Virus genome (UHGV): UHGV-1550197
Reading direction: 5' to 3' (one strand)
Length of the DNA: 10,180 nt
Origin: a virus
The notes below the pieces were generated by a model that did not search any database, was not told where the DNA came from, and saw only the letters and a program-made list of their open reading frames with translations. Positions within the stretch are counted from its first letter, which is position 1, and each line of letters begins with the position of its first letter. Made by a program: the position numbers and the translations under genes. This document shows, piece by piece, positions 1 through 10,180 of the stretch.

Positions 1-249
1 GCCACCAATATCAGAAATATTAATTTCGCGCGCAATTGAAGGGTCAATGTCAATTTCACGATTGAGTTTAGTGATAGCTAAAGTATCGCGCCCATTTACA
101 GTACGAAACTCTAAAGGACAAACCACATCAACGTAGTTTTTAATCGATTCGCTAGTAGGCTGCAAATGTGCAGGAAGGTCTTTAGGCGCCTTTGAGAAAA
201 CTACTTCGCAGAAGTTTTTACGAGTATCAAAATAAGTGGTCATAAACAT
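1..249 (-). CDS. hypothetical protein, N-terminal 83 codons only; gene continues beyond window start
   Basis: ATG at 247-249 (minus) preceded by GAGG 8 nt upstream; frame stays open to position 1 (hand translation MFMTTYFDTRKNFCEVVFSKAPKDLPAHLQ...). Absent from the supplied track because no stop codon lies inside the window. Product not recognised. Confidence 0.5.
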   Translation of the reverse strand, partial: MFMTTYFDTRKNFCEVVFSKAPKDLPAHLQPTSESIKNYVDVVCPLEFRTVNGRDTLAITKLNREIDIDPSIAREINISDIGG

Positions 250-262
250 AATAATTTCCTCA

Positions 263-292
263 ATAAGGGGCTTCAGCCCCTTATTTTATTTT
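263..292. terminator. GC-rich hairpin with T-tract; terminator-like on the plus strand, weaker on the minus strand
   Basis: Inverted repeat ATAAGGGGC / GCCCCTTAT (263-271 / 276-284) with loop TTCA, followed on the plus strand by TTTATTTT. On the minus strand it sits between the stop of the 121-aa ORF and the GAGG RBS of the next gene. Confidence 0.4.
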
Positions 293-656
293 AAATATCA
301 AATTCGTTAAGAACTACATCAAAGATTGCTTCAAGATGCTCAGGTTTAGTTCTGTTACTCAGAATATGACGAATCCAAGTTTTAACTAAGAGTTTACGAT
401 TAGCACCATTCCAGCAAGGATGAGTCCCTAAATCGCGTTGACGGAAATCATCATCCAGAGCGATTTTAAAGTTGGAACCTTCCATTGTGATTGAAACCGT
501 GATGCCATTTTCAAATCGCATATAAACGTAGTTAGGAGTCATATACTGTTCAATTTCGCATACTGATCCATTTTGATGTTTCCAAAGGCAGATGGTATCA
601 ATAGAACCTGCAATACCATTAGAAACATATTTACGTTCAAAGTTAATGTAGTTCAT
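291..656 (-). CDS. hypothetical protein (121 aa from ATG; track ORF begins 12 nt upstream at a TTG)
   Basis: Track ORF 291-668 starts at TTG (666-668); the first ATG is 654-656 with GGAG 6 nt upstream. Compact minus-strand operon context. Product not recognised. Confidence 0.6.
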   Translation of the reverse strand: MNYINFERKYVSNGIAGSIDTICLWKHQNGSVCEIEQYMTPNYVYMRFENGITVSITMEGSNFKIALDDDFRQRDLGTHPCWNGANRKLLVKTWIRHILSNRTKPEHLEAIFDVVLNEFDI

Positions 657-692
657 TTTATTCTCCAAGATGTTTAATTGCGGTACAGGTAT

Positions 693-720
693 ATAATATC
701 ATGTCCTGTACCAAAGTAAA
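693..720 (-). promoter_or_regulatory. candidate T4-early-type sigma70 promoter for the 121-aa ORF
   Basis: Minus strand reads GTTTACT (-35 TTTACT at 715-720), 16-nt spacer, TGA-TATTAT (-10 at 693-698). An inverted repeat GGTACAGG / CCTGTACC (705-712 / 682-689) brackets the -10. Confidence 0.4.
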
Positions 721-723
721 CAA

Positions 724-1056
724 TTATTTTACTACTTTCCAGTGCTGCATGTCAAGTTTACCAACTTTTTTCATCTTCTCAATTAAACGTTCTGCACGTT
801 GGCGAGCTGTAACATAATGCCATTCGTCTAATTCATTTTGTTCAATTTTTCCAACGATTACTGTATTCAATTCATAAATCCAACCAGTAAAGAAATTATG
901 AACTTGAATTGTAAAGGTGAAATCTGTTCCCATACCTTCTGTTGTTTCTACTTCAATAATATCACCTTCAACTGCCATTAAGAACCACATAGTTTCATTA
1001 TATTTACCATTGAAACATTTAGTTTTAACTGTAGCGTTCAGATTAATAGTTTTCAT
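724..1056 (-). CDS. hypothetical protein (110 aa)
   Basis: ATG at 1054-1056 with strong SD AAGGAG 7 nt upstream; a candidate promoter lies just upstream. Product not recognised. Confidence 0.65.
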   Translation of the reverse strand: MKTINLNATVKTKCFNGKYNETMWFLMAVEGDIIEVETTEGMGTDFTFTIQVHNFFTGWIYELNTVIVGKIEQNELDEWHYVTARQRAERLIEKMKKVGKLDMQHWKVVK

Positions 1057-1083
1057 TTTATTCTCCTTTGTTTGTGTAAGATA

Positions 1084-1112
1084 ATACTATCACAAAGGAA
1101 CCGTACTGTAAA
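1084..1112 (-). promoter_or_regulatory. candidate T4-early-type sigma70 promoter for the 110-aa ORF
   Basis: Minus strand reads GTTTACA (-35 TTTACA at 1107-1112), 17-nt spacer ending TGA, then TAGTAT (-10 at 1084-1089). It sits immediately downstream of the intrinsic terminator. Confidence 0.4.
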
Positions 1113-1132
1113 CAACTTTGTGCAATCTTTGG

Positions 1133-1162
1133 AAAATAAAAAAGGACTCCCGAAGGAGTCCT
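1133..1162 (-). terminator. rho-independent terminator (minus strand)
   Basis: Minus-strand RNA: stem GGACUCC / GGAGUCC (1155-1161 / 1144-1150), UUCG tetraloop (1151-1154), then UUUUUUAUUUU (1133-1143). Starts 5 nt after the stop of the 58-aa ORF. Confidence 0.8.
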
Positions 1163-1166
1163 CAAC

Positions 1167-1343
1167 TTATGCTTTCTGCTTACCAAAACGAGAAGCATCA
1201 TCTCGAAGAACCGCACGTGCTCGGCGCATGATCTTCTCAACAGTTTGATTGATACGAGAGTTCGACCCACGCTTGTAGCCAGCGCGTTTAGAATCACCAA
1301 CTTTCTTTTCAACTGCTTTCTTTGCTTTAGCTTGTTTTGCCAT
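1167..1343 (-). CDS. small highly basic protein (58 aa, Lys/Arg/Ala-rich), possibly nucleic-acid binding; function unknown
   Basis: Track ORF is 72 aa from ATG 1383-1385, but that ATG has no usable RBS (AGG only 2 nt upstream). The internal ATG at 1341-1343 is preceded by AAAGAGAA. Product MAKQAKAKKAVEKKVGDSKRAGYKRGSNSRINQTVEKIMRRARAVLRDDASRFGKQKA; followed by a strong terminator. Confidence 0.55.
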   Translation of the reverse strand: MAKQAKAKKAVEKKVGDSKRAGYKRGSNSRINQTVEKIMRRARAVLRDDASRFGKQKA

Positions 1344-1385
1344 TATAAATTCTCTTTTAAATGAAAATGCAGGACTTATTGGCAT

Positions 1386-1739
1386 TGCCTGCGCAAGCCC
1401 TCAAGGGGAACATAGGTTTTTGGATATTTAACGACCAGGATAACCATAAACCCGTCATCATACATTATAGCTCTTATCTGTTGCACACCGTTAGCTTAAA
1501 GGTTCCGGGTCCGATTACTCGAGGATAAGATATATACTGATGGATATATAGGCCTTGAGGCGTACTCCCGATTGGCCATCACCTCGGGGTAGCATGCACT
1601 TGCCGCTATAAAATAACATTCAAGAGGTACACCGTAAAACTGCCGGGGTCTTAAAACTATAATGATTCGCAAATCATTAATCAGACAGTTCGACGGCTCC
1701 TCGATTTAGCTCACACTAAGGCAGTGAATCTCCAATAAA
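1386..1739. other. ORF-free, GC-enriched (~44% against ~33-35% in flanking genes) element; candidate structured ncRNA, long mRNA leader or foreign insert
   Basis: No ORF of 60 aa or more in any frame (longest minus-strand ORFs I found by hand are about 30 codons). GC content by hand count is 37-50% per 60-nt line. Holds multiple copies of a palindromic CCTYRRGG-type 8-mer able to pair alternatively, plus local hairpins. No promoter motif found inside. Confidence 0.35.
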
Positions 1740-1988
1740 TTACTTCAATGTTACCACAAAGTGGCGAACTGCTTTTCGTGCAGCAGAAGCCAAAGGCTTA
1801 GCATATTTAAGTTCATCTTTTTCCTGAAGCTCAGCAGCTAATGCAGTTTGAGCAGGATTCAGATGTTTGAAATAACGCAGGATTTCAAGAGCTTCGGCTT
1901 CAACATCAATAGATGCGCCATAGTTTTCGTGACCATTATTCCATGCGTTTCGTTGCAGTTCAAGAGCGTGTTGTAATTGTTTAATCAT
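1740..1988 (-). CDS. rIII: rIII lysis-inhibition accessory protein (82 aa)
   Basis: Translation MIKQLQHALELQRNAWNNGHENYG... matches T4 rIII as I remember it, in length (82 aa) and sequence; position downstream of gene 31 as in T4. Confidence 0.9.
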   Translation of the reverse strand: MIKQLQHALELQRNAWNNGHENYGASIDVEAEALEILRYFKHLNPAQTALAAELQEKDELKYAKPLASAARKAVRHFVVTLK

Positions 1989-2128
1989 TTAAAAAATTCT
2001 CGTTAGAGATTAAAACTCGGTAGTCACGTTCTTCTGAATTTCATCTTCTTTCGACAGATCTCTCAGTTGTAGACTACCACATAGAATTGTTCGGTTAACT
2101 TATTATTCCGACACCCAATTCATATTAT

Positions 2129-2136
2129 TATTTATA
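2129..2136 (-). promoter_or_regulatory. candidate T4 late promoter core (TATAAATA) upstream of rIII
   Basis: Minus strand TATAAATA lies immediately after the gene 31 stop codon (2137-2139), about 140 nt upstream of the rIII ATG. A single 8-mer in an AT-rich genome, so weak on its own. Confidence 0.3.
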
Positions 2137-2472
2137 TCACTTATAAAGACACGGAATAGCTTTATAGTGACAAGTAACGAATTTTTGTTTAATTTCTTTT
2201 GGCTGCTTAAGACCCAGAGCTACAAAAGGATGCGGAACATTTCGAATTTGACCAACTGGAAGAGAAGTCAAATCACCAACTTCGCAAAAACCTTCAGGAA
2301 CATCAGGACCGACAGAGTGAACTACACACAGTTCAGGAACTTCACCTTGGACACGTTTACCAATAATAAGTCCTGATTCTGTAACTTCTTCATCACCAGC
2401 TTGTGCAGGTTCAGAAACTAAAATAACATATTCACCGACAGCACGAATTGGTAGCTGTTGTACTTCAGACAT
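2137..2472 (-). CDS. 31: gp31 co-chaperonin (GroES-like, required for major capsid protein folding), 111 aa
   Basis: Translation [48 protein letters not shown]... matches T4 gp31 as I remember it; RBS AAGGAAAAACG-ATG. Confidence 0.95.
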
Positions 2473-2502
2473 CGTTTTTCCTTTTTGTTAACAGATGAAT
2501 TA

Positions 2503-2529
2503 ATAATAACAAATAATTCTTAAAGCATT
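2503..2529 (-). promoter_or_regulatory. candidate MotA-dependent middle promoter for gene 31
   Basis: Minus strand: AAATGCTTTA (MotA-box core TGCTTTA at 2521-2527), 12-nt spacer, TGT-TATTAT (-10 at 2503-2508). Fits the T4 middle-promoter pattern (a/t)(a/t)TGCTT(t/c)A-N11-13-TAnnnT, about 30 nt upstream of the gene 31 ATG. Confidence 0.45.
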
Positions 2530-2837
2530 TATTTACCAATAAATTGGAGCAAATGCTCAACTTTCATACCATTAACGGAAATCAATTTGTCAATAGAAAA
2601 ACCTCGCCATGCACCAAGCTCAACATCAAATACTGGAATCATGTCAATAGATTCTTTCCGAGTAGATTCAGTCAATTTACCGGTTTGCATGGTTGGCATA
2701 AAGTCTGCATCACGAGTACCTTTCATAACACGAATAGTGCCATCAGACTTTTCAAAAACTACGTTTGAAACACCCATGGACAATTTAGTTTTCAAAATTT
2801 CACGAATTGCTACTTTTTGTTCAGTCGTCAGTTTCAT
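2529..2837 (-). CDS. hypothetical protein (102 aa), in the position of T4 31.1/31.2-type ORFs
   Basis: ATG 2835-2837 with AGGT SD; directly abuts the upstream ORF (its stop is at 2838-2840). Product not recognised. Confidence 0.65.
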   Translation of the reverse strand: MKLTTEQKVAIREILKTKLSMGVSNVVFEKSDGTIRVMKGTRDADFMPTMQTGKLTESTRKESIDMIPVFDVELGAWRGFSIDKLISVNGMKVEHLLQFIGK

Positions 2838-3074
2838 TTATTTACCTATTACAGTTTTAATATGAGTTGTTCCACGTTCTTTAAGGGTGGAAAGTAATTT
2901 TTGGCATTTTTCTAAATCAGATTTCCAACTATACGGTCTATCAATACTAGTCCAATCAGTTTTATAATACTGTTTCCATTTAGAGAAAAAATATTTCTTA
3001 TACTCTACAGCAAATGAGATGTTCTCGTTAGAATAAGAACTAATTGCTGTGAGCTTTACCAAACGAAATTTCAT
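2838..3074 (-). CDS. hypothetical protein (78 aa)
   Basis: ATG 3072-3074 overlaps the cd stop (TAATG, 1-nt overlap), indicating translational coupling. Product not recognised. Confidence 0.6.
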   Translation of the reverse strand: MKFRLVKLTAISSYSNENISFAVEYKKYFFSKWKQYYKTDWTSIDRPYSWKSDLEKCQKLLSTLKERGTTHIKTVIGK

Positions 3075-3655
3075 TATTCACCACAGAATTCGTTGATATT
3101 TTCCCAGTTTAACTTATTCAAGTTTTTCTTAGGAACATTAAACACTTCAATACCTGCATTTCGCAGAATATCATCCCAACCAGGTTTATTTTTGTCGTAT
3201 GTTTCACAATAAACTAGCTTTTTAATACCAGATTGAGCTATCGCTTTTGCGCAATCTGGACAAGGAGAAAGTGTTACATACATAGTAGCACCTTCAATAG
3301 AAGAACCATTTCGTGCAGCAAACAAAATTGCATTTAGTTCAGCATGAATTTCATTTTTAGATGACCATTCCGAGTGAGCACTACGATGTTCTTTCGCCAA
3401 AACAAAACGATCAGTTGAACCAAATGATACGCATTCAGGCTTATGACCTTGAATGATAGTGTGTTTAGGCTTATTCAACAACCAACCTTGCTCAGCAGCA
3501 TAATCACAACAGTTCACACCCCCTGCGGGGGAACCATTATACCCAGTAGAAATAATACGTCCATTCTTTTCAATTACTGCTCCTACCTTCCAGGAGCAAC
3601 ATTTTGATTCCTGTGATACTAAATATGCAATTTGAAGTACTGTACTCGCTTTCAT
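3074..3655 (-). CDS. cd: dCMP deaminase (deoxycytidylate deaminase), 193 aa
   Basis: Translation contains the cytidine/dCMP deaminase zinc motifs H-A-E (HAELNAI) and S-P-C-P-D-C and matches T4 Cd (193 aa) as I remember it. Confidence 0.95.
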   Translation of the reverse strand: MKASTVLQIAYLVSQESKCCSWKVGAVIEKNGRIISTGYNGSPAGGVNCCDYAAEQGWLLNKPKHTIIQGHKPECVSFGSTDRFVLAKEHRSAHSEWSSKNEIHAELNAILFAARNGSSIEGATMYVTLSPCPDCAKAIAQSGIKKLVYCETYDKNKPGWDDILRNAGIEVFNVPKKNLNKLNWENINEFCGE

Positions 3656-3990
3656 TTCATAATCACCAGATAAGCAGATTTAGCAGTTTCAACACGATAA
3701 ATTTCGTGACGAAGTTTAGTTATACTTTTAACAACAGAAGTAATTATATTCAGCCCATCTTTAAAGCGGTTTTTCTTATCAATAAAAACTGCGCCAGTCA
3801 TCTTTTTGTGAAGCTCAATTGGATACTTCGTCACAATAATAGCATCATACACAGAAGGATGAATACTATTCACCAGAGTATCATTCATTAAAGTTATTCT
3901 AATGAACTGTGCTGTTTCAGAATCAAGCGCTCTATGATCGCCAGTATCATTTTCAAGACAATTATCAATTATATCAGTTAAATTCATCAT
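3652..3990 (-). CDS. hypothetical protein (112 aa), cd.x-type small early ORF
   Basis: ATG 3988-3990; its stop overlaps the cd start (ATGA). Product not recognised. Confidence 0.65.
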   Translation of the reverse strand: MMNLTDIIDNCLENDTGDHRALDSETAQFIRITLMNDTLVNSIHPSVYDAIIVTKYPIELHKKMTGAVFIDKKNRFKDGLNIITSVVKSITKLRHEIYRVETAKSAYLVIMK

Positions 3991-4223
3991 AGTACGCCAT
4001 ACACCCTTTGTGCTTCAACTAATCCATCAAAATCTAGTTTAAGATGCGATATTTGATCGCCATCACCTGGATTCACAATTACTAATACTGAACGAGGAGT
4101 TTCAGTAATAACACGAACCGATGTTTCAGGAAATCGTTCAGAAACTTTATTTACTAATTCCTGTGCAAATAGTTTAACTTTTTCTTGGAATTCTTTAGCA
4201 GTAATTGGTTTTTCACTTAGCAT
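3987..4223 (-). CDS. hypothetical protein (78 aa)
   Basis: ATG 4221-4223; its stop overlaps the start of the downstream ORF (ATGA at 3987-3990). Product not recognised. Confidence 0.6.
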   Translation of the reverse strand: MLSEKPITAKEFQEKVKLFAQELVNKVSERFPETSVRVITETPRSVLVIVNPGDGDQISHLKLDFDGLVEAQRVYGVL

Positions 4224-4744
4224 GTTGATCCCAGCTCCTTACTTTCAACGTTTTTAACTAATTTGACAGAAACTAATTCAGCATCTTGAGTAATCATTAC
4301 CGGACCTTCTTCATACTCTTCAAGATATTCTAGAGCTTTCTTTTTAGCTTCTTCCTTCGTATCAGTTTGAGCATAGATATAAAACATACAACCAGTAATA
4401 CCTACTACTTTCCACTTAATTTCTTTATCAGTTTTAATTTCAAATTTACTGACGGAATCATCTTTTTGAACTTCTTCGAAAAAAGAATATTCTAACATAT
4501 AAGCAATTGAAAATAGCGGGCTAACTTTATAGGATTCACCCATTACATCAACAGCTTTATACCAACAATCATCAATTTCACGTTTAATGCTAATAACATT
4601 TTTCGCAGGATCTATTTTTACTTTAAATGAATTTTCCCCAATAAACTGGGCAATTCGTTTATTAGCCCCGCAAGTTTCATTAAAAATATCTTTATATCCA
4701 GCTTTAAAGCGATAAACCTTATCTTCTTCAAACCATTCGCTCAT
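4217..4744 (-). CDS. hypothetical protein (175 aa), acidic C-terminal half
   Basis: ATG 4742-4744 with GAGGA 7 nt upstream; it has its own candidate promoter in the 62-nt gap upstream. Product not recognised. Confidence 0.7.
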   Translation of the reverse strand: MSEWFEEDKVYRFKAGYKDIFNETCGANKRIAQFIGENSFKVKIDPAKNVISIKREIDDCWYKAVDVMGESYKVSPLFSIAYMLEYSFFEEVQKDDSVSKFEIKTDKEIKWKVVGITGCMFYIYAQTDTKEEAKKKALEYLEEYEEGPVMITQDAELVSVKLVKNVESKELGSTC

Positions 4745-4774
4745 TTCAATTTCCTCATTTGTTTTGGTAGAGCT

Positions 4775-4803
4775 ATAATATCACAACTCTACCGTAAAGT
4801 AAA
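4775..4803 (-). promoter_or_regulatory. candidate T4-early-type sigma70 promoter for the 175-aa ORF
   Basis: Minus strand GTTTACT (-35 TTTACT at 4798-4803), 17-nt spacer ending TGA, TATTAT (-10 at 4775-4780). Inverted repeat GGTAGAG / CTCTACC (4787-4793 / 4766-4772) brackets the -10. Confidence 0.4.
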
Positions 4804-4806
4804 CTA

Positions 4807-5082
4807 TTAAATTGCTTTGAATTCTGATGTCTGTGATTCAAAGCGAATGTCGCCTTTGATAACTAGCTCAGCATCAAGACCAAATACAACAATGATATGC
4901 GCGGAACCTGGATACAACGTAATGGCAATAGAATCCACCTGGTCTGGAAGCAAAGCGTTCAATACATGAGTCACTTGAGCGTGGATTCGAAGTTCAGCTG
5001 CGTTATCAAGTTTTTCAAACATATTATTAGCGATAATTTGGCTAAACACTACTTCTACGATTTTAGAGTAAGTCGGAAACAT
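4807..5082 (-). CDS. hypothetical protein (91 aa from ATG; track ORF begins at an upstream TTG)
   Basis: Track start at 5110-5112 is TTG. The internal ATG at 5080-5082 has GAGG 5 nt upstream and sits 2 nt after the stop of the upstream 66-aa ORF. Product not recognised. Confidence 0.55.
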   Translation of the reverse strand: MFPTYSKIVEVVFSQIIANNMFEKLDNAAELRIHAQVTHVLNALLPDQVDSIAITLYPGSAHIIVVFGLDAELVIKGDIRFESQTSEFKAI

Positions 5083-5084
5083 AT

Positions 5085-5285
5085 TTACCTCACATAATTT
5101 TCTTCGAGCCAATCAATAACATCCAAAGCGTTATCAAAAGTTGCGCCATCTACTTTGTCTTCTGTTTCATAATCAAGAACATCTAGGCCTACTCTTCCGT
5201 CAACAATAGGCCATAGACAAAATAGATATTTCTTTTCTTTTTCAATTTTATCACAAAGACGATAAATCTTTTCTAGGTTATTCAT
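5085..5285 (-). CDS. hypothetical protein (66 aa), acidic
   Basis: ATG 5283-5285, 2 nt after the stop of the upstream ORF; weak RBS. Supported mainly by tight operon packing. Confidence 0.5.
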   Translation of the reverse strand: MNNLEKIYRLCDKIEKEKKYLFCLWPIVDGRVGLDVLDYETEDKVDGATFDNALDVIDWLEENYVR

Positions 5286-5474
5286 ACGTTTTCCATGGTA
5301 AAGGCAGTTTAGTTTTCTTTACTACTAGTTCAACATCAGGATTCTTTTCTCTTAATTTAAGGCATTCCTCCCATGCTCTATTTTCACTAGTAAATACACA
5401 AAATTGCCCATTACTAGTACCAACTAAACCGCTATTTACAATAACAATAGCCCAAGTTTCATGGTGCCAAGCCA

Positions 5475-5475
<1 letters not shown>
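5278..5475 (-). CDS. hypothetical protein (65 aa from the ATG overlapping the pseT stop; alternative start at 5505 gives 75 aa)
   Basis: ATG 5473-5475 overlaps the pseT stop (TAATG) and has GGGAG 7 nt upstream; the longer track ORF would start 30 nt inside pseT. Confidence 0.5.
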
Positions 5476-6675
<1,200 letters not shown>

Positions 6676-6679
<4 letters not shown>

Positions 6680-6906
6680 TTATTTTTCTCAACTAATGAT
6701 TGAATATAATCATGCAGGTCTTTAGATGCTTTGCCCCACTTATTTTGGTATTCATTTTTAAGATTAGCACGTGATTGAGCTAATAAAACATCATTAGTTG
6801 GAGGTAAAGATTCTAATCGTTGAATCTGGCGACCATAAATCATTGCAGCCATCTCGGATTCATAAATCAATTCTTTGAGATGTTCAAATTGATGCCATGA
6901 AATCAT
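6676..6906 (-). CDS. hypothetical protein (76 aa; 78 aa if started at ATG 6910-6912)
   Basis: The ATG at 6904-6906 has AAGAGGA 9 nt upstream and overlaps the o-spanin stop (ATGA); the upstream ATG has only 3-nt spacing. Product not recognised. Confidence 0.55.
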
Positions 6907-7202
6907 TTGCATTTATCCTCTTTTAGCTCTTGACGATAATAACATATCATAGTTTTTTGGTCATGTACATATCGTTTTACATCATTAAGCCAAATACGAA
7001 ATTCCTGGGAATCTTCAAATGGCATACCGACCCAAGCTTTACCATCAATAACTTTAACTTGCCAAGATAGTTTAGCTTCATCATATGACTTTATCTGCAC
7101 AGGCCAATTAGGATGAACTGTTTCTTTCTTTACTTCTAGAGGCTTTGTCGAACAACCAACTAGAAGACCAATAGATAATATTACTGCTGATAGTTTAATC
7201 AT
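6903..7202 (-). CDS. pseT.2: outer-membrane spanin-like lipoprotein (o-spanin), 99 aa
   Basis: N-terminal signal peptide with lipobox L-V-G-C (MIKLSAVILSIGLLVGCSTKP...); immediately downstream of, and 4 nt overlapping, the i-spanin-like gene. In T4 the spanin pair is pseT.3/pseT.2 in this position. Confidence 0.7.
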   Translation of the reverse strand: MIKLSAVILSIGLLVGCSTKPLEVKKETVHPNWPVQIKSYDEAKLSWQVKVIDGKAWVGMPFEDSQEFRIWLNDVKRYVHDQKTMICYYRQELKEDKCK

Positions 7203-7552
7203 TTAGAAAGGTCCTGGATGTCTTCTGCGAACTTGTTGAAGGAGTTGTTGATTTGTTTTTCAACCAATCCTGGCTTATGAGCCACCACATCCGCCTTCTT
7301 TGCGTCTTTGCGCAGCTTTTCATTTTCACGCTCAATAGCAGCAATTGCCTCACGATTTTTATTATTCATCGCATCAATATAATTATACTGAATTCGCAAA
7401 TTATTTAATGCTAAGGCGTTTTCATTGGCTGTTTTTGTAATTTCAGTAACTGATGTTTCTAATCTTTCTACCTTATTTTTTAAAATAATAGATGTTCCGC
7501 CAAATGCTATTACAAGTAATAGCAATCCAGCTGTAAAATTACTTACATGCAT
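7199..7552 (-). CDS. pseT.3: inner-membrane spanin-like protein (i-spanin), 117 aa
   Basis: Single N-terminal transmembrane segment (FTAGLLLLVIAFGGTSIIL) followed by a charged, likely coiled-coil domain; 117 aa; precedes the lipoprotein gene. Matches T4 PseT.3 architecture. Confidence 0.7.
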   Translation of the reverse strand: MHVSNFTAGLLLLVIAFGGTSIILKNKVERLETSVTEITKTANENALALNNLRIQYNYIDAMNNKNREAIAAIERENEKLRKDAKKADVVAHKPGLVEKQINNSFNKFAEDIQDLSK

Positions 7553-8046
7553 AAAGTTTTAATAACCTCTATAATATCGTCTTGAGAAAGACCGTTAATT
7601 AAAATATGATGTTCAGCTGGAGATTTAGAAATTTTAAAGCATGCCTCAACATCTTCTGCCATATCCGATGCGCTACGATTTGGATTACTAATTCCAAGAC
7701 GATGTTTTCCCGTTAAAGGATTAACGATGATATAGCATTTACAGCTATTGATATGAACATTAGGTTGAGTCTGATTAATGAACACTTCACAATCATACTT
7801 AGCGAGTTGATTTTCTAAAAAGACTTTCATCTCTTCAACCGCATCAGGAAGCATATCACGGGCTTGCTCAAGACGACGATTTCGATATTCTTTAATGGTC
7901 GTTTTCCGCTTGACTTGCTTAGCTAAATCTTTCTTAAGATCGGTGATATATCCAACTCGACGATTTCCTTTGAATACAGAAATCCCATCTGTAGTATCAC
8001 CGTATGCTTCAACGACCATTTCAGTAGTAATAAGCTGCAAATCCAT
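7543..8046 (-). CDS. alc: Alc (blocks host transcription elongation on cytosine DNA), 167 aa
   Basis: Translation (M)MDLQLITTEMVVEAYGDTTDGISVFKGNRRVGYITDL... matches T4 Alc as I remember it. The second ATG (8044-8046) has GAGGA at 7-nt spacing; the track ORF starts one codon earlier. Confidence 0.9.
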   Translation of the reverse strand: MDLQLITTEMVVEAYGDTTDGISVFKGNRRVGYITDLKKDLAKQVKRKTTIKEYRNRRLEQARDMLPDAVEEMKVFLENQLAKYDCEVFINQTQPNVHINSCKCYIIVNPLTGKHRLGISNPNRSASDMAEDVEACFKISKSPAEHHILINGLSQDDIIEVIKTLCM

Positions 8047-8050
8047 CATA

Positions 8051-8107
8051 AAGTCCTCATGTTATGTCAGTAAGACTACTATAACACAACATGAGGGACT
8101 TGTAAAC
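8051..8107 (-). promoter_or_regulatory. candidate early promoter for alc inside a 13-bp inverted repeat that covers the alc RBS
   Basis: Minus strand GTTTACA (-35 TTTACA at 8101-8106), 17-nt spacer ending TGT, TATAGT (-10 at 8078-8083). Inverted repeat AAGTCC(C)TCATGTT (8088-8101 against 8051-8063); the 3' arm contains the GAGGA SD. Confidence 0.45.
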
Positions 8108-8110
8108 AGC

Positions 8111-9698
<1,588 letters not shown>

Positions 9699-9728
9699 AA
9701 TAAAATGGGCCTTGCGGCCCACTCCTTA
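9699..9728 (-). promoter_or_regulatory. GNRA-tetraloop hairpin between the nrdB stop and the denA start: terminator-like and/or split ribosome-binding site
   Basis: Minus strand: UAA-GGAG-U-GGGCC-GCAA-GGCCC-AUUUUAUU-AUG. AAGGAG lies 5' of the hairpin and the denA AUG 8 nt 3' of it; with the hairpin folded the effective SD-AUG spacing is about 9 nt. Confidence 0.45.
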
Positions 9729-10132
9729 AAAGTATTTTTTAAAACTCATCATAACTTTATCATCAACATCATTATCAATCTGTGCAACAAGGTAAGATGA
9801 CAATTCTACTTCTTGTGGCGCAGATTGAACATTATCAGAATTAAGATATTCACGAATCCAAGGATATGGATGTTTAACCGGAGCATCGGTAATTGGGCAT
9901 GGAAGACCACACTGCTTCATACGAGATACAGTTAAGTAATCAATAAAGCTCCACATGCTATTTGTATTTAATCCAGGAACATCTCCATCTTTAAATAAAT
10001 GAACTGCCCAATCTTTTTCTTGGCGGTTAACTTCCATGAAAATATCAACTGCTTCTTGTTCACACTCTTGAGCAATTTTAACCCATTCATCGCCATCAGT
10101 ACCGGATTGAAGCTGACGAATAATATATTGGG
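9726..10132 (-). CDS. nrdB: ribonucleotide reductase small subunit, C-terminal part only (5' end cut off by the adapter / contig end)
   Basis: Open minus-strand frame from the adapter junction to the stop at 9726-9728 (...AQYIIRQLQSGTDGDEWVKIAQECEQEAVDIFMEVNRQEKDW...SFKKYF). Assigned mainly by T4 synteny (nrdB-denA-rnlA) and an acidic C-terminal tail; I do not recall the T4 NrdB sequence well enough for a direct match. Confidence 0.65.
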
Positions 10133-10180
10133 CTGTCTCTTATACACATCTCCGAGCCCACGAGACGTAGAGGAATCTCG
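10133..10180. other. Illumina Nextera (Tn5 mosaic-end) adapter read-through: sequencing artefact, not phage sequence
   Basis: Exact string CTGTCTCTTATACACATCT-CCGAGCCCACGAGAC, then the 8-nt index GTAGAGGA, then ATCTCG (start of the P7 flow-cell sequence ATCTCGTATGCC...). Confidence 0.95.

Follow-up and report, generated by a model that had tools for sequence, protein, structure and literature searches.

A reading frame of 58 codons, encoding a small and very basic protein, lies on the minus strand of a 10,180-nt stretch of viral DNA (UHGV virus genome UHGV-1550197; hereafter the window), with a long noncoding spacer on one side and a C(UUCG)G hairpin on the other. The locus raises the question of which gene this is, whether the frame is truly coding, and what its product might do. 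The earlier note quoted the frame and its translation exactly as we find them, and did not recognise the product as a named T4 protein. It has a T4 name all the same: the product is T4 gp30.9, to which it is identical at 58/58 residues (NP_049823; E = 3e-40). The T4 protein is annotated as a "conserved hypothetical protein" (UniProt P17310), and PHROG 1427 ("unknown function") matches over residues 1-58 at E = 2.3e-31.

The surroundings point to the same gene. The window derives from a T4-like phage, with Escherichia phages U115 and MLP2 matching at 99% DNA identity over 951 nt, and the minus strand carries 31.2, 31.1, 31, rIII, the long spacer, the 58-codon frame, 30.8 and 30.7, which is the T4 order; the order 31-rIII-30.9-30.8 is kept in at least 10 genera. 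Based upon the complete protein identity to T4 gp30.9, the T4 gene order and the 99% DNA identity to Tequatroviruses, the 58-codon frame is almost certainly gene 30.9 of a Tequatrovirus, the last cistron of the rIII-carrying transcription unit, closed by a C(UUCG)G terminator (Table 1). Gene 30.9 and its terminator are thus already known, both being annotated in T4. The T4 locus has the same 58-residue sequence in the same position between rIII and 30.8, with the same terminator and downstream promoter sequence, and the gene itself shows no difference at all; the window leader, however, is 152 nt longer than that of T4, because it carries the segment that we call module B.

Table 1. Features of the gene 30.9 locus, segments of the gene product, and terminator hairpins of related phages (positions are those of the window, or residues where stated)
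Feature	Position	Strand	Description
rIII, upstream neighbour	1740..1988	(-)	100% identical to T4 RIII
Noncoding leader, rIII stop to 30.9 start	1344..1739	(-)	396 nt, mosaic of conserved RNA modules
Module B	1471..1605	(-)	135 nt, CGGCAAG...GAUAAGAG, GNRA-capped hairpin
Module D	1415..1456	(-)	Hairpin GAC-GGG..loop UUUAUGGUUAU..CCUG-GUC (1456-1433) and conserved tail GUUAAAUAUCCAAAAACC; tail also given as GUUAAAUAUCCAAAACC (window 1456-1415)
Weak Shine-Dalgarno hairpin	1349..1368	(-)	AUUUUC / GAGAAU pairs purines GAG 1354-1352
Gene 30.9 CDS	1167..1343	(-)	58 codons and TAA; ATG 1343-1341, stop 1169-1167
Predicted intrinsic terminator	1133..1163	(-)	Terminator scan; 9-bp stem, C(UUCG)G tetraloop (hairpin 1163-1142), U-tract UUUUAUUUU (1141-1133)
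Early-type promoter of 30.8 unit	1084..1112	(-)	Promoter scan; TTTACA, 17 nt, TAGTAT
gp30.9, N-terminal tail	residues 1-17		Lys/Ala-rich; length and sequence vary; nearly absent in Yersinia phage MHG19
gp30.9, core	residues 18-33		SKRAGYKRxSNxRINQ, almost invariant
gp30.9, helix	residues 29-53		Amphipathic helix in AlphaFold2 model
Terminator hairpin, window and T4			GAGGACUCC-UUCG-GGAGUCCUU
Terminator hairpin, Jiaoda-, Gelderland-, Moon-, Karamvirus			GGGACUCC-UUCG-GGAGUCCC
Terminator hairpin, HX01			GGGAGAC-UUCG-GUCUCCC
Terminator hairpin, IME281			GGGACUC-UUCG-GAGUCCC
Terminator hairpin, F48			UACG loop
Terminator hairpin, PEi20 and FBB1			Other loops

A frame this short could in principle be non-coding, either because its conservation reflects RNA structure or because it arose by chance. 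Two observations lean that way: gp30.9 is listed as "NA" in a T4 proteome (PMC9697503, Table S2), and its Shine-Dalgarno sequence is weak (AAGAGA). Digestion of gp30.9 with trypsin, however, would leave only one peptide of at least 7 residues, so that its absence from the proteome is expected and says little, and in the RNA-seq data matched to that proteome the T4 30.9 transcript is classed as "early" (PMC9697503, Table S2). Differences between relatives also fall as they do in coding sequence, with 186, 143 and 354 at codon positions 1, 2 and 3, respectively, in the ungapped core of eight loci from seven genera. The 30.9 frame has stayed open across at least 10 genera, relatives having stops in the other frames, and 166 protein clusters retain the core motif down to about 35% overall identity. 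By tblastn, 30.9 is found in 1006 phage records, all T4-like, as compared with 1117 for rIII; most of the gap is due to Acinetobacter phages, the source of 69 rIII records and missing from the listed 30.9 hosts. The third-position bias, the conserved start, the presence in about 1000 genomes, the closure of other frames in relatives and the early transcript together establish 30.9 as a conserved, early-transcribed coding gene, and the non-coding reading is effectively refuted.

Which ATG is used is best judged by comparison among relatives. The program-made list of open reading frames has no separate entry for the 58-residue protein; it gives instead a 72-residue frame (1167..1385, minus strand), whose last 58 residues, from ATG 1343, are the protein discussed here. 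The choice between ATG 1343 and ATG 1385, which had been left for checking, falls on the comparison in favour of 1343: relatives keep a MAKQ/MSK start, their upstream in-frame extensions differ or are closed, and phage HX01 has a stop codon 4 codons upstream of the 30.9 start. We therefore assign the start to ATG 1343 on the basis of conservation and set aside the 72-residue form, whose extension is not conserved and is closed off in HX01. A legacy UniRef entry describes a still longer, 97-residue "11.1 kDa" form. The upstream frame in the window permits at most 72 residues and the T4 stretch looks, by eye, identical to the window over this frame, so we take the 97-residue form to stem from an older sequence version. 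It had also been asked whether the overlapping frame at 1058-1312, in the +1 register, might be the conserved one; it contains 1-7 stops in every other genus examined and overruns both the terminator and the next promoter, whereas the 30.9 frame is kept, with its third-position bias.

The hairpin that follows the gene begins 3 nt past the TAA. Read directly, its loop is ...CUCC-UUCG-GGAG..., with UUCG closed by a C-G pair and hence a UNCG tetraloop, and the terminator scan reports 9 pairs, of which 5 are G-C, a 4-nt loop, and 8 U in the next 9 nt. The predicted RNA folds at -15.9 kcal/mol, as compared with -7.1 +/- 2.3 for dinucleotide shuffles (z = -3.8; none of 200 was as stable). Terminator-like sites are nevertheless common enough, at 2 found versus 1.3 expected in 2 kb, that one site alone is not significant. 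What sets this site apart from chance is its recurrence: a hairpin and U-tract stand at the same place, directly after 30.9, in 14/14 phages from at least 10 genera (Tequatro-, Mosig-, Jiaoda-, Kanagawa-, Dhaka-, Gelderland-, Moon-, Roskilde-, Karam- and Marfavirus, with one unclassified Erwinia phage). HX01, PEi20 and IME281 build their stems from different sequence, and RNAalifold finds 3 terminator pairs with compensatory changes, in a MAFFT alignment that leaves some sequences out of register. Most relatives have UUCG here as well, but UACG and non-UNCG loops also occur in this position (Table 1), and the identity of the tetraloop thus appears to be preferred rather than required. The claim of a textbook UUCG terminator closing the unit is borne out: the C(UUCG)G hairpin and its U-tract are the predicted intrinsic terminator of the rIII-30.9 unit, and the same hairpin is probably also a stabiliser of the 3' end. 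Phage records carry a terminator annotation here, by prediction only.

UUCG hairpins were first noticed in T4 mRNAs. C(UUCG)G hairpins were reportedly described in T4 intercistronic regions by Tuerk et al. in PNAS in 1988. The window terminator, with its G+C-rich stem, C-G-closed UUCG loop and U-tract between two cistrons, resembles these T4 terminators and is an ordinary member of the class, with nothing unusual about it. Two Rfam families that align to the site, Atu_C8 (E = 4e-4, 31 bits against a gathering score of 50) and Phe_leader, do so only over the generic terminator hairpin, and we rejected both.

Transcription would not stay silent for long past this point. An early-type promoter lies directly after the terminator (Table 1), which makes the site a terminator-promoter junction dividing the rIII-30.9 unit from the 30.8 unit. 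The same promoter is annotated as a "predicted early promoter" in Yersinia phage fPS-65, and a GTTTAC, a spacer of about 17 nt and a TAnnAT occur within about 60 nt past the terminator in most of the compared phages, with GTGTAC in Dhakavirus. Two homologues further afield, in other genomic contexts, are followed by hairpins of their own. In Aeromonas phage avDM9-HANS the gene is followed by GGGGUAUC-UUUC-GAUACCCC, with only a weak T-tract, and in the metagenomic phage L048 by a strong hairpin, AAGCCCUC-GAU-UGAGGGCUU, with a U-run, the L048 gene also having its own sigma-70-like promoter.

On the upstream side, no promoter was found inside the leader by the promoter scan, and 30.9 is therefore probably co-transcribed with rIII, a gene that is served by early, middle and late promoters (PMC9409239). 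Two candidate promoters were considered and rejected. One, TTTACG-N17-TATTTT, picked out by eye in the leader, is not conserved in T4; the other, GTTAAATA in the tail of module D, read as a T4 late promoter, departs from the consensus and varies in relatives. Expression of rIII and 30.9 in vivo is the subject of an article by Driukas & Nivinskas (2003, Biologija), as cited in PMC9409239.

The leader itself is of some interest. T4-like genomes are tightly packed, and a spacer of this size is unusually long for so compact a phage. A spacer of 108-396 nt separates rIII from 30.9 in all Tevenvirinae examined. The window leader contains no tRNA or tmRNA, and Rfam 15 gives 0 matches at the gathering score over the whole window and 0 at E <= 10 on 1380-1745. 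It is nonetheless structured. Module D is present in 14/14 phages, and its outer stem is GAC/GTC in 6, GTG/CAC in 4, GTC/GAC in 2 and GTT/AAC in 2, in the same register in 12/14; this is genuine covariation. Its distance to the ATG ranges over 72-305 nt, and it lies on either side of module B, depending on the phage. Closer to the gene, the weak Shine-Dalgarno hairpin is part of the minimum-free-energy fold of the window and recurs in 9/14 phages, with a probability of pairing of only about 0.5. Its arms differ by lineage (UUUUC/GAGAA, UCUCC/GGAAGA, and CCUCA/UGAGG in FBB1, as we pair it by hand).

Module B is the larger element. Copies of it are present in 407 phage records spread over many genera, mostly at 91-98% identity. 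When the window is set against the four most distant genera in the comparison, 36-52% of third codon positions in 30.9 differ, and by this measure module B appears to evolve roughly ten times more slowly than synonymous sites. Nineteen distinct copies share a 40-pair structure in which 99.9% of cells are paired and 9 pairs show compensatory changes; 0/500 shuffles reach the observed covariation, slid controls give 0-1, and most of the unpaired nucleotides are invariant. Folding stability is not informative on its own (z = -0.75), and the case for structure in module B therefore rests on covariation and not on energy. We rejected a protein-coding reading of the segment, as annotated ORFs differ between records, nearly all variable positions are compensated stem positions, and T4 does without the segment altogether. 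In 37/37 retrieved copies whose downstream sequence is long enough to tell, the core motif of 30.9 follows module B at a distance of 130-225 nt. T4 (junction gaatgt/gaatgatg), HX01, IME281, STML-198, CC31 and FBB1 do not have the module; Rfam has no match to it, even at E <= 10, and a search of 185,579 bacterial genomes for an exact 20-mer taken from it gave none. The covariation in these modules supports the structured noncoding element as real, and the placement of 30.9 downstream of such an element, as first described, stands.

What kind of protein, then, follows this leader? At 6.5 kDa, with a pI of 11.4, a net charge of +14 and Lys or Arg at 19/58 residues, gp30.9 looks as little like an enzyme as had been supposed. 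The description of it as very basic and of low complexity is accurate for residues 1-17; residues 18-33 form an almost invariant motif (Table 1). R20, Y23, K24 and R25 are invariant over 24 diverse members, including ones that are 32-46% identical overall, and the window protein has the full S-K-R-A-G-Y-K-R-x-S-N-x-R core followed by a helix containing R-A-R. AlphaFold2 models residues 1-16 as disordered and a single helix over 29-53, at a moderate mean pLDDT of 67. The homologue from the Pseudomonas phage PspYZU05 has an extra Lys/Ala/Pro-rich C-terminal tail of the histone-H1 type. Searching 1.84 billion representatives with a profile gave 17 proteins, and a second, wider search (5.8 billion clusters) gave 166 clusters. 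The matches are small, basic, uncharacterised phage proteins that share an R-x-G-Y-K-R core, with the exception of a spurious 617-aa repeat protein (P0070). With about 1000 genomes and an almost invariant core, gp30.9 is among the most widely and tightly conserved of the T4 ORFan genes.

Checking the protein by homology and structure, as had been advised, yielded the T4 match and the one modelled helix, and no match to a known domain or fold. Against Pfam and NCBIfam at E <= 10, gp30.9 matched no family, including ribosomal-protein families such as bS21, bL34 and bL36. The deep-search matches have no Pfam family in common, a single 92-aa metagenomic fragment (P0031) carrying PF00122, and TetR_C_12 and others appear only at E > 0.01 on distant homologues, which is not significant. 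Searches of the PDB by single sequence and by profile gave no significant match and no ribosomal chain, the best hit being the DNA-binding protein SlmA (E = 0.16-5.6) over one helix. Foldseek of the model against PDB and BFVD returned nothing; since the model is essentially one helix, a fold search is unlikely to inform. A search of the literature found no functional study of, or experiment on, gp30.9.

From the composition and conservation of the protein we propose that gp30.9 binds nucleic acid. It would be a 6.5-kDa early protein, predicted to be largely disordered alone, whose variable Lys/Ala-rich N-terminal tail would supply non-specific electrostatic affinity to a body made up of the S-K-R-A-G-Y-K-R-x-S-N-x-R core, its R, Y, K and R apparently invariant across the whole family, and one putative amphipathic, Arg-rich helix (residues 29-53). 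It would act stoichiometrically, folding onto its nucleic acid, and not as an enzyme. The high pI and charge, a tail that varies while the core motif stays fixed, the modelled pattern of disorder and helix, and the histone-H1-type tail of the PspYZU05 homologue are all consistent with this proposal, as is the position of 30.9 behind covariation-supported RNA structures and next to rIII, whose product binds ribosomal protein S1 (PMC9409239). Against it stand the failure to detect a resemblance to any domain that binds RNA or DNA, to a ribosomal protein or to a solved structure, the moderate confidence of the model (pLDDT 67), and the fact that proteins so small and basic may just as well bind DNA or an acidic surface on another protein. 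Taken whole, gene identity and nucleic-acid-binding mechanism together, this is our best explanation, and we give it somewhat less than an even chance of being correct. We favour RNA over DNA as the target (an mRNA leader, rRNA or the ribosome, or tRNA), given the composition of the protein, its fixed core of aromatic and basic residues, its RNA-rich surroundings and a neighbour that binds S1; that gp30.9 binds RNA in general is possible, and we hold it as a tentative view. Synthesis of 30.9 would probably be set post-transcriptionally by the long structured leader, including the weak Shine-Dalgarno hairpin, and the early promoter just past the terminator would restart transcription for 30.8. 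Post-transcriptional control of 30.9 is plausible in its own right. Together with the clean assignment of the start codon, a hypothesis defined in this way makes the function of gp30.9 testable.

Within RNA binding, several more specific roles can be weighed. T4 has autogenous translational repressors that act on their own targets, namely gp32, gp43 and RegA. Like them and the lambda N/nut boxB system, the 30.9 locus combines what the model suggests is a small, basic, disordered early protein with a leader that has a conserved hairpin and then a single-stranded tail. The analogy is a functional one only: there is no sequence similarity, the Arg-rich segment of gp30.9 appears to be internal and C-terminal rather than N-terminal, and the distance and order of the hairpin vary. 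If gp30.9 were such a regulator, it would bind its own leader, at hairpin D, module B or the Shine-Dalgarno hairpin, and repress or activate its own translation. In favour of this, all Tevenvirinae genomes examined carry a long leader, conserved and structured, ahead of 30.9, hairpin D is found in 14/14 phages and shows covariation, module B lies upstream of 30.9 in every checkable copy, the weak ribosome-binding-site hairpin recurs with different arms, and autogenous translational repressors have precedents in T4 (PMC9409239). Yet hairpin D, with its varying distance to the ATG and its occurrence on either side of module B, is at odds with an operator that overlaps the ribosome-binding site, and module B is optional. 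The leader modules are shuffled in varying order independently of protein subtype, with no co-variation between protein subtype and leader type, and the PspYZU05 (Pseudomonas) and avDM9-HANS (Aeromonas) homologues lack a long leader, having only a gap of about 30 nt to the preceding promoter or gene. These observations argue against a dedicated or obligate partnership of gp30.9 with its leader, and we regard autogenous regulation as unlikely. A ribosome-directed takeover factor, which would bind rRNA or the 30S or 50S subunit and bias translation towards phage mRNAs, is another sub-case. In size, charge and disorder gp30.9 is like the small basic ribosomal proteins, including phage-encoded bS21, it is transcribed early, and its neighbour RIII binds S1 (PMC9409239). 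It is nevertheless not a member of this group, with no Pfam, NCBIfam (E <= 10) or PDB match to a ribosomal protein by single sequence or profile, and the link to RIII is guilt by association only; we think such a role rather improbable.

Readings outside RNA binding fare similarly. As a DNA binder, gp30.9 would be a histone- or protamine-like protein acting on the host nucleoid or on the glucosyl-hydroxymethylcytosine DNA of the phage, or else a small transcription factor. Its high pI and its Lys/Ala-rich tail, which resembles histone-H1-type tails and is joined by a second one in PspYZU05, would suit this, but no signal of the helix-turn-helix, ribbon-helix-helix or HU type is seen, matches by profile are limited to SlmA, at non-significant E values and over a single helix, and the gene context does not point to DNA transactions. 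We consider DNA binding a doubtful reading. Many small T4 early ORFan genes prove to encode inhibitors of host proteins or defence systems, and gp30.9 might similarly be an anti-defence protein or a modulator of a host enzyme, using its amphipathic helix and its basic core to dock on a protein with an acidic surface. One metagenomic lineage carries the gene as a stand-alone promoter-gene-terminator cassette in a different context, consistent with an accessory function that is portable. Anti-defence genes typically evolve fast and have a patchy distribution, however, whereas 30.9 is found in nearly every enterobacterial Tevenvirinae genome with its core almost invariant, and we judge a protein-directed inhibitor unlikely too.

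The leader RNA, and module B above all, is the more unusual part of this locus and is worth separate study. It is improbable that gp30.9 serves the leader RNAs (hairpin D and module B) as their protein partner, or is the output that they regulate, in a ribonucleoprotein or a cis-regulatory circuit. Such a circuit may involve, for example, control of terminator read-through of the N/nut type, or autogenous or ligand-dependent control of translation. If module B RNA and gp30.9 do work together, they would constitute an undescribed post-transcriptional control element of the T-even phages.

The noncoding leader that separates the rIII stop codon from the start of gene 30.9 contains a 135-nt structured RNA, module B, which is a candidate for a new RNA family; it may serve in cis-regulation, as a ribozyme or as a stable RNA of the phage. 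The module B structure comprises 40 pairs, with compensatory changes at 9 of them, and includes a GNRA-capped hairpin; the majority of its unpaired bases do not vary. Because module B retains 91-98% identity across many Tevenvirinae genera, it evolves far more slowly than synonymous sites. No match to module B was found in Rfam 15, and an exact 20-mer taken from it does not occur in 185,579 bacterial genomes. In all retrieved copies that allowed checking, the module lies upstream of 30.9.

T4 itself does not carry module B. When the window is compared with T4, the module and its short flanks appear as a 152-153-nt insertion (window 1463-1616; T4 locus L003, ~4655-4665), with AATGT at both borders. 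Citrobacter phage CF1 has the same 5' flank as this insertion, UAUUUUAUA(A)G, immediately after the rIII stop codon. The AATGT borders and the shared flank in CF1 suggest that module B may be mobile by recombination, or may have been lost through deletion at the microhomology.

A second structured module of the leader, hairpin D, is found in 14/14 phages compared. Its loop is conserved as UUnnnGGUUAU and is accompanied by a conserved, single-stranded tail, and its outer stems occur in four different complementary versions. Where hairpin D lies with respect to module B and the start of 30.9 varies, from 72 to 305 nt. For the T4 leader, folding predicts a long-range pairing between its 5' part (CACUGCCUUAGUGUGAGCU..UCGAGG) and CCUUGAGGGCUUGCGCAGGCAAUG, just upstream of 30.9; this predicted pairing would span the entire leader (z = -2.6). 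The T4 RegB endoribonuclease recognises GGAG, and two such motifs, picked out by eye shortly past the rIII stop codon, may be processing sites that split the rIII RNA from the 30.9 RNA.

Features of the rIII-30.9 leader and distant homologues of 30.9
Feature	Locus	Coordinates	Strand	Description
Module B, CGGCAAG...GAUAAGAG	window	1471-1605	minus	135-nt structured RNA
Hairpin D with single-stranded tail GUUAAAUAUCCAAAACC	window	1415-1456	minus	same module in phage loci L003-L016
GGAG motifs (two)	window	1730-1733, 1697-1700	minus	in leader, past rIII stop codon
T4 leader	L003	4542-4785	minus	equivalent to window blocks 1617-1739 and 1371-1411
30.9 homologue	L048	2880-3240		JGI metagenome contig Ga0308167_1000126, 179 kb
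30.9 homologue	L049	2940-3240		Aeromonas phage avDM9-HANS

Distant homologues of 30.9 occur in other contexts. On the metagenome contig, the gene forms a stand-alone cassette, with a TTGACT-17-TATACT promoter and then a hairpin in the 5'UTR ahead of it and a strong terminator behind it; the cassette adjoins genes for HMG-CoA reductase and UbiA. In avDM9-HANS, the homologue has a gene of 109 aa on one side and one of 232 aa on the other, followed by DNA ligase (the cd-to-ligase region), and the locus has neither rIII nor a long leader.

Opposite 30.9 itself (window 1167-1343, plus strand), no stop codon breaks antisense frame 0 in the window or in several relatives, but other relatives have it interrupted. 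This open frame is probably no gene but a side effect of the Lys/Ala-rich codons of 30.9.

In public records, the gp30.9 homologues of phages PHB12, FJ1 and PMBT63 are labelled "1,4-alpha-glucan branching enzyme", and homologues of 31.1 and 31.2 are labelled "Phage tail fibers". UniRef still carries a 97-aa, "11.1 kDa" version of gp30.9, though the frame in the window permits at most 72 aa. These labels and the 97-aa entry are propagated mis-annotations.

Follow-up and report, generated by a model that had tools for sequence, protein, structure and literature searches.

The window analysed here is a 10,180-nt stretch of the virus genome UHGV-1550197, whose source phage is a Tequatrovirus with 98.6% identity to Escherichia phage vB_EcoM_F1 across positions 1300-1800. 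The minus strand is the gene strand, and on it the lysis-inhibition gene rIII (1740-1988, phrog_1457) is the upstream neighbour of an ORF-free gap of 396 nt (1344-1739), which is followed by the gene for a 58-aa basic protein (1167-1343, phrog_1427) that corresponds to gp30.9 and is named 30.9 in the PS2 and LZ9 annotations. This gap is the largest between minus-strand genes of the window, the next in size being 165, 148 and 110 nt. A preliminary description made from the letters of the window had singled out 1386-1739 as a region with no ORF of 60 aa or more, and this was confirmed, as the longest ORFs there are 58 aa (with a TTG start) and 55 aa. Its hand-counted GC content of about 44% was also accurate (44.1% computed, versus 35.7% for the window), with the enrichment centred on 1466-1610 (47.6%). 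A pattern scan of 1344-1739 yielded no sigma-70-like promoter, and terminator-like sites were detected only near or past the 3' end of 30.9, the strongest of them at 1142-1163, just after that gene.

Comparison with homologous loci shows that the central part of this gap encodes, in the orientation of rIII and 30.9, a compact RNA of 145-147 nt with a conserved predicted fold (Table 1). Covariance model R1 scores the homologues at 124-186 bits. The fold derived from comparative covariation is a perfect four-way junction combined with a 6-bp kissing loop. Its arms (P1, P2-P3, P4 and P5-P6-P7) meet at the junction with zero unpaired linker bases, and the kissing partners are the loop of the P3 arm and that of the P4 hairpin next to it.

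Table 1. Predicted parts of the conserved RNA and of the separate hairpins on either side of it, in window coordinates.
Feature	Position	Strand	Remarks
Whole conserved RNA, P1 5' strand to P1 3' strand	1465-1611	-	covariance model R1, 182 bits
P1 5' strand UUAUAGC	1605-1611	-	pairs with 1465-1471 (GCUAUAA); closes the RNA
P2 5' strand GGC	1602-1604	-	pairs with 1551-1553 (GCC)
J2/3 AAGUGCAU, near-invariant unpaired strand	1594-1601	-	opposite J3/2 CUCAAG (1554-1559); large internal loop
P3 hairpin arm	1560-1593	-	stem 1584-1593 with 1560-1571; 12-nt loop L3 (1572-1583)
Kissing loop, L3 bases UGAUGG	1576-1581	-	6 bp with L4 CCAUCA (1538-1543)
P4 hairpin	1531-1550	-	7-bp stem; whole 6-nt loop L4 (1538-1543) taken up by the kissing loop
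P5 5' strand UCUUAUC	1524-1530	-	pairs with 1472-1478 (GAUAAGA)
P6 hairpin	1511-1522	-	4-bp stem, GUAA tetraloop; GAAA in most relatives
P7 and loop L7	1485-1510	-	ACCCG with CGG-U-GU, one bulged U; L7 is GAACC-UUUAA-GCUAA
J7/5 GCAACA, unpaired	1479-1484	-	invariant in 26 of 26 distinct sequences
Upstream hairpin, separate from the core, common to T4	1632-1696	-	single-sequence fold; nested AATGATT-TGCG-AATCATT at 1661-1678
Module B, separate downstream hairpin	1425-1463	-	GUAUGAUG-stem-loop-CGUUAAAUA; found in T4 too
Hairpins just before the 30.9 start	1360-1408	-	CCCCUUGAGGG at 1398-1408; GCAGG...CCUGC then U-rich run at 1360-1393
Cassette site in RNA-less T4			CTTGAATGT / TATGATGACG

The alignment used to evaluate covariation comprised 26 distinct homologues, and every helix of the fold varies in sequence among them while remaining paired. 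P1 changes on both sides in four of five counted pairs, one of which is A-U in 13, G-C in 11 and U-A in one. P2 is paired in 100% of cells, with a C-G to U-A replacement in fHe-Yen9-01. Compensatory changes were found in seven of the ten P3 pairs (states CCCGA/UCGGG, CUCUA/UAGAG, CGGAU/AUCCG and GCAUCAAU/AUUGAUGC), in four of seven pairs of P4 (99.5% of cells paired) and in four of seven pairs of P5 (100% of cells paired). P6 is also paired throughout, with one pair reading U-A in 10, C-G in nine and U-G in seven sequences and the next reading C-G in 20, U-A in four and A-U in two. The kissing loop is 100% paired (n=26) and covaries at three pairs, alternating among GAUGG:CCAUC, UAUGG:CCAUA and AAUGA:UCAUU, and the pair flanking it alternates between C-G and U-A; this covarying contact replaced an apical L3 hairpin (GGY/RCC) that had been proposed by RNAalifold. 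P7 and L7 form the most conserved part of the RNA, in which GCUAAYGGUGWGCAACAGAU is invariant, and P7 nevertheless shows compensatory changes from G-C to A-U in fHe-Yen9-01 and from A-U to U-A in L087. An all-against-all column scan for additional tertiary pairs was too noisy with 26 sequences.

In total, the consensus including the kissing loop contains 47 pairs, with 99.1% of 1,219 cells paired, a cell count that overstates the number of independent events because the sequences are phylogenetically related. Double, compensatory changes occur in 27 of the 47 pairs, compared with 10.1 +/- 1.8 in shuffled alignments, none of which (0 of 500) reached 27, and with three to seven in slid controls. 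RNAalifold gave seven helices, with compensatory changes in 24 of 44 pairs. The minimum-energy fold of the single sequence regains P1, P4, P5, P6, P7 and most of P3, and the folding energy was not better than that of shuffled sequence, with z = -0.7 for the whole interval and the core alike. Thermodynamic signal was accordingly set aside as evidence (z-scores of -0.3 to -0.7 are uninformative), and the evidence in excess of chance is the comparative covariation rather than the thermodynamics or the palindromic 8-mers on which the preliminary description had drawn. Those four motifs lie exactly where they had been placed (1399-1406, 1518-1524, 1553-1560 and 1582-1589), but the CCTYRRGG pattern fits only three of them, CTCGAGG being a 7-mer. 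The suggestion that they pair with one another in alternative conformations is contradicted by the covariation-supported fold, in which no 8-mer pairs with another: 1582-1589 is the 5' strand of P3, 1553-1560 spans J3/2 and the edge of P2, 1518-1524 lies in the P6 hairpin, and 1399-1406 falls outside the conserved RNA in a separate downstream hairpin. The proposal of a structured non-coding RNA, one of several readings offered for the region, is strongly supported by the conserved and compensated pairs.

Conservation is concentrated in bases that the fold leaves unpaired. Invariant columns make up 27 of the 49 unpaired and 31 of the 94 paired columns, and the most conserved bases are unpaired ones sited in the P2/P3 internal loop and the P5-P7 arm. 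All helices are retained even at 61-63% identity (fHe-Yen9-01 and EcS1). In addition, the core is conserved above the level of its flanking genes, being 92.5% identical to that of a Klebsiella phage for which the same comparison gives 76.5% for rIII and 69.6% for gp31. Judged by these comparisons, the core RNA is intact and under selection.

That no RNA is involved at all, and that the conserved sequence is instead a DNA-level site (a recombination or endonuclease target, or an origin) or a small protein-coding gene, has a very small probability in our assessment. Short hypothetical CDSs are drawn across the core in some GenBank records, and the rIII-30.9 site, with its three alternative alleles, is a hot spot of recombination; both points favour such a reading. 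Against it, the substitutions are compensatory in eight helices and are not codon-periodic, and between relatives the frames of 26-34 aa in the core, as read from the alignments, are left without their start or stop codon or are shifted by indels of 1 nt. The same frames, together with a 34-aa ORF at 1357-1461, had been considered for coding potential and were rejected because they are not conserved. A DNA site is further opposed by a loop-loop pseudoknot and GNRA loops, which are RNA features, and by the tolerance of G-U pairs on one strand only: 98.8% of cells are paired when the gene strand is read and 93.2% when the opposite strand is, with 67 G-U cells.

The RNA was found in 407 phage records at 408 matching places, and the named hosts are all Enterobacterales. 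About 400 of the carriers are enterobacterial T4-like phages with one copy between rIII and 30.9. The only known carrier that is not T4-like is PKM.Lu.22.1, an unrelated 76-kb phage in which the RNA is flanked by a replication-initiator-like gene and a gene for an ECF sigma factor. T4, T2 and RB27 do not have the core RNA. The flanks of the gap are almost base-for-base the same in T4, RB27 and KMB22, which are missing only the central ~150 nt, so that the single ~350-nt element of the preliminary description does not hold as a unit. A cassette of ~150 nt has been gained or lost at fixed boundaries within Tequatrovirus, in the L075/L076 and L074/L072 pairs, and between PKM.Lu.22.1 and its RNA-less relative PKM.Hi.22.6, which are 98.5% identical, and it is the sole difference between close relatives in three T4-like genera and one 7-11-like pair. 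Its loss leaves rIII and 30.9 intact, and loci that have the RNA and loci that lack it encode 30.9 proteins with 100% identity. P1 starts no more than about 25 nt from the upstream stop codon in CF1, EnC07, EcS1 and PKM.Lu.22.1. BLAST with the most divergent member added one phage, Serratia phage 4S, and scanning IMG/VR a second time with a degenerate pattern brought up no contigs beyond those already found.

The idea of a mobile-element remnant was therefore correct in so far as the cassette is a discrete unit of gain and loss, but the unit is intact and under selection and is no remnant. No duplication is visible at its junctions when these are compared with empty sites, its sole inverted repeat is the P1 helix, and it is present as a single copy in nearly every record, in contrast to a MITE or insertion sequence. 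A 45-nt filler at this site in T4 and IME08 was considered as a decayed relic of the RNA and rejected, as its local alignment was no better than that of shuffled sequences (361 of 1,000), and it scored at most 6 bits against the covariance model with filters off; judged by these alignments, the filler is an unrelated alternative allele.

The hairpins outside the core belong to the common background of these loci. The AATGATT/AATCATT hairpin reported at 1654-1676 on the minus strand is real but lies at 1661-1678, nested in the larger upstream hairpin, which is kept in T4 and RB27, has lost its tip and kept its base in KMB22, and shows compensatory changes in IME08 and L076. The stems of module B covary when the alignment is inspected by eye (GAC:GUC, GUC:GAC and GUG:CAC; UGG:CCA, UAG:CUA and AAG:CUU), and in Klebsiella phages this module stands 5' rather than 3' of the core. 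The hairpins just before 30.9 are common to T4 and do not differ between phages that have the core and phages that lack it. The core RNA always lies upstream of same-strand hairpin or terminator-like structures, a position that would suit a cis role too. A further motif, module C GGTGATnnGCTACCnnAAGTGC, was considered as a promoter of the RNA, of MotA or sigma-70 type, and rejected: its spacing is wrong, it also occurs in 7-11-like phages, which fall outside the T4-like group and are not known to have MotA, and in PKM.Lu.22.1 it lies downstream of the RNA.

The absence of a known RNA class noted in the preliminary description was upheld for the core. Rfam 15 (4,227 covariance models) gave no match at gathering score in the whole window, and at E<=10 none on the core in 1300-1800 or in eight homologous loci; the lone match at that threshold in 1300-1800, DUF2815 RNA (E=9.1), is attributed to chance and falls in 1360-1408, outside the core. 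ARAGORN called no tRNA or tmRNA genes in the window; the two arms that kiss are neighbours and not D/T-like, and no CCA follows P1. Neither Intron_gpI nor a group II intron model matched at E<=10, and the element stands between complete genes; together with the 1-nt indels that break frames between relatives, this speaks against a decayed gene or intron. A captured host fragment likewise has no support: no homologue turned up among the 5,426 E. coli genomes or among the 72,556 plasmids that were searched, and when 185,579 species genomes were scanned by pattern, twice, there were only two matches, both attributed to chance. In the literature, neither the invariant sequence nor a description of an RNA at rIII-30.9 was found.

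The position of a long GC-rich intergenic element 5' of a same-strand gene invites its reading as a riboswitch aptamer, responsive to a small molecule, for the control of 30.9 in T4-like phages or of the sigma factor in PKM.Lu.22.1, where a canonical intrinsic terminator lies ~60 nt downstream, directly before the sigma gene. The RNA itself has the expected aptamer-like features, with a P1-closed junction, bases that are conserved in the junction and loops, and stems that covary. The surroundings make this reading improbable. The 100-130 nt from the cassette to the 30.9 start codon, hairpins included, are the same in RNA-less phages, and the terminator of PKM.Lu.22.1 recurs with its upstream motif in phage 7-11 and in the RNA-less sister phage; because the downstream hairpins and terminator are common to RNA-less relatives, there is no carrier-specific expression platform tied to P1. 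In addition, the downstream genes are unrelated between the two phage families, with 30.9 in one and an ECF sigma factor in the other and no consistent regulated gene class, and no riboswitch family matched. Two observations, an identical 30.9 with identical downstream sequence with and without the RNA, and a location between other genes in PKM.Lu.22.1, speak against the earlier suggestion of a regulatory leader for the basic protein.

Action in cis on the transcript or the polymerase, as processive antitermination of the HK022 put or Bacillus EAR kind or as a nuclease-resistant stabiliser of the rIII message that would allow expression through later hairpins or terminators, is an alternative to which we also assign a low probability. 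The RNA always lies on the sense strand, 3' of a gene and 5' of hairpin or terminator-like structures, with no sigma-70-like promoter in the gap, which is also the context of intercistronic or 3'UTR-derived sRNAs, where the RNA follows a stop codon. It is independent of the neighbouring genes and confined to Enterobacterales phages, as would be expected if it were fitted to the host polymerase or RNases. Yet a stability element needs no ~27 invariant unpaired bases, T4 expresses the same operon without the cassette, and put RNAs, which are two simple hairpins of ~70 nt, have no resemblance to the core.

Phage genomes commonly carry small ribozymes, and the core might be a new one, self-cleaving or with another catalytic activity. 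By cutting the rIII-30.9 transcript it would separate the fates of the two cistrons, and like other small ribozymes it could be inserted into any transcript. The compact P1-closed fold, with adjacent arms held by the kissing loop and many invariant unpaired bases, is consistent with this, as is the independence of gene context. We consider it unlikely on three counts: no Rfam 15 ribozyme family matched at E<=10 with permissive filters, the ~58 invariant positions are far above the needs of known small self-cleaving classes, and there is no nameable candidate cleavage site.

The reading in which we place about half of our confidence is that the core is an autonomous accessory RNA with a specific partner, a self-contained module rather than a leader of 30.9. 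We infer from the cassette behaviour and the pattern of conservation that it would act in trans and bind a partner, and in these respects it resembles an RNA-only accessory gene. It would be co-transcribed with rIII and probably trimmed from its AU-rich flanks, after which the tertiary fold could offer a specific binding surface or pocket to a putative partner, most likely a protein or an RNA, of host or phage origin, that Enterobacterales infections have in common. The benefit would be dispensable and host-dependent, as in host takeover or counter-defence, and gene 30.9 would not be regulated by the RNA. The junction-closed fold, invariant unpaired bases and variable peripheral hairpin would suit an aptamer or ribozyme equally, which tells against the partner-binding part of this interpretation. 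More tentatively, the core with its four-way junction and kissing loop may represent an undescribed class of functional RNA, aptamer-like or catalytic, that is swapped horizontally, as an RNA-only accessory gene, among unrelated virulent Enterobacterales phages. Its target would be a host component: it might, for example, serve as a decoy for a factor of defence or RNA metabolism, inhibit such a factor, or modify a polymerase.

Few viruses have been studied as intensively as the T4-type phages, and the core RNA presumably escaped notice because T4, T2 and RB27 are without it. Many validated riboswitches and ribozymes have no better covariation support than this RNA, which lies outside every catalogued family and has a tertiary contact that can be read directly from the sequence. 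As natural isogenic pairs with and without the RNA exist in four lineages and the difference is a simple 150-nt knock-in or knock-out, its function is directly testable. Should the RNA turn out to act in trans as an accessory RNA, or to be a ribozyme or an aptamer, it would be a new RNA class, and intergenic RNA modules would be traded between phage families in the manner of accessory protein genes; if it acts on a host component, the accessory and counter-defence repertoires of phages would include structured RNAs besides proteins.

Several known systems share individual features with the core RNA. The specificity domain of RNase P RNA (E. coli M1) has the 10-mer GUGCAACAGA in common with it, as well as CGAUGGCC in some members and UGCGGUAAGAGC in fHe-Yen9-01, but the common words stand in reversed order and other structural contexts, and RNase P is not among the Rfam matches. 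Homology to the S-domain was therefore rejected (the words are not colinear, and for the window sequence 38 of 500 shuffles align as well) and the sharing was treated as chance. In both the SAM-I (S-box) aptamer and the core a four-way junction is closed by P1 and one arm has to bend at an internal loop to bring its terminal loop into a pseudoknot contact, and the CUUAUC...GAUAAG of the core P5 resembles the S-box P1. However, the contact is loop-loop in the core and loop-junction in SAM-I, the conserved bases differ, RF00162 did not match at E<=10, and the core has no link to sulfur or methionine genes. Kissing of neighbouring arms by ~6 bp likewise pre-organises the lysine riboswitch (L2-L3) and, through its loop-loop contact, the purine riboswitch, whose junctions are five-way and three-way, respectively; neither matches the core in sequence, and no conserved metabolic gene lies downstream of the core. 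The natural hairpin ribozyme has the same perfect four-way junction with two adjacent arms side by side, whereas its loop A and loop B consensus is absent from the core, and the hairpin and hairpin-meta families of Rfam did not match. The RNAs put of HK022 and EAR of Bacillus act in cis, as modules independent of the neighbouring genes, at the place of their transcription 5' of terminators, and the core resembles them in neither sequence nor structure. Orphan structured RNAs discovered by comparative genomics, among them the phage-associated GOLLD and ROOL, are likewise conserved, multi-helix and covariation-backed and occupy long GC-rich intergenic gaps; in comparison with GOLLD and ROOL, the core RNA is much smaller and is carried as a presence/absence cassette within an operon of virulent T4-like phages.

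The window belongs to a Tequatrovirus genome, with 98.6% identity to Escherichia phage vB_EcoM_F1 at 1300-1800, and the 396 nt separating rIII from gene 30.9 (1344-1739) form the widest gap between minus-strand genes in the window (runners-up 165, 148 and 110 nt). The preliminary description had singled out 1386-1739 as an ORF-free, GC-enriched element, and both properties were confirmed, with no ORF of at least 60 aa in this interval and a GC content of 44.1% vs 35.7% for the window. The excess is centred on 1466-1610 (47.6%), and the interval proved to be a composite rather than one element, the true unit being a core at 1465-1611. Four copies of a palindromic 8-mer had also been reported; their coordinates are as given and one is a 7-mer, while the proposal that they pair in mutually exclusive ways was not supported.

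BLAST searches of 50,697 phage records found the whole interval in only ~170-180 Tequatrovirus genomes, and T4, T2, RB27 and many others matched at the two flanks only. A central block of ~135-145 nt, on the other hand, was 91-96% identical in Klebsiella, Enterobacter, Citrobacter and Edwardsiella T4-like phages, in which the flanks could not be aligned. This block occurs at 408 places in 407 phage records, and all named hosts are Enterobacterales. Alignment with T4, RB27, KMB22 and IME08 revealed three alleles at a single site between CTTGAATGT and TATGATGACG: the ~150-nt RNA block, a ~45-nt filler unrelated to it (T4, IME08), or nothing inserted (RB27, KMB22). The filler (UACUAUCAYGCGUCAGAAAAGUGUUAUCUGUSUAAG..., also in the JS98-type locus L076) occupies the exact cassette site and has no detectable relationship to the core RNA. 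E. coli genomes, plasmids and a set of single genomes representing 185,579 bacterial and archaeal species contained no core homologue, which speaks against a captured host fragment, and the hits of pattern scans in metagenomes and IMG/VR were T4-like contigs, apart from one chance match.

The suspicion that the gap encodes a structured non-coding RNA was borne out, as the core has a covariation-supported fold. Compensatory changes were visible by inspection in an alignment of divergent block members, and RNAalifold on 22 sequences gave seven helices with 98.1% of cells (base-pair positions counted per sequence) paired. Double changes were seen in 24 of the 44 pairs, vs 9.2 ± 1.7 covarying pairs in shuffled alignments (0 of 500 as high) and 3-8 in controls with partners slid by 1-3 columns. 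Of 42 loci searched with the covariance model from that alignment, 21 scored 124-186 bits and the others gave nothing; T4, RB27, IME08 and other RNA-less relatives reached at most 6 bits with the filters off. New members added further compensations, L087 for instance having U-A in place of A-U in P7. Inspection further showed that the P3 loop (YRAUGR) could pair with the entire P4 loop (YCAUYR), with three covarying states (GAUGG:CCAUC, UAUGG:CCAUA and AAUGA:UCAUU) and a flanking pair alternating between C-G and U-A. In the final model, this kissing loop was substituted for the small apical hairpin of RNAalifold, giving 47 pairs in 8 helices, 99.1% of 1,219 cells paired, and 27 double-change pairs vs 10.1 ± 1.8 in shuffles (0 of 500 as high) and 3-7 in slid controls; all cells of the kissing helix are paired, and three of its six pairs covary. 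Since P1, P2, P4 and P5 adjoin without linker bases, they form a perfect four-way junction. Folding energies of the interval and the core were no better than those of shuffled sequence on either strand. On the gene strand 98.8% of cells pair vs 93.2% on the opposite strand, a difference due to 67 G-U cells; this places the RNA in sense orientation to rIII and 30.9.

Features of the rIII-30.9 locus, the core RNA and a recurring intergenic motif (window numbering unless a fetched phage locus, L, is named)
Feature	Position	Strand	Remarks
dCMP deaminase	3074-3655	minus	
gp31	2137-2472	minus	
rIII	1740-1988	minus	phrog_1457
gp30.9, basic protein, 58 aa	1167-1343	minus	phrog_1427; called 30.9 in PS2 and LZ9
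gp30.8	724-1056	minus	PF06019
P1	1605-1611 with 1465-1471	minus	closes RNA
P2	1602-1604 with 1551-1553	minus	
Internal loop	1594-1601 / 1554-1559	minus	AAGUGCAU / CUCAAG
P3	1584-1593 with 1560-1571	minus	
L3	1572-1583	minus	
P4	1544-1550 with 1531-1537	minus	
L4	1538-1543	minus	
Kissing loop, L3 with L4	1576-1581 with 1538-1543	minus	
P5	1524-1530 with 1472-1478	minus	
P6	1519-1522 with 1511-1514	minus	GUAA loop
P7	1506-1510 with 1485-1490	minus	one bulged U
L7	1491-1505	minus	
J7/5	1479-1484	minus	GCAACA
~33-nt motif	L091:884-917		Salmonella phage 7-11
~33-nt motif	L089:~905-940		
~33-nt motif	L003:~1645-1680		
~33-nt motif	L010:563-584		fHe-Yen9-01
~33-nt motif, degenerate copy	1616-1635		

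This phage and Klebsiella phage YP11 share 92.5% identity in the core, 76.5% in rIII and 69.6% in gp31, and all helices are kept at 61-63% identity (fHe-Yen9-01, EcS1). Invariant columns make up 27 of 49 unpaired vs 31 of 94 paired positions; in this alignment, such greater constraint on unpaired columns is the signature of putative specific loop and junction contacts rather than of a hairpin that serves stability alone. Short frames across the core were rejected as genes, with the start gone in fHe-Yen9-01, the stop gone in Klebsiella phages and a 1-nt deletion in EnC07, and an explanation other than RNA is very improbable. Minus-strand ORFs of 34 aa (1357-1461) and 58 aa (1496-1672) overlap the RNA modules and are annotated as hypothetical proteins in some records, e.g., phage Pinarejo. 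In T4, 1-nt indels shift the frame of the 34-aa ORF, and both CDS calls are thus probably spurious.

Fetching loci through the 30.9 protein gave 35 with a detectable upstream ORF, and in every one of these rIII lies directly upstream of 30.9; the gap spans 284-464 nt where the RNA is present and 120-295 nt where it is absent. The gp30.9 protein is very basic, with 82-88% amino acid identity among Escherichia, Klebsiella and Serratia phages and no match to any Pfam or NCBIfam family or solved structure; the label "1,4-alpha-glucan branching enzyme" in two GenBank records looks like an annotation error. Cassette presence differs between close relatives in Tequatrovirus, in JS98-type phages (L075 vs L076) and in PG7-type phages (L074 vs L072). 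Three RNA-less loci encode the same 30.9 protein (100% identity), and all sequence from the cassette to the 30.9 start is common to RNA-less phages, which speaks against the suggested role as a leader for this gene. By these locus comparisons, the core RNA is an autonomous cassette. A riboswitch, with the core as aptamer, is quite unlikely given that the downstream genes are unrelated and there is no carrier-specific expression platform. The core RNA was also found (150 bits, 81-84% identity) in PKM.Lu.22.1, a 76-kb phage that belongs to the Grimontviridae and is related to Salmonella phage 7-11; its copy shows compensatory differences in P1, P3, P4, P5 and P6. There its neighbours are a replication-initiator-like gene and an ECF sigma factor gene, with a canonical terminator ~60 nt downstream, and the sister phage PKM.Hi.22.6 (98.5% identity across the locus) lacks exactly those ~150 nt.

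Pattern scans found no sigma-70-like promoter in the rIII-30.9 gap and placed the strongest terminator-like site at 1142-1163 (minus), directly after 30.9, where a strong intrinsic terminator (9-bp stem, UUCG loop and T-run) marks where the rIII-30.9 unit ends. P1 starts at most ~25 nt from the rIII stop codon in several genera. The RNA is presumably transcribed together with rIII and 30.9, and its AU-rich flanks would allow trimming. That it acts in cis, as an antitermination or stability element, has a low probability. A second conserved hairpin module at 1425-1463 (minus; also at ~1690-1730 of L003 and in T4) has the form GUAUGAUG-stem-loop-CGUUAAAUA, with a middle part of 3 bp, a bulged G, 3 bp and the loop UUnnnGGUUAU. 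Its stems covary (GAC:GUC, GUC:GAC, GUG:CAC; UGG:CCA, UAG:CUA, AAG:CUU), and its place is on the 3' side of the core here, with the same position in T4, and on the 5' side in Klebsiella and Serratia phages. A motif of ~33 nt, GGTGATTTGCTACC(TT/-C)AAGTGCAGCTAGAAAAT, matches at 31 of 33 positions between Klebsiella T4-like and unrelated 7-11-like phages, in the latter lying between a gene end and a terminator, RNA-less genomes included. Exchange between T4-like and 7-11-like phages thus seems to involve several intergenic RNA modules and not the core alone. Downstream of rIII, a long hairpin at 1632-1696 (minus; CCGUCGAACUGUC...GGCAGUUUUACGG) nests the previously noted AATGATT/AATCATT hairpin, which exists, its position being 1661-1678. 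The long hairpin shows compensatory changes in IME08 and L076, while KMB22 keeps its base and has lost its tip; just upstream are GGAG motifs (UUGGAG and CGAGGAG, around 1698-1734), possible RegB sites.

Judged from these alignments, the core is shown to be a conserved compact fold, more constrained than the neighbouring genes, modular and horizontally exchanged. Because the RNA retains its fold and invariant loops among unrelated genes and can be dispensed with in many lineages, the most likely reading, at about even odds, is a self-contained module that would bind a specific partner occurring in infections of Enterobacterales and serve an accessory, host-dependent function. A new ribozyme is unlikely.

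No Rfam 15 family reached its gathering score, the core had no hit even at E ≤ 10, and ARAGORN detected no tRNA or tmRNA. In fHe-Yen9-01, a sub-threshold match to the ribosomal S15 leader (20.5 bits, E = 0.29) at L010:225-332 (minus), covering the 30.9 start and leader, is probably due to chance. Homology to the S-domain of RNase P RNA was rejected, the common words being non-colinear and not significant. The literature search, outside which lie large unpublished or supplementary candidate lists, found no paper with the invariant sequence or an RNA at rIII-30.9. In general design, the core can be likened to the SAM-I aptamer (a junction with a bent arm making a pseudoknot), to the lysine and purine aptamers (loop-loop kissing) and to the four-way hairpin ribozyme, but it does not qualify as a member of any of them, and on this evidence it would constitute a new RNA family.

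Follow-up and report, generated by a model that had tools for sequence, protein, structure and literature searches.

How many genes does a T4-like phage carry between the dCMP-deaminase gene (cd) and the polynucleotide-kinase gene (pseT), and what is the one that T4 does not have? The question is raised by a stretch of 10,180 nucleotides from virus genome UHGV-1550197, which we refer to as the window. Six ORFs of 112, 78, 175, 91, 66 and 65 aa occupy positions 3652-5475 on its minus strand between cd and pseT, and all of them were found with the sizes and at the places that a first-pass annotation had given them (Table 1). That annotation also put five T4 ORFs at this position. There are exactly five, cd.1-cd.5 (NP_049829-NP_049833), and they are one-to-one orthologues of five of the six window ORFs at 88.5-100% amino acid identity, with agreement in length and overlaps as well. 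As judged from the T4 annotation set against the window ORF map, and from a collinear BLAST alignment, the order and strand of cd.1-cd.5 between cd and pseT are those of T4. The one additional gene is the 175-aa ORF, here called ORF175. One-to-one matches to T4 cd.1-cd.5 with no extra gene had been named beforehand as part of the outcome that would speak against the first reading of the block; the matches are indeed one-to-one, yet the sixth gene is present.

Table 1. Features of the cd-pseT block in the window, by position.
Feature	Position	Strand	Support or identity
cd.1 orthologue, 112 aa	3652..3990	-	96.4% aa identity to T4 Cd.1; phrog_2063, E 8e-50
cd.2 orthologue, 78 aa	3987..4223	-	Pfam DUF7320, E 3e-33; 88.5% to T4
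ORF175, acidic 20-kDa two-domain protein, pI 4.9	4217..4744	-	same gene as RB32ORF214c; orthologue of JS98 orf212
ORF175 C-terminal domain (~aa 109-175), orphan beta-beta-alpha-beta-beta	4220..4420	-	predicted elements
ORF175 N-terminal domain (aa 1-95), probably GoF-type (LSm/SH3-like beta-barrel family)	4460..4744	-	hhalign
12-bp hairpin GGTAGAGTTGTG/ATAT/TATAGCTCTACC	4766..4793	-	overlaps promoter spacer and -10 element
Candidate early (sigma-70-type) promoter TTTACT-17 nt-TGaTATTAT	4775..4803	-	counterpart of T4 Pe133295
cd.3 orthologue, 91 aa from ATG (101 from upstream TTG)	4807..5082	-	97.8% to T4 Cd.3; DUF7355, E 1e-32
cd.4 orthologue, 66 aa	5085..5285	-	97.0% to T4 Cd.4; phrog_2360
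cd.5 orthologue, 65 aa	5278..5475	-	Pfam T4_Y13H over aa 2-62 of the 65-aa form

The initial view that none of the six products is recognisable was too strong, as cd.2, cd.3 and cd.5 fall into DUF7320, DUF7355 and T4_Y13H, respectively, and ORF175 can be related to the GoF family described below. These three were the only Pfam families matched by the six proteins. There was no Pfam match to cd.1, and orthologues of cd.4 bear the precomputed Pfam entry PF26883 (Phage_T4_Y13G). A DinI-like assignment of cd.2 was discarded, the match (E 0.037) having scored 14.8 bits against a Pfam cut-off of 24.2 and the actual family being DUF7320. The cd.2 product equals T4 Cd.2 except at the N-terminus, which is in another frame in the T4 reference because of one extra G there. 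The 75-aa form of cd.5 used in the T4 annotation (start at 5505) is 100% identical to T4 Cd.5 over 75 aa; the ATG at 5475 has GGAG 7 nt upstream, and the cd.5 orthologue of a metagenomic lineage starts at the pseT stop. One GenBank record calls cd.3 a 'toxin' and states no basis for the name.

Packing of the genes by ATGA or TAATG overlaps, as first proposed, stands for cd/cd.1 and cd.1/cd.2 (ATGA) and for pseT/cd.5 (TAATG), but not for the remaining junctions: cd.5 and cd.4 overlap by 8 nt (ATGAATAA), ORF175 and cd.2 overlap by 7 nt (ATGCTAA), and cd.4 and cd.3 are separated by 2 nt. The cd.2 ribosome-binding site AAGGAG sits within the 3' end of ORF175. The sole real gap in the block, 62 nt at 4745-4806, lies upstream of ORF175.

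The six ORFs are real genes and not chance ORFs, since 499 phage records match the block at 90-99% DNA identity, each ORF has its own PHROG family (E 1e-37 to 1e-55) and the dN/dS of ORF175 among eight alleles is 0.11-0.24, indicative of purifying selection. The block does vary among related phages, as had been expected, with RB32 lacking cd.4 and cd.5, T2 lacking ORF175 and cd.4, and PaulHMueller carrying a truncated ORF175. Literature searching with the cd.x gene names returned no relevant paper, and the names are also absent from PMC8076793. Neither Rfam nor tRNA scanning of the complete window gave anything significant.

Where does the sixth gene come from? The first-pass annotation suggested a gain or a split gene, and the comparisons support neither. 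A T4 gene that had been split or frameshifted, or a decaying non-functional remnant, could appear as a surplus ORF, and truncated ORF175 forms do exist in PaulHMueller and among metagenomic fragments. However, every one of T4 cd.1-cd.5 is matched in the window by a gene of full length, so nothing is split, and ORF175 has no counterpart in T4 DNA. At an amino acid identity of at least 90% it is present in 303 of the 499 Tequatrovirus-type records, 301 of which carry it intact. At its locus there is a clean 527-bp indel, window positions 4223-4749 being replaced by 9 bp in T4 between flanks that are 94-98% identical. This indel, the full-length cd.1-cd.5 counterparts and the dN/dS rule out a split gene or remnant, a reading that we now consider next to impossible. 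In a spread sample, the part of the query that was covered was the same in all records without ORF175, 71-72% (or 52-53%). T4 and T2 have a common junction, GAGGAAAACAAAATG(T/C)TGCTAAGTG, and the end-points of the T4 deletion are the two start codons; the deletion joins the ribosome-binding site and ATG of ORF175 to cd.2.

The wider distribution of the gene bears on the direction of this change. Genes annotated as hypothetical proteins in RB32 (RB32ORF214c), AR1 (ar1_225) and Shfl2 (Shfl2p218) are the same gene as ORF175, at 95-100% identity and with no difference. JS98 orf212, QL01 gp219 and VR7 gp232, likewise called hypothetical proteins, are positional orthologues of 175-184 aa with the same neighbours at ~26-30% identity; they depart from ORF175 in their C-terminal tail, which has diverged, and in having other insertions or a linker of lesser length. 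In Dhakavirus, Gaprivervirus and a single metagenomic lineage, orthologues of ~30% identity sit in the identical place between cd.3 and cd.2, and the order cd.3 (DUF7355), an ORF of 17x or 18x aa, cd.2 (DUF7320), cd.1 and cd is kept in JS98, QL01, VR7 and a 173-kb metagenomic contig. BLASTP of ORF175 with such orthologues gave 30% identity at E 3e-11 to 5e-13, and the 5' UTR, SD and ATG are conserved across orthologues. Because three other Tevenvirinae lineages have orthologues in the same slot, we conclude that T4 and T2 probably lost ORF175 and that the UHGV-1550197 phage did not gain it.

The same comparisons bear on whether ORF175 could be a free-standing homing endonuclease or another selfish mobile insertion. 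Like the seg and mob homing endonucleases of T-even phages, ORF175 is an ORF-sized presence/absence polymorphism between close phages; relative to T4 it is an indel the size of one ORF, such endonucleases abound in this genome family, and the BASEL annotation of MZ501096, MZ501098 and MZ501113 terms it a 'putative homing endonuclease'. Unlike seg and mob, however, it has no nuclease domain: searches of ORF175 and 23 relatives against Pfam, NCBIfam and PHROGs found no GIY-YIG, HNH, LAGLIDADG, PD-(D/E)xK or other nuclease domain, and the N-terminal domain resembles GoF instead. Syntenic orthologues are kept across genera, and divergence in place to 30% identity with the neighbours retained points to vertical descent and not to homing. 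The BASEL annotators put the same label on an unrelated 100-aa ORF adjoining pseT, which suggests that it served as a general label for indels. Taken together, a mobile origin of ORF175 is highly improbable.

ORF175 is not new as a sequence, being an accessory gene already present in hundreds of sequenced phages. A single-sequence HMMER search against 1.8 billion representative proteins returned close copies only, plus one 1345-aa protein; the latter consists of perfect tandem copies of an Ig-like unit (Big_13), its 17 matching stretches are many weak matches that sum up, and we regard it as an artefact. The truncated forms comprise fragments of 95-114 aa in metagenomic data and the 85-aa PaulHMueller allele, a natural in-frame deletion in which the C-terminal domain is kept. 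Sequence P0004 (114 aa, from a 644-bp contig) combines a gp59 N-terminal fragment with ORF175 aa 5-51 and was treated as an assembly chimera.

The relationship of ORF175 to known proteins emerged from profile comparison. Hhalign of the ORF175 family with the GoF family gave 97.3% probability and an E value of 1.7e-11, with aa 4-95 placed on GoF aa 4-92, and the two families have the motif E-x-x-F-F-[DE]-E-V in common. PHROG matches were reciprocal, GoF matching phrog_3710 at 8e-12, Frd.2 matching phrog_3710 at 1.5e-4 and ORF175 matching phrog_622 at 1.3e-4, and a local hmmsearch found goF as the only match among T4 ORFs. Direct hhalign of the ORF175 family with single Frd.2 or MotB.1 sequences gave no match. 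[quoted passage not shown] 2025, PMC12152347). On these alignments it is very probable that ORF175 belongs to this family. With its first ~95 aa homologous to the GoF (ComC-alpha) N-terminal domain, ORF175 would therefore be a fourth paralogue, absent from T4. Since goF is also carried by the ORF175-bearing phages AR1, G3F6, HP3 and PhiZZ30, ORF175 would be a paralogue and not a replacement of goF.

[quoted passage not shown] With them it further has in common the layout of an N-terminal domain, a linker and a variable C-terminal domain, as well as being non-essential and, to judge from its sequence, an early gene. Unlike GoF it lies at cd-pseT and not at 39-motB, measures 175 and not 141 aa, and ends in a beta-beta-alpha-beta-beta domain unrelated to the short GoF tail. 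Five strands are predicted in its N-terminal domain at low confidence (aa 10-13, 40-45, 50-55, 60-65 and 89-92). AlphaFold2 models built from 14 and 24 sequences reached pLDDT values of 56.6 and 58.1, and Foldseek against PDB gave nothing below E 0.3. Resemblances of ORF175 to AcrIF9 and Dmd were set aside as unusable. A BFVD structure search yielded only proteins that are uncharacterised, all from large myoviruses, T4-like ones included.

The linker at ~aa 96-108 is poorly conserved, variable in length and of low prediction confidence. Beyond it the predicted elements are strands at aa 111-117 and 120-127, a helix at 130-144 and strands at 149-153 and 156-161. This domain did not align to GoF and had no PHROG or Pfam match beyond its own family. 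It is the more constrained half of ORF175: summed over allele pairs, aa 96-175 show 26 non-synonymous versus 112 synonymous differences, as opposed to 139 versus 136 in the N-terminal domain, which is thus the faster-evolving half.

The 175-aa ORF had been singled out as the only one with a candidate promoter of its own, and the site at 4803-4775 is indeed the only promoter-like minus-strand site within the block. A promoter scan found fewer sites than in shuffled sequences (10 versus 14.8), so a consensus match by itself proves nothing. The candidate is instead supported by its near-identity to a T4 stretch bearing a misc_feature that names early promoter Pe133295, and by conservation into other genera, with the -35 and -10 elements kept in JS98, QL01, VR7 and a metagenomic lineage. 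It also agrees with TTTACW-N17-TAYWAT, the consensus of T4/PST early promoters cited in PMC4122927, and ORF175 adjoins this Pe133295 counterpart directly downstream.

The hairpin at the promoter has an RNA fold of -21 kcal/mol (z -3.9). Across 7 sequences, 89% of cells are paired versus 31-63% when the partners are slid, and between Tequatrovirus and Dhakavirus pairs 30-47 and 31-46 change on both sides and pair 32-45 on one side; with few independent sequences, the evidence for conservation is modest. The region is plastic, and its variable ORF is immediately preceded by an early promoter, a hairpin and an SD, which recalls the promoter-early stem-loop (PeSL) cassettes of T4-type phages (Arbiol 2010; Comeau 2014, PMC4122927). 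Unlike in those cassettes, the ORF175 hairpin is not upstream of the promoter but shares sequence with its spacer and -10 element, and the T4 deletion ends at start codons and not at PeSLs. A second PeSL on the far side lets such a cassette excise or integrate as a mini-circle, but no further copy of the promoter or hairpin was found downstream of ORF175, which leaves PeSL-mediated excision unsupported.

From this arrangement we infer that ORF175 would be an early transcript, made from the Pe133295-type promoter in the opening minutes of an infection, with GAGGA as its strong ribosome-binding site, and that cd.2 and cd.1 may be read from its message through translational coupling. By analogy with GoF, its most likely targets would be RNA or RNA-handling host proteins, candidate processes being mRNA stability and events that depend on Rho or an RNase. 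Binding would fall to the beta-barrel, and the C-terminal domain would be the specific effector or partner-binding module; the gene may confer an advantage under certain conditions only, one that T4 and T2 can do without in their hosts. In the GoF D25Y mutant, gene 41 mRNA is made more stable at the post-transcriptional level, and an RNA effect in the family is known for that mutant only (PMC12152347). As we read the hhalign alignment, the GoF phenotype residues D25 and G84 face T24 and S87 of ORF175, which counts against the analogy, as does the faster evolution of the N-terminal half. A function at the RNA level is a tentative and somewhat doubtful proposal.

The host-takeover or anti-defence roles put forward in the first-pass annotation are a generality about small early proteins. 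On such a view, ORF175 may be an anti-defence or antitoxin-type protein whose constrained C-terminal alpha/beta domain binds and neutralises a host immunity protein, its presence and absence mirroring the systems of the hosts. Searches of the six proteins against PADLOC, NCBIfam and PDB sequences found no relative, and we consider this role unlikely. A further and rather improbable reading sets ORF175 apart in function as a fourth branch within the GoF family: the barrel would target the protein to RNA or to an RNA-handling host complex, and the orphan, strongly constrained C-terminal domain would be the active part, for example by inhibiting a host RNase, toxin or RNA-targeting defence. If this were true, ORF175-positive, ORF175-negative and C-terminal-only alleles would explain host-range differences among near-identical T-even phages, and the gene would offer a first handle on the role of wild-type GoF-family proteins.

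Our best overall explanation, which includes the GoF-type RNA role and which we regard as reasonably probable, is that the block is an ordinary, non-essential Tevenvirinae early cluster, cd.5-cd.4-cd.3-X-cd.2-cd.1, in its ancestral six-gene form. Apart from ORF175 it is an ordinary cluster of dispensable early genes, and T4 would represent a reduced state at the cd-pseT locus. As T4 is the annotation reference for T-even phages, genes that it has lost stay 'hypothetical' across hundreds of genomes or receive wrong labels; at this locus ORF175 has become a 'putative homing endonuclease' and cd.3 a 'toxin'. Placement of ORF175 would enlarge the family described in 2025 from three to four paralogues, and the full gene, its precise deletion and the form with the C-terminal domain only make up a natural allelic series that may be used to seek a phenotype for the GoF family.

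Six minus-strand ORFs lie between cd and pseT, with the sizes and positions that the first-pass annotation had reported, in a window whose genes all run on the minus strand and follow the T4 early-region order (30.7-30.9, rIII, 31, 31.1, 31.2, cd, the six-ORF block, pseT, pseT.1-3, alc, rnlA, denA and the end of nrdB). That annotation had also put five ORFs, cd.1 to cd.5, at this locus in T4 (L001, NC_000866), which the T4 annotation bears out, and had left open whether the sixth was gained or split from another gene. By BLAST the window is collinear with T4 apart from three gaps, one of which sets window 4223-4749 opposite 9 bp in T4. In the alignment against T4 that had been proposed, five ORFs correspond one-to-one to Cd.1-Cd.5, and the 175-aa ORF between cd.3 and cd.2 (ORF175) is extra. 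Base by base, T4 retains the promoter, hairpin, GAGGA ribosome-binding site and ATG, and this ATG leads directly into cd.2 (ATG-TTG-CTA-AGT...); in the window the entire 175-codon ORF sits between the GAGGA-linked ATG and the cd.2 ATG. Because T4 has only 9 bp opposite ORF175 and the five other proteins match their T4 counterparts, the count of six is, on this alignment, a whole-gene indel and not a split gene.

Features of the window discussed in the text
Feature	Coordinates	Strand	Identity to T4 protein	Remark
Segment between 30.9 and rIII	1462-1615			154 bp
cd.1	3652-3990	-	96.4%
cd.2	3987-4223	-	88.5%
ORF175	4217-4744	-		175 aa
Hairpin	4766-4793	-		12 bp; overlaps promoter spacer and -10 element
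Promoter-like site	4803-4775	-		TTTACT-17-TGaTATTAT; scan, within gap 4745-4806
cd.3	4807-5082	-	97.8%
cd.4	5085-5285	-	97.0%
cd.5	5278-5475	-	100%
pseT	5475-6380	-	91.7%
ORF between pseT and pseT.1	6377-6679	-		100 aa
Last exon of nrdB	9726-10037	-		within window 9726-10180
nrdB intron piece	10038-10132

T4 itself has one extra G (L001, 5262-5277, opposite window 4190-4223), reading AAAGGAATTCC where the window, RB32 and T2 read AAAGAATTCC. The ATG beside the Shine-Dalgarno sequence (SD) therefore opens just a 17-codon ORF, and the T4 annotation of cd.2 begins at a GTG in a different frame, giving another N-terminus; T2 is in frame at this point (ATG-CTG-CTA-AGT). The extra G is a sequencing error or else a frameshift specific to T4.

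The block is 1824 bp long and has matches in 499 phage-collection records (90-99% DNA identity). Almost all come from Tequatrovirus-type coliphages, Shigella phages and Yersinia phages, the closest being Yersinia phage PYps5T (98.7%). The ATGA or TAATG packing described earlier holds for cd/cd.1 and cd.1/cd.2 (ATGA) and for pseT/cd.5 (TAATG) only; ORF175/cd.2 overlap by ATGCTAA, cd.5/cd.4 by ATGAATAA, and cd.4 and cd.3 are separated by 2 nt. The sole true intergenic gap is the one ahead of ORF175. For cd.5 we prefer the 65-aa form over the 75-aa T4 annotation, since its start has GGAG 7 nt upstream and since the Pfam model and a distant orthologue span the same extent.

ORF175 is RB32ORF214c, labeled "hypothetical" almost everywhere. 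A tblastn search recovered it from 303 records, never below 90% identity and full length in 301, which is ∼60% of the 499 holding the block. A spread sample of records contains four haplotypes: six genes as in the window; RB32-type, with ORF175 present and cd.4 and cd.5 deleted; T4-type, with ORF175 absent; and T2-type, with ORF175 and cd.4 absent and a 30-aa cd.5 remnant (T2, L007, 2410-2505). The ORF175 and cd.4/cd.5 polymorphisms therefore assort independently. The RB32 and T2 haplotypes show cd.4 and cd.5 to be dispensable in nature. This end of the block is plastic too: in RB32 (L008, 2931-2996) cd.3 adjoins pseT directly, and in VR7 (L017, 1393-2118) a 241-aa ORF on the opposite strand separates pseT from cd.4.

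All rows without ORF175 in the spread sample cover an identical fraction of the query, and T4 and T2 have the same junction, which suggests the spread of a single deletion allele. At a relaxed threshold Dhakavirus gives weak matches at the same map position, where two 184-aa ORFs, JS98 orf212 and QL01 gp219, fill the precise slot between cd.3 and cd.2 and share 30% identity with ORF175 (E 3e-11 and 5e-13). A profile search recovered further versions of 175-182 aa; for two of these, VR7 gp232 (Gaprivervirus) and a 177-aa protein on a 173-kb metagenomic contig, we checked the neighbors on the contig and found DUF7355 upstream and DUF7320 downstream. The 5' UTR, SD and ATG are kept in all Dhakavirus, VR7 and metagenomic orthologues examined, and the spacer variant AACAAA of T4 and T2 also stands upstream of the VR7 and metagenomic orthologues. 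The simplest history would be an ancestral six-gene block followed by deletion in the T4/T2 allele; given these positional orthologues, the suggested gain in this phage has the direction reversed. The deletion would have left the ORF175 translation-initiation region driving cd.2, which in ORF175-bearing phages has its own AAGGAG within the ORF175 3' end, a site that is gone in T4.

No sequence relatives of ORF175 were found in Pfam, NCBIfam, PADLOC or PDB, and a HMMER search of 1.8 billion representatives returned close copies plus a repeat protein, which we rejected as an artefact. In PHROGs, ORF175 is phrog_3710 (4e-55) and further matches phrog_5804, which holds the Dhakavirus orthologues (8e-11), phrog_622 (1.3e-4) and a goF-named family (0.005). 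T4 GoF and Frd.2 are phrog_622 (5e-38 and 4e-46) and match phrog_3710 at 8e-12 and 1.5e-4, respectively; MotB.1 matches phrog_622 at 1.3e-3. The ORF175-family HMM, run against all ORFs in 64 kb of T4, matched goF only (E 1.2e-4). Profile-profile comparison of 24 ORF175-family sequences with a GoF alignment (T4, G3F6, a Mosigvirus, VR26, IME281 and an Aeromonas phage) gave 97.3% probability (E 1.7e-11), pairing GoF aa 4-92 with ORF175 aa 4-95; both begin with F-E-x-x-K-x-Y-x-F and end with E-x-x-F-F-[DE]-E-V. Since goF itself also occurs in phages with ORF175, the latter is an additional paralogue and not a relocated goF. Based on these profile matches we can place ORF175 as a fourth member of the GoF LSm-like family, missing from T4, so that the earlier view that none of the six ORFs is recognizable does not hold for this one. 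Of cd.1-cd.5 nothing can be said beyond that they are conserved, dispensable early proteins.

[quoted passage not shown] Laboratory growth requires none of the three genes, and GoF is abundant early in infection (PMC12152347). The GoF D25Y mutant allows T4 growth on certain rho alleles and stabilizes gene 41 mRNA post-transcriptionally; the wild-type forms of GoF and MotB.1 have little effect (PMC12152347). Aeromonas phage AsFcp_1 (L013) has a GoF-like 175-aa ORF at 359-886 and, overlapping it upstream at 13-366, a 117-aa ORF whose similar N-terminal pattern (..Q.RF.SE..KK.Y...) may point to tandem GoF-family paralogues.

BASEL genomes label ORF175 "putative homing endonuclease", which we reject: neither it nor 23 relatives has a nuclease domain in Pfam, NCBIfam or PHROGs, and the gene has diverged in situ across genera, the opposite of the pattern of a homing element. 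A DinI-like identity for cd.2 fell below threshold. The cd.3 orthologue of BW-1 (L018, 1156-1431) is labeled 'toxin' in one record (GenBank OR125554); cd.3 is DUF7355 and slightly hydrophobic (GRAVY +0.41), and no family, PADLOC or PDB match supports that label.

Constraint is uneven along ORF175. Among eight Tequatrovirus alleles dN/dS is 0.11-0.24; summed over allele pairs, the N-terminal 95 codons carry 139 non-synonymous vs 136 synonymous differences and the other 80 codons 26 vs 112. PaulHMueller (L003, 2483-2740) has a natural in-frame deletion allele, flanked by short direct repeats TTTAAAGCTGGAT and ATTAAAACTGAT, in which aa 15-104 are missing; its 85-aa product joins the first 14 residues to 105-175 and keeps only the C-terminal domain. 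The uneven constraint and this allele mark the C-terminal ∼70 aa as an autonomous and important unit. Two AlphaFold2 models, both of low confidence (pLDDT 56.6 and 58.1), have five strands within aa 10-92 and a ββαββ C-terminal domain, for which profile comparison with GoF and a domain search found no relatives outside its own family.

The candidate promoter proposed ahead of ORF175 is indeed the only promoter-like minus-strand site inside the block. Because the scan as a whole gave no more sites than shuffles, the call is supported instead by three observations: the site is nearly identical to the T4 sequence that carries the annotation early promoter Pe133295, it fits the T4/PST early consensus (TTTACW-N17-TAYWAT; PMC4122927), and it is conserved in other genera. 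The hairpin folds at -21 kcal/mol (z -3.9), and in seven sequences its pairing is kept in 89% of cells vs 31-63% with partners slid. In the comparison of Tequatrovirus with Dhakavirus, two pairs differ in both bases and a third in one base; the promoter-spacer hairpin of VR7 is a different one. The support is modest because few independent lineages contribute. A promoter with a hairpin resembles the PeSL (composite promoter/stem-loop) elements of T4-type phages, but here the stem is not ahead of the promoter. This, the failure to find a second promoter/hairpin copy beyond ORF175, and T4 deletion ends that lie at the start codons leave PeSL-mediated excision unsupported.

Other differences from T4 lie outside the block. 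The 100-aa ORF is a second gene that T4 is without (T4 has nothing opposite window 6378-6672); it is RB32ORF217c-type, phrog_2364 and basic (pI 8.6), with nothing above cut-off in Pfam and a GapR-like match at E 0.01 only. BASEL puts 'putative homing endonuclease' on this ORF too, which is unrelated to ORF175 and has no domain support; T2 has a different 82-aa ORF in the slot. The segment before rIII, missing from T4, is relatively GC-rich (about 0.42), with no Rfam or tRNA match and no unusual folding (z 0.07). PseT is less like its T4 counterpart than adjoining cd.5 or cd (99.5%), a case of local mosaicism that presumably arose by recombination. Like T4, the phage seems to have the nrdB intron, since the piece aligns at 97% to the T4 interval annotated as a group I intron; the piece, truncated by the window end, had no Rfam match.

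This block is a commonplace cluster of early accessory genes, in which a long-sequenced hypothetical ORF is now given a family. The data establish the identity, family, domain layout, constraint, promoter identity and polymorphism of ORF175; its mode of action is inferred. The Pe133295-type promoter would switch on ORF175 during the first minutes of infection, and translation of the downstream cd.2 and cd.1 would be coupled to that of ORF175. As with its paralogue GoF, the level of action may be RNA or RNA-handling host factors, a tentative proposal, with the barrel as binding module and the constrained C-terminal domain as specific effector. An anti-defence or antitoxin role through that same domain seems less probable still, and the two roles could coincide. 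The natural allelic series of ORF175 offers a practical route to its phenotype.

Follow-up and report, generated by a model that had tools for sequence, protein, structure and literature searches.

The window, i.e., the whole stretch of 10,180 nucleotides analyzed here (UHGV virus genome UHGV-1550197), is a fragment of a Tequatrovirus (T4-like) genome with its genes on the minus strand, as judged from megablast matches and gene order. The succession nrdB (3' end), denA, rnlA, alc, pseT, and cd is that of T4, for which denA is dispensable in the laboratory. Escherichia phage vB_Eco_BCPEco_001 matches bases 9250–10130 at 100% identity, and hundreds of T4-type records do so at 97–99% (megablast); roughly 720 GenBank junctions were brought up by this search. 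The product of denA, endonuclease II (EndoII), matches PDB entry 2WSH with E = 6e-88 and contains a GIY-YIG domain (Pfam match).

The upstream limit of nrdB in the window is an adapter junction. Bases 10133–10180, where the gene is cut off, are sequencing adapter rather than phage DNA: bases 10133–10166 match the Nextera transposase adapter (CTGTCTCTTATACACATCTCCGAGCCCACGAGAC) exactly over 34 nt, and next comes GTAGAGGAATCTCG, which resembles an i7 index plus the start of P7. Two minus-strand ORFs, 4217–4744 (175 aa, between cd.2 and cd.3) and 6377–6679 (100 aa, between pseT and pseT.1), have no T4 counterpart at these positions; the former has zero Pfam matches, and the only Pfam match of the latter, to a GapR-like family, is below threshold (E = 0.0099, 15.9 bits).

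Anatomy and folding of the nrdB–denA junction

The junction between nrdB and denA is base-for-base identical to that of T4 (NC_000866) and reads UAA-GGAG-U-[GGGCC-GCAA-GGCCC]-A-UUUUAUU-AUG on the minus strand (Table 1), exactly as laid out in an earlier note made from the letters of the window. That note placed AAGGAG 23 nt from the AUG of denA, saw no Shine–Dalgarno sequence (SD) at normal spacing before this codon, and expected that folding of the intervening hairpin would bring the two to about 9 nt from each other. These distances are borne out by the sequence, with 9 nt remaining if the 14-nt core is taken out and 7 nt remaining if the pair U9721–A9706 is counted as well.

Table 1. Features of the nrdB–denA junction, in coordinates of the window
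Feature	Position	Strand	Basis or remark
nrdB, 3' part, ribonucleotide reductase small subunit	9726..10132	-	annotation of matching phage records
nrdB stop codon TAA	9728-9726	-	sequence read
SD element UAAGGAG	9722..9728	-	overlaps nrdB stop; complementary to 16S rRNA 3' end
AAGGAG	9727-9722	-	sequence read
Hairpin U-GGGCC-GCAA-GGCCC-A	9706..9721	-	five G-C pairs, one U-A pair, GNRA tetraloop
Stem arm GGGCC	9720-9716	-	
Loop GCAA	9715-9712	-	
Stem arm GGCCC	9711-9707	-	
Extra pair U-A	9721, 9706	-	
In-frame GTG	9720..9722	-	denA start in T4 RefSeq annotation (NC_000866.4); judged not to be the start
Hairpin-to-ATG segment ATTTTATT	9706-9699	-	sequence read
U-rich spacer UUUUAUU	9699..9705	-	without SD; terminator-like U tract in T4-type phages
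denA, endonuclease II, GIY-YIG, 136 aa	9288..9698	-	ATG at 9698-9696

The spacer UUUUAUU contains no SD, and the one other SD-like 4-mer, AAGG, lies inside the hairpin, where the GCAA loop is followed by GG, at a distance of 11 nt from the ATG. This AAGG is engaged in pairing (P(unpaired) of the GG is 0.00), and it is missing from relatives with a UUCG loop. The record of Phage 132 (MZ417521) places the ribosome binding site (RBS) at an AGG buried in the denA hairpin. The gap from TAA to ATG in the window is 27 nt, i.e., stop and start codons do not overlap as they do in ATGA or TAATG. A search of the whole window against Rfam at gathering thresholds yielded zero matches.

The calculated free energy of the core hairpin is −11.6 kcal/mol, and that of the 66-nt region is −18 kcal/mol, compared with −9.35 ± 2.5 kcal/mol in dinucleotide shuffles (z = −3.4, 0/200). 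In naked RNA, weak G-U and A-U pairs (GGAGU/AUUUU) can lengthen the stem and thereby mask the SD: the minimum-energy fold pairs GGAG as well as the UG of AUG, with an outer helix, CUUUUA/UGAAAG, reaching the AUG, and GGAG is mostly paired (P(unpaired) 0.01–0.3). The SD:anti-SD duplex is worth −8.5 to −8.7 kcal/mol. With the core hairpin kept, freeing the SD costs 4.5–5.7 kcal/mol, and freeing the SD, spacer, and start codon together costs 7.6–8.6 kcal/mol, whereas melting everything from −29 to +12 costs 19–22 kcal/mol; hence, an initiation complex with the hairpin folded is a much cheaper route. In such calculations, the weak masking of the SD points to an RBS of modest rather than high strength, and pairing of GGAG in naked RNA could also dampen initiation at denA.

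Conservation among T4-like phages and the start codon of denA

The comparison set comes from two scans of IMG/VR, one with DenA and the other with an alignment of DenA proteins, and comprises 39 loci whose DenA proteins are 60–99% identical. Five remote loci (L043–L047, ~40% identity) were left out; these IMG/VR contigs (37–152 kb; about positions 1201–1215 of the loci) encode a distant DenA-like GIY-YIG protein without nrdB upstream and with an in-frame TAG in the matched region, and the phages may read TAG as sense.

The 39 loci contain 25 distinct nrdB–denA junctions, which are related by descent, so that counts taken over them are not counts of independent events. The earlier note had pointed to such junctions as a check on its reading, and a hairpin is indeed kept at the same position in 24 of the 25 types. 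Its sequence varies considerably: stems include GGGCC, GGGAC, GGGGC, GGGAGAC, AGGGC, GAGGGC, and others, and while most junctions have a UUCG loop, the T4 type has GCAA or GUAA, and single lineages have UUUG, UUAG, or CUUGA. The second pair from the loop is G-C (17), C-G (6), or A-U (3), the fifth is G-C (16) or A-U (9), and the sixth occurs as four Watson–Crick types. In a MAFFT alignment (A2), 93.8% of the cells of the six-pair helix are paired, and both sides have changed in 16 cells; the covariation score in this alignment is 0.352, compared with 0.140 ± 0.027 after shuffling (0/500) and at most 0.18 in slid-partner controls. RNAalifold independently gives the same helix. These comparisons clearly point to selection on the hairpin structure rather than to chance.

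The surroundings of the hairpin are conserved as well. Nearly all of the 24 hairpin-bearing junction types have UAAGG(A/U/C) or UAAAGGA 0–3 nt 5' of the stem; in L033 and L034, only a degraded SD, UAAGAG/GAGG, is left, which lies partly within the stem. The spacer between stem and ATG is A/U-rich, 5–10 nt long (mostly 7–9), and free of an SD in 24/24 of these types, while the distance from stop codon to ATG is 24–32 nt, mostly 26–28. Between the 3' end of the SD and the AUG there are 20–27 nt in the relatives, of which 7–9 nt (13 in L016) remain after subtraction of the hairpin, as computed by script wherever this was computable; hand counts from UAAGG give 7–11 nt.

The one junction type without a hairpin belongs to Yersinia phage fHe-Yen9-01 (NC_055716; L029), in which the stop codon of nrdB and the start codon of denA overlap (cttATGA, positions 1190–1204 of L029). 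Its relatives TG1 and phiR1-RT retain denA, and TG1 (L025) retains the hairpin. Hence, the hairpin module is dispensable, and plain termination–reinitiation can serve denA, which keeps explanations based on translational coupling in play. The 3' end of nrdB in fHe-Yen9-01 resembles that of VR5-like phages, unlike that of its relatives among the Yersinia phages, and the sequences suggest a joint created by recombination precisely at the ATG of denA.

The RefSeq record of T4 (NC_000866.4) annotates denA at 137517..137951 (435 nt, 144 aa), which corresponds to 9288–9722 (minus strand) of the window, i.e., to a start at GTG rather than at ATG. Were this annotation correct, the hairpin would be mere coding sequence for the peptide VGRKAHFI, which we consider very improbable; initiation at the GTG had been named in the earlier note as evidence that would refute its reading. 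In its favor, the GTG is in frame with the ATG (ORF 9288..9722, 144 aa), the frame between them is open, and the end of nrdB in T4 lies only 3 nt before the GTG, an arrangement that would suit reinitiation. However, the GTG overlaps the SD, leaving zero spacing, and it lacks conservation: only the T4-type, L011-type, and L041 junctions, i.e., just three lineages, offer an upstream start in frame, and elsewhere frame and spacing differ (24, 26, 28, or 32 nt). The eight codons evolve as a compensating stem, not as a peptide. Other phage records give the 136-aa form with an ATG start, the conserved N-terminus of DenA starts with MK(E/D)IA, and in the crystallized EndoII construct (PDB 2WSH), the His tag is placed directly on MKEIATEY, the sequence of the ATG start. 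We conclude that the start codon of denA is the ATG and that the RefSeq GTG start is an annotation artefact.

Transcription across the hairpin

The earlier note had also likened the hairpin to an intrinsic terminator. For T4-type phages, this is plausible: there, the hairpin followed by UUUUAUU has a terminator d-score of +24.7 with a tail score of 3.94 (the formula is reportedly that of d'Aubenton-Carafa, from 1990), and record NC_054919 labels the denA hairpin a putative terminator. Beyond them, it is not: roughly half of the lineages have a poor U tract or none, roughly half of the related lineages have d-scores below zero, and in L033 and L034 there is no U tract (GUAAAGCU). A simple terminator scan of the window did not list the denA hairpin, an omission that, we infer, results from the scan extending the stem into the U tract.

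The 430 nt of nrdB sequence preceding denA are free of sigma-70-like, T4 early, MotA-dependent, and late promoter motifs. Hence, denA transcripts must cross the hairpin, and termination there can be only partial or leaky. A similar structure is the mobE hairpin of the same operon, which terminates 30–50% of transcripts (PMC2790892). Like the T4 intercistronic C(UUCG)G/GNRA hairpins of the mobE type, that of denA has a G+C stem and, in T4-type phages, a U tract, and it belongs to the same unit, nrdA-mobE-nrdB-denA. Unlike them, it has a stem of 5–6 bp (compared with 9 bp in the mobE terminator) and a U tract that is unconserved across lineages; moreover, the AUG of denA is 7 nt from the hairpin with the SD on the far side, whereas ordinary T4 hairpins have the SD downstream. 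The latter is the case for the other strong hairpins situated 2–13 nt before T4 starts (wac→13, the stp/ac region, and frd.3→frd.2). A 2022 omics study of T4 lists denA RNA as "middle" and nrdB RNA as "early", classes that are too coarse for conclusions about termination, and a literature search for maps of T4 terminators or 3' ends returned nothing relevant. Partial termination or 3' protection of the nrdB mRNA is a plausible extra role of the hairpin in T4-type phages, rather than its conserved feature.

Several other transcription-related motifs were observed in the window. Between the denA stop and the rnlA start, positions 9262–9287 (minus strand) contain a MotA-box core and a −10-like motif (TGCTTCCACATGGAGTGTGGTACTAT), a candidate middle promoter for rnlA judging by sequence, and an early-type promoter motif (8107–8078) precedes alc. 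Two further G+C tetraloop hairpins with U tracts, at 1142–1163 (minus strand; GAGGACUCC-UUCG-GGAGUCCUU followed by UUUUAUUUU) and at 262–285 (AAUAAGGGGC-UUCA-GCCCCUUAUU, in plus-strand letters), are located among the small genes of the 30.x cluster; they are terminator-like and have no start codon adjacent.

A putative hairpin-bridged ribosome binding site

In T4, hairpins shorten the distance between SD and AUG from 22 to 5 nt at gene 38 and from 27 to 11 nt at gene 25; mutations that destabilize the hairpins reduce initiation at these genes, and the "split" arrangement at gene 25 has been confirmed by reporter and DMS data (PMC3014915; for the 26–25 junction see Nivinskas 1999; Malys and Nivinskas 2009, as cited there). 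This review does not mention denA. We defined a split RBS as one in which the SD is located more than about 15 nt from the start and removal of a stable hairpin brings it to about 5–11 nt. The linear distances at denA, in the window as well as in the relatives, exceed this limit, and the effective spacing of 7–9 nt is to be compared with 5 nt at gene 38 and 11 nt at gene 25.

The 37–38 junction, the first described example of a hairpin-bridged SD, reads UAAGGAGAG-GGGC-UUCG-GCCC-UUCUAAAU-AUG and has the same build as that of denA: a UAA stop overlapping the SD (UAAGGAG), a short G+C stable-tetraloop hairpin directly after it, an A/U-rich, SD-free spacer of 6–8 nt, and a linear SD–AUG distance of 22 nt (23 nt at denA). 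It differs in its weaker stem (four G-C pairs together with G-U and A-U, closed by UUCG; core −6.3 vs. −11.6 kcal/mol at denA) and in belonging to a late structural-gene operon; furthermore, its effect on translation has been shown by mutation, whereas such an effect at denA is predicted. At gene 25, GAGG-C-[CUCAAAG-AGUU-CUUUGAG]-UUACUAUA-AUG, a distant SD (GAGG) is likewise brought close to the start by an intervening hairpin, and the arrangement is conserved among close T-even phages. Here, however, an A/U-rich hairpin whose stem comprises 7 bp lies within the end of gene 26 and has no terminator-like features, and it is the start codon that the upstream stop codon overlaps, whereas the nrdB stop overlaps the SD.

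A scan of both strands of the T4 genome for an SD 4-mer, 0–3 nt, a hairpin (ΔG ≤ −5), 3–10 nt free of SD, and an ATG followed by an open frame of at least 35 codons produced five matches, of which three are the gene starts of 38, 25, and denA, and two are ATGs internal to 37 and nrdC.6. A covariance model built from denA junctions only scores the denA site of T4 at 58 bits, and its best non-self match in T4, with 30.5 bits and E about 0.006, is the 37–38 junction; the two matches examined after it (T4 ~55.4 kb and 5.4 kb) are hairpins without an adjacent gene start. The anatomy of the denA junction, its compensatory conservation, its energetics, and its match to the validated sites of genes 38 and 25 are thus established.

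We conclude, with moderate confidence, that the element is probably a hairpin-bridged ("split" or "accommodated") RBS for denA, analogous in build to the 37–38 junction. The gene without a promoter of its own would be read from nrdB transcripts crossing the hairpin; a 30S subunit would pair with UAAGGAG overlapping the nrdB stop, while the 16-nt G+C tetraloop hairpin would stay folded and loop out. The AUG 23 nt downstream would thereby be brought to ~7–9 nt from the SD, a functional spacing, and translation would start at the ATG, yielding EndoII of 136 aa, and not at the GTG. Both the use of the upstream SD and the persistence of the hairpin in the initiation complex are, we infer, features of this site. 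In T4-type phages, the hairpin with its U tract would probably have a secondary role, ending or stabilizing a fraction of the nrdB transcripts, and this proposed role could explain why the hairpin is present at this place and why the RBS straddles it.

Both the split-site reading and the analogy with gene 38 had been put forward in the earlier note, and the comparative and anatomical evidence lends them strong support. Its further suggestion, that the structure gates or holds down the synthesis of EndoII, finds no support; the validated hairpins of genes 38 and 25 enhance initiation (PMC3014915). In the searchable literature, papers on denA in connection with SD, hairpin, or coupling contain no discussion of the denA RBS, and the split site apparently has not been reported so far.

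If confirmed, this would be the third hairpin-bridged RBS of T4, with the most stable hairpin of the three. It is conserved in T4-like phages of Escherichia, Shigella, Salmonella, Yersinia, and Klebsiella, i.e., more widely than the gene 25 site, which is described for close T-even phages only (PMC3014915). It gives concrete grounds for moving the start of denA in the T4 reference record from the GTG of the 144-aa form to the ATG of the 136-aa form, and at junctions of this kind, automatic annotators misplace both starts and RBSs. With a stop codon, an SD, a terminator-like hairpin, and a start codon in 33 nt, it is a compact natural part that is useful in studies of how the 30S subunit accommodates structure between SD and AUG and in operon design. 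The understanding of T4 biology would remain unchanged.

Several other explanations have to be weighed against the hairpin-bridged RBS. The hairpin might serve nrdB only, as a leaky terminator and/or a 3' stabilizer protecting against exonucleases, with denA translated by ribosomes that reinitiate past the nrdB stop or from a weak SD-independent start on its A/U-rich leader; we regard this as rather unlikely. It would agree with the stem, U tract, and high d-score of the T4 type, with the label in NC_054919, with the partial termination at the mobE hairpin, and with fHe-Yen9-01, where the hairpin is absent and an ATGA overlap is present; many T4 genes in the window have a weak SD or none at normal spacing, so that denA might skip the upstream SD, and the difference between the RNA classes of denA (middle) and nrdB (early) points in the same direction. 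On the other hand, the hairpin, its position, and UAAGG persist in the lineages with negative d-scores, and in the absence of a denA promoter motif, termination cannot be efficient. The GG(A) after the stop and the fixed distance to the ATG argue against a terminator or stabilizer alone, because neither would need them, and just about half of the minimum-energy folds show pairing between the SD region and the spacer.

The same pairing underlies an inhibitory explanation, namely, that the extended helix hides both SD and AUG and that EndoII is made only once a ribosome finishing nrdB melts it, so that coupling would act by unmasking. The minimum-energy fold and the low accessibility of GGAG fit such a mechanism, as does the location of the nrdB stop 5–6 nt before the stem, which, judging by the size of the ribosome footprint, a terminating ribosome must open. 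We nevertheless consider it distinctly unlikely, since the masking G-U and A-U pairs are worth less than the SD:anti-SD duplex and are missing from about half of the related junctions. Moreover, the known inhibitory structures of T4, at e, soc, 49, and I-TevI, have the SD or AUG enclosed in their main helix (PMC3014915), whereas the core helix at denA contains neither. There is also hardly any reason to view GGAG as a site at which the endoribonuclease RegB inactivates denA mRNA early in infection, even though RegB does cut GGAG in intergenic SDs of early T4 mRNAs (PMC3014915): in most relatives, the motif is GGAU, GGAA, GGAC, or GGU instead of GGAG, and the combination of RegB and S1 needs 11 single-stranded nucleotides, GGAGRAYARAA (PMC1702504), whereas at denA, GGAG is followed by UGGGCCG in a stable stem. 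Judged by the published 11-nt consensus, a RegB site at this position is unlikely.

An unlikely alternative to an ordinary RBS is a hand-off device, in which the SD within the nrdB stop (UAAGG) would hold the finishing ribosome through SD:anti-SD pairing and the melted hairpin, on refolding behind this ribosome, would deliver the AUG 23 nt away to the P site; if so, the synthesis of EndoII would be tied stoichiometrically to that of NrdB. A more remote variant, restricted to T4-type phages, is that read-through or a hop like that in gene 60 could produce a little NrdB–DenA fusion protein. At 9699–9731 (minus strand) of the T4-type junction, nrdB and denA share a frame, with no stop codon between UAA and ATG, a shared frame that the relatives do not keep. 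UUU codons stand immediately before the nrdB stop and immediately after the hairpin, superficially like the bypass signals of gene 60, and this likeness is probably due to chance in a U-rich sequence.

Follow-up and report, generated by a model that had tools for sequence, protein, structure and literature searches.

A Nextera read-through adapter forms the last 48 nucleotides of a Tequatrovirus contig that ends within nrdB

The stretch of viral DNA analysed here (the window, 10,180 nt) breaks off inside a ribonucleotide reductase gene, nrdB, and closes with 48 nt that read CTGTCTCTTATACACATCT-CCGAGCCCACGAGAC-GTAGAGGA-ATCTCG on the plus strand (10133–10180), which raises the question of whether the truncated gene and its tail belong to the phage or to the way in which its DNA was sequenced and assembled. 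There is very little doubt that these 48 bases are technical contamination, derived from read-through in a Nextera N712 library and stuck on the end of a low-coverage contig, and not biology.

The tail was compared with a template composed of the Tn5 mosaic end (ME), CCGAGCCCACGAGAC, an 8-nt index and ATCTCGTATGCCGTCTTCTGCTTG. All of its bases (48/48) corresponded to the Nextera read-1 read-through adapter, and the fixed positions of the template were matched without a single mismatch (40/40). The parts of the adapter are listed in Table 1 together with the neighbouring coding features. Read on the minus strand, the window end gives CGAGAT-TCCTCTAC-GTCTCGTGGGCTCGG-AGATGTGTATAAGAGACAG, in which the 3' portion of the Nextera i7 index primer precedes the transposon end, and the presence of CCGAGCCCACGAGAC identifies the source as read 1 entering the i7 adapter. 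The preliminary description of this DNA, made from its letters alone, had taken the last 48 nt for an exact copy of this adapter in four parts (ME, CCGAGCCCACGAGAC, index and the start of P7); both the match and the anatomy held, with no such match expected by chance, and the index proved to be the catalogued N712, whose primer is tabulated as CAAGCAGAAGACGGCATACGAGAT-TCCTCTAC-... with the index read GTAGAGGA (PMC7589761, Appendix B). The screen against known Nextera adapter sequences that had been proposed at the same time was run and returned a single exact site, at 10133–10180. Allowing up to three mismatches on both strands still left only one template site in the window, none of 200 dinucleotide-preserving shuffles matched the template (0/200), and the naive chance expectation for the match is 1.7e-20 per window. 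The GC content is 0.52 in the 48-nt tail vs 0.356 in the remaining 10,132 bases. Elsewhere in the window, the opposite end included, the adapter-piece screen detected no Nextera i5/i7, TruSeq or P5 piece, and the sole other resemblance to P7, a 10-nt match at 9918, is due to chance.

Table 1. Coordinates of the adapter parts and of the adjoining coding features at the 3' end of the window.
Feature	Position	Strand	Basis
Tn5 mosaic end (ME), CTGTCTCTTATACACATCT	10133..10151	+	19/19 exact; first 19 nt of the Nextera adapter on short-insert read-through
CCGAGCCCACGAGAC, reverse complement of the i7-side Nextera primer tail GTCTCGTGGGCTCGG	10152..10166	+	15/15 exact
i7 sample index GTAGAGGA, Nextera N712, 8 nt	10167..10174	+	Index table, PMC7589761 Appendix B
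ATCTCG, first 6 of 24 nt of the P7 flow-cell sequence ATCTCGTATGCCGTCTTCTGCTTG	10175..10180	+	Exact; the contig stops there
In-frame TAA supplied by the mosaic end, closing the truncated ORF on its 5' side	10140..10142 (read 10142–10140)	-	Minus-strand translation ...CV*ETAQYIIRQLQ...
Genuine 3' part of nrdB (class Ia ribonucleotide reductase beta subunit)	9726..10132	-	98–99.5% nucleotide identity to annotated Tequatrovirus nrdB
Spurious 'complete' 103-aa ORF, first ATG (10037) after the adapter stop	9726..10037	-	ORF listing and public gene call (144–455 of L003); no Pfam match

The window proved to be the whole of the public contig ena:ERZ652393:NODE_196_length_10180_cov_6.32267 (L003), which was reached by a look-up of the 103-aa open reading frame (ORF) adjoining the adapter and whose reverse complement was identical to the window over 10,180/10,180 bases. 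NODE_196 is a SPAdes-style contig (k-mer coverage 6.3), and as the window comprises all of it, the adapter lies at a genuine contig end (the 3' end of the contig), pointing outward. The opposite end, at window position 1, carries no adapter, and contamination is not universal in this assembly. The contig is absent from IMG/VR, where the exact genome–adapter junction string gave no match, and a literature search on ERZ652393 found no paper mentioning the accession.

Bases 1–10132 formed a single collinear alignment with complete Tequatrovirus (T4-like) genomes, at 97.2–97.6% identity over their full length, the identity to relatives rising to 99.3–99.5% in the last 1.3 kb. According to public gene calls and Pfam, they carry the minus-strand T4 early region in the order 30.7/30.8, rIII, gp31 co-chaperonin, dCMP deaminase, polynucleotide kinase, Alc, spanins, RNA ligase 1, endonuclease II (GIY-YIG) and nrdB. 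Whole-window matches stopped at 10130–10132. When compared base by base, the two closest genomes, PV295200 (L001) and Shigella phage SHFML-11 (L002, KX130861), were identical to the window until 10132, with the first mismatch at 10133, and beyond this point they ran on natively with nrdB (excerpts TGCCTTTAAGATGAAG... and TGCCTTTAAGATGAAGCTGC..., vs CTGTCTCTTATACACATCT... in the window), the identity being at random level from 10133. The junction 10132/10133 is therefore exact to the base. Some megablast alignments that reached 10142, i.e. 10 nt into the adapter, were rejected as gapped chance extensions, as the native sequence differs from 10133 onwards. Two oddities in the metadata of related records were noted in passing: Escherichia phage HP3 (L008, NC_041919.1), a 168 kb genome with T4-like collinearity at 97.8%, is filed under 'Rosemountvirus', and OR584013.1 (H8), of 165 kb and with 98.2% identity to the present Tequatrovirus region, bears the name 'Pseudomonas phage PsgM02F' and the host entry Pseudomonas coronafaciens.

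The part of nrdB retained in the contig, with its stop codon at 9726–9728 (minus strand), amounts to 407 nt, that is the last 135 of 392 codons plus 2 nt, or 407/503 nt of exon 2 and 407/1179 nt of the coding sequence. Pfam assigned no family to the 134-aa C-terminal NrdB fragment, which is too short for Ribonuc_red_sm, and because of this its identity as NrdB rests on nucleotide homology to annotated genes; the exon-1 product of one relative (L004) matched PF00268. The gene lies in two pieces in the nearest relatives, separated by a 1090-nt insert with a 269-aa homing endonuclease ORF, and MZ501113 annotates the interrupted nrdB as a joined CDS, whereas nrdB of HP3 is uninterrupted (1179 nt) and other relatives likewise lack the insert. 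A BLAST comparison of HP3 nrdB with L001 placed exon 2 of the latter at 3427–3929 (503 nt) and exon 1 at 5020–5695 (676 nt), with the insert of 1090 nt at 3930–5019; equivalents of the insert are present in L002 and L009. As window coordinates equal the L001 locus plus 6299, exon 2 would span 9726–10228 and the insert would start at 10229, so that 96 nt lie between the last native base of the contig and the intron insertion site. The insert was thus defined by comparison with the intronless HP3 nrdB and the joined CDS of MZ501113, a scan of L001 3400–5800 at the Rfam gathering threshold having reported no group I intron. We call it an intron on the strength of the record annotation and of the T4/RB3 nrdB, which we take to contain a group I intron with I-TevIII. 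The phage almost certainly carries a full nrdB, and, judging from its nearest relatives, the gene is probably interrupted 96 nt further on by an intron bearing a homing endonuclease. The earlier view that the truncation of nrdB is artefactual and not biological was borne out, as relatives with 99.5% identity hold the rest of the gene beyond the junction. Just past the other end of the gene, a GC-rich hairpin (GGGCC-TTGC-GGCCC, window 9703–9725) was observed in the gap (3-nt-to-27-nt) that separates the nrdB stop from the denA start, a region in which several relatives annotate a terminator.

When a Nextera fragment is shorter than the read, read 1 continues into the ME, the i7 primer site, the index and P7. 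The order of the parts in the window is this read-through order, and the tail would thus come from a read 1 whose insert ended at 10132/10133. The following course of events may be proposed. The library would have been prepared by Nextera (Tn5) tagmentation with the i7 index N712, and at least one fragment with a Tn5 cut at 10132/10133 would have been shorter than the read length, so that read 1 left the phage insert for the mosaic end and passed through the i7 primer site and the index into P7. Standard trimmers remove Nextera read-through using CTGTCTCTTATACACATCT; the reads were presumably not, or not fully, adapter-trimmed. A SPAdes-type assembler could then have extended the dead end of a low-coverage Tequatrovirus contig with the adapter read, the contig ending where the read ended, in which case the truncation of nrdB would simply be the contig end. 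We infer the read-through mechanism, the untrimmed reads and a collapse of coverage at 10132.

As to why the contig breaks at this point, a Lander–Waterman-type estimate (k-mer coverage 6.32, k = 55) gave contigs of ~4, 6, 8.5 and 17 kb for reads of 100, 125, 150 and 250 nt, respectively. A contig of 10 kb that ends where coverage lapses is thus to be expected, and the k-mer coverage of 6.3 alone is enough to explain the break. Assemblers such as SPAdes normally clip a short low-coverage tip if a native path competes with it, and the survival of the adapter tip thus argues for a true dead end. The coverage gap would accordingly have been primary, and the adapter a decoration of the break. The adapter may, alternatively, itself have broken the contig, native reads across 10132 having existed and the untrimmed adapter path having stopped the extension, as has been proposed for MGnify genomes. 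Trimming of adapter-bearing ends lets contigs merge, which implies that adapters do break assemblies, but only ~0.8% of contigs merged after trimming (PMC11536531) and a gap is expected every few kb at a k-mer coverage of 6.3x; we consider this course unlikely, though it deserves to be weighed.

It is improbable that the contig ended at a branch of the assembly graph caused by strain heterogeneity around the nrdB intron, be it presence and absence of the intron or homing-associated co-conversion of the exon, in a mixed T4-like population, a reading under which the adapter would still be contamination. The native sequence does end only 96 nt from the intron insertion site, intron-containing (99.5%) and intronless (97.8%) relatives both exist, and another public contig (L006) also ends abnormally in exon 2, within ~50 nt of the break. 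However, the break lies 96 nt away from the splice junction and not at it, and as exon 2 is 98% identical up to the junction between intron-plus and intron-minus genomes, a branch would be expected nearer to the junction; furthermore, the low coverage suffices without any branch, and, to judge from the behaviour of SPAdes, the adapter tip would normally have been clipped in the presence of a competing native path. That the contig end lies near the intron site because of co-existing intron-plus and intron-minus T4-like phages or of a homing-driven co-conversion tract, and not because of a random coverage gap, is highly doubtful; if it were true, adapter-tipped ends near homing-endonuclease sites could be cheap markers of intron polymorphism in metagenomes. 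L006 (ena:ERZ27280904:k141_130562), a T4-like contig ending in nrdB exon 2 ~50 nt from the window break, carries at 1–47 a 47-nt GC-rich foreign head (TAACCGCATGCAGCCGCGAGGGCGCTGGGGCGATGATGGG...) that matched neither phage nor any screened adapter piece and is probably a chimeric contig end.

The occurrence of the same string in other collections bears on the reading of the tail as a library contaminant. At least 120 IMG/VR contigs carried the 34-nt core (ME plus CCGAGCCCACGAGAC) at an end, and among the 124 core occurrences listed for this collection, 123 were terminal (at most 42 nt from the stored end) and pointed outward. The index slot in the listed IMG/VR contigs varied among known Nextera indexes between invariant flanks, with GTAGAGGA in 10 of them, and the bases following the index matched P7 in 98/102 listed cases. 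In the GenBank phage collection, the 48-mer matched 43 of 50,697 records from unrelated hosts (Bacillus, Streptococcus, Listeria, Acinetobacter, Pseudomonas, Staphylococcus, Escherichia and others), mostly at record ends, and the full-length matches differed from the query by ~4 bases, consistent with the index. No match to the adapter 48-mer was found in 5,426 complete E. coli genomes (28 Gb). A sequence that stays constant between unrelated taxa except for its index slot, that lies at sequence ends and that finished host genomes lack must be a contaminant and not biology. A natural Tn5/IS50-type transposon end inserted in nrdB, which would make the tail genuine, is effectively refuted and has a probability close to nil, for although Tn5 ends are the historical origin of the first 19 nt and the junction lies inside a gene, as that of a transposon insertion would, the 19-mer is the synthetic hyperactive mosaic end and neither the natural outside end nor the inside end (which we take to be CTGACTCTTATACACAAGT and CTGTCTCTTGATCAGATCT, respectively, both differing from it), the next 29 nt are Illumina primer, catalogued index and P7, the phage records with the string belong to unrelated taxa, carry it mostly at their ends and vary only in the index, and the 5,426 complete E. 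coli genomes lack it.

Several further observations were made on adapter-bearing records. Among the 80 listed adapter-bearing IMG/VR contigs L010–L089, 53 came from one dataset, 3300045988, and the contamination thus depends strongly on the batch. Past the 34-nt core, the tail, 14 nt long in the window, clustered at 13–15 nt in 41 of the 124 listed IMG/VR occurrences. The only internal core among these 124 was located at 3701–3734 of L020 (IMGVR_UViG_3300010234_000504, 190,684 nt), where it is followed by TAGATTCC GACTCATAAATTC... and not by index and P7, pointing to a chimeric join within this large viral contig. Internal Nextera cores were also detected in further phage records, e.g. at MK327937.1:110018, MK327945.1:123962, MK373781.1:146327, MH973725.1:6673, MT584805.1:107548 and MH000603.1:33833, some of them under annotated hypothetical proteins; these are probably mis-joins or adapter insertions. 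In MK327946.1 (Escherichia phage vB_EcoM_G4507, a Tequatrovirus 'complete genome'), an internal full-length Nextera adapter (L130 401–~520; record 76726–76759 plus flanks) consists of the ME, CCGAGCCCACGAGAC, the index CGAGGCTG and the whole of P7, after which come poly(A) runs and another, partial ME. This adapter lies within the baseplate hub/tail lysozyme gene, which is annotated as two CDSs as a consequence.

The effect of the tail on gene calling differed from what the preliminary description had expected. There, the nrdB frame was thought to run on through the adapter, and any ORF or protein predicted over 10133–10180 to be chimeric, but the minus-strand reading in the nrdB frame (...TGT GTA TAA GAG ACA G/CC CAA TAT..., the slash marking the junction) meets the in-frame TAA after only 2 codons and 1 base of adapter have been fused to NrdB, and no public gene call crosses 10133–10180. 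Just one longer frame stays open across the adapter, an off-frame stretch of 70 codons on the minus strand. As the TAA closes the ORF upstream, a gene caller sees no frame that continues past the contig end, and the actual call is the mis-started and falsely complete 103-aa ORF, from which 32 genuine nrdB codons (10038–10132) are lost and whose partial status is not flagged. Read in reverse, the mosaic end holds a TAA in one frame (AGATGTG-TAT-AAG... / ...GTA-TAA-GAG...), and adapter tips can therefore disguise partial genes, without any warning, as complete short ORFs, which then pass into protein databases; the present contig is an example. Two metagenomic T4-like contigs have the same 103-aa ORF among their gene calls owing to in-frame stops upstream of it in nrdB exon 2, one at ~1610–1620 of L004 (CAATAGATT where others have CAATATATT) and one at ~2820–2830 of L005 (GTGTTAACAAG where others have GTGTGAACAAG); these stops may reflect errors of sequencing or assembly, or else the genes may truly be pseudogenes.

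The terminal adapter is a well-known kind of assembly artefact and no biological feature, and its significance is one of data hygiene only. Positions 10133–10180 should be masked, nrdB should be annotated as 5'-partial (9726–10132, minus strand) and the 103-aa 'complete' protein should be discarded. Other contigs of ERZ652393 deserve a Nextera screen and not a TruSeq screen alone, and the earlier advice that other contig ends be checked appears reasonable in view of the behaviour of the adapter in other collections and of published experience (PMC11536531). Phage genomes deposited as 'complete' also contain this adapter, which in one of them splits a baseplate gene.

In comparison with known systems, the tail of the window is the same, in sequence and in the order of its parts, as the i7-side read-through of Nextera (Tn5 tagmentation) libraries and differs from it in nothing, P7 being represented by 6/24 nt because the contig ends. 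The T4-type interrupted nrdB (T4/RB3) finds its counterpart in the nearest relatives of the contig, whose nrdB is likewise split by an insert with a homing endonuclease, whereas the contig itself ends 96 nt before the site and its truncation is unrelated to splicing. Adapter contamination has been reported to be concentrated at the contig extremities of public microbial (MGnify/ENA) assemblies (Moeller et al., 2024, BMC Genomics 25:1033, PMC11536531), and the present case is similar in that a forward adapter lies at a contig end in an ENA/MGnify-type metagenome assembly and is associated with a broken gene. In contrast to the window, with its Nextera sequence, the screen in that study employed the TruSeq universal 12-mer AGATCGGAAGAG (Moeller et al., 2024); as the adapter-piece screen detected no TruSeq 13-mer in the window, a TruSeq-only screen would miss this contig.
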